Positions 1 to 64,000 of a stretch of DNA of 64,000 nt are shown here, one piece after another. The stretch is from Ylistrum balloti. Lineage: Eukaryota. The notes beneath the pieces were generated by a model. The model made no database searches. It was not told the DNA's origin and saw only the letters and a program-made list of their open reading frames with translations. Each line of letters begins with the position of its first letter. Position 1 is the first letter of the stretch. Where the stretch lies: the NCBI RefSeq assembly GCF_031769215.1, contig NW_026782152.1, forward strand, positions 372,001-436,000, written 5' to 3'. Made by a program: the position numbers and the translations under genes.

Positions 1-720
1 TCTGACCAGGATCCCTGGTACTTACAGTCTAGATATCTGACCAGGATTTCTGATACTTACAGTCTAGATATCTGACCAGGATTTCTGATACTTACATTCT
101 GGATATCTGACCAGGATTTCTGGTATTTACAGTCTAGATATCTGACCAGAATACCTGGTACTTAGTCTTGATATCTGACCAAGATTCCTGGTACTTACAG
201 TCTAGATATCTGACCAGGATTTCTGGTACTTACAGTCTAGATATCTGACCAGGATTTCTGGTACTTACAGTCTAGATATCTGACCAGGATTTCTGGTACT
301 TACAGTCTAGATACCTGACCAAGGTTCCTGGTACTTACAGTCTAGATATCTGACCAGGATCCCTGGTACTTACAGTCTAGATATCTGACCAGGATTTCTG
401 ATACTTACAGTCTAGATATCTGACCAGGATCCCTGGTATTGACATTCTAGATATCTGACCAGGATTTCTGATACTTACAGTCTAGATATCTGACCAAGAT
501 TCCTGGTACTTACAGTCTAGATATCTAACCTGGATTTCTGGTACTTACAGTCTAGATATCTGACCAGGATTTCTGGTACTTACAGTCTAGATATCTGACC
601 AGGATTTCTGGTACTTACAGTCTTGATATCTGACCAAGATTCCTGGTACTTACAGTCCAGGTGTCTGACCAGGATTTCTGATACTTACAGTCTAGGTATC
701 CCTGGTATTGACATTCTAAA
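1..720. repeat. 35-bp minisatellite, about 20 copies, truncated by the window edge (kindlin intron 5)
   Basis: Unit TCTGACCAGGATTTCTGGTACTTACAGTCTAGATA. Confidence 0.97.
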
Positions 721-2028
721 GGTGGATCCTGGATCTCTTACACACACATTTAACCAGGAACTATTTGTATGTTTTCTTTTACCTTCTAGTGACTCGGAGA
801 ACTGGCAAATACGAGCTTTATTATTCTAAAATAACTGGAAACACCACTTATACAATCTCCATCACACACAAGAAACCAGAAATTACTGTTATGTACAATC
901 TCCATCACACACTAGAAACCAGAAATAACTGTTATGGTCTAAACATTTCAGATGTTCCTATACCACAGATATAACACCAGATGTTTCATTTCTTGTTTAT
1001 GATCTTACAAACAATCATACAGAGCTGTCACCAATGACAAAATTACACTGTATTTCACTTTACCATACATTTGTATAACTAACGATCTAAGCCTAGAACA
1101 TGGGACAGATTTTCGTAACATTTGTAACAGACCAATACCTGGAACTAAAAAGAGCACATCAAAAAATTGTTTCAAGAAATAATGAGTTCCTGATCATGGA
1201 AAATGTTCCAAAACACCAACATCTTCAGCTCATGGTTTTGATATTCATAATATACAAGCCCCAATGTAGACCAGTTGATAAACCTTATCTTGATAATATT
1301 CATATCAACCCCCAGGAACACTGATGCAGTAAAGTAACCTCACATATGGGCCCATACTTCAAACAGCAGGTGAAGCACCTGCAAAATGTATGTCAGTCGA
1401 CCAGTTGAAAGACATTAAGTGGGTATGAATGAAGATTTTTCAGCAGTAAAACATTTTATCTTGATTCAGTCATGTTGGGTTGATAGTAATCCATTTACTA
1501 TAGTCCATTCATACAAAACAGCCCTTAGTAAATTAGTGATCAGCTTGGATCTATTTCAGCAAGTGATTCACTGCTTCTGTTTGACCTTCATTGACCTCTA
1601 AGTGTGGCTGCTGTAGGATGACCTTCACTGACCCCTACCAACCTTATCTACTATACCTAACACATCTATAATGCTGTTTCCCTTTATAGAACACTTGAGG
1701 ATGATCTTGGATTTTCGTGTTTAGTTGACCTAGTGTCAGCATGGTAACTTGAGAACTCTGGAGGCCCAGACTTGAAGACAAATAATCATTTGTTCTACAA
1801 CAGTCTGCTCTGACCAGACACCAGTCAAAGCTAGCATGTAATTTTACTTCTTTGGTCAAATATCAAAGAAAAAATTAGTATTAGTAGTAATAAGAAAAGG
1901 TTTTTTTAGGTTTTCATACATGCTGTTAAGACATTAAAAAATTGAAAGATTGAAGAGTGATAGGAGCTGGACAGTCAGATATGTATGCGAATTCCTAAAG
2001 AAACCTATTCAATTTTTGTTGTACTTAC

Positions 2029-2131
2029 TTTTTGGTTTAAGTCATAAAATGAGAAGAACTTGTATTTTAGGAGGATGAAATCATTGTCCCGAATGCCTTG
2101 CTCCATCAGAGATTTAGAGGAATCCAGCCAT
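2029..2131 (-). CDS. FERMT2: Kindlin coding exon 5 (103 nt)
   Basis: Not in the ORF track. TTTTTTGTATCTTACAG acceptor; (L)[34 protein letters not shown]; donor AAA|GTAAGT; phase 2-0. Confidence 0.96.
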
Positions 2132-5100
2132 CTGTAAGATACAAAAAAGTTTCAATATTTTTTAATTATTCAATAGCAAGGTTTGCAACCAATCACTTGA
2201 TATCAAGGTCGTTAATAAATCATTAGACATCATGGTCAGCAATCACCTAGTCCTAAATATCGAGGTCAGCAATCACCCAGTCCTAAATATCGAGGTCAGC
2301 AATCAATCATAATTTCAAGGACGTCAATCACTCAATACAAAAGGTCAGCAATCAACCACTCTGTATCAAGGTCAGCAACCAATCACTTGTTAATAAGGTC
2401 AGCATTAATAACTCAATATCCAGATCACCAAATTTACATTACATAAGATATTCTGTACATGTATCTTGTATTTTTCAATTTGATTTAGAAATTCTTGTAT
2501 TTTTCAATTTGATTTAGAAATTGAAACTAGTTTAAGAAATTTGTAAAATCGATATATATGCACAAACCATAAATCAACAAACATTTTTTTCAGTAAATAT
2601 ATAACTATGAAATATGTTTACAAAGTTTGACAATTGGTTTCTATTAAGGGATGAGGACACAGTACAACGATGTTGTCATGAAGTCATATGGTAGCCAGCT
2701 GGCGAAGGACATTCCAGACAGTCTCCTCATTTCTACCTAATCCTGCCATGTTCCACTGTTGGACTCATTAGCTTATCAAACAAACTTAAACCTAAATACC
2801 CTGTAATACATATAATCAGCTCTGTCTACAGCTGGGTACAATCAGTTTGCAGCAGTAGACACACACTATCACCCATCTGGTAGACACACATCTATAGACA
2901 GGAGCCTCCCAATCTCTCCCACTCCACTTTCTACACTTCCAACTACATCTTATGCACATATTTCACTTTTTTATGTTCAGGAAAAACATCTGCATATTCT
3001 CATTAAAGTCTGGAATAATTACAGTGTAAATGACTCATTTTCACATGGGGATAGAGATTTTGCAGGAAAAAAGAAAGGGTAATAAAAATTGCTGTGAACA
3101 AAACATAAAAAATCCAGAAATATTTTTCCAAGTTTTTGCTATCAGCACCAGGATGCAATAGGGATGCTGTATATATCAACATGACTATCTTATCTAGAGC
3201 TACATCCTGACACATCGCGCCTCTACCCTACCTCTGGTTTTCTACATAAGTCCTACCCAACCCTGTAGTTTACATAACTAAAACTAGATACACAATCTTG
3301 CTTGAGTCAGCTTCTCCATCAACAGATAAACAGTGATGCGTCTAGTCACAAAATGAAAAATCATATGCATTAGGATATCAATGTAGAAGCATGACAAAAA
3401 CTATCAAAAATTCTTTGTACATTTTGAATATCATGTACTTTTTTTTAGGATACTGTTTTAGATCCAAAGTGTCTGAAAATGCATCCAGGCAGATTTCTGT
3501 ACTTGACTTGCTTGTTTTACAACAAATCAGTCCTCTAAATTTATCTTGTGATTTTTTTTTTTAATTTAACTACCTCCTTGTTTCTGTACTTTTTCAGAAC
3601 CAAATGGCTGCATTACCATAATTATAGTAAAGTATTACAAATTTTAATAAATGCAATAAAAAATTGCCTTCTTAATGTAACAGATGTTTGTACAATTAAT
3701 TTTGTGTAATACAATCTCACTGATATTCATCAGAATCTAAAATATCTGACAATGTGTTTCGTTGGTTATGGTTCTGATTTGTCATATCATCATGTAAATT
3801 TTATTTTAAATGGCAATGAAATGTCATTCAAATGTCCTCAGCTAGACTAAATGTACAGCAACTGTTGACTTGTTGTTATGTGTACCAGCAAAACATTATT
3901 TCCTGTATCCTGTTTAGAAACAATCTTGACCAACACCCTTCATTCTCTTCACTTAAATCTCACCAACACAAACTTCCTCTATTTAACTTCAAGTAACCAC
4001 AGACATCTTAATTTGTTATCAGTACAGAATACAGATACACCAAGTAATATAAAAGTTTAACAAACCCTTAATTATCTTAATACAAAAAATTAGGATCTAT
4101 TACATGTATTTAAAAAATGTTTTTTGAATTTGTATCATTAACACAAATTCCAGTTCATTTCATAGTTTTTTAAAATTAATTTTTTCAGGCATTTTCATCC
4201 TTAAGCACACAATTAACTACCAGTCAATCTTGTTTTTCAAACAAATTACCAATTCGATTATCTGAAACAGTGTTGATTACATCAAATATGTACTAAGTAC
4301 AGTTTTCAGAAGTAGCTGATTACTAGATACACAAAGTAATGGAGATAAAAATGTCACTGATGAATGTTCATTAACAGAAATAAGCCAATGTGTAACGCTG
4401 TTAGTGTGTTTAAAGTATGTAATAATTATATATAAAAAGAAAGTAAACTGACAGATTCTGTGGTACATAATGTGATTTAACTACACAGATTGGGGCCACT
4501 GATGTAGTGCCAAGTTTGTCTGTACTATAAAGACCAAAGTTCATTACTGGATAGTTATGCATAATTTACTACGGCCCTTTCTACATTTTTGGTGGATTTC
4601 ATCAGAGGAGGTACGGTACCATAGGATAATAACCATGCTTACATTATATCAGGGTATATTGCAATAGTGGCTACAATGAAGGATATCACAGTGTTACTAA
4701 TTAAGTACAGCATTTTGTACATGACAGAATAGTTATAGGTACCAAGGGTAACAAAGACAATCATTATCTACATCATTTGATGGCATATACACGAAAAGAA
4801 TTTTGATGATGTGTATTCCTTGGAATATAATCATACTTTGGCCTTCCAAACTTGTAAACTGAAATTGATATAGTATAGTGTCCTTAATCATGGCCAAGGT
4901 ATCGCAGAAAATACATAACAATTCCAGAACACTGATTATCATTGGTGTCTTTCCAACAATAGTGTCTTAGACCATTTATACTCCTGCTATTAAATCAAGA
5001 TACCTGAATACTTACAAGTAATTAATTCTAGCTTTTTCTACATAATTTTTTGGCTTGTAGAGGATAGGTTGAGCATCTCTGATCGTCACAGTCGGACTGT

Positions 5101-8100
5101 TGGCAAGGGCATTTTCCATACAGGTTTCAAATGACAGACTGTACATGGAGCCTGGTGACAGTGTCCCATTGGCATTGAAGGTGCTGTTGAACGTATTATA
5201 GGGTGACACAGAATTAGCACTGTAGGAGCTGACTCCTGGGGTCATTGTAGGTCCTAGAGTCAAGCCTGGGGTCCTACTTAGTGTATTCTGAAAATAAGAA
5301 TGTTCTAGTTTTAGTATAATCCATATATAAAACCAAGCTTACTCTAAAGGTCAAATTCATTATCACTTCAAGTTTTTTTTTACAACATACACTAGACAAA
5401 AAAAAAACTATTCTTTGTCATTTTTCTTTATCAAATAAATCCACTACATCATCTGAAACTTTTATAATAAAAAAAAAAGGAAACTGATATCATTCAGGTC
5501 AAACTCCAACCTTTGCTGGGGGGGATTATGTTAGTTAAAGGGGAGACTACTCTTGCCCAGGTTAGTGATTAATGCTAGGTAAGAGGGAGGTGCATCTCTT
5601 TGGAATGATAGAAGATAGAGAAACTTTCAAGAATAAAAAAAATTCAATGACAGTGAAATGACCTCGTGGCTGGTATTGTAGACTTTTGTAAAATCAGGAG
5701 AAGACTACCCTGTCCTGTTTTTTTTAACTTACATTTGTAAGGGGGAGACAACTATTTCTTAATAAACTTTTATCAGGTAAGGGGGAGGCAACTCTGTGTA
5801 TGTAGCCTTATAAACGATGAGGGAAAGACAATGCTTTGTTGCTAGACTTGTTTTAGACGATAACTCTGTCTTGATAGACATCCAATTTATTGTTGAGGAA
5901 TAGACAACTCTGCTGCGAGACTTATATTAGGTGAGAGCAGATACAACTAATTTTGTTAGCAAGGGGATGACCACCCCATATCATATATACTTACATTAGG
6001 TGAAGGTCCTGCTGGGCTTCTGCTGAAAGGGCTCAGTCTATCCAGACTACCTGATGATGAGTGATGAACAGTACCATTTCCATTAACACCCATCACTGTT
6101 TCATCCTTTGAGTCTTTCTTTTTCTTTTGGTTTAAATTTTCTTTTATACTTTTCTTGAGGTCATCCTTGTCCAAATATCTCATAATTGACAATTCTTCAG
6201 GATGCCGTATACCTTCAAGGATAAAATCATTATACCAATCAACAACATCTTCAAGAGTAAAAAACATATTACATTTAATCAATATGAACTTTCATTAAAA
6301 TCATGTGTTCTGTTTGGTCAAATAAGAGTGAAAATATCAAATTTTGTGATTTTCACTCAGTGAAAATGTCACATGTTTACAGAGATAAACACAGTAGAGT
6401 CACATATTTATGATTAACACCCTTTAAAGTCCCTCAAACATTTACATACAACACATTCTAAACAATAAAAATTTCTTTTTTTTATCTGAAGCTCTCTGAC
6501 TGTAGTTAACATGAGTTATGGATGAAGCATTTAATCCCCAGTTATGTAACGACACAAACAAAATATACAACGTCTGCCAGAGAAGAAAAAAAAAACACAG
6601 TAAGTTCAAAGCCAAGAAATTTTATTAAAACTGTTTTCAATAGACATATAAGCCATTTTGGTATAGACATCTGTTATGAGACCCTAGGGTAAATTTATTA
6701 GACCTTATCTGACAATTTGTGTCTGCCAGGGGCATGAATCCTTTTAAAACTCCATTGATTCGCCATTTGTGTAAACACTGAAGTTGATATTGGGAACAAC
6801 CTACAGCCACAGACCACTAGGAAGGATGCACACAAAATTAGACACCGTGCCAGAAACCAGCCATTTCAAGAAGATATTGTCTGTCTTTTATCTGCACATA
6901 CCGAACCATAAAAAAGACAGGGATCTATCATGTTAGTTACACACACTGCTGCACAATGCCTTAAGATCATGTATACTCACCCAGGAAAATCCATTCTGTT
7001 TCATCTCCTGGCAAATTTACTTTGCAAATATTTAAAATACCGCACCACCACCGAGTTGGTTTATCTACTTAAACCCAAGTTTAATGAATTAGCATGCCTT
7101 TGAGCAGAATCGTTCCTGACAGAGGATGTTTTTACTAGATGTTATAGAAAGAGTGTGTAAGTCATGACAACCATCTCTAGATCCGACGAAACGGAAAAAA
7201 AATACCTGTAGGCAAATATATAACAATAGGGGAATTTATCATTACTGTCCTGTAAACAACATCACTCTTAACTTTTTGTATGGGGGAATACCTATGTATG
7301 AATAATAAGTCAAAACGGGGGATCTAAGTCTCTTAATGTCAACTTTCCAGTCTTGACTGAATCTCGTCTACATGGTGGATTTGTTATAAACTCGACAGAA
7401 TTCTTTAAATGGAAACATGACAGTTTCTTGACTGCATGTATCAGTTGGTTATGTGGCAGCCATCAAAACATAGATGAGGTCAAACTGAAGAGGTAGCTAC
7501 ATGGTATGTAAATTAGATTACATCACAAACAATTAGGATGTTACATCAAAATGGTGACAAGATGTCAAGATGACATGTTTACTGTATACATGCATTAAGC
7601 CTATGAAGTAAACAGATTACTTCATCTCTCAAACCTGAGGATGGGTGGAATTATTACAGGACAATGAAACAGCCTTAGGTGTAATTTCAATCAAGAGCAA
7701 CATATATACCAGTCAGTATTAAGCAGGTGGGACTGATGACAGGCAAATACAGTAACACTGATGAAGATCCAAAAATCCTTGCTACAGTATCTAAGGACCC
7801 AGATCTGAGGTAAAATGAGTCTTCCAATCTAATACAGACACTATGGGACATCTTACACCACAATGGAGTTTATAAGACATTTTACACCAATACAGCAGTT
7901 ATGAGAATTCTAACATCATTCTGATCCTAATGCAATGAGAAGTCTAACACCATTCTAATACTGACCCTATGGGTAGTCTAACACCATTCTGATACTGATG
8001 CTATGAGTCTAACACCATTCTAATAGTGCTATGAGAAGTCTAACACCATTCACTGATCTATGAGAAGTCCAACAGTCTGAGAAGCACCATTCTAATACTG

Positions 8101-11100
8101 ACGCTATGAGAAGTCTAACACCATTCTAATACTGACACTATGGGAAGTCTAACACCATTCTAATACTGATGCTATGAGAAGTCTAACACCATTCTAATAC
8201 TGATGCTATGGGAAGTCTAACACCATTCTAATACAGACACTATGAGAAGTCTAACACCATTCTAATACTGACACTATGAGAAGTCTAACACCATTCTAAT
8301 ACTGATGCTATGAGAAGTCTAACACCATTCTAATACTGATGCTATGAGAAGTCTAACACCATTCTAATACTGATGCTATGAGAAGTCTAACACCATTCTA
8401 ATACTGATGTCTAACACCATTCTAATACTGACAGACACTATGAGAAGTCTAACACCATTCTAATACAGACACTATGAGAAGTCATTAACACCTATTCTAA
8501 CACCATTCTAATACTGATGCTATGGGAAGTCCAACACCATTCTAATACTGATGCTATGGGAAGTCTAACACCATTCTAATACAGACGCTATGAGAAGTCT
8601 AGCACCATTCTAATACAGACACTATGAGAAGTCTAACACCATTCTAATACTGATGCTATGGGAAGTCCAACACCATTCTAATACTGATGCTATGGGAAGT
8701 CTAACACCATTCTAATACAGACGCTATGAGAAGTCTAACACCATTCTAATACTGATGCTATGGGAAGTCTAACACCATTCTAATACTGATGCTATGAGAA
8801 GTCTAACACCATTCTAATACTGACGCTATGAGAAGTCTAACACCATTCTAATACAGACACTATGAGAAGTCTAACACCATTCTAATACTGACGCTATGAG
8901 AAGTCTAACACCATTCTAATACAGACACTATGAGAAGTCTAACACCATTCTAATACAGACACTATGAGAAGTCTAACACCATTCTAATACTGACACTATG
9001 AGAAGTCTAACACCATTCTAATACTGATGCTATGGGAAGTCCAACACCATTCTAATACTGATGCTATGGGAAGTCTAACACCATTCTAATACAGACACTA
9101 TGGGAAGTCTAACACCATTCTAATACTGATGCTATGGGAAGTCTAACACCATTCTAATACAGACACTATGAGAAGTCTAACACCATTCTAATACTGACAC
9201 TATGGGAAGTCTAACACCATTCTAATACTGACACTATGGGAAGTCTAACACCATTCTAATACTGATGCTATGAGAAGTCTAACACCATTCTAATACAGAC
9301 ACTATGGGAAGTCTAACACCATTCTAATACAGACACTATGGGAAGTCTAACACCATTCTAATACTGATGCTATGAGAAGTCTAACACCATTCTAATACTG
9401 ATGCTATGAGAAGTCTAACACCATTCTAATACTGATGCTATGGGAAGTCTAACATCAGTCTAACACCATTCTAATACTGATGCTATGAGAAGTCTAGCAC
9501 CATTCTAATACTGATGCTATGAGAAGTCTAACACCATTCTAATACTGATGCTATGGGAAGTCTAACACCATTCTAATACTGATGCTATGGGAAGTCCAAC
9601 ACCATTCTAATACTGATGCTATGGGAAGTCTAACACCATTCTAATACAGACACTATGAGAAGTCTAACACCATTCTAATACTGACACTATGAGAAGTCTA
9701 ACACCATTCTAATACTGAGGCTATGGGAAGTCTAGCACCATTCTAATACTGAGGCTATGGGAAGTCTAGCACCATTCTAATACTGATGCTATGGGAAGTC
9801 TAGCACCATTCTAATACTGATGCTATGGGAAGTCCAACACCATTCTAATACTGATGCTATGAGAAGTCTAACACCATTCTAATACTGATGCTATGGGAAG
9901 TCTAACACCATTCTAATACTGATGCAATGATAAGTCTAACACCATTCTAATACTGACCCTATGGGCAGTCTAACACCATTCTAATACTGATGCTATGAGA
10001 AGTCTAACACCATTCTAATACTGATGCTATGGGAAGTCTAACACCATTCTAATACTGATGCTATGGGAAGTCCAACACCATTCTAATACTGATGCTATGG
10101 GAAGTCTAACACCATTCTAATACAGACACTATGAGAAGTCTAACACCATTCTAATACTGACGCTATGAGAAGTCCAACACCATTCTAATACTGATGCTAT
10201 GGGAAGTCCAACACCATTCTAATACTGATGCTATGAGAAGTCTAACACCATTCTAATACTGAGGCTATGGGAAGTCTAGCACCATTCTAATACTGATGCT
10301 ATGGGAAGTCTAGCACCATTCTAATACTGATGCTATGGGAAGTCCAACACCATTCTAATACAGACACTATGAGACATCCTGCACCAATACAAAAGTCATG
10401 AGAAGTCTTACACAATTCTAGAACTATGTTAGATATAAATCATGCTAGTTTTATATTTCTATATTATAAAGAAAACTGACCACAATATCAGACATCTAAT
10501 ACGTAATTTTCATTGTCTTTCTGTAATCGTTTATAAAGTCCTTGGTTCTTAAATTTTTGTGTGACACATGAATTCACAATGACTTCAAACACAAATCATT
10601 ATTAAATAAATTGCAAATTGGAGCAATTTTAAAATAATGAAACAGAACTGACATTAAAACATTGTTTTCAATTCTGGTGATTGGTTTTAGGCCTCATTTC
10701 AACACCTATCATTTATCTTCATATGAGCTACAAGACCATGGCTTAGCGACTGGGAAGTACTTATGGGTAAATTCCTGAACTGGATTCCAGTACAATTTCT
10801 TTACTAGCAGGTGTAATGGAGATAGGATCGGGGACCTGGTATTAGTTAATAGAAGATTATATTTGTTTAGATTCCTTTACAATGTACCTCTTGGACCACC
10901 TTCCTAAATATAGTGGCTGGTTGAGACTAGTGTAGGTATGTATGTACTTAGGCAGGAAGAGAAGTGGTTGATGTATGTTGTGTTTGGGCCTGTTCCCCAT
11001 CCATCACCATCCTCCCTCACACTGGACAGACAGTGCCTGCTGCCCACAGCAACACCAGCTGTTTCTGATGTACCAGTTATACATATATCACCAGTCTTAA

Positions 11101-14100
11101 AAACTTTGTAAAGAATATAAACATCATCTTGACTTCCAATATGAGAATCCGCAAGGTTGCATCCTGTTTCTATGAGTGGAATTGCCAAAGCATTCTCACA
11201 TTAGTTTACCACTAAAATCAGAGTAAGGTCAAAGCAAACATTTATCCCCATGTTGTCTATCATGTATATACCCATCCTTTGTGTCCCTAATTCAAAGACA
11301 GAGTGCACCCCATTCAACATAATCTGTATTACATGTATACCATATTTATCCTCCATCAAACCTAAGGGAACCATCATATCATTTCTAACTCTGAGTGTGG
11401 ACAATGAAAATGATGCTGGGTAAATACTGTCAGGGTATATATGACCTCAGTCTCCTAAGAAGGTCACTGGTTTACAAACACCACACTTTCAGCAACCCCT
11501 ATAATGTTTATTGAAAAAGCATGAATACAGCATCGCTATACAGCAATCATTACCCTCCTGTATACCTAGCACATCCAACAATAATCAGAATATCCTTATT
11601 GCACTGTAACATCATTTTATCCAGACCTAACAAAAATTGCTTATACAACTCAATCCCTGAATCAGAAGCACTCCAGAGTCCAGTAATATCGTATCCCTAT
11701 TTTCACTATAAAATTTGACCTAAAGCATCGCTATCTCCTTTATAAACTAAACCTTAATTATCAAGCATTCTGCTCAATGTCAGCCAAAAGCATATACCTA
11801 CTTATTAGTCAAAGCAACCCTCAGCATCTCTAATTTATACAGATGTCCTTTTTAACACAATGAAAACCCTATAGACAAAACTGATTTTTATTGACAGGTC
11901 CATATCAATATGAATTCACAATATATATTATCCACAATAATGAAAATGATTTATAGCAATTCTCAAAATACATAGCAGCCTTTAGCATTATATGATACAG
12001 CTGGAAATCAATTACAGGAACGCCTCAAAACAAACTCTGTAATAAATCTGTTCTGTTTGATCTTTAGAATTACTTCACAGAAGAAATACAGAGCAGCTAG
12101 GAACAATTGCTTTGTATTAATTCTTTCCAGTTAGCGAGCTTTGGCCTGATTTTATTGTAGGTGACAGTCTGATATAATCGTACTGTGATATTGATGTAAT
12201 CAATAATATCATTTCCTGGAGAAATCAATTTCCCTTGTGAATACCAGTTAGATTTCTACCCATAAAGAAGAAATAATATGACAGGCTATTTTGATAACAG
12301 AACCAGAAGTTTAAAATTACAATCCACTGATACCTGGTATTAGTTACAAGTGATTGCCACAGGTGTCAGAGGTATAATTACCAATGATTCGCCATTGTTA
12401 GAAGTCATTGATTCCGTCCTGTCAGCAGCCTTAGAATTATACCTACAGTAAGACTGTGTTCCAAACCAATACACAACACAAACAGATGAAAAACAACCTC
12501 CTAAGCCAATTTCATACAGCTCAAATATAATAAAAACTGCATGCTTCATCAATATCAAACCAAGGACCTTTCATCAGCCATGCATTTACAGTCTGATGAA
12601 GGACATTAACACTTATTTTGTACTTTAAAGGCTGCTGTGTGGTCAATGCGAATGACCTATATTTCATATTCCTAATCCTATCTATGAAACAGGATGCAGA
12701 AAGCAACAACAACAATATATACCAGCACTAAACTTAAGTTCCAAATCTAACAGTTTATCCTCTCAAAGGTGCAAGGTGCATTTGAAGACTGAAACATGAT
12801 TAATATGAGGCATGGAAACCTTTTAAGTTCAGCTCACCTGAAACTCATTACTGTATCTAGCTGCTAGTTTACACAAGTCAAAATTTTAGCAATTTTCTTT
12901 TAGAACGACCAAATTATTTTAGTGAATTCAAACTTTGTGAGCTGGATGTACAAGGAGATCTTATTTATACATGGTTCATTATTTCATTGCCTAAATTTTC
13001 ACAATCAAGTAAATGTACCGAGAAATAGCAAAAATAAGTGGCTGTATGGAATTGAATCACATTTCCTTTCTACAACTGTATTCATACTGTCGTACAAAAT
13101 ATCAACTGGTGAATTAAAGGTGTAAATTAACAATCTGAATCATAAATAACATATTTAGGTCATGATAATTAGATGTATATATATATAATACTCGCAGCAT
13201 CACAACAAGAATGAATATGATCAATACACTCTGTATAGCACTGTATCTGGAACTCTAGGCTTCCAGGAAACCACTAGAAAGGATGTTCTGCAGTATTTCT
13301 ATTGAAGTTATTACATCTGTTTACATTGTTTGTAACATGGATTTTCCATTTACTTAATTACTCATTAAGTCTCCCATTAGAGCACACATATCCATGACAT
13401 TCTATCAAAGTCACAACCGGAAGGAAAATCTTTAAAACAGTAAAAATCTTTCTAAATAGATTTGTTTTTGTTGACTAGAATATTGCTGCCCGTAAGTACA
13501 TACAAAAGAGAATTGTCAAGAGCATTTACATTTACAGCTCAGCTAGACAGTGTGTGTTAAGGACCAGAGGACTCATGAGAGGCCAGGAACCAAACACATT
13601 ACAGGATGACAGGAGATCCACTACAGTTCTGCCCTATCTACACAAACACAAAAAGTGGACATTCTTGCTGTTCTAGCGCCATTCCCTCAAAAAAGGTGAT
13701 AATGCATCTAACGATAAAAGTGATGAGGCAACCACAGCAAGGTGTTATCTCCTGCGGTGCGGTTCATGCAGTGCTCTCACTGGTTCTAAATGTCACTGGC
13801 AGCTACAGTGAGAAATTCAGAATCCCGCTATTCTCTGACCCTTTAACAAGTGTTTAAGTAACTGATCATGAAGAAGTCATCAAAGTGGAGAGATAATTAT
13901 CCAAAATGGTGAAGATGATAAATCAAGTTGTCATATAGCTGGGATTCTTAACATTTACTTCCTTCAAAGAGTTTTTGCCCTTGTTGAATTCCAAATCTCA
14001 AAACTTAGAAATATCCTAATCTCTTCTGTTTACATAGCTACGGTTTTTTACTCATTAGACAATCTTACCTAATTCTTTACAAAGTAGTATGACTGCTGAG

Positions 14101-17100
14101 AAGACATTTTTTGAGAAGTCCATCCTCATGTCAATGATCTGCAGGTCAGGAAGCTGCACTCGTACGTTTTTGTGCATTGGTGTAAAATTGAGTCTGTCAT
14201 CAGCCTGTACACCATACTGGTTTAATGTTGACCTTGACCTTGTCAACCATAATTTTCTCTCTGGCCACCACAGAGAATGATCTGACCAATCCATAGCAAT
14301 ATCTGGAAACAAAAAGAAATATAGATTTTATAAAATGTTTAGTACATATTCAGAAATGATTAGTCAACTCTCTCTTTGAACACCATTCAATATTTTGTTT
14401 TTCATTTCATGTAATTATATATGGGAACCTCGAAATCACATTGAAAAATTATATATACATATTTATTCTGCTGACATTTAAAAAATACTGCTACATTGCA
14501 TTGCTGGTAGTTTTCATGGAAAAACATTTGATCACCTAAAACCAGGTATTACCAAAATAACATACAAATACATGCTGTGTTATGATAACAACACATATAA
14601 TATCACTTAGCCAAGCTTTCATTGGCTGAAGGTTTCTATTGTTTATATGTGACATCATAATTAACTTTACGGCATTGCCAGAGATGAAGTAAAATTGAGA
14701 ATTCTTGTTTTCTACATCTCCTATGAAATGCATATTTAAGTAAAAACCTCTATGTATCATAACTACTAGTGTTAATTAACACTGCATACATGTACTACAC
14801 AGTCAGTACAGTTTTAAAACATGGCAAACTATTTTCACATTGCCATTGTAATTCAGAAACATCAAACCACTGATGGTATCATGAAAAGCCATTGTCCTAG
14901 TATTTATAACCAGTAATACTGGGTCAACTTGAATGAAAGTGATATCATAACACAGTGACATCTATAGTATACTAACACAATGACATGTGTAAGGAATAGC
15001 CTCATGTCATTGACCCTGTATTTAATGAATATATTTAAATCTCCTTAAGTTATCAGGTTGAATTATTTGAATAGCCCAGTACTGTTATACAGAGTAATCC
15101 TATTCACCGAACTTCTGATCAATTATATGATAAGCAACAGAATGCAATCAAGCCAAAACCGTTGTACATTTGTTAGTCTTCTCGTCTCCTCGGACGTGCC
15201 AACTACCTTTAAGTCTCCGAGCAGCACAATCTATTGTTGACAAAGTAAACTTATATATCAACAACAAAATGAGCTGCATACCATTAACTCTATAGAGCTA
15301 ATCAATACCCATACATTTACCAATCATTATTAATTCCTTCGAACAGGTTTTTCATTCCAATGCTAGCATGATCACTGGATAGTTTTTTATCCAAGTTCTA
15401 CATTATAATATAGACGTATCTGCATTAAAACTGTTCCCAAAACGATGTAACTCTTCTTACACATTACCAATCTCACCAAATGTTTTCATCCTTGAAGTAC
15501 ATAGACATAATAACTAATTGCAGTAGTGTTTCTAATATTGACCATCACATCTTTAATTCTTTCTATATCTTAACTACATTTGGCTGGGTCGTGAATGCCC
15601 AATTCAGTAGACCATAACTTCTAAAAAGCTCATACATTGTTATATATGTCCATTTTTCCGCCAGCTCTAAATATTACAACAACTTTCCCAGCAAACATTT
15701 TCTACTAATATTGGTAATTTAGCTGACTTGTAAACTGGCTGTTAAGTGAATTTAACAACAAATAACAATCTGTGTATACATTGAACTTCCATCCCTTGGG
15801 AATTCCAGTCCTATTGCATTTAAAAGCATCTGTTCAACAATCTCTGTAGTTTCCCATTTTCATACACATTCAGTATCCAATAATAAGCTCCATTAGTCTG
15901 ATGACTAAGTTATATTTTGAATTTCCCATGAAGATCGCTTTCCATACTATTTGAGATTATGAATGTGATTTTAGTCAAACTTTCACTTCAAATCCAATGA
16001 ATTTTTTTCAGATTATTTCATAAATATCGTCTATTTTAAAACTTGCTTTAAATGTACCACTAAATAGGATGTATATAACATTTAGGGATGAATCATGTGA
16101 CCTACACTTGCATACATATTCAGGTATATAGAAGTGGACAGAATCAGTGCTATATTTTTAACATTAATCTCTAAATCATGATGCGAATCTAAATTGGTAA
16201 ATTAGGGCCTATTTTTAAAGTACTAAATAAGTTTTCTCCATAACTTAATTTACATGTAAATTTATTGTACGGAGCCTTTTAACCTAGACCGAGGAAACAA
16301 CACTGAAATACATAACAGATTTTTTTTTGAAAGAATGTACTACATTTTGTGTATACTTTTGATATTTTGATTGAATCAATTTAAAATCAATTAGTATCTG
16401 TTGATATTGATTTGGAAACTGAATGGATAAAAGCCTCATACCGTGATAAAAGTCTATTTAGATTGGACAGTCTACTTTATCAATACATGTAAATGGAAGG
16501 ATAGATATTTCCCAGTGGTGTATTTTACACTTCCAAGCATATTCTGGCAATCATGCTGTGCGTATACATGTAAACATCTATCTATAGGTACGGGTTATAT
16601 TTGTATGTATACCACTGTACAGAGAAACTGTCCATTTTTGCCTGCAGTCGTTCCAAATTACATAAACTACAAACATTCTACATGCACAGTAAGGAGAGAA
16701 GCTCTATAGTAATTTTGTATGGCAAATGCATAGTTATATAATCCACTGGCAAATGTGTCTCATTTTGCAGTGAATATGAAGCATCCAGCTAAGATACTCA
16801 TGAAGTCTCATAGAGGACGTCAGAAATTTTCTATGTACAGAATTCTTCCGAGTTAGCCATCTGGGACATGTAGCAAGGAAACAGTGCCTATCATGTTACC
16901 TCGAATTACAAATTACGACTTAGAATATGAAATGCTCTAAAATGACCTTCATTTCCTTAAAGTTAAAATGATTACTGTGTTCTCATGAACATGATTACAG
17001 ACAAAATATTCAAACAGCAACTTCATCCAAAATTTATGCAATAACCTTCATTTCTCAATTGTGTGATACCCAAATCATAACATATGACTTAAAACTCGTT

Positions 17101-20100
17101 CATCATTTACCACCATTAGCCTGATCATCAGACTGACAGCCTGCTTGTGTATCTCTCACATTTAAATTGATTATTCCATTCACCAAAAAAACATCAGCAT
17201 TGAATTGCATACATGAAAGTGCCCACAACAAAAGTGTCTGACTTCGATTTCCACTGTATGCGATATGGCTGCACCGTCAATCCACAGATTACTCCTGTAT
17301 TTATCAGGATGTAGATGTACAGCTGAAGTCAAGCACATAGCTTTATTACTACAAATAATCATCATTACTAGTAACAGTGCAACATTACTCAGCTTTCAAC
17401 TTTGAATGAGAACAGAACAGGACATTCTAGAACCGTGTTTGAAATATGATTACCTAATTTATTACATGAACAAGCAATCTTAATGCCTAATGAAAGTTGC
17501 TGTATGCTCATCATCAGGCTACCTAGAGTCTACAGTAGTGAACTATTTCATGAAGTCATTGATATATACATGAATCACACTGGATATCTACTGCACATCT
17601 GTTGGAGATCTGTTACACCTAACATCAGTAATGTTACACTAGATAGGATCACGTCATATTACAATATGTTACTTCTCAATACACTCTACCACCAGCTAAT
17701 ACCAGCAACCACACAGCCTAATAGCATGGTAACACCTTAACTCATTCCCAGATCTATAAGCTGATTTCTGCAATAAATTTTACTTTTTTACTAATTCCTC
17801 TTCTAAATCAATCACAATGTAACTGTTACTTGTCTGCTGCTGTTTCATTTACAAAATGTGAGGTTATGGAAGGTGACATCACAATCTGTAGCAATACTTT
17901 ACAATAGATTCAGAGATTAATGCATATCTTTTAAATTAATTTACAACAGAAATGTATTATACAAGTTCTATGACATCAGCTGTAACGCAGTCTTACAAGG
18001 ACTTCAGCATGTGTGATTGATTCGGACAGGAATCTAAGTTTCTGTTGTGCATACATATCATTGAATTTAAGCCTCTTATAATTTTAAGCATATGCACTTA
18101 AAAAGTCTATTTTTAAAAATGTTTTGCAAAATTTGAAAGCTTTACGGCCACGCCATAACTTGTTATTAATGATTTTTACATAAAGTAAATATTTGTATTT
18201 TCAACAGAGCCCAATACAAACAACATGTGACAGGAAGTGTTTTCCTAACATTTCCTATCCATCACTAACAAGTTAAAACAACAAATCACAGCCCTTCATT
18301 AACTTAAATTTAATCAAAAATGTAATCAAGTTCATTTTTAAAGAGGAATTTCCTCAAAACATGATTTTCAATTTTCATGTTACTTCCCAATTCATTGTGC
18401 ATGTTAGACTGAACATGTAAACTTACTAATGTGGGAAAATATCATATTTGCAAGACACCTTGGAACCGTCTACATATCAGCCACCAATTAAAGTAATTGA
18501 TAATTTTCTGACAAATACATTTTACAAAATTTCATTATTGTAATTGACAAAATAAAATGACAATTTGAAGAATGAAAAGTGAAATGATGTCAGCATTTTG
18601 TTGCTTTGATCATGATCAGATACACATTCTTCTGATATCAATTAATGCATTACTACAATTGTTATGACCCATATGCTTGGTATGAAATTTGGTTGATAAT
18701 GAGGAACTCCTGAGAGAAACCATAAATCTCCTCTCTCCTCTCAGATCTGACAATATAGCTAATTATAAAACAATGATGTTTTGGTATGATTCAGATGTGT
18801 ATGTCAATGCTATTAATGCATCATTTCGACTGTACTAATTAACATCAAAGATCAGATCTAAGATAACCCTATATATATCTGAGATCACAACACACCATGC
18901 ATGTCCGCCCCTATCGATGCTGCTGATACAAGACATTGGCATGTCTGTAAGACTAGGGAAGGGAACGGGTAGTGATTTGATCAGTGAGCACTTTTGATGG
19001 ACATGTAAGATTGGACACACCACTGCACTCTGTAATGAGTCGTGTGTAATACTTGTTCTGCAACAGACTGCCAATGTAAGGAAAGGTTCAATGAGTCAAC
19101 CACAGGAAGGTGGAATCTTAAGTACATGTCTCCCATTGTACTGCAGTTCTGAGAATGTTCATGTTCCAAAGGTAAAAAATTATGTTGATACAAGTTTTTT
19201 TCACTTTGTATCCATGTTATCAAACTGATCGCTAAATCAAATAAACTTATGTCAATGTCATCACCCTTTAGCATTTTTCTAAATATTTGTGATTAATTGC
19301 ATGTTGGAAAGCTCATACATAAAGGCTAATCTGTTAGAAGCACCAGTCCTAAGGTTACCTAGTACAACTCTACATTCCAGTCCTGCACTCCTAGCCGATA
19401 CCAAATATTCACTGATTCTAAGCAAGGAAGGAAGAAATGATAACTTTGTCAGATAAATCCCAATATTTAATCAAGTATACCTTACGTCATGTTGGGCGTC
19501 TACATATGTAGACTTCATATATCAACAATAAAAGGTATCAATCAAATTCAATTATGCATAAAATTGTGAATTAATCTGTGAATACTGGATACTAATTAAT
19601 ATAAAGGCACAGGTTTACTTTGAATGCTTGGAATTTTTTTCATAACATAATTGGGACAAAACAAAAACAGTATTTGATTCAATCTAAAAAGATTAGTGAG
19701 GCATGATGCAAAGTTTGATATGATAGCTTTGTAATGTATTCAATCACAGATGTGACCTGAATAATTTTAATCCTCATTGAGGTAATGGAGCATGTTATAG
19801 TCGACAAATACTGATCATTATCACAGTATTATAAATACAAATTACACAGGGTTGTATATACCGTGTAGAATCTCTACAATAACATTCCTTAAACATGTTG
19901 TAATTATTTGTCCATTTTAGTGTATAAACAAACACATACAATGTTGATACTTCACCAAACCTTTTGATACAAGCTTATCAACACACCTACAATATCAATC
20001 ACCATCTAATTTAAAACACATTGTTTTGTTTTATTTAATATACAGTTTAATTTGACATGTTATTCTACTGAAATTGAAGTATAAATTAACAAAAAATTGT

Positions 20101-23100
20101 TGCAAGAATCATAAAAATGCATGCAAATTTAATCATTAATCATTTTTCCTGATTTTCATTAAATAACCATGCATTGAGGGAGTGTAGTAACGTTCAGACA
20201 AACATTTAGGTGTGTTCAAGTTAAGCCACTAATAAAACTTCCATATAAGTGTTGTAATTCAGTGCACAACTCAAGAAAATTCATCTCCCAAATTTAGCAA
20301 CACAGAAGTTATTATCAACACTATAACGATCATATTATTTGAATTTTATTGGAGTTAAAATTATACCTGCTTTGCCTTGCTTATTTCAATTTTCAAGTAT
20401 ACATTAAAATTTATGAACTCAATCGATCAAACAAATAATGACTCTCACAGAGCTACACACAGAGCTGAACAGCAAGAGTCAACACTGGTGAAGGACACAT
20501 AAGACAAGTCTGGCGATCGCAAGAAAATCTTACTTTTCCCATGTGCATTGTATGACAATTCTGTCATCAACAAGTGTGAAAAAAAAATCCCTTTTTAAAA
20601 AGTATCACAAAGAAAACTTAGAAAGTTTGAATGTTAAAAACTGGTGATAACTGAGATAATATATTCAGGAAGTTGATAGATTTCACACAGCAGACCAGGT
20701 GACCATCAATCATACATAGGAAGTGACAAATTACTGATTAACGACAGCTCTCTCGTGTTCATCAATATCAATTAGCAGACAATTTTTCAAGCTGATGTCC
20801 ACTTTGAGTTGAAACTGCTGACAGCACAAAGTGTGATTTTGTATGTTACACCTGTTCATGTCCAAGCAAGGAAAATTAGGATACAATCATTCTGAAACAA
20901 ACAGCTTAGAATGAGAACCCTGAATTTTCACAACCTCCATAAGCCATACTGAGATACAAAGTAGACAACACATTCTCATTCAAGACAACCAATGAAGCAT
21001 TCACTCCCTACTATAATTACAATGTAAACTCTGTATTAATGATCATTAATATCTCATCTACAGTGCAAAGTAACGTGTACTGAAATCATACCAAAACTGA
21101 CTACATCAGTCTAATACAAGTCATAATATGGAAACAAGTTTGTCACTTAAGCTTGCCAGTTTATACTGACATTGCTCTCAACTGATTTGTTTTACTTTGC
21201 TGTCAAAAGGCTAAATATAACAAACTCCTCATTATGTACCTTTCCCTCTAACTATGTATCCAAGTTCAAGAAAATCACTTGTTTTCCTAACTCTGGTATA
21301 CTATTGTTCACTGACAAGTGCATACATCCTTACTCATGACGTAACTTGTTCCCCTAACACCATAGTATCATATGCCCAAACACTAGGGTATTTACCTTGT
21401 CCCTACAGCTCAAATACCCTTACCTGAACTTAAGTACCCTTTAAATAACTCCTGTAACACTAATAACTGTGAGCCCCCCCCCCCCCCACCCAACCCCCTT
21501 TAGTTAGTTGTAGTACTACATCTTCATAAGTGTGCACCCTAGTACCGAGCCTTAACTTAGGCTACCTATTGTACCTTCAGCTCCTCTTAGCTTTATCTAG
21601 TACCCCCTTTTTTTACAACTCACCTAACTTCCCTAAACGTTGGTGTCCATCTGGACTCAAGTGTCCCCCACCTCCCTCGACTACTCCTTCCCCAACATTA
21701 CTCAGTGGCATTCCTGTCTTGACCACACACACAATAAATAATAATACCTGGTATAATATCGCATTTGTCAGACTGATAGGCCAAAAAGTAGTGTAAGATG
21801 TGCCTGGGAGATACAGGTGACCCCTTGGTCTGGTGAAAGTATGTCAAGACACCCTCTTACAGACATTTAACTTAACACTGTCAACAATACAGGCATGGAC
21901 TAGATACACATACCTAGGACAAATGTCTTCAAACTGAAGTGCAGGGAGAAACACGATACCAGAACCAAAGTCTAATGCATCCAGTAAAACAGTAAATACG
22001 GTATACAAATGTAAAATGTGCTAGTTCTTTTCTAATGCTATTAACCTATGAAACCATCAGTGACTTAAAAACTGTATCATTCTGCATGACACAGTATCAT
22101 GCTCATATCCGTAAAAACATGAGGTGTAAATGTAGGAGCTAATTTTGCCCTGTGGCCAATGACATTTATTATATTAACATGTTGTACTAGTGATTCTCCA
22201 GGTAAAAATTTCAATGAATAGTAGCATATATATATATATAATATTACACCTAAATAGTGATGTGTGCTATACTACACAGGTGTGTGTATAGCAGTGTGTG
22301 GTATTCTCGTCAGTGCAGGTGCACAACATAACGGACAATGATTTGTTTACAGGTGTCAAGACAACCCAAACCATCCCAGGGTAATTTTACCTGTGCTTCA
22401 AATTAATTAACTCAATGTACAGCTTCTGTTGAGCAGCTGTGATCCGAAGTGTATAGGTAACAACCCAAAATCTCAAAATTATGAATCCTTTCTTCAAAGT
22501 TGAAGAATGTTTTTATTGTTAGATGTGTTTAGTGTTTTGTATCATTTCACACATGCTCCACCTTCACACATGGTTCTACGCAAACAAAATCAATCTAGTG
22601 AGTAACTATCCAAAAATACTTTCCACACCAAACAGAAACCCAATTCACTCAGTTCATCACTTCACCGGAACTGTATGAATGAACCATTTAAGCAAAAAAA
22701 GTTATCTGCTTCTCGCATGTCAAACACAAGTTTAACAAAAAACAACCCATTGAGTATTGTACACCAATATACTACAAATTTATAACAGTAATTCACTTAT
22801 TTACGAGAAGTGTGCGTTTTTGTTTTTTTTAGAAGCAGACATTACATTACTTGTTGCACCATGGTGTGATGACTTTTTCAATGAAGTCTTTTTGTAGATA
22901 TTCTGGTCAGTAATGAAAGTAAGTTATGTAGTTGATTGTACCTCATGAACTCACTAGTTAACCTAGCCCTCCCCATGGACACAGGAATGTACACTATCAT
23001 AACCATGTAACCAGATGTTCTCTATCCCCCACTCAAGCATGACGATGCATAACCACTCAAACTCCAGCTAGTCAATGTAATCTTTCTCAATAATCTTTCA

Positions 23101-24660
23101 CCAAAGAACATTCATGGTTACATTATAAGTTAAGGTTCTGACCTGAAATCCAACGCCAGACATGACAAGACAGTTTCGCTGTAAATTTTTATCACAAGGA
23201 CTTGGGCTTTTTCACTTTACTTATATCTTTCCAGAAAGGAAACGGGAAATTACATATACACATAGGATAACTAGCTGTTCTTCTAAGCCACCTCAAAATA
23301 TATGGTGCAATACTTAATACTGAAATTTAACTACACATAGTCCTTAACCTTCGTGTACAATTAACTTCTCTGTTTTCTTTTTTGAGACCAGACATCAAGC
23401 CGTACAGGCCCTAATTTAACAATTTTCCATGAACCACTGCTAGAGTCATCATCATTCTTCTGAATTCCGGTTTCAGTAAAAATACTTGTGGTTATTTTAA
23501 GAAACTTGGCAAATACGTAGTTTCAAAGAAAACCCTGCAATTCACCACTTGCAAAATGAAGACATTAGGCAAACAATAATATCACAATTAACAACCAGTA
23601 GGTACACAAAAAAGAAAAGCAAATGATATTAGTAAAAGGACTGAATACTAGCAATGCCATGACATTTTAAATGGTAAAACTTTTTTACAAACCCCTGGTA
23701 TATACACAAACCCAACTAACATTCTAGCTGAACATTTTAGTTAAGCTTAAAAAATCTTCAAATTTTTCACTTGAATCCTAATTTCATTTGAAGATAATTA
23801 TATCCTTCAAATGATTTCCTGTCCGTAAGTTATAGGTGATAATGAAGGTTAGGTCAATAAAAAATAAGCAATAGCTTCTCCTTCAACTGATAACCATGAT
23901 TTCAAGAACAGGATGTTAAAGATAAGCGTTAAAACTGTCCTATTTTGCTTAATGCAGAAAACCTTGGAAAGGTGCCAAAATTGCACATGTGTCAATACTA
24001 CCTGATTTTTTTTCATCTTCAGATTCAATGCAATGCCTTAAATACATGCGTGTGTGATTTATAACAGGGGAGGGATATAGGTTATGTAAATAAAACTTTG
24101 ATATGAATTTTGAACAGTCAGATCTTCCATTCAAAATGAAATAATATATCTCAATAAATAATGTCACTTTGTAGATCCTGTTAAAATAGTGTAACTCAAA
24201 ATATTTTAATACTTGATTATGCTGTCATTACTTCAAGGTTGAAGAAATTTCGGTCTGTCAATATTAGCAGGCATTTCAATTTGGACTCTTTCTAAAAATA
24301 TCTTATAGGTCTTAATTTCATCAGCTATAATGATGGGAATATCTTAAACATTACTCGTTTCAACCTTTAATGGCCATACTTCTACTTCTAAAGTGATGCA
24401 AACCTTCAGTCATTGTAAAATTTCTTTAGATTTAAACAATACCGTTAGTATATAATAACAGGCAACAGATACATATCAGTGCTTAAGACGAAAACACATG
24501 TACGAAGGATTGGAAAGTTGATAATATAATTACCCAGAGCGTCCACGAGCTGGACCATGACCCCACCCACATGTAGATCCCCTGTCACACGAAGGGTCCG
24601 TTCCAACTGTAAATCCGTAACCGTGATGGTCAGATTCCACGACCCGTCCGCGCTGGCCAT
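2029..24660 (-). CDS. FERMT2: Kindlin / fermitin family homolog (unc-112-like), 5' part: join(24660-24534,14302-14069,6212-5995,5287-5016,2131-2029); gene continues beyond position 1
   Basis: Spliced translation [62 protein letters not shown]...[14 protein letters not shown]...[41 protein letters not shown] matches the kindlin F0, F1 and start of F2 as I recall them. Exons of 127+234+218+272+103 = 954 nt (318 codons), all GT-AG with compatible phases. The paralog name is nominal, since invertebrates typically have a single kindlin. Confidence 0.95.
2185..2420. repeat. Degenerate ~30-bp tandem repeat
   Basis: Recurrent AGGTCAGCAATCA core, about 7 copies. Confidence 0.7.
5016..5287 (-). CDS. 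FERMT2: Kindlin coding exon 4 (272 nt, F1 loop)
   Basis: TTCTTATTTTCAG acceptor; NTLSRTPG...LANSP...[15 protein letters not shown]; donor TT|GTAAGT; phase 0-2. Confidence 0.92.
5995..6212 (-). CDS. FERMT2: Kindlin coding exon 3 (218 nt, F1 domain and lysine-rich loop)
   Basis: ATTTTATCCTTGAAG acceptor; [21 protein letters not shown]...KKKK...SPN; donor AAT|GTAAGT; phase 1-0. Confidence 0.94.
7895..10375. repeat. 34-bp minisatellite, about 70 copies (kindlin intron 2)
   Basis: Unit GTCTAACACCATTCTAATACTGATGCTATGRGAA with AGACACT/TGACACT/TGACGCT variants; degenerate edges. Confidence 0.98.
14069..14302 (-). CDS. FERMT2: Kindlin coding exon 2 (234 nt)
   Basis: TTTCTTTTTGTTTCCAG acceptor; [13 protein letters not shown]...LCKEL; donor G|GTAAGA; phase 1-1. 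Confidence 0.96.
21474..21498 (-). other. G-quadruplex-forming tract
   Basis: Minus strand GGGGGTTGGGT followed by a long G run, in kindlin intron 1. Confidence 0.5.
24534..24660 (-). CDS. FERMT2: Kindlin first coding exon (127 nt, F0 domain start)
   Basis: ATG at 24660 in strong context (GTGAAAATGG); MASADGSW...LVDAL; phase-1 donor G|GTAATT. Confidence 0.93.
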
Positions 24661-24825
24661 TTTCACGTATTATCTCTTGAAACACACAAATTTGTAATAT
24701 ACACAGACTGTACGTTTACTAACAAACCACACAGATAATTCCACTATACAGGTAAATCCCAACTTGAAGACATAACCAAAGCTTGCTCCCTCTACAACTC
24801 ACGGGAGTTTAGGAATTGGCATTCT
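24661..24825 (-). other. Probable 5' UTR part of the kindlin first coding exon
   Basis: Strong acceptor TTTTATTTCTTATTTTTCAG ending at 24826, implying an upstream non-coding exon. Candidate donor AAG|GTAGGC at 25144/25143. Confidence 0.5.
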
Positions 24826-25019
24826 CTGAAAAATAAGAAATAAAACTTTATTTGGTATTCTGATAAGCCGAAGTTCTTAACAACTATTACTAGTTGGATG
24901 TAGTTATGATGGTTGCAGATGAACAAAAGCTATACAGTTGCCAAACAACTTTTACTAAACAACGTGAGAAGATGAGCCACTCATACGGATTGGCATTAGA
25001 GTCGGAGACATATGTGAAA

Positions 25020-25710
25020 TCCGTGAATGAATGATAAAGTCGAAGTTTACAACTAGGCCTATTCTAGGTCACTCGCTGAAACGTAATGGCCGATCCCGAA
25101 GTAGGGAAGTCCGGCGAGAACAACTGTTTCTCTTTCTGCCTACCTTATTCCTTTGGCGTCCTTACGCGAAAAGATTGCCCTCGGTGTCCTCTCCTGACCT
25201 CGTGATAAACAACAGAGAGCGTGACACAATGCCACAAAACCAAAACACAAACGAACAAACGCTAGCAAGTACCTTAATGACTCAAACTGCTTGCCCTATA
25301 TGGAAGTGAATTATCTACGTTCTCTGAACTTCCCCATCTGCTGTTACACGGGTTTTGATTGGTTGTGGGATCTCCCACGTTGACATTCTTTATCGCACAA
25401 TGAAATGTTAGTGTAGCATTTAGAATGCTAATATCATAATTACCATACTTAATAAGATTTAATAATCTCTCACTTTAATTCAATTATATAATTTGCACTT
25501 GCATAAGATTGATAATAACGGGAAACCCCTCTCATATCAAAATGAAATTCGGACCAATCGTTGCCCGGCTTACAATAGAACACTGATCAATCGAGTACAT
25601 GCAAATGACGTCACATTGTAGGGGATTTACCAATCCCCAGCCGGTTTCAAGTTTCTTGGCTTTTTGCTGGTGTTACTCATATGTTTGTAATGTATGCAAA
25701 TTTGTAACGT
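25020..25710 (-). promoter_or_regulatory. Putative kindlin promoter / first non-coding exon
   Basis: Visibly CpG-richer than the surrounding DNA and immediately upstream of the first coding exon. CCAAT boxes at 25358-25362 (minus), 25494-25498 and 25630-25634 (plus). CRE TGACGTCA at 25606-25613. Octamers ATGCAAAT at 25599-25606 and 25694-25701. CArG-like CCCTATATGG at 25294-25303. Confidence 0.55.
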
Positions 25711-26889
25711 GTTTGAAGTCTAATTAACCAGCCATGTTAACCTACATTTTATTTATTATGTCTCAGAAATATAAGAAATTGGATGAATAAATAAATACAA
25801 TTTTTTACAGAAAAGATTAAAAATTAATAAGTGATGTCAATTTTTATGTTTAGTACATATATAGCCTAAATGCTATAACTGAGTATCAGTTTGTTGATAA
25901 ATATCTAAGGCAGTGGTCAGACATTGAAATCTTTGGTATTTCTATACAAGAATATATGATGATAACTTATTTGTATTGGACATTGGAAAAAAAACGACTG
26001 GGTAATAGTGGCAGAAACACACATTTAGTTAAAATGTGTATAAGTAGAACCAAGATATTGTTCAAATTTCCCTTTCAGTTTTAGAATAGCATGTATAAAT
26101 GCCAAAAAATTAAATTTGTGTTGTAATCTTTTGAGAAAGCAACTTTTCTTTATTAGCTATCATTGGCTAGGTAATCTTCATCAATTTGCTTAATTGCTGT
26201 CTTCATATGAATTTTTTTAAACTTACCAATTTATATTGAATAACTTTGTGAAACCCATATGATTCACAAATCCAGCATCAACACCATACTTGACACTATA
26301 TTTGCAAATCCATCCTGAGGACGGAGACTCCCATTGTGATGTCCTAGTTTTTAAAAGTTCAATAATGAGAAAAACTTGGATGTTCATAATTTCAAAAATC
26401 CCACTCTTCCACTAAATAGTCAGTACTAGTTAATGAAAAGGAAGCTTAAAAATGCATTTTCAAAGTCTTTATCTTTTGAAAGTACACAATATCATCCCCA
26501 CAGCAATTCAAAAAATTTAGACAAGCATTAACACCTTCCATCCTGGTCAAGAATATTTTGGATATTAAAACTGTTTTAGAATCTAGTTCTCAAGACATAT
26601 CAAAGCTAAATATGTTGGTTCATTTTAATCTGGCATCACACATGGCTTAATTCATATAATTTTATTATCAGGATATGAGCAACATTACACTTCAAGAAAT
26701 GCACAAGTTTTAAACTTTCCAATTCTGGTTTATTTTGGTCCACCCCTGTATTAGCTCTAATGGGATTAACTGGTGGAGTATCATTCACTTTTCATTAACT
26801 AATCAATATCTGGTATATGAAATCAGCATGAAACACCTCTAATTAATTCAGCACAACAATGTTCTATGTTTCTAATCAGTTATTGAAAT

Positions 26890-26946
26890 AAATATGAAAA
26901 CAAAACATAAATAAGATTTTTTCCATCAGGCCTTAATAATTTTATT
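26890..26946 (-). terminator. Candidate BBS8 polyadenylation signal
   Basis: AATAAA at 26946-26941 on the minus strand, followed about 30 nt later by U/GU-rich TTATTTATGTTTTGTTTTC. An alternative AATAAA lies at 27970-27965. Confidence 0.3.
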
Positions 26947-28669
26947 TGCATATCTTGACACAATGTACGAGACATTTATCATTATCATCATCAATCATAA
27001 CAATCACTAACATTCACTTACAATAAATAATTGTTTTGTTTCATTCAACATGTATATCAACAATATATTGTAACAAGTGTTACACATTTTAGAGAAGAAT
27101 GTCATAAATTATATTTTCTGGACGGATTATTGGTTCGTAACCAGCAGTCAGTGAGTTGTGAATCAACAGCTAAAGGTACACTGAAGATTTAATGGTAATA
27201 TAAGCCAATTGATGTAATAAAACCTTCAGTGTACAGCTGTATGATGGACTTCTTCATTCTCATCTCTGCATACTGACATAGGAAAAGATATTTTACACAA
27301 GTTTGAAATTTGTCTAGGGTTTGTAAGTATTGGTTACCTATGTAACATGATCTGATGATAAATAAACCAAGGTTTGGTATGTAGTATCTTCTGTATAGAT
27401 GTCTCTTTAATTCTAACACACCTGATGACAAACTTTTCTCCATATGTACCCAATGATCAAGTGTATATAACACGTCTAGCCACCTGGTTTAATGGCATGC
27501 ATGCAATAGTGAAATAAATCTGGTTCCTCACAGAACACAAACTCTTTTACTGGTCATAAAATTTGATGAAATCTTCCATTACAAATATGTATTGTATTCA
27601 TATTTCAAATCATTTCACACTTTCCATATAGAAACAGCTGTACCCATTCAATTAGAATGGAACTCTTTAATATCATGTAAATGATACAACAAGATGTATC
27701 TTATATGATAGGTTTACTACCTGAAAAGCCAGGTGAGCAAACAGAATCATTGGCATGGATTTTCTTCCCACCTAAAGTGAAAACCAGCAGAGAAAAAAAT
27801 AAGTAATCCAAATATTTTGCTTTAGGTCACAAATAAAGCGACAAGATTTTCCGTTTCAGTGACTGCATTGAAAAGAGAAAGTCAAACTGACTGAATAGTT
27901 TTTCCATTCAACTAATTCTTTTTGAAATGCATTTTTGAAATATTTTTTCAAAACCAGGTTTCATTTTATTGTACTGGTCGAAATGACACATTATCAGGTG
28001 ACGGTAAGGGAAAGAAGGAATCAATGGAAACGAAGTACGATGGTGAGGACAGCCACCAACTATATATGCTCATCCCAGTGTGAAGGTAGCACACAGCCCA
28101 TTTAACCACATAAGTTAGTTAAATACCTCCAGCATTACATATTTACTCGTGTGCTTATCAGAGTAGAACCATTGTCTCCACAGGTATTTTGATATGTATC
28201 TTGCTATTCATAAATTACAATGCCTCTCACCAAAGCATGCAATACAGATTTGGGTAATTTTCAGGTAGGACTCCATTCAAGAAATAATGTTATACTGCCT
28301 ATCATCCCAATCTCCATGTAAACACCTGCAATAGATTGTTCTTCTACTACAGTAGACTTGGGGACAAAGGAAATCAAGGAATACTTGAGAAGCATTATTA
28401 CAAAAAGTACAATATCAACAACAAATTTTAAAGAAATACTACACTTAAATTATTCACCTGTAAATAGATATGGATAGGTTTCACTTCACGGGAGATTACT
28501 GTATCTAAGTGATGCATCATGATGTAATACATGATAAAAAGTGTACTAAAACAAGATGTTGATCTTTCTTTGAGAAAAAGAATAATATTTAATATTCTCT
28601 CAACTGGCAGTCAAGTCTACAGTCAGCGGTGACATGTATCAAACCTATGCCTGGTAGTCATGTCTAAAG

Positions 28670-28980
28670 GCAGGGTATGAGATTATTACAGGAAAACCAG
28701 ACCTGGGAAGGTTGCAAGAAATCTCTGACTCTAAGTCAGGATGTGGGCTTGTTACAGGACAATTAAACCCTGATATCTAATACTAAACCTTGGACTCACA
28801 GTCAAAATGTGGGCTTATTACAGGACAGTGAAAAATCATTTGTTGAATATGATATTTTACAATAATAGACATGAGAGGGCTTGTTACAGGACATTGAAAT
28901 AGCATATGTTGAATATGATATTTAAGAATAGATGTGGGTGGGCTTATTATCAGCCATGGGCTTATTACAGGATGAATATA
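28670..28980. repeat. Degenerate tandem repeat, ~65-bp period, downstream of the BBS8 stop
   Basis: GGGCTTRTTACAGGACA recurring about 5 times. Confidence 0.55.
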
Positions 28981-29162
28981 GGTAGTTCACATCTAACATT
29001 AGTCATAAATGACAAAGGTGTATATGGGAAAGCCCATAATTCATCAAATTAACAACAAATATCACAGACATTCAGCATGACACGTGTCAAACATCATATT
29101 TTTGTTGCTCTATCACTTTCAGTTCATAAAAAAAACCTTGAAAATTAAAGTCTATTAATGTT

Positions 29163-29279
29163 CTATAGAAGTGAGAAATGATGTTTGAGCTGCTTTAGGA
29201 GTTCTTTGGAGTCAACATGATCAGGGAAGGCATCCACAGCTCGCTTGGCTGCATTGTAGCTGCTTTGTAAATCTCCCAT
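29163..29279 (-). CDS. TTC8: BBS8 last coding exon (38 aa + TAG)
   Basis: TATTTTTGTATTTACAG acceptor; MGDLQSSYNAAKRAVDAFPDHVDSKELLKQLKHHFSLL*. Confidence 0.95.
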   Translation of the reverse strand: MGDLQSSYNAAKRAVDAFPDHVDSKELLKQLKHHFSLL

Positions 29280-32200
29280 CTGTAAATACAAAAATACCAA
29301 AAATAAAATACCATACTCTATCAAAAACACAAAGACACCTAAAGCTGAAATAATATATTCAAGCCATCAGTTAAAATATATATACTGTACCTAATATAAT
29401 CAGTTCTTATTAAAGACCTCCGTCAAATGAATATTTACAAGAGTTTGTTTGTTTGGGTTTTTTTTTTTTTTTTTTGGCAAAAGATATAACACTTGATAAA
29501 ATGAATACAGCCCCTTGATATATTCAGACCTTTACAGAAACAGGACAAGCATCATAGGTTGACTCATAATCTGTAGATGAAGGTTTGAAGGAGTTGGAAA
29601 TCTAGATTATTAACCACTCTAGCCAACCTGAGTGTACTGAAGTGGTTTATCCCATATCAATCTGTCACATTTATAACTTCCCATGGCTAGTTTGTCATCC
29701 ACCCTTACAGGCCATGAATCAACCTTATTATTATTGATATGGCCTTTTGGTCATTGGTACAGCTGGCCATCCTTACAATGTCCAGTCATGTCTGACCTCT
29801 GAATCCTCCTCTGATCCTAATTGGCAGGACAAAGGCGTGACAATGCTGATGATTACAGCCACAGAAGTGTGTTTATCAATTGTCTATTAATGAAGTTACA
29901 AGGAGCAAGTGGCCAGCAACACGCACAGTGACATAAGCGATCAGTTCCTAGTCATTCCCAGGACAGGTGGCCTCTCTTTATCAACATATCTAAATTAAAC
30001 CAATAATTCAGTTCGTCTGGGAGACAGAAACACTGTTTGTGTCATAAGATGAATAATTTGTATTCCAGATGATTTGGAATGCAAATGTGTTAGATGATGA
30101 ATAGAATTTAGTTACAGTACATATATCTTTCCTGTGTTTACTTCATCTTGCTTTTACATGTAGTCCATTTCATTGTGTGTAAGCATGATTTTCATCCACA
30201 ATTCAACAGCAAAACACATCAGAAAGACTGATCAGCTCTCGTGACATGTCATATCCAAATCAATATGGAAAAAAAATCAAGGCTATGTTAAAAGTAATGA
30301 AAAACTTTCCCAACAAAAAACCTTCAAATACCAATAAAAGACTGCAACTAGATGTTCATGATATGTAGGCCAAACCTAAAATCTAATGCATACAGGCTGT
30401 ATTAGCATTGCAAATGGTTAGATTTGAATAATAAATATAGGCAGTATAACAGCACTTTCTGTCTGACTATTACTCTCTAAGATGGTTTGATATCAGAATG
30501 TATAAAGTGTCTGTTATAGTATAATCCAACTTAATAATATAAGTACATGCACATACTCTTTTATTAGCATCATGATCAAAACTCAGGACATAAAATGTGT
30601 TACAAAAACTTTATTTACATATAGCATCATTGTCTTAATTGGTATGTACAACTTCACAATAACTTGAAAAATGTTGATTTTCTAATCTTTCTCACATTTT
30701 ATATGAAGTGGAAACTCTTGCGAGATCTTTACTTCACTAGTCAAAATGTGAATTGTCATTTCCTTTATCGGTAAAGACAGTAAACTTCGCCTTGAGAAAA
30801 GATCATAACAACTGTTATTGTTCAATATTATGATTGACTACAATGGAGTGTAGATGTTGAACTCAACTACAAGGTAAAAGTGCTGTCATTACAATTTTAA
30901 TGCCAAAGCAAACAGGTCTTTAAATGTAAAAAGGATGGTCATACAAAGGTTTCTGTGGTCAGTCATGGCCTGGACAACAAGAATGCCCTCTGTCCAGTCA
31001 TAGGTAAAGGCCATTATGTCCTGTCACCAAACTAACAAGCTGTAACACCAATGATATTGACCCTATCATAGTATGGCTCATCACTTCTCTATAGACCTCA
31101 GAAAAGTGGTCATCTTAATGACAGTGGTCAGTATCACTAAAGTCCAATAAAATGTCAGTGTGGACAATCCACCAACCACAACAGCCTGGCTGAGTCCCTA
31201 TACAAATTCTTCAGTAAATGACCAGGGTCACTTTTCTATTATATATGACTGGTCATCTAATTACAACACTGGCTGTGACCTTAAGCAAGTCCTGGACCAG
31301 ATAACATCTGTGACCTTCTGGATGTCCACCAATAAAGTGATTATGTAGTAACCTCACCACAGAGCACCTGGTGGAGTGGAAAACCACAACAATACTTCTA
31401 TCCTGCTGGATATTTGTATAAGTACCAATCTTGGCCCTTCAATTTTTTTTTTTTTTCGATATATATGTAGTACTAGAGCCCAGATACAGAAACCATAACA
31501 ATGACAGTCATAGTGTTATAAATTCCAACCTTGTGGCAATATATGATACCACTAAAACTTTTAAAGCAGAATATCATCCTTTCATTCAAAACCAAATTGT
31601 GAATTTCATAATCTTATTTGCTCGTATATACTCCTTTTAATTTCAAATAAAATGTGAATCGAAATATTTAATTTGCATGTCATCCATAAATAGCATGAAT
31701 AATGAACACAGGAGGAATCAAATTTTACATTATAAAATGAAATTCTATAGAAATGAAAAAAAATATATACCAAAAACTTCAGGAAACTTAAACTTATACA
31801 GTTTTTCAGTGAATAGTTGTAATATTATGTGATGCAAATATAGAAGGAAGAGCATTCTTAGCGGTAATGGTTCATCCTGTCATTTACCACCACTTCAGCT
31901 AACTTAAAAACTTATAAATTTTATGGAGATTTCACTTATAGATAAAATACCTTCTGACTATGATCTTCTAATGACAGTATGTTATAAAGCAGGTATACAG
32001 TCAATGTTGAACATATAAATCACATCCAGACTGTGAGGTATAAACTACATGTCATTTACATAGATAAAAAGTTCTCATCAACATTACCATATCTATTCCA
32101 CCTACAAAGGGATTATAGTTATCCACTAATGTCAGGGTGTTCATTTCAAACCTCTTGGGTAGGTATGTTATTTCATCAAATATGAAATCCGAATATCTTA

Positions 32201-35200
32201 AAGCATCAAAAATAAAACTTCATACTTGTGAAAACTGCATCATAGCAATCATGTGCAGCAGACAGTGAAAAGTCTACCTCTCCAATACAGCTCGTAAACT
32301 ATCAAGTGTAAGCAATCCTGCTCTTTATTCATGCATTCATCACATGTTATTATAATATTTAATGACTTAACCATTTTTTCTTATATTTGTTGATGTCAGA
32401 CACAAACCATTTTATTTACGTAACAATAAACATGTATATCTCAGAAAAGACCAATAACAAGTAACATATGTAGTACTTATCAAATTATTTGATGTTTCTT
32501 GTAATATTTCCTGCTGATCTGACCAGTAACTTTTAATACTGGACTGAGAAGTAACATATAAGTTGTAATATTGATCTGATAATTAACAAGTAACTTTTGA
32601 TACTTACCTGACCACTAACTAGTAATTTATCATACTTACCTGACTATATTGCTATAAATAACTGTTAAGATACTTACCTGACCAGTAAAGTTTGATACTT
32701 ACCTGACCACTAACTAGTAATTTATCATACTTACCTGACTATATTGCTATAAATCACTATTAGATACTTACCTGACCAGTAAAGTTTGATACTTACCTGA
32801 CCACTAACTAGTAATTTATCATACTTACCTGACTATATTGCTATAAATAACTGTTAAGATACTTACCTGACCAGTAAAGTTTGATACTTACCTGACCACT
32901 AACTAGTAATTTATCATACTTACCTGACTATATTGCTATAAATCACTATTAGATACTTACCTGACCAGTAAAGTTTGATACTTACCTGACCACTAACTAG
33001 TAATTTATCATACTTACCTGACTATATTGCTATAAATAACTGTTAAGATACTTACCTGACCAGTAAAGTTTGATACTTACCTGACCACTAACTAGTAATT
33101 TATCATACTTACCTGACTATATTGCTATAAATCACTATTAGATACTTACCTGACCAGTAAAGTTTGATACTTACCTGACCACTAACTAGTAATTTATCAT
33201 ACTTACCTGACTATATTGCTATAAATAACTGTTAAGATACTTACCTGACCAGTAAAGTTTGATACTTACCTGACCACTAACTAGTAATTTATCATACTTA
33301 CCTGACTACATTGTTGTAAATCACTATTAGATACTTACCTGACCAGTAAAGTTTGATACTTACCTGACCACTAACTGATACTTACCTGACCACTAACTAG
33401 TAATTTATCATACTTACCTGACTATATTGCTATAAATAACTGTTAAGATACTTACCTGACCAGTAAAGTTTGATACTTACCTGACCACTAACTAGTAATT
33501 TATCATACTTACCTGACACCAGTAAAGTTTGATACTTACCTGACCACTAACTAGTAATTTATCATACTTACCTGACTATATTGCTATAAATAACTGTTAA
33601 GATACTTACCTGACCAGTAAAGTTTGATACTTACCTGACCACTAACTAGTAATTTATCATACTTACCTGACTATATTGCTATAAATAACTGTTAAGATAC
33701 TTACCTGACCAGTAAAGTTTGATACTTACCTGACCACTAACTAGTAATTTATCATACTTACCTGACTATATTGCTATAAATAACTGTTAAGATACTTACC
33801 TGACCAGTAAAGTTTGATACTTACCTGACCACTAACTAGTAATTTTTTATACTTACCTGACTATATTGTTGTAAATCACTATTAGATACTTACCTGACCA
33901 GTAAAGTTTGATACTTACCTGACCACTAACTAGTAATTTATTATACTTACCTGATCATCCTGCTATAAATAACTATTAGATACTTACCTGATCAGTAAAT
34001 TCTATACTTACCAATGACCCAAAACAAGTAACTTTTGCTGCGTGTACCTACATGACATGTTAGAGGTAACTTTGTTACTGATCTGACTTTTGATACCTAT
34101 ATGACAAGTAACAAGTAACATTTTATACTGACCTGATCAGCAAGTGCTGCCCAGTTATAATGTGCCTCATACATATGTGGAGTCAGGATATATGCTGCTT
34201 GGAAAAATGCCCTTGCCTGCAATGAAAAATAAGAAATTAATGTTTTCAATTTCAGGTCTACAAAAGTTTTATACACATTTTCATTTCAGTAATGATTACC
34301 ATAATTTTAGTATTCAAATACAGTACCTGCACCCATCTTTGCAGCCAAAAACCAAAAAATTTAAAAATCACGCCCCCCCCCCCCCCTAACAGCCTCATAA
34401 GCCATTACTACAGAGACATAGAGTGCCTCATCTCAGCCAATTTCAGTATACTTTTTAATATCCAGTTCTTCAGATACACATAACCGGACAACGTTCTGTA
34501 GTATTGTTTTTGTCGAAATCTATATCAATACAGCAAAAAAATTTTGACCAAGCTGGCATCAAGTCCTATTCAAGTGCCAGGGTAATTATTCAGCAATTTG
34601 TTTCCATATCCAAGACATATATACTCCAGCAAAACACATGAACATGTAGATTAAAGCAATATTTATGTTGTCATTTTGCCAAAGTAGGTATAACTACTAC
34701 AAAGTACATATGACCCAATGGGGAAGAGATTACAAGTATATAATGGCCATTTTTCTATACCAAACAAAATTCACACTGGCTGACCTAGGTTGATGTGTTT
34801 GATGGCATTATAGACACATTTTGATCTACTGTATTGGTAAACAGCCACACAAAAAGGCTGCACGATTACCAAGGCTCAAGAAATGACCAGTTTTTGTATC
34901 TATCATGTTACCCAGGCTCAAGTAGTTAAGGTAGAAGATATATATAGTTGTGACTAAATCGCATAGTTCAGTGACCTGGTGATGGAGATATGTACAGGGG
35001 TATGACTAGATCACACTGACAGACTCCTGTGATATGTTCATGGAGACATAAACAGGTATGACTAGACCATACTGACTCTAGTGCCAGTTGATGGAGACAC
35101 ATACAGAAGTGACTAGACAATACTGACTACTGACCAGTTGATGGAAACATAAACAGGTGTGACTAGACCACACTAACAGACTCAAGTGACCTGTTGATGT

Positions 35201-38200
35201 AGACATATACAGGAGTGACTAGACCACAGTTTCCAGTGACTTGTTGATGGAGACATATACAGGAGTGACTAGACCACAAACTCCAGTGACCTGTTGATGG
35301 AGACATATACAGGAGTGACTAGACCACAGACTCCAGTGACTTGTTGATGGGGACATATACAGAAGTGACTAGACCACACTAACAGACTCCAGCAATACTA
35401 ATCCTATCGACCCCAATGTTCTTGTAAACAAGAATTATGCTGACATATTTCTAACTCAAAGAAACCTTTTTGCAATGACTTTTCTTTGAGCAGCTATTGA
35501 ATTCCCAAAACATGAAGCTGATACATTTTTATTGGCCATAACTTTACAAGTTTGTCTATAGAAAACATTGTGTATGTATGAAAAGGTGTGTTGTAGTCAT
35601 CAGAATAATCTTTAACACAGCAATATATCTTTGTCCAGTTAAAGGGATGGTCAATGCTCACCTGTATTCATAGCTGTCAAACGAGGTGTGAAAGAAAACA
35701 TTACCATATAACTGGTGAGAACACCTGGATACCACAAAAATCACCCCCTAGCTGATTGTCATGAAATATGGGAGATCTGCCCACAGCCTGAACTTAGTAC
35801 CATAAAACATCTAGTCCAGCGTTAACAACACTGGTCAGGACAGAGGTAGGGTCACTACAGGGCACTTCAGGACAAACATCGAGTCACCAGGCAAGCAAGG
35901 ATAGGGCTGGTCAAAAAAGTTAAAATAACTGGACAATAACAGATAGAGGTTTCTCTTCATGATCTGTTAAAAAAGTTCTGATTGATATTATTCAGTGAAA
36001 CTTCTTTCACTGTATTGTACAACACTACAAACAGGATTACTCTTTATACAGAATTTGAAGTTAGATTCATATTCTTAATTTCACAAAAAGCAATTTGATA
36101 TCCAATAATTCATTCCATTTCTAATTTCAAATGATTTCTTAAACTTTTTCTATGGTGTCTAGTAATGACTATTTGCTAAAACAGCTATATTTTTATATTA
36201 CAAGGTGAAAGATTCTGGTACTGTTTTCTTCCTCCCCTCCTCCAAATATATTTTGGCTGGACTGTATGATCTACTTTTGGCATTCATCACCAACAGTCCT
36301 AGACAATCCTACACACCAGTCGTCAGATGATATATTTCACCTTATCCAGTTGTTTTTTTATACACTAGTTCTACAGGAATACACTTGTGGAACGATCAGG
36401 TGTCCATTTATACTGGCATTTCCTACAGAGTTGGCTATAATGAGAAATGTCTCAAACAATCCCACTATGGATGCCAGAATACACAGAAATAACTGCCCAG
36501 CAGGACACTCATACATTTTTATGACTTCATAGTCAATTTATAGAGTGGTTCTCAGAGTTCATTTCAAACTGACAGTAGTATAGTCCTTGAATGAGATACT
36601 CAATCAGATATCTGGTTCTACGTTGCAAATGGATGTGAGAAACACAGTTTTGAAATATCGGTCACTTTGGCATCAGTTCTAATTTTAAGGACAATACGAT
36701 TCACATAAGGTGACTCACTACTTCTGTAATTATTGACCAATTACAAAACATTAAGCAAGTAGTCCAGAATGACATGATTTTCAGTTAAAAAAACTGTTCC
36801 GGTAGAAATATAATGTATGATAACTTAAACCATCACAAATCAAAGGAACTGACTCAAGAAAACTGTCAAAATACCTTTTTTAAATATAAGATGCAATGAA
36901 CTTAATGATCTGTATCAACTGCATATTGACACTGTATCTTTTACAATATTACCGACATACAACAGGTTCATTGGGTGCTTGATTGTAAACTAATTGTCAA
37001 TAAAATTTACTCAGGTCAAACACTTTTCTACCAGGAACAATTTGTGGTCGAATGGAAGCAATCTATGCTACAGTAATACTTTATCAGAAAATGACTGATA
37101 GAACTTAGACATATCAGACCAGAATTGTCTACTACTTTGTTAGGAGACTCAGCAGCGCCTTGTTCTTATCACTGGGTTTACCATTGCGAGTGTAATGATT
37201 GACTATATGTTTGGTGTGTGCCTACAGCACTTGAATCTCCATACATTCCATTTACATTCTGATAAATCTTGCTCCACATGTAAACAGCCATATCATGGTC
37301 ATCAGCATACTGATCGATAAAGCAAATTATTACTGCATGGTCTGCGAGCTGATAGCTCACTCTTACTTGGGCCCTAAAAGATCCTATTTTACACTTGTAA
37401 ATATTTGGGTTAGCTACACTGCTGTATAGCTTCAGTCCAGCTCTGATCTAATATCTCAATTGACATGCTAGAAATATTTAATCAATAAATTTGGCTTTTG
37501 TAAACAGAGAATCTACCAACCAGTTGGCTCACATGTCCTGATATCATGTGGTCAATACCCTGTTACCTGTTCACATTATACAGGTAAATATGTATAGGTG
37601 GTTATCAAGGTACAGGTAAGCATACCATTATTATCTTTTAAAACCATATCTACCTATATAATAGGTCTCCATCTCACAAAGAAGTTATCAGTAATATTCC
37701 CAAAAATTTCTGCTATCTTATATTGACAAGACAATGAATCATCAAGGATGTTTACTGCATAACCTTTATATTACAACAATCAGGGCCTTGTCGCACCGTT
37801 TTTCACAATGTACTATCAGGTATACAATCACATCCAAAAAGAATTAGTCAATGCCTGCTAATATAGAATAAAATTAGATTTGGTTCAAATAAAACTGTTA
37901 TAGATCAGAAAGTGTTGAAGTTTTATAGTGTGTGAGATATTATAGAGAGAAATCCTAAACAAGATATGTGTCCAGCCTTTTTTACACTACAGTGATGGAA
38001 ACAACAATCAAACATGTCACATTGTATAAAACAGAGCTGATCTTATCATTGATGCCACCTGTCCGGTAGACCAACTCCAGTCCACACTCTGACAGACGTA
38101 CCATCCGCCTGTGATCTGGGGGACTTGGTTGATAGTTTTAAAGGTACATTCTATAATAACACCGTAACCACATCTCTCTGGTATCTCCTCCATCAGAGAA

Positions 38201-41200
38201 GGAGTTACCATCCTACTCAGACTTTCAATCACCTGCAGCCTCTGATCACCCAGGCTTGACCCACGTTGATTCTTGTCTGCATCATCTTGTGACAAAGACT
38301 ATCAGGTGTGTTCCAAAATTACTCAACACTTGAATGATTAATATCTTCACAACACAAGATTCACTATCCTCACCCGCCCAACCCCTTTCCTTTTTCCTTT
38401 TTGTTTTTTATCCCAATGGGAACCACTAGAAAGCTTTTGCTATAAAACAAATGACTGGTACAAATTTTCAATATCTTGATGGTACTAGACATTTATGTGA
38501 CATGGGTGTAACTTAATGGTTAGTCTTATAAGACATGTATGAGAAAAGAGTGTACCTTAATGGTAAGTTTATGTGACACGTACGGGGCAAGGATGTGCCT
38601 TAATGGTTAGTCTTCTAAGACATGTATGTGACAAATGATGTACCTCAATGGTCAGTCTGGTAAGACATGTATGTGACAAGGGTGTTTATGTATACCCTAC
38701 TGATGGCACCCAGACACCCTTAAAGCCGTACTGTCTGAGGAGGCATGCATGTGACAAGAGTGTTAGGTTTCTCCCTTCAATATGCATGAGAATAGGATAC
38801 CCATCAAACATTTAATCCTATCATTTACCAAACAAAAATTTTGTACTGGGAAGACCAGTTGGAATTTCTGGCAATCTATATATATATATCAACAAAATGA
38901 GTCATTTTAGTTGTGGTAATACGCAAGAAAATTAGGCAAGAAAAATACTTTTTAATGTAACAAAATACTAGAAACACCTCTCTACACCATATGATTAACA
39001 CAAATTAAAAACATATCAAATGTCAACAGGAAATGAAACACTAGGCAGGAAATGATGACAATTTGACAGTGAAATGTCAATTTTCAGTCAGTAATACCCA
39101 AAAACTTAAAAAGGATCTATTTCAGATTTTCTGGTATGACTTGTTCTTCAATATCAATAAATAAATTTATACCTAATTTCATTGCAAATTTCTTCATTTA
39201 ATTTACAAAATAAAATTTGAATTTTATCAAATACTTGATCATGCATTAGTATTGATGTGGTATGGTCTACGTATAAATGTTCTTCATCTGTCTCCAGTAT
39301 TTGCTGGCAGTGAGTGTACCAGTCAGTATGGTGGTCCCTCTATACTCTCCAGAGCTTCCAGCTACACCAGAAATGCCATGTTAAGCCTTAAACAGTCATT
39401 GAGTCTATCAGATCAACATTTGTAATAGATGCTATGCTACTTTAATGTTTTCCCATGATACCAACCTCCCAAGAGAATGTGTTCCCATGACTTCAACAGG
39501 TCCAAACTCAAAACGTATTTATCAGTTCTCGTAACAAACAGCCTGCACATCAACTTTCCATCAGTTTCCGAAAATATTTGATAACACAAAAAATTTTATT
39601 TGATGTTCTGACATGAAATCTCACTGCCAGCAAATGAAAATCTGTATTTTTTTTATTCAAATGTTCCAAAAGTTAAGATATAACAAACTTGAAATAAAGA
39701 AAAAAATGTCAAAAAGCCTACAGGGGAAATCCTTTGTCCTAGTTTTTTCACTGAAGGTTTCAACTTTGTCAGGTGTGTTGACAACCATCAATATGTAGAC
39801 TCTTGATCTGTGAAAGCTACTTGTTAAAGATTAAATGTAAGCACTTTGATGATAGTCTGCTACTGTATTTAATTCATAAAAAAAAACATCTTTACTTCAA
39901 AGTGCAAAATTTTACAGCTATTATCAAGAGCAAGATTCAAAACTGATTGTGTCTATTTCTCGCTTGCTTGTGCATCAAATCAAGTATTTCATTTGAACAA
40001 AAAATGCCCTCTGGTACAAAACTTCACTTCTACTAGATGTTGGGTTACATATCGAAGCTTTTTTTAACTTTGATGCCAATGACTGTCACGGTTTAACAAT
40101 GAAGGAAATTCAAAGCCTTAATTGTAACATCAATGGAGACCAAAGCTTTGTTTGTGTGGAGGACTTCGGAGTTTATGGGTAAACAGTTAGGCTAGCTGTA
40201 AGCTGACACAACCTGTAGAGGTATTGTTGGGTATCCCCATCAGTGTCAGGTAGGTGTGGGGCCCCAGGTGAGGAGGGGACAAATATCTGACCCCCTACCA
40301 TCAACCAAACCTCGTATGTCACAACCGTGACATCACCTGCCTGAATGTGTGGCCTACACTCTAGCTAGATCACCCAAACATGTTACACTATCTAATTACA
40401 TAGGGCTTATAAAAGAAGGTGATTTTTTTTTATTGCACAATTCGTGTCACCCTTCCTACCTTGACATTCCATTAAGATTAATGACACCAAAAACTCTCAT
40501 ATGCCAATTTTACATGTAGTTTTACAACATCTAGATTGCAGACAGATTCTTCTTCTGGGATGTTTTATCAAAGACCAAAATTCATAGCAATTTCTATTGA
40601 TAAAACAGATATTTCAGCGTTCATCTTTGTCATCTAGATATTTCATTTCATTTTAATGGCTTTTAACTTGGACAATAGAAACTCAAGGATTTTCACAACA
40701 AGTATTTTTTTAGCATTTTGAAATAAAACTCACTTTACTTCCAATTATTCTAAAGGGCAATAATCTGATGACTGTGAACCAACTGTGATCAGGCTGCTGA
40801 TTAATCAGCTACATTTGAGAAACAGCATTTGTTAAACCAGTTTCAAGGTCAAGTTCCATCAAATCATCTGTTATAAAAAGTATGCCTATACATTATGTCC
40901 CTCACAACTTTCCCTCAGTAAAGTATCAGTAGGCAGAAGGTTCCACAGCACCACAAGTCATAGTCTCCTTGTACCAGCTGGTGGCCACCACAATGAACAA
41001 CAAACAGGAGGTCCACCACATGCCATCCATAGCCATAAGAGTTTAGACAGTTTTCCCCAAAGAAACAATTATCAACATGGGATGGGATGGTTCTTAGTTT
41101 CTAGGTAATTTTTTTAAAAAGTCACGGATAGGAAACATGGAACCTTGCACCTGGATCTTCGTTAAATGATGTGTAGGGTAATGTTAATTTCAACTGAGCT

Positions 41201-44200
41201 ATTGCAGTCCCTAAGTGAATAGCCAGAATGACTGTCATGCGTGTACTAGGGGACAGAAGGACCACAGCAATTCCCTGTCATCAAAGCACCAATAGATAGG
41301 AGATCCCCCACAACTCGCTGTCATCAAAGCACCAATAGATAGGAGATCCCCCACAACTTGCTGTCATCAAAGCACCCATAGATAGGAGATACACCACAAC
41401 TCGCTGTCATCAAAGCACTCATAGATAGGAGATCCCCCACAACTCGCTGTCATCAAAGCACCCATAGATAGGAGATACACCATAACTCCCTGTCATCAAA
41501 GCACCCATAGATAGGAGATCCACCATAACTCCCTGTCATCAAAGCACCCATAGATAGGAGATCCACCATAACTCCCTGTCATCAAATTATCAATAGTTTG
41601 GAGATCCCTCACAACTCCCTGTCATCAAAGTATCAATAGTTTGGAGATCCCTCACATCTCCATGTCATCACTGTACCAATAGTTAAAAGATCCCTCACAG
41701 CTTCTTGTCATTAAACTACCAATTGTCAGGATATTCCTTCACAACTTCCTGTCATCACTGTACCAATTGTCAGGAGATCCCTCACAACTCCTTGTCATTA
41801 AACTACCAATTGTCAGGAGATCCCTCACAACTCCCTGTCATCACTGTACCAATAGTTAGGAGATCCCTCACAGCTTCTTGTCATTAAACTACCAATTGTC
41901 AGGAGGTTCCTTCACAACTCCCTGTCATCACTGTACCAATAGTTAGGAGATCCCTCACAACTTCTTGTCATCACTGTACCAATAGTTAGGAGATTCCTTC
42001 ACAACTCCCTGTCATCACTGTACCAATAGTGAGGAGATTCCTTCACAACTCCATGTCATCACTGTACCAATAGTTAGGAGATTCCTTCACAACTCCCTGT
42101 CATCACTGTACCAATAGTTAGGAGATTCCTTCACAACTCCATGTCATCACTGTACCAATAGTTAGGAGATTCCTTCACAACTCCCTGTCAACACTGTACC
42201 AATTGTTAGGAGATTCCTTCACAACTCCCTGTCATCACTGTACCAATTGTTAGGAGATTCCTTCACAACTCCCTGTCATCACTGTACCAATAGTTAAGAG
42301 ATTCCTTCACAACTCCCTGTCATCACTGTACCAATAGTTGGGAGATCCCTCACATCTCCCTGTCATCACTGTACCAATAGTCAGGAGATCCCTCACAGCT
42401 TCCTGTCATCACTGTACCAATAGTTGGGAGATCCCTCACAGCTTCTTGTCATTAAAATATCAATTGTCAGGAGATTCCTTCACAACTTCCTGTCATCAAT
42501 GTACCAATATTTGGTAGATATCCCATGCAGCTTTGTATCATTGAAGTGCAAAAAGTTGGGAGTATCCCTCACAGCTTCTTGTCATCAAATTACCAATAGT
42601 TATGAGATCCATCACAACTGCATCACTAGACAAAATGATCCTTACAGTGTTTCTGTTATCAAAATACCAATAAAGGTCTTGGTACCATAAGTCAAAGATC
42701 TAGGCCTAAAACAGGACCTAACACCACCTCATTGAACTATTTGCCCTTGCTCAATAATTATCTTTCTTGGCGATATTTTGAGAAAATTTCATTTCAGTTA
42801 TGTTGACACAATAATTCTAATTGGAATCAATAAGTACTGGGTACATCATTGCAAATTTGGTTCAGATGCTTTGATCCTGCACCATATATACTAACATCTC
42901 CAGGTGTTTTGCTGATAGTCTCGGACTCCTCCTCAGAGTCCGGATATGAAGCAACAACAGCTCAATTTCTCCCAGATTTTGAATGGATGTACCTGCTGCC
43001 TTATCAACAATTTGTAACTTGTTGGTCTAAAATTAGATGCTTGTAACCCTTTATTTCCCAAAAAGTACATTCCTGAGTTGATGATATCTCCAGACTAAGG
43101 TAGCAGAGTTTGACGGGATGTAAACCAAACAACAGGTGCTACATATAGAAAGGATAATGGTTTCCTGTTCATATATTTCATCAATATGACAAAATTTGAG
43201 TCATTTCAGCGAATAATGCATTGTATGTAACAGGAAACCTCTTTTTTTTCTTTTTATAACATTTAAAGGGAACACTATAAGTGGCAACTTTTTTCTCATG
43301 GGTTGGGGATGTGGCTTATCTACTGTTGAAGCTTTTAAGAGGACAAAAAAAATTGTACGCACAGGTACTGCGCTATTGTGCAAATACCTCTCCACCACAT
43401 GTTTCTGACTGATCAGAAAATGTAGAATTGTCACTTGTAATCATGTACAATGTACAAGATGGTTTGAAAATTACTAAATAATTTAACATTTTTGTAGATT
43501 TTATTAATCATGTCATTTAATAGCAATCCTGATAATATAATTGCCTATTGCACACAGGAATCGATCAGTCCCTTTGTCTCTACATAGCCAATATTTGAAG
43601 GCCTTATGCAAGTTCAGTATTTGATATTTTATGTATTTTAAATTACCAGAATAATTTTTTAAAATACACCAGTGAAATAAAAGATCATTTGTGCATGATT
43701 CATTTGCAAACTTATCAAATATTTCACTAAACATCTTGATCAATTGCTTTCCATTGTCTGTTTTATCAACAAAATTATCAACATAGTGGTTACTATATGG
43801 TAGAATAGGGTGCAAGTAAATATTTTCCAGTGCAGTTACCAGTAATAAGAATATTGAATTGAGAAAATGAAAAAAAAATATTGGCTCTGCATCCTATATA
43901 CCAGTATAACTTATAACCCAGAAAAGTATCTAGGAAAAACCTTTGTGGTTTGGCAGGTGAACTCATACCTTAAATCACTGGCAGTGACATAAAACAAATT
44001 GATGAAAAATAAAATAAAGTCAATAACCAATACTACAAAACAGTTGCACAGAATTTCTGATATAAAAGAGAAACTTCTCCATCCAGTATACTGTTAAAGG
44101 TGGACATCTCCTTCCAGTATACTGTTAAAGGTGGACATCTCCTTCCAGTATACTGTTAAAGGTGGACATCTCCTTCCAGTATACTGTTAAAGCTGGACAT

Positions 44201-47200
44201 CTCCTTCCAGTATACTGTTAAAGGTGGACATCTCCTTCCAGTATACTGTTCAAGGTGGACATCTCCATCCAGTATACTGTTAAAGGTGGACATCTCCTTC
44301 AAGTATACTGTTAAAGGTGGACATCTCCTTCCAGTATACTGTTAAAGCTGGACATCTCCTTCCAGTATACTGTTAAAGGTGGACATCTCCATCCAGTATA
44401 CTGTTAAAGGTGGACATCTCCTTCCAGTATACTGTTAAAGGTGGACATCTCCTTCCAGTATACTGTTAAAGGTGGACATCTCCTTCCAGTATACTGTTAA
44501 AGGTGGACATCTCCTTCCAGTATACTGTTAAAGGTGGACATCTCCTTCCAGTATACTGTTAAAGGTGGACATCTCCATCCAGTATACTGTTAAAGGTGGA
44601 CATCTCCTTCCAGTATACTGTTAAAGGTGGACATCTCCATCCAGTATACTGTTAAAGGTGGACATCTCCTTCCAGTATACTGTTAAAGGTGGACATCTCC
44701 TTCCAATATATTGTTAAACGAGGACTTCCCCATCAAGTAAATTGTTAAAGGGGGACTTCTCTCTCAAGTATACTATGAACGGGGGACTTCTCCTTCCAGT
44801 ATACTGTTAAATGGGGACTTCTCTATCAAGTATACTGTTAAAGGGGGACTTCCCCATTAAGTATACTGTTACAGAATGACTTCTCTGTTTAGTATCAAAT
44901 TAAAGGGACACTTTTTCATAGAGTTCATTATCAAAGGGTGATTTTTTCATCCAGTCTGGTAATGTAAAATGCAATCACAGTATTACTCCATTCTTTGTAC
45001 TTCGCGTCCCATTCACTCTTATAGAATATTTCTCAGCTGAGGTTAGGGATGAAATTGACCATCTCCATCTTCTTCTTGTGATTAATGAGAGGTCAAATAG
45101 TGACAGATACAACCAGACAAATCATCAGTGAATCCAATACATACTGGAAGTCATCTGCAGTCTACCGCTCAGGCTGTTTATCGTATTATTATAGGGTACA
45201 ATGGTCAAGGGGTATTCACTGGTCAGTCTTATCTACATGTACAGAGAGACATTATCAGTGTGTCCATTAAGCATTGATAGTATTGAAACAAGCAATTTAA
45301 CATTATCTAATACAGATCTACAAATAGTAGTATTTCTTTTCTTACAATATGAGAAATGGTCTACGGACATCATAAACTAACAAGTATGACTGTGGAAATG
45401 ATAGAATCTCCACACCTTCCCCTCTGAGCTAGATTTCGTTACAGCAGTCATGCAAGATTAACATACCTTCCTAAATATACCATAGTGACCCTACCTATTA
45501 CTGCCTCCACTTCTGGTCTACATAACTTCTGTGCACAATATGCATGAATGCATATTATGTTTCTTTCATATCTCAAGTATTTAGGACTCTGGTTTTATGT
45601 TTCACTCAATTTAAGAGTTTTTCTCTTCAAAAATGGTGATGATAAATTCTATACCAGGTATCCTTTTTCCCTGACTAATAAAGTTGATACACACACACAA
45701 AACCCTCACTCTGACAGCCAAATTTGAACATCTTTTTATCCATGGAGCCGACTCTCAGATTTCTTACATACAATCTGACACCTGAAACAGTTAAAAACTT
45801 CCAAATGATTATTCATCAAAATTGTCCCAACTCCTTTTTTATTTTTCATTCCATTTGTTCCCCGCTAAGTTTATTTCTAAATAACTGCTACATTTACTTG
45901 GGTTCTTAGGTAGTGTTTATGAATGGAAATTTAACTTGCAAAAAAGGGCTCTATCCCAAAGGGTTGTAATTATATGGAAGTCTGAAGTTTGACTAACAGT
46001 ACAGATCTTTAATCTTAAAGATCCTAATGAGACAGAAATTTGACTTATTTGTCATGTATATTTCAGTGTAAGTTTATAGTACATCACTAATATTCCATCC
46101 AACAAACGGACTTTGTTTTATAAAATTAGATATACTTCAGTAATACATAGTGTTATAACATCAGGTCAGGATATTGTGGTGTAGAGAAATACTAGTATTG
46201 TGGGAGAATAACATACACATATAAGTATATATATATATATAGCAGTAAATAACATAAAGGTATAAACATATCATATGTATGGTGATTCATCGAAATCAAC
46301 TTTTTATAACAATGGTACTACACTGTGTTTGAAGTTGAGATTTACAGCTATAGCTATAATTGTACATGACTCAGAATTGTATGTATAAAAATTAATATCA
46401 TTGATTCCTAATTCAGAATAAGATTCAAGATGATGTTCACCGCCTCAAAAAACACACAGAGTAAGGAAACAAAATGGTATCTATTGACTCATCATTCAGC
46501 TCATTGACTCCTAAGTTAAATCAAGGTACACAATGGTTATCCTTGACTCATCATACAACTAGGTACCATACCAAATTGACTCATCAACTTCTCACTCAAA
46601 GCCAGGTACAAAATCATTATCATTGAGTCATCGTAAAACTTGGTACCAAACAGAAGCAACTCATGAACTCCTCACCAAATACCGAAATACCAGGTACCAA
46701 ATCAAATGGCTATCATTGGCCCGTCATTCAACTCCGTAGAAGAATATATTCATTTACTTATTATTCAAGGTAAGGTTCACGTTTCATTGACTCCTGACTC
46801 TGAGTAAGGTTAACAAGGTTATTTTTTACTCTCAAAGTATGGCTCTAAAGGATTACCACTGATTAGACCACTCAAGGTCAGGTAAGAGACTCACTGACTT
46901 CAGAGTAATGTAAAGATGATACTAGTATTCATTAGCTGCTGACTTACTAGCATACAGAATTGGATTCACTCACGACAATCACTGAGACTGCAAAATATTG
47001 ACAAATGTATCATCATTATTATGCAAATCTATTTTTAACAAAGTCTTGAAACCTAATTTTAGTTTTAATATTTCCTGTTTTTTCAGACATATGAATTTTA
47101 CACAAACTTTATTCACTGTAAAACTTTCACCATACAAAAGTCTTCAAAGTTTCATATCTACAAATGTCTGGAATTCAAACCCTCTGGGTAAAAAAAATTG

Positions 47201-50200
47201 TGAATAGTGAGATAAGAAATGTGTGCTGTTTGTAGGATTAGCCTGTTGTGTAAACTTCACAGGGAAAGGACTCTAAATGTTGTATAAGCCCACATTACTG
47301 GTTGACTAATACATACCCTTGGTGAAAGAAAGGCTGTTTTGTGAAGAAACCATTTTCTTCACATAAAATAACATACATGGAAATTTGCCACGTACTCCTG
47401 GTAAAAGAATGACTGTTTTATAAACGTAGCATTTCTTCAAATAAAACAAAATGCATGGAAATTTGCCAATCTCTCCATAACCGATTCCAAACCTACTTTA
47501 CCAATATGCCAATCTTTCAATAATTGACTGCTAACCTAAACTGCGCTAATTAGCAATGAAGAAGACATATTTCATAAATTGTATTAATTATAAAATTTGA
47601 TTTTATGCTCTATGCATCAGAAATTTTCTTCTTTAAAACTAGAAGTAAATTATACATGAAACTTTCATTTATATGACTGACAACACTACGTTCCCTAATC
47701 TATAAGAGTGGTGAAAATAGACACAAATATCTAATAAGTTCATTTTTCTTTTACTGGCAATTTTGCCTGTTTTTCTCTTTTGTTAATAAAGTGAAAATAA
47801 AAATTAGGCTTTAAAGCTGAAATACAAGTAAATGGCATTTTTAATTCATGGGATGAAGTTATTGCCAATGAATAAAAAAATGTTTAATATGAGAGTGAAA
47901 AAAAAAACAAATACTGCTGTTTTCCCACATGAAATAATTAAATTTTACATCATTTTATCAAGGCTGGATTGTTTTAATTGCTCGGTTTATCATCCTTTAC
48001 ACAGCCCAAGTCATTTTGAGGCGGGGTCTCCTTGTACTTAATGGCAGCTAACTCATTACACTACATACGGGAGAGTCTCGTCAAATGCCATCTAGAGCAA
48101 TAACAGAAATTAGTGTCTTGCCCAAGGACACACCCCTGTCAACACAGATCAATCTGTTTCTCAACTTCCTAATACATACAAACCACCAAGGGTAGGTAGT
48201 GTCAAACCACAGAGTTGTCATCTGTCACCAAAGAACTCAGAGAAAGAAAATGCAATATTTGCATTCTACAGAAACAACAACACTTGTTGCTAAAGTCGGT
48301 TCATTAAGTCTCAAATGTTTTCATAATGTTACCATTAAGAATAGAACAGTCAAATACTCATGTCCGAAATTACTGTACCAAATATTTAAACTTTATTTTA
48401 GTAAATATATGAATATCATCCTAAACATTAAGACAGAACAAATATGCTTGATCTATATACTTAAAACTATCAAATGTATGTAAGACAAGTGTATTTTTTT
48501 GCCAAAGCTCACATGCATATCAGAATCAATGGCTGACAAATTTTTATCAATGTAACAGTGACTTTGGCCTTGGAATCCTGAAACATAGATTTATGCATAA
48601 TAGTGAAAAAAATCCTATAATAAATAAAGTCACTAGAGAAATGATATTTATTCATGACTAGACATGTCAGAACAGGATGAAACAGACATGTAACACTTCA
48701 TATCTGCCTTTCCCCAATCACATGGCAACAGGCATAAAAAAACTAAAAAGGAAACTATTCTCCCAAGGTTGATTTTTTATAAAATGGGTTTGAACTAAAG
48801 GTGACACCCCTTAGGTGATCTTGAGGTGAACTTTTAACAAGATCAGAGAAAACCTCTGGGGTAAGGATCTTTTGACATATTAAGGAACACTTATCATGTG
48901 AAGATCTTTTGACATATTAAGGAACACTTATCATATGAGAATCTTTAACATATTAAGGAACACTTATCATGTGAAGATCTTTTGACATATTAAGGAACAC
49001 TTATCATATGAGAATCTTTAACATATTAAGGAACACTTATCATGTCAGAAACTTTCAACATATGAAAGAATTCTTTTCTCATGTGGATCTTTCAACATAT
49101 AAAGGAACATATCTCCAGTGAGGATATTTTAACATATTAAAGAACACTTCTCTTATGGGGATCGTTTGACAAATGGAGGAACATTTCTCATGTGTGGATC
49201 CTTAAACATATGAAGGAACATTTCTAATGTGTGGATCCTTAAACATATGAAGGAACATTTCTCATGTGTGGATCCTTAAACATATGAAGGAAAATTTCTC
49301 ATGTGTGGATCCTTAAACATATGAAGGAACATTTCTAATGTGTGGATCCTTAAACATATGAAGGAACATTTCTCATGTGTGGATCCTTAAACATATGAAG
49401 GAACATTTCTCATGTGTGGATCCTTAAACATATGAAGGAACATTTCTCATGTGTGAATCCTTAAACATATGAAGGAACATTTCTCATGTGTGGATCCTTA
49501 AACATATGAAGGAAAATTTCTCATGTGTGGATCCTTAAACATATGAAGGAACATTTCTCATGTGTGGATCCTTAAACATATGAAGGAACATTTCTCATGT
49601 GTGGATCCTTAAACATATGAAGGAACATTTCTCATGTGTGGATCCTTAAACATATGAAGGAACATTTCTCATGTGTGAATCCTTAAACATATGAAGGAAC
49701 ATTTCTCATGTGTGGATCCTTAAACATATGAAGGAAAATTTCTCATGTGTGGATCCTTAAACATATGAAGGAACATTTCTCATGTGTGGATCCTTAAACA
49801 TATGAAGGAACATTTCTCATGTGTGGATCCTTAAACATATGAAGGAACATTTCTAATGTGAGCAACTTTTAACATATTAAGGAACGCATCTCATGTGAGG
49901 ATTTTTTAACAAATGAAGGAACATTTTTCATGTGAGGATCTTTTGACATATGAAGGGAATTTCTCATGTGACAACTTTTTAACTTATTAAGCAACACTTT
50001 TCATGTGCTGATCTTTTGACATGATCAGAGAAATCCTCCAATGTACATCTCATGGACATGATTGGAAAATCACCGAGATAGAGGTTCCACACACTCACAA
50101 AGCACACCGATGATTAAAAAGAATATCCTTATATGACAGGAAAAGATGAAGACCTAGAAATTACCCTATTTATGATCTCAGTGCTTTAACCAGAGTGCCA

Positions 50201-53200
50201 GTCACCTCAGCAACATACAAAGGTGACCATTGTCCCAGCTCTTACTCATGTAAGTGTGAGGTCAGAGGTCTAGGGTCAAACAAAGGAGTTTACACTGAAG
50301 TTTATATACATATTTCAACGGCACATGTTGATAAACAGCAAACTGCAAACAATGTTTACATAGTCCTCTTATTTTTTTAACATGTAAAATATCAGTCTAT
50401 ACAAGTAATCTTAGCAACATCCTCAATATATAATATATCCAGTGGACATTCTGAAATTTATATCAGCCTTTTTTATATTGTCACCATGTATTTATCTACA
50501 ATAGCAATGGTGACAGTATGTCTCCATCAACAAAATAATTTGACCGAAAATCTACTAATTAGCATAAACAACACTTTAATAAATGGTATGTCCAACGTAA
50601 TTGTCTGGGGTTGACATTTATAAAAATGTGTATGGGTATTTCACATCAAAATCCTGTCCATAATTTTGTACACCGAGCAATTTTGTTTAGATACTATCTC
50701 CATTAACAAACCTGAATTGTTTTTGATTAACATATTTTGACATTTCTGTGGTATGTTGGGATTATGATAAGGCTGACTTCAATAGAGTCTCTGTGTGTAA
50801 TCTGTGAGACATAGGCAGGGGGAGGGGGAGGGGAGAGGGAGAGGGGGAGGGGGGAGGGGTAATATCACTAAATCACAAACCATGGGAGGTAAGTTACTCC
50901 AGCCACACCTCAATTTGTCAGACTCAAGTATCCAGGGTGAGGGTTATCACCAGAGTGGGGACTGGGTAATGTCACATGGTCCTCTGTCTATGTCATACTG
51001 GTATATACCATACCAGACATAGCATTGTGGCACACACACTCGCACCAGGGGAGGGACAATTTGTCAGCCTTATAAACACAGACAGTGGAGGCAACACACA
51101 CGCCAGAACACATAAACAGATACATCATAAGTATAATCATATTCATTCAAAACTATATCTGATCTAATAAACTGTGTTGAAATAAAACAGGTCTATCTAC
51201 ATGAACAGCATCATTGTCTATTGGAGTACCTGTACATTTTCATCATTTGTTTTCGGTAATGCCGGCTAAGTTATCTTCATGATCGACTTTCATGATAGTA
51301 GAAACTCAGCAGAGCTTCTCCAAAATATGTAAGTAATTTTAAAAAAAATAATATGCCTAAGGATGTATGCAAACGCTCAAGTACACATCAGGTTGAAAAA
51401 ATATCCATATCTGTTCTCTTACAAAAAATGCAAACAATCACTTAAGATTGTATAAAGTTCACTGACACAATGATTGGTTTAGTCTCTATTCTAACCCATC
51501 ATCCCTGCAAACGTTATGTGGTGTATACCCACAGATGGTTTCCAGCAGATAGCTATATTTGAAGTTGTGCTGTCAAACAGGTAGAAAGTAAGACTCTTTA
51601 CACCCCCTCTTTCCCCATGTTATACACACAATGTCCTAGTGTAGCATTCTAAGTATAGCTAGACTGTTTATAGCCAGGCAGAAAAAATATAGAAGTAAAA
51701 CAGAAGCTTGGAAAAGTGAAAAGTTGTTTATCTTCCGATGCAACCAGACTAGATCGCAATCAGACAGAGTGAGGGAATTAGAATAATGTTGTTTACAATA
51801 CAAATGTAAACATTAATCAAGAAATACAAAAGGAATAGAGAAGACTAAAGTGTTCTAATTACATGGAATAGAAAAAAGAGGAAGTAATAATGTTAAGGTT
51901 TAATCTATGAAGACAAATCACAGCAGGAAAAACTGTTTATAAATCACAGTGTAACTGTCTTGATTTAAAAAAATAAATCTGAAACGATAAGACAAATGAT
52001 GATGTTGCCATGAACCTCTGCATCTTCATCATTGTTCTTTTTCACATTGTGAATCGGTGTGAACAATTGTAGGCAGTGTATTAATGAATACTGCGATTGT
52101 AAAGAGTTGTCATGTATAACATTTCCAATCAGTTTGTCACTGTGAACATTTACAATTAAAGAGTAAGACATTGTAGGAACACGTGAACATTTACAATTAA
52201 AGAGTAAGACATTGTAGGAACACGTGAACATTTACAATTAAAGGGTAAGACATTGTAGGAACACGTGAACATTTACAATTAAAGAGTAAGACATTGTAGG
52301 AACACGTGAACATTTACAATTAAAGAGTAAGACATTGTAGGAACACGTGAACATTTACAATTAAAGAGTAAGACATTGTAGGAACACGTGAACATTTACA
52401 ATTAAAGAGTAAGACATTGTAGGAACACGTGAACATTTACAATTAAAGAGTAAGACATTGTAGGAACACGTGAACATTTACAATTAAAGAGTAAGACATT
52501 GTAGGAACACGTGAACATTTACAATTAAAGAGTAAGACATTGTAGGAACACGTGAACATTTACAATTAAAGAGTAAGACATTGTAGGAACATGTGAACAT
52601 TTACAATTAAAGAGTAAGACATTGTAGGAACACGGGAACATTTACAATTAAAGAGTAAGACATTGTAGGAACATGTGAACATTTACAATTAAAGAGTAAG
52701 ACATTGTAGGAACACGTGAACATTTACAATTAAAGAGTAAGACATTGTAGGAACACGTGAACATTTACAATTAAAGAGTAAGACATTGTAGGAACACGTG
52801 AACATTTACAATTAAAGAGTAAGACATTGTAGGAACACGTGAACATTTACAATTAAAGAGTAAGACATTGTAGGAACACGTGAACATTTACAATTAAAGA
52901 GTAAGACATTGTAGGAACACGTGAACATTTACAATTAAAGAGTAAGACATTGTAGGAACACGTGAACATTTACAATTAAAGAGTAAGACATTGTAGGAAC
53001 ACGTGAACATTTACAATTAAAGAGTAAGACATTGTAGGAACACGTGAACATTTACAATTAAAGAGTAAGACATTGTAGGAACACGTGAACATTTACAATT
53101 AAAGAGTAAGACATTGTAGGAACACGTGAACATTTACAATTAAAGAGTAAGACATTGTAGGAACACGTGAACATTTACAATTAAAGAGTAAGACATTGTA

Positions 53201-56200
53201 GGAACACGTGAACATTTACAATTAAAGAGTAAGACATTGTAGGAACACTTGAACATTTACAATTAAAGAGTAAGACATTGTAGGAACACTGATAAGTTTG
53301 ATTCTTTAATGTTTAAATTAATAAAATATCATTTCATCAGTTAACATCAGGAAAAAGTCTTTAATTTGTTTTACCCTGGAATAGTTTGGTTTGTTGATTA
53401 TATTTCATTGCTTTATGTTCTATCAACAGCCAGGGTTATTTAAGGGCACGCCAGGGTCTCAAACCTGTGGCACAGGGGTAGAGGGCTAGTGATAGAGAGA
53501 GACACCTTGATCGCTGAGCCACTATGGCCCCTTCCTGGAATAATAGCCCATAAAGTGGTTTTTTTTTGGTTACTTTAAGAGCATAAAGTATTCACTTCCA
53601 ATTTAGATTTTGTATCTCTCTCATTCAGATTGAGCATCAAAGGTTAATTGTGAAATTTGCCTTGAATGGATACAAAGTAAAATCCTGCGTTTATTCTCAT
53701 TTTTTTTTCAAATGCTCAAATTCAGAACAAAAACATAATTTTGATAAATGCAAGGTATTATTAAAATCGAATACAACTCATCCATAATGGTGAAAATTGT
53801 AAAAATTCACTTTAATTTTAATTTGAATATCTAATTACACACCAGTGATTTAAGCAAAGACCTTGCAGTCATGAGTACCTCTAGGTTATTGACCAACTTA
53901 ACCTAGCTCAAAAATAAGATATCTACACAATACAATTTCTAAACCATATTTATACTGTATATGACTCTACATTTCTATGTGCTGCAAAAAATACATTTTC
54001 ACAAAAAGATGTAACCTTACCAGGTCAAGGTGTCCTTTACGAAGTTCAAGTACTCCAAGGTTATTATAGGCTTCTGCATGGTCGTTGTTATTAGCTAAAG
54101 TTAATCTAAAACACTGGTAGGCCAAGGTCATATCTCCTATACCCTGTAAGCAGAAAATCACAAACAATGGTCAGTCAAGGTCATATCTCCTATACCCTGT
54201 AAACAGATAATCATAAACAATGGTAAGTCAAGGTCATATCTCCTACACACTGTAAATAGACAATCACAAACAATGGTAAGTCAAGGTCATATCTCCTATA
54301 CCCTGTAAACAGACAATCACAAACAATGGTAAGTCAAGGTCATATCTCCTAAACCCTGTAAATAGACAATCACAAACAATGGTAAGTCAAGGTCATATCT
54401 CCTACACACTGTAAATAGACAATCACAAACACCGGTAGACCAAGGTCATATCTCCTATACACTGTAAATAGACAATCACAAACAATGGTAAGCCAAGATC
54501 ATATCTCCTATACACTGTAAATAGACAATCACAAACAATGGTAAGTCAAGGTCATATCTCCTATACCCTGTAAAAAGAAAATCACAAACACTGGTAGGCC
54601 AAGGTCATATCTCCTATACACTGTAAATAGACAATCACAAACAATGGTAAGCCAAGATCATATCTCCTATACACTGTAAATAGACAATCACAAACAATGG
54701 TAAGCCAAGATCATATCTCCTATACACTGTAAATAGACAATCACAAACAATGGTAAGCCAAGATCATATCTCCTATACACTGTAAATAGACAATCACAAA
54801 CAATGGTAAGCCAAGATCATATCTCCTATACACTGTAAATAGACAATCACAAACAATGGTAAGTCAAGGTCATATCTCCTATACCCTGTAAAAAGAAAAT
54901 CACAAACAATGGTAAGTCAAGGTCATATCTCCTACACACTGTAAACAGACAATCACAAACAATGGTAAGTCAAGGTCATATCTCCTACACACTGTAAACA
55001 GACAATCACAAACAATGGTAAGTCAAGGTCATATCTCCTACACACTGTAAACAGACAATCACAAACAATGGTAAGTCAAGGTCATATCTTCTACACACTG
55101 TAAACAGACAATCACAAACAATGGTAAGTCAAGGTCATATCCCCTATACACTGTAAATAGATGAATAAAGATATAAAAACATGGGTAGGTGAAGGTCATG
55201 TCTCCTATGCACTATAAATAGAACATAAATACAGCAGGTCAAGGTCACAGCAAGACAACATAGAACATTGAGGACACATTTAAATGTATTTAATCAGAGC
55301 TCTGTACTGATTTAACACATGATATATTTGACTAGGCCAAACATTTTTCATTGAAATAGAAGTGTACAAAGGACAAGCAAGGCAAATCTTTTGTAGGCAA
55401 ATTTCACTGGTGGTTCTTAGCATGCCATGTCAACTACATAACACTGTTCAATAATTCACACATTATTTCTGTCTAAAAGTGACAGTAGTCTTACATTAGT
55501 ATCATTTAATGCTGATAATTGAATGATGATGGAGGATGCCTAGCTCCAGTGAGTGGTGATATATAACCAGTTTCAGAACGACAAGACATACACAATACAT
55601 CTACCACTAACTGCTGGAGGACATCATTATTCATGTGAACTGGAGAAATGAATGGATTCATCAGTACATAAACCACAAAAAATATTTCATAAACACTGAA
55701 ACATATAACATGTGTTCACTGATACAAAAACATCACATGTTTCCATGATAATTTTATTTCAAAACCTAAATCCCATCAACATCTAATAATAAAGAGGAAA
55801 ATATATAAAAATCTATATTTTTAAGTATGTATTGCTTTAAGTTAAGAAACATTTAAATAAATGATGTTTTAAAAATCAAATTAAGTGCTGTGTTTCGTAA
55901 ATTACAACTGAAATAAAGATGAAGTATTTTATTTTCACATAAACCTCTGACAAGGAAGATCTTCTGATGTATGTTGTTGTAGGCTCTATAAGGGCAGATA
56001 TGGTACACCACAAGGCGAAACCCTAGATAAAGCCATTTTTCTGTAAAACTAATTTACTGAATATGACACAATATTCTTTGTGATTTTGTGTATTTTCTCA
56101 TCTTTGTGATGAAAGTCTTTGATCAGGAAGAAAAAAAAGTTTACAGGTAAAGGTTGCTGAAATGACAGACTGGTGTTAATTCATGGCCTATCAGCTAGAT

Positions 56201-59047
56201 TTTAACACCAGAATATTAAACACCTTGAGTAAGATAAGGAAATACCAGATACTGTATTTCATAGGTTTAAAACCTGAGAAGATTAATGTTAAACACGTAA
56301 TTGTGATAGGTATGTGCTAACTTTTTACTCAAATAACAGATAACCTTACCACAGGAGAAACATAACATTACGCGTGTGATGTCTGGACTATGCTCTACCA
56401 CCTTCAGCTTGTCCCACATAATCGGACTGAATGTTACCACATAAATCAACACATATATGCAGATTTCTCTACAAAGTTATGTATGAATACGTATGTACAC
56501 GAACAAAATATTCCTAAACACCTACACGTTGATATATATATACAATATATATACTTCAATTTTCCTCATTTTATTTGTCCCTACACTATCACACTGCACC
56601 TGTTTTCACTTTTGCTTCTAAATTCAATCCTTTACAAATGTTCTTTAGAAATCTCTGTTGTGAGATATATTGCCACAGCTATTTATGACATCAATTTGGT
56701 GGCATTAAAAACAAGGACATACTTTAGATTTTCTGCCAAAATCACATGTACACAAAGCAGTCAGTTGGTGCAATACACTTGTAAAGAAAAAGTTTATGAT
56801 ATTATATATTTGCCCGAATTCTATCAAAGCTACAGATGAAAATACATTTTCAATTAAGACTGAGTATCATGAAGTCATATAGATCATGGGTATTCTCTGA
56901 TCTGTCGGAAGGAGAATGTATGAAGATGATAGGTTATACAGAGGGGATGACTGAACTCATGTTGGACTGGATGATGAATGGATGATACTAGGCTAGAGGG
57001 TGCATACCATGTTAAGGGACAAAAGTGAAATAGCCAGGTTCTAAGGATACCCAGAGTAGAAGCAAACAGATGTGTAAATAATCTGAAAATGAAAACTGAA
57101 TAATTGTGTAATGTAACTTGTCTTGAAGTATAAAAAGAATCACAGCTGTCTTGAATATTACATCATCAAATTCAATATCCCAAACATAGATGCAACACTA
57201 AATCTGAACAGGAGAGTGACTACTACATCACCCACATTTTAAAAAATCTCCAGGAAAAGGGGCAATAACTCTGAAAAAGTCCTTGTAGGAGAGTTAGTGC
57301 AATCAATGGTAAAATAACATGGATAAAAAGGCTGCATTAGCAGACAGAAATGGACAAATAGACAGCCATCTAAGTACTCTCCAAACTTTACTGAGGCTGT
57401 GTAGATGTATGAGAATGACAGAAGGATGAATACCTGATGGATAGACAGAGAGATTCCAGCACAGTATAATGATGTTTCATCAATCCATGACATCTATGCT
57501 GTTATGTACTAAAGGAGGTGATGTTCACAGGATGATTGAAGAAACAATGATTGGCCTCACTGGAAACCCTATCTACATCTATGGCTAACCTCCCAGCCCA
57601 GTGGACCCACTAATTACCAGCAGTGACCCACCAGCCAGAGTTCTCACACCTGCTAACCCATGTAATAGACTTGTGTGGTAGGCAGCCACTTCACTTGATT
57701 GAAAAATTCCTTCATTACACTAGCTGGAAAAACATCATTTGTTTTTTTGGGAAAGGTTGTTATGGTTACAAGTTTTATAAAGTAGCAGGTGCCCCAACTA
57801 AATGCCCAGTATCAGACAAGTTAGATGGAGCATTGTTAACAGCTAGGTGGGATATTGGTGCTGTCATTTAGATAGAGGCAGGGGGCACTCTCCAAGATTT
57901 AGGCACTTCCTCTCACTCATCCCTACTAAATCACTTTATATAAATTCATTTGGAACATTCCTAAACCTGACTGCCAGTAAAAAATTACTTACAAAAAATG
58001 TGCACTTAAAAGGACTTTGAATGATGTTACCAACTAGTTAGAATATGATACCATGTCAATGGCCTGATCACCTCGATCAATAAGGAGTATTTAGTGGGAA
58101 CTCTGATACATGATGACACCCTTTTGTACTGTTGTATTTATCACCTTTTTTTATTTCCTTTTGTTTTCTTCGAATTAAGCAGACCTACACTTGTACCAGT
58201 ATTCAGAGCCTTGAAATGAAAGTTCACCAATTGGTTTTATAGTACAGGCAGTCAGATTAATACAGGTTCTGTCAACACTCAAAAGCAAAATTATTACAAG
58301 GAACATTTTACAAGTAGTCTTACATAATAGGCATATCAGTACAGCAATGTCAAGGCTATATAAAGGTAAAAACAATAGGGGGGGCTGGCAACTGCAATAT
58401 TCAAATTCTGCAACCACTGGTCACTGGTCATTAACAAAGCTGCATTAGTGATATTGGTGTTCAAATTCATTTTTGTTTATGTCAGACACAATGTGTTAAC
58501 ACTTGTTCTGGGGACAGATGATATGTTAACTCTGATATGATTTATAATCCAGGGGTCAATTCTGGTTTAGTTTATAAATGTTTAACAACAGCCAATGGAA
58601 GGGGGTGAAGATAGCAATAGATTGAGTCAATGAATGATGTTGTTTACTGAGGTCTAGGTACAGATGTCCAGCTGGTCCAAGGTACTATCAGAATCTACAG
58701 GTGACATATTCATCATCTCAAGCACTGGCAGTTAAGTTCATCACCCTACACCATCTACCTCATCAGAAATAGGACTTTTGGCATTTGGCAGGAGTAGACT
58801 CCTTAAAAAGATCATTTTAATTATACATGTTTTTTTAAAGTGCAACAGGAGGTATATCAGTTAATGAAATCTTACCAGTGCCACGTGGCCAATGTTGAAC
58901 CACACTTCTGATATAGTTTGCTCCTCTGCCAGGGATAATGCACGCTCAAAACAGGTCAGGGTCATATCATACTGCTGGGCATAGAAACAGCACAGACCCA
59001 AGTTGTTAAATAGTTCCCCGTTATAGACACCCATCTGTAACAATCGT
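29163..59047 (-). CDS. TTC8: Tetratricopeptide repeat protein 8 / BBSome subunit BBS8, 3' part: join(59047-58876,54143-54021,34216-34133,29279-29163); 5' exons lie beyond position 64000
   Basis: Spliced translation RLLQMGVYNGELFNNLGLCCFYAQQYDMTLTCFERALSLAEEQTISEVWFNIGHVAL-GIGDMTLAYQCFRLTLANNNDHAEAYNNLGVLELRKGHLDL-ARAFFQAAYILTPHMYEAHYNWAALADQ-MGDLQSSYNAAKRAVDAFPDHVDSKELLKQLKHHFSLL* matches the BBS8 C-terminal TPRs as I recall them; GT-AG junctions in phase. Confidence 0.96.
29441..29628 (-). mobile_element. Possible highly degenerate tRNA-derived SINE in the last BBS8 intron
   Basis: A-box-like CAGGTTGGCTAGAGTGGTTAA at the 5' end (minus) and a (CAAA)/poly-A tail at about 29441-29475; the middle is not recognisable. 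Confidence 0.3.
32599..34010 (-). repeat. 94/95-bp tripartite minisatellite built from the BBS8 donor junction; 45 x CAG|GTAAGTAT
   Basis: Plus-strand subunits GATACTTACCTGACCAGTAAAGTTT (25), GATACTTACCTGACCACTAACTAGTAATTTAT (32) and CATACTTACCTGACTATATTGCTATAAATAACTGTTAA (37-38). Edge copies resemble the real junction (ACAAGTAACATTTTATACTGACCTGATCAG at 34111-34140). Confidence 0.97.
34133..34216 (-). CDS. TTC8: BBS8 penultimate exon (84 nt)
   Basis: Not in the ORF track on this strand. TTTCTTATTTTTCATTGCAG acceptor; ARAFFQAAYILTPHMYEAHYNWAALADQ; donor CAG|GTCAGT; phase 0-0. Confidence 0.94.
34960..35400. repeat. 50-bp minisatellite, about 8 copies
   Basis: Unit GTGACCTGTTGATGGAGACATATACAGGAGTGACTAGACCACAGACTCCA; 50-bp period at 35236/35286/35336. 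Confidence 0.9.
38500..38770. repeat. Degenerate ~45-bp tandem repeat
   Basis: Recurrent CCTTAATGGTTAGTCTT...AGACATGTATGTGACAA, about 5 copies. Confidence 0.65.
41272..42620. repeat. 43/44-bp minisatellite, about 30 copies, with a sequence gradient
   Basis: CTGTCATCAAAGCACCCATAGATAGGAGATCCACCATAACTCC (left) grades into CTGTCATCACTGTACCAATAGTTAGGAGATTCCTTCACAACTCC (right). Confidence 0.96.
44075..44890. repeat. 31-bp minisatellite, about 21 clean plus about 5 degenerate copies
   Basis: Unit CATCTCCTTCCAGTATACTGTTAAAGGTGGA, containing the palindrome CAGTATACTG. Confidence 0.97.
46480..46740. repeat. Old degenerate tandem repeat with TGACTCA/GGTACC cores
   Basis: Recurrent TTGACTCATCA...AGGTAC. 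Confidence 0.55.
47963..48132 (-). mobile_element. SINE body fragment (same family as 63279-63437)
   Basis: TCATTTTGAGGCGGGGTCTCCTTGTA...GCCATCTAGAGCAATAA...AGTGTCTTGCCCAAGGACAC aligns by eye to the copy at 63.3 kb. Confidence 0.6.
48865..50025. repeat. 37-bp minisatellite, about 18 clean copies plus degenerate flanks
   Basis: Unit GGATCCTTAAACATATGAAGGAACATTTCTCATGTGT. Confidence 0.97.
50816..50859 (+). other. G-quadruplex-forming polypurine tract
   Basis: GGCAGGGGGAGGGGGAGGGGAGAGGGAGAGGGGGAGGGGGGAGGGG, with more than four G3+ runs. Confidence 0.55.
52142..53290. repeat. 41-bp minisatellite, 28 nearly identical copies
   Basis: Unit GTGAACATTTACAATTAAAGAGTAAGACATTGTAGGAACAC. Confidence 0.98.
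53384..53533 (-). mobile_element. Short tRNA-derived SINE (internally deleted copy)
   Basis: Minus: GGGGCCATAGTGGCTCAGCGATCAAGG (A-box-like, 53521-53511)...GGTTTGAGACC (B-box-like, 53465-53455)...CCCTGGCTGTTGATAGAACATAAAGCAAT...AAACCAAAC tail. Confidence 0.7.
54021..54143 (-). CDS. TTC8: BBS8 exon (123 nt)
   Basis: TTTTCTGCTTACAG acceptor; GIGDMTLAYQCFR...KGHLDL; donor CTG|GTAAGG; phase 0-0. Confidence 0.96.
54144..55200 (-). repeat. 53-bp minisatellite built from the BBS8 acceptor junction (14 nt intron + 39 nt exon), 19 copies plus a degenerate end
   Basis: CAAGGTCATATCTCC recurs at 54123 (inside the exon), 54176, 54229 ... 55130 with an exact 53-bp period. Minus unit TTGTCTATTTACAG|(G/T)GTATAGGAGATATGACCTTGACTTACCATTGTTTGTGA, versus exon GGTATAGGAGATATGACCTTGGCCTACCAGTGTTTTAGA. 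Confidence 0.97.
58876..59047 (-). CDS. TTC8: BBS8 exon (172 nt)
   Basis: TATTATTTTCCAG acceptor; RLLQMG...GHVAL; donor CTG|GTAAGA; phase 2-0. Confidence 0.96.
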
Positions 59048-60064
59048 CTGGAAAATAATAAACAAAACATGTCAATACACACATACATGCAACAAGGTCT
59101 GAAAGGTCTCCATGTCTTCTTAAGAGATTTTTCAGATGTATGTCTTCAATGTTAAAGCAATGTCCTTGAACTTTAACCTCAAAAGTATGTGTTATTTACA
59201 CCATATTTCAACTTCAAAGCTGATATCTTCTGACAAATATATACAGATTAGTATATAATATTTAATAGCATTAAAGGTCGCTCTTTTATGATTTCGAGGA
59301 TTAATGATAATGTTATATATCTATTGGTATAGTGAGGACATAAGTTGAAGGATATTGAGATTACCATACCACAGTACCGATAGGCAAAATCATTTATGGT
59401 AGGAGATATGTGTATCTACAGGTAATCTTTGATGATCCCTTACTGGTAAGTATGAAGAACTGTCTCCTAACTACAACTGATTGAGGAATTCAACTGTAAC
59501 TTCTACTAGGGCCACAGAAATATGCCAGAGTTCGGTATTATCGGTACTCTCAAAACATCCTATCATTTTAACAGGAACTTAATCAGTCATAAAACTATTT
59601 CAGTGGCTTAGAGATAGAAATCTATCTACATGATCTAAGGTAGGATATTAATAGTACCCGCTACATTAATAGTCAAATTAAGGCCCACCATGATTAGGTA
59701 GACCCCAGCAACACCAGGAAGTTTGATCATATTAATATTCTGCTTATCAGCCAAAACTGGAGAATGCATATTTCCTCTGAATGGTAAATCATTTTTTATT
59801 TGCGAAGCACTTAACAGGTTCAATTGCAACATTTTCCTGTTTAATCGGAGCATGATGGAGAGCAAAGCCAGGAATATCTCACCTTAGGTCAGTCCAGATT
59901 TACCACTGAGGTTGGTAAGGTCTCTGTCTCAATTAACCTAGGTGTACAACTAGGAATAACTTTCTTCATGTTAGTCCTGATGTACAACAACGACTAGGAA
60001 TATCTCCCCTAAATTTCATCTTGATGTACAACAACAGCTAGAAATATTTTCTTACCATTTAATC

Positions 60065-62270
60065 CACTTATACAACATAGGCTAGCAATATCTCCCTCCA
60101 CCTTCACCCTGTCATACCTATGTTAGGAATATACAACATGGGCTAGCAACATCTCCCTCCACCTTCACCCTGACATACCTATGTTAGTAATATACAAAAT
60201 AGGCTAGCAACATCTCCCTCCACCTTCACCCTGTCATACCTATGTTAGGAATATACAAAATAGGCTAGCAATATCTCCCTCCACCTTCACCCTGTCATAC
60301 CTATGTTAGGAATATACAACATGGGCTAGCAACATCTCCATCCACCTTCACCCTGACATACCTATGTTAGGAATATACAAAATAGGCTAGCAACATCTCC
60401 CTCCACCTTCACCCTGATGTATATACTAAAAGGATAAAGAAACGCAGGGTGAACTTTAAACCAGAAATTAAGTATGATATCGGGCTTCATTTAAAACAAA
60501 ATTTTGTATACTTACAGATAAATTAAAGCTTAAAAATTTCCAAAGTCTGTATTTTGCATCTGACAATTGGTTTAGAGGTACTAACGATTAAATTGAATGG
60601 ACCCATAGGATTTTGAAATTGAGTCATCAATATCTTGTGTGTCCGCCGTTTGCTGTGGTCACGGCCCTTATTCTTCTGGTCATAGAGTTCATGAGAGCGT
60701 TTATCTGTCTTATGGGGATGTTGTCCCACTCTTCAGAGCTCTGGTCAACTGCTCTCGAGAAGCAGGGGCTGGCTGGCACTTTTGAACCTGTCTATCCAAC
60801 TGGTCCCAAAGATGCTCAATCGGGGACAAATCAGGGCTATATGGCGGCCAATCTAGTGCTTGAATGTTGTTGTTGGCCAAAAAGACTTGGCAAATCCTTG
60901 CTACGTGGGGCCTAGCATTATCCTGCTGGAGGGTTAGATTATGCTGCTGTAAGAAAGGGATAACATGGGGTTGGAGGATCTCATCTCTATACTTAGCTGC
61001 TTCACCTTCACCCTGTCATACCTATATTAGGAATATACAACATAGGCTAGCAATATCTCCCTCCACCTTCACCCTGACATACCTATTTTAGGAATATACA
61101 ACATAGACTAGCAACATCTCCCTCCACCTTCACCCTGTCATACCTATTTTAGGATTATACAACATGGGCTAGCAACATCTCCCTCCACCTTCACCCTGAT
61201 ACATATATGTAAGGATAATACAACATGGGCTAACAACATCTCCCTCCACCTTCACCCTGTCATACCTATGTTAGGAATATACAACATGGGCTAGCAACAT
61301 CTCCCTCCACCTTCACCCTGACATACCTATTTTAGGAATATACAACATAGACTAGCAACATCTCCCTCCACCTTCACCCTGTCATACCTATTTTAGGAAT
61401 ATACAACATAGACTAGCAACATCTCCCTCCACCTTCACCCTGTCATACCTATTTTAGGATTATACAACATGGGCTAGCAACATCTTCCTCCACCTTCACC
61501 CTGATACATATATGTAAGGATAATACAACATGGGCTAACAACATCTCCCTCCACCTTCACCCTGTCATACCTATGTTAGGAATATACAACATAGGCTAGC
61601 AATATCTCCCTCCACCTTCACCCTGACATACCTATTTTAGGAATATACAACATAGACTAGCAACATCTCCCTCCACCTTCACCTATTTTGATTATACAAC
61701 ATAGGCTAACAACATCTCCCTCCACCTATGATACATATATGTAAGGATAATACAACATGGGCTAACAACATCTCCCTCCACCTTCACCCTGTCATACCTA
61801 TGTTAGGAATATACAACATGGGCTAACAACATCTCCCTCCACCTTCACCCTGACATACCTATGTTAGGAATATACAACATAGACTAACAACATCTCCCTC
61901 CACCTTCACCCTGACATACCTATTTTAGGAATATACAACATAGACTAGCAACATCTCCCTCCACCTTCACCCTGTCATACCTATTTTAGGATTATACAAC
62001 ATAGGCTAACAACATCTCCCTCCACCTTCACCCTGTCATACCTATGTTAGGAATATACAACATGGGCTAGCAACATCTCCCTCCACCTTCACCCTGATAC
62101 ATATATGTAAGGATAATACAACATGGGCTAACAACATCTCCCTCCACCTTCACCCTGTCATACCTATGTTAGGAATATACAACATGGGCTAACAACATCT
62201 CCCTCCACCTTCACCTTGATATACCTATGTTAGGAATATACAACATAGGCTAGCATTACCTCCCTCCCAG
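60065..62270. repeat. 61-bp minisatellite interrupted by a Tc1 fragment (60424-61000)
   Basis: Unit ATACAACATGGGCTAGCAACATCTCCCTCCACCTTCACCCTGTCATACCTATGTTAGGAAT; degenerate copies extend to about 59930 and 62450. Confidence 0.96.
60424..61000 (-). mobile_element. Tc1-family (DD34E) DNA transposon relic: 3' third of the transposase plus putative right terminus
   Basis: Minus-strand translation from 61000: AAKYRDEILQPHVIPFLQQHNLTLQQDNARPHVARICQVFLANNNIQALDWPPYSPDLSPIEHLWDQLDRQVQKCQPAPASREQLTRAL, a frameshift, then EEWDNIPIRQINALMNSMTRRIRAVTTANGGHTRY* (stop 60629-60627). 34 residues separate D (QQDNA) and E (SPIE). TIR-like TA|TACTAAAAGGATAAAGAAACGC begins at about 60424. Confidence 0.93.
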
Positions 62271-63278
62271 TTAGCCCAGATTACAACACAGTCTAGGAAT
62301 ATATCCTTTCCATTTAGCCAAGATGAACAATATAGGCTACATATATCTCCCTTCCAGTAAGCCCATACACACAATGTAAGCTGGGATTATAGAACTGCTT
62401 GTTGGCCAAGATGTACAACATAGGACAAGAATATCTCCCTACCAGTCAGCACTGATTTATCATTGGTTAACATCATCATTTTTACATCCTACAACATTAC
62501 TGAATTAAATTACACCAATTACTTTCATCCTTGAACATATGACTCAACACTGAATCTAAAAACACACTTTCTACAATTAACTTTACATATCAGCATGTTT
62601 CACTGTGTACAGTCTACAACTCACATATTTAATAAAATGAATTAGCAATTTACGAACTTCACAAACTATTATAATATTTGAAGTATGTAAGGGTTCTAAA
62701 CACATGTATTCTAACACATTTTCAGTAACTAGCTATAATTATGATTAGCTATAGAAAAACATGTAGCTTCCCGGACCTATATGCACATTTAAATAGCACT
62801 ATCAAGCATGCACTGAACACGTGCAGCAATTCATACATGGCCTTAACTGGAAGGCTACTGTCAATGACAGGATGCACTGTAACACTGGTGCTGTAGAAAT
62901 GTTCTATATCCACGTACACTATCATAGCTGTCAGATATCTACAAAACTATCATCATCTTGCATACAAATTCAGCCAAAATGTCAGCATGATTATAGCTGG
63001 CTTATCATTGAAGATATGTGATATAGCTGTTAACTGGGAGGTTGTGGCCTCTTTCATTTGTGTGTACATCTTGAGAGATGGATGGCCACAAAACCTACTT
63101 GGTATGCAGCTCAGCTTTGACCTACAGACTGTGCATCAAATCATACAGCCCACAACCAACAAATTAACATAGTTTTCTCTTACAAATAATAATCTAAAGA
63201 TGACAGAGTTGTTCCCCTTGAAGGATAGCTAACATGTCCATTAGCTTCTAACTTGCATACAATGTAAAGTACTGTGTG

Positions 63279-63437
63279 TGGTTTGTTTGTTGGGTTTATC
63301 ACATCTTGAAGAGTCAAGATCATTTGAGGCAGTGCCTCCTTGTAGTAGCTGGTGACTATCTCAATGAATGCAATACTGGAGACACATCAAAGGCCATTTG
63401 GAGCAATAAAGTAAAGTGTCTTAACCATGGCTACCAC
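63279..63437 (-). mobile_element. SINE 3' fragment with (CAAA)n tail
   Basis: GTTTGTTTGTTGGGTTT tail followed by TCATTTGAGGCAGTGCCTCCTTGTAGTAGCTGGTGACT...GCCATTTGGAGCAATAAAGTAAAGTGTCTT; homologous to 47963-48132. Confidence 0.6.
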
Positions 63438-64000
63438 CATGACAGCACAGACTGGTCAGCTTCTAAGTTACCTAGAGAAACAGAGCAGTATTTTGGTGTT
63501 GTGATCATGACTATGGACAAGACTGCATGTGTTGACTGTTTGGAGTAAATTTGTCTAGATACTACTTTCTATAAATGATTTTGTCAACAAACAACTTTTA
63601 AAAAAACATTAAATTTTCCAAAGAAAATGTTTCAAACCAATCAATTTAAGCTCACACAGAGCATTAGTATTTGTAAACAGTAAAATAACTGACAGTAAGT
63701 ACTTGAATGATATCAAAGTGAACACTACTGGTACTTGAAAAATGCCATATAAAGCAAACTTTATAAGTGTAATTTTTAAGATGACAGTAAGTAGGTATGT
63801 TTTTACACCAAAGCAATTTTCCAATGATACATTTAAATAGAATCACAATTTAGTGACATACAAAACAAAACAATCACCGGGAACCAAAATGGACAGAAAG
63901 TTGTGTTATATTTTCATATATATATATATGAATATTATTGTTTGCTTTGACACTCTGGATCTTCTGCAGTGTCCTTTTATTTTTTGTAGAACATGAAACG

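Follow-up and report, generated by a model that had tools for sequence, protein, structure and literature searches.

Tandem repeats of exon-intron boundaries have been given the name 'mirages' in the amphioxus gene Adh3 (PMC3087553, PMC3902484). In amphioxus they recur in globin (BflGb6/9), TnC and PGBD5 genes and involve 5' and 3' boundaries alike; their centres are homogenised, their edges are divergent, and splicing is undisturbed (PMC3087553, PMC3902484). The best-studied case is the 37-bp VNTR in intron 7 of human F7, whose pseudo-donors are functional yet silent, the most upstream site being preferred (PMC1557585). When pseudo-sites of perfect consensus were engineered into F7 minigenes, behind an authentic donor weaker than themselves, 70-90% of transcripts used them (PMC1557585). 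No publication on tandem U1 or decoy minisatellites came up in our search of the literature.

Here we analyse a window of 64,000 nucleotides, which is the whole stretch of DNA under study, from the scallop Ylistrum balloti. Its minus strand carries exons of BBS8/TTC8, a conserved cilia gene, and the terminal intron of this gene holds an array of perfect 5' splice sites. Our main finding is that this array is probably a donor-type junction minisatellite, that is, a mirage, most likely tolerated as a by-product of a very repeat-rich genome. The assignment to donor-type mirages follows from the fact that the first unit of the decayed minisatellite is the real exon-intron junction. A by-product is favoured over a landing pad for U1 because three bivalve lineages lack the array and because the donor motif, at the edges, decays like the rest of the unit.

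Host gene of the array

A 505-aa TTC8 protein (P0038), reached via a search from the last BBS8 exon, matched four colinear minus-strand exons when aligned to the 64-kb window with tblastn. The penultimate exon also matched BBS8 in solved BBSome structures (chains 6xt9_H and 6vbu_8). When P0038 was used to search for a full-length mollusc BBS8, only vertebrates appeared among the 120 matches listed. The features of the gene used below are as follows, a slash within a sequence marking the splice junction:

59067-58876, 54143-54024, 34216-34133 and 29279-29166, minus strand: BBS8 exons (tblastn with P0038)
34133..34216, minus strand: penultimate BBS8 coding exon, 84 nt, encoding ARAFFQAAYILTPHMYEAHYNWAALADQ
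34125..34135, minus strand: genuine donor GAT CAG/GTCAGTAT, with exon end at 34133 and intron start at 34132
29166..29279, minus strand: last BBS8 exon, coding portion of 38 aa

The acceptor of the last exon reads tttacag/ATGGGA (boundary 29280/29279, tttacag at 29280-29286), and the terminal intron is 4853 nt long with 32.5% G+C.

Array structure

The 11-mer ATACTTACCTG is present exactly 45 times between 32600 and 33990, always on the plus strand, where 0.07 copies are expected (100 dinucleotide shuffles), and has zero matches in the rest of the 64-kb window. If one mismatch is allowed, the sole extra match nearby is the genuine donor itself (ATACTGACCTG, 34125-34135). On the minus strand, which is the sense strand of BBS8, each copy reads CAG/GTAAGTAT. 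The array thus read lies in the terminal intron, its first donor starting at 33987, 145 nt downstream of the genuine one, and its young core is framed on either side by older, decayed units:

33991..34132, minus strand: decayed upstream units, which connect the core with the genuine donor and include TTG/GTAAGTAT and the old unit CAG/ATCAGTAA
32600..33990, minus strand: young array core, 45 exact CAG/GTAAGTAT at a spacing of 22-38 nt
32430..32599 (about), minus strand: decayed downstream units CAG/ATCAATAT, CAG/TCCAGTAT and CAG/ATCAGCAG, with C at +3 and GT lost

Site TTG/GTAAGTAT of the decayed upstream stretch, at 34004-34014, is a 46th strong site.

Tandem Repeats Finder reported one array at 32589-34012, with periods of 95 and 189, 15.2 copies and 88% matches. 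On the gene strand, three subunit types can be distinguished, C (37/38 nt), B (32 nt) and A (25 nt), which invariably follow each other in the order C-B-A and form a higher-order repeat of 94/95 nt, in about 15 copies with three donors each. Eleven of these copies are full-length: five are mutually identical, three others are mutually identical, and the mean pairwise identity of higher-order copies is 96%. Moreover, a 154-nt block is duplicated within the array at 100% identity (33376-33671), and units of 22 nt and 27 nt, at 33366-33388 and 33515-33542, are recombinants between subunit types. The recombinant units and the perfect duplication are footprints of recent, ongoing unequal exchange and, indirectly, may hint at length instability between alleles. 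Since higher-order copies are identical or nearly so and the 154-nt duplication is perfect, the 45 sites are best read as three founder sites amplified about 15-fold, very recently.

The 5' end of U1 snRNA is AUACUUACCUG. The array is no U1 gene or pseudogene, since Rfam gave no RNA family match anywhere in the window; moreover, the plus strand beyond the 11-mer is unlike U1 when read by eye.

Origin of the repeat

The genuine exon-intron junction is the first unit of the repeat: of its 32 positions, 27 agree with the unit consensus, and the decayed units that run into the core follow on from it without interruption. In edge copies we find CCTGATCA and AACAAGTAACTTTTGATACT, flanks that they share with the genuine junction, and CTGATCAG is common to these copies and to the exon end, where it amounts to 8 nt of conserved coding sequence. 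The exonic portion of the unit is small, 8 nt in the edge copies and 4-5 nt in the core. The other bivalves compared here conserve the exon end, which is coding, as GCnGATCAG; from this conservation we conclude that the junction seeded the repeat, and not the reverse.

The same comparison gives a polarity to the third intron position. The genuine donor GTCAGTAT and four old units (ATCAGTAA, ATCAATAT, TCCAGTAT and ATCAGCAG) have C at +3, while the amplified units have A, so that C is the ancestral state and the A of the perfect consensus the derived one. In these four old units GT is itself lost, with AT or TC in its place, and the earlier generation of the array was therefore one of dead donors. 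Edge units are 67-76% identical to the consensus, and the centre is homogeneous.

The locus has the structural features by which mirages are recognized. It is a head-to-tail tandem repeat of minisatellite size within a gene; its unit combines exon bases (only 4-8 nt), a splice signal and intron bases, with the authentic junction in terminal position; and it has a concerted centre, where 8 of the 11 full-length copies fall into two identical classes, between boundaries that are not homogenised.

It is very improbable that the array is instead a satellite or mobile-element array without relation to the junction and similar to it only by coincidence, or that its copy number is an assembly artefact. 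The window is indeed full of unrelated minisatellites, and near-identical repeats assemble poorly, so the count of 45 may vary between haplotypes or assemblies. Chance resemblance is, however, at odds with the 27/32 fit of a junction that continues into decayed units, and with the conserved coding nucleotides found in edge copies. As for an artefact, the window contains no N, and the internal variants of the array, including the 22- and 27-nt recombinants, are those of a real array with a history of its own. A mobile-element origin in particular was considered unlikely, as the flanks of the array have no terminal inverted repeats and the unit has no second copy in the window.

Donor strength and predicted transcripts

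The derived sites are stronger than the donor from which they descend. In duplexes with the U1 5' end, array sites pair at 11 of 11 positions (-14.0 kcal/mol), versus 10 of 11 for the genuine donor, which has an internal mismatch at +3 (-9.9 kcal/mol). Read-through past the genuine donor (...ALADQVSIKCYLLLVI) would add VSIKCYLLLVI and then stop:

34099-34097, minus strand: TAG, in frame on skipping of the genuine donor, with 109 nt left to the nearest array donor

Whichever array donor is used, this stop is retained more than 100 nt before the last junction, and transcripts that use a decoy are thus probably degraded.

These results agree with the anatomical part of an earlier note on this DNA. 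It had counted 45 copies in 32600-33990, placed the genuine donor CAG/GTCAGTAT at 145 nt from them and ranked the array donors above it; the exact count, the junction positions (34133/34132 and 33987) and the U1 pairing bear it out. Its derivation of the array from the exon-donor junction, based on donor flanks shared by edge copies, also stands, as does its prediction of VSIKCYLLLVI followed by an in-frame TAG.

The same note had proposed that the sites could act as a U1 sink or pad that tunes BBS8. According to such a reading, 45 selected sites recruit U1 snRNP to the terminal intron, where BBS8 output would be set by non-productive splicing and decay, or where the AT-rich intron would be shielded from premature polyadenylation (telescripting). 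Several observations speak for it: pairing over 11 nt is perfect, the core is invariant across divergent subunits and includes a change that strengthens it, a premature stop is predicted on decoy use, and the array is closely followed by AATAAA or ATTAAA hexamers (32537-32329). F7 provides an example of perfect pseudo-sites in competition with an upstream donor weaker than they are, and telescripting is established in human, mouse and Drosophila (PMC5499120). On the other hand, a spacing of 22-38 nt probably precludes simultaneous occupancy by U1, and the amplification, with its identical 95-nt copies, is very young and would have left little time for selection.

The sites could also be imagined as a recursive-splicing ladder, in which the exon joins an array AG, regenerates a stronger donor and is then spliced to the last exon. 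Recursive splicing is described for long introns; this one is only 4.9 kb, and 45 redundant sites are unnecessary for such a step. The AG/GTAAGT core does fit the juxtaposition of acceptor and donor at ratchet points (PMC8605326) and, since CAG terminates the exon, the first step would restore a perfect CAG/GTAAGTAT. However, the 20 nt that precede array AGs are 40-55% pyrimidine, versus 70-75% at the three real BBS8 acceptors of the window, so that the combination of a pyrimidine tract and an AG next to a donor, which characterizes ratchet points, is not found. On account of these weak tracts recursive splicing was rejected as the main reading, and we regard the AG/GT recursive steps suggested in the earlier note as highly unlikely.

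Comparison with other bivalves

Contigs of relatives were found via last-exon open reading frames (ORFs) and represent three bivalve lineages (L001-L006; L009; L010 with L007). At the protein level, the penultimate exon has 86% identity in these lineages. In the three lineages the exon end GATCAG is kept, the orthologous donors are GTACGT, GTATGT and GTATGT, and the orthologous terminal introns measure 1485, 540 and about 8100 nt. None of these introns contains a GTAAGTAT array or a junction-derived repeat; at the distance of these bivalves, intron sequence is non-alignable. The comparison of orthologous introns and donors, by which the earlier note had proposed to judge a role of the array, hence goes against that role.

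Searches aimed at closer material gave little. A 59-aa ORF spanning the junction, used as a query for close relatives or the same species, found nothing; the search for close relatives with the last-exon ORF retrieved only distant bivalves and one snail; and an exact scan of metagenome contigs for the array unit found nothing.

Two side observations concern the same intron elsewhere. In L010 (3120-4937) and L007 (174-1993), the orthologous terminal intron carries a 155-nt satellite unrelated to the junction; both contigs come from one sample, have near-identical last exons, and may be haplotigs or a duplication. In P0007 (153 aa, from a mollusc-like source), a single ORF joins the penultimate exon to the last one across a terminal intron that is short and open, and the orthologous intron of that species is only about 200 nt long.

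Decay and spread of the donor motif

If U1 binding were selected, the motif would be expected to be conserved in relatives or to be kept preferentially over its flanks, and neither is seen in the three bivalve lineages or within the locus. Conservation in eight decayed units at the edges is 76% for the 11-nt core and 67% for the rest of the unit (Fisher p = 0.15), which suggests that, within this locus, the donor motif decays like its surroundings. For the earlier note, decay of the 11-mer in relatives at the rate of the rest of the unit was one mark of a neutral duplication, and this is the pattern obtained here within the locus.

The core itself behaves differently. All three subunit types have the same 13-nt stretch, GTCAG/GTAAGTAT, and outside it they are only about 46% alike. 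As the state of this core is derived, its spread must have come after the divergence of the subunits. Identity of the core amid divergent subunits is not predicted by simple neutral decay; it calls for selection or for a conversion that stays within the core, and is the sole feature that a tolerated by-product leaves partly unexplained.

Other minisatellites of the window

Minisatellites make up 19.7% of the window, in 13 arrays with units of 27-61 nt and up to 72 copies. The 19.8-kb BBS8 intron that separates 54024 from 34216 contains six of the 13, none of which is junction-like on inspection. This neighbouring intron is devoid of a pad of the kind envisaged for U1, a further point against that function. 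A second junction array, of the acceptor type, is nevertheless present in the gene:

54109..55161, minus strand: acceptor-type junction array in BBS8, about 20 copies of a 53-nt unit

Its unit consists of an intron end, an acceptor and an exon start (..tttacag/.GGAGATATGACCTTG.., that is GIGDMTL), and it adjoins the real exon at 54143. Two of the 13 arrays of the window therefore span a junction, versus 0.05-0.2 expected if arrays were randomly seeded, a comparison based on a small sample.

A 35-nt array on the minus strand at 1-700 runs off the start of the window and has CT/GTAAGTAC in every unit; upstream of it, at 700-800 (minus strand), a sequence ..cactagaag/gtaaaag.. is loosely similar to the unit. 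This array may be another donor-derived one, belonging to a neighbouring gene.

Both the junction-array excess and the identity of the core bear on a broader idea, namely that the perfect-donor core spread non-randomly. Either U1 binding would have been selected, for NMD-coupled control of BBSome-subunit dosage or for protection of the intron, or splice-site sequences would trigger the DNA events that seed and homogenise arrays, possibly transcription- or U1-linked breakage repaired by templated duplication. Such DNA events, if real, would explain both the excess (2/13) and the limitation of identity to 13 nt, but we consider the idea as a whole unlikely. As to a selected U1 pad or poison-splice regulator, its absence from three other bivalve lineages, the decay of old copies, the dead donors of the earlier wave and the occurrence of a second junction array in the same gene make the proposal of the earlier note decidedly unlikely. 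The fallback of that note, a tolerated by-product, is the best fit.

Discussion

The history that we favour, of a tolerated junction minisatellite, would run as follows. A segment of about 32 nt, running from ~8 nt before the exon end across the 5' splice site to ~22 nt into the intron, would have been duplicated in tandem into the terminal intron. Slippage and unequal exchange, the usual routes of minisatellite turnover, would then have acted on its copies, and an older generation of units would have decayed, mostly losing GT, to remain as the present flanks of the array. One variant would have gained A at +3, acquiring perfect U1 complementarity, and taken over the core of three adjacent, otherwise divergent subunits. 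We infer that it spread by short-tract conversion confined to the stretch of best homology, a self-reinforcing and neutral process. Very recently, the 95-nt triplet would have been amplified about 15-fold, to give 3 x 15 = 45 sites. The array would have no selected function. It would persist if the real donor, 84 nt from the acceptor of its exon, is chosen often enough, and if decoy transcripts, which carry a premature stop, are for the most part degraded.

As a single locus, this case adds little, since junction-derived minisatellites have already been described in amphioxus and human F7. Its value is that of a natural experiment on the choice of 5' splice sites, with 45 perfect decoys beyond a weaker real donor. 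If the real donor proves to be the only one used in scallop RNA, then position and exon definition would outweigh affinity for U1; should decoys be used, a young repeat taxes BBS8 output. The apparent excess of junction-seeded arrays (2/13 in the window) is a second point of interest. What seems unusual here is that the decoys are derived, by a change from C to A at +3, that they are stronger than the real donor, and that divergent subunits have their core in common.

The locus can finally be compared with four known systems. Like the sites involved in telescripting, the scallop sites are intronic, complementary to U1 and presumably do not serve as used donors (PMC5499120); in telescripting these are dispersed cryptic sites, whereas here they form a tandem array derived from a junction. 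With the ratchet points of Drosophila and vertebrates the array has AG/GTAAGT in common (PMC8605326), but it differs from them by the lack of a pyrimidine tract, by its 45 tandem copies 22-38 nt apart and by the shortness of its intron.

The F7 repeat is closer. Its pseudo-sites, about 5-8 in number, repeat the sequence of a mediocre authentic donor and adjoin it directly, whereas the scallop array has 45 perfectly U1-complementary sites, with A instead of C at +3, stronger than the authentic donor and located 145 nt downstream of it, past three decayed units; it is therefore no donor VNTR of the F7 type, in which identical pseudo-donors directly follow the real one. Since engineered perfect sites were used in 70-90% of F7 transcripts, the scallop arrangement is predicted to compete with the real donor, and by this analogy its decoys may be harmful.

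Closest of all are the amphioxus mirages. As in these, the scallop repeat spans an exon-intron boundary and multiplies a splice signal inside an intron, and BBS8 has both a donor and an acceptor array, each with decayed edges and a homogeneous centre. The differences are the bivalve host, the tiny exonic share, the higher-order structure of three subunits, and copies that are stronger donors than the authentic one; normal splicing has been shown for the amphioxus genes, whereas the scallop gene is described at the level of DNA.
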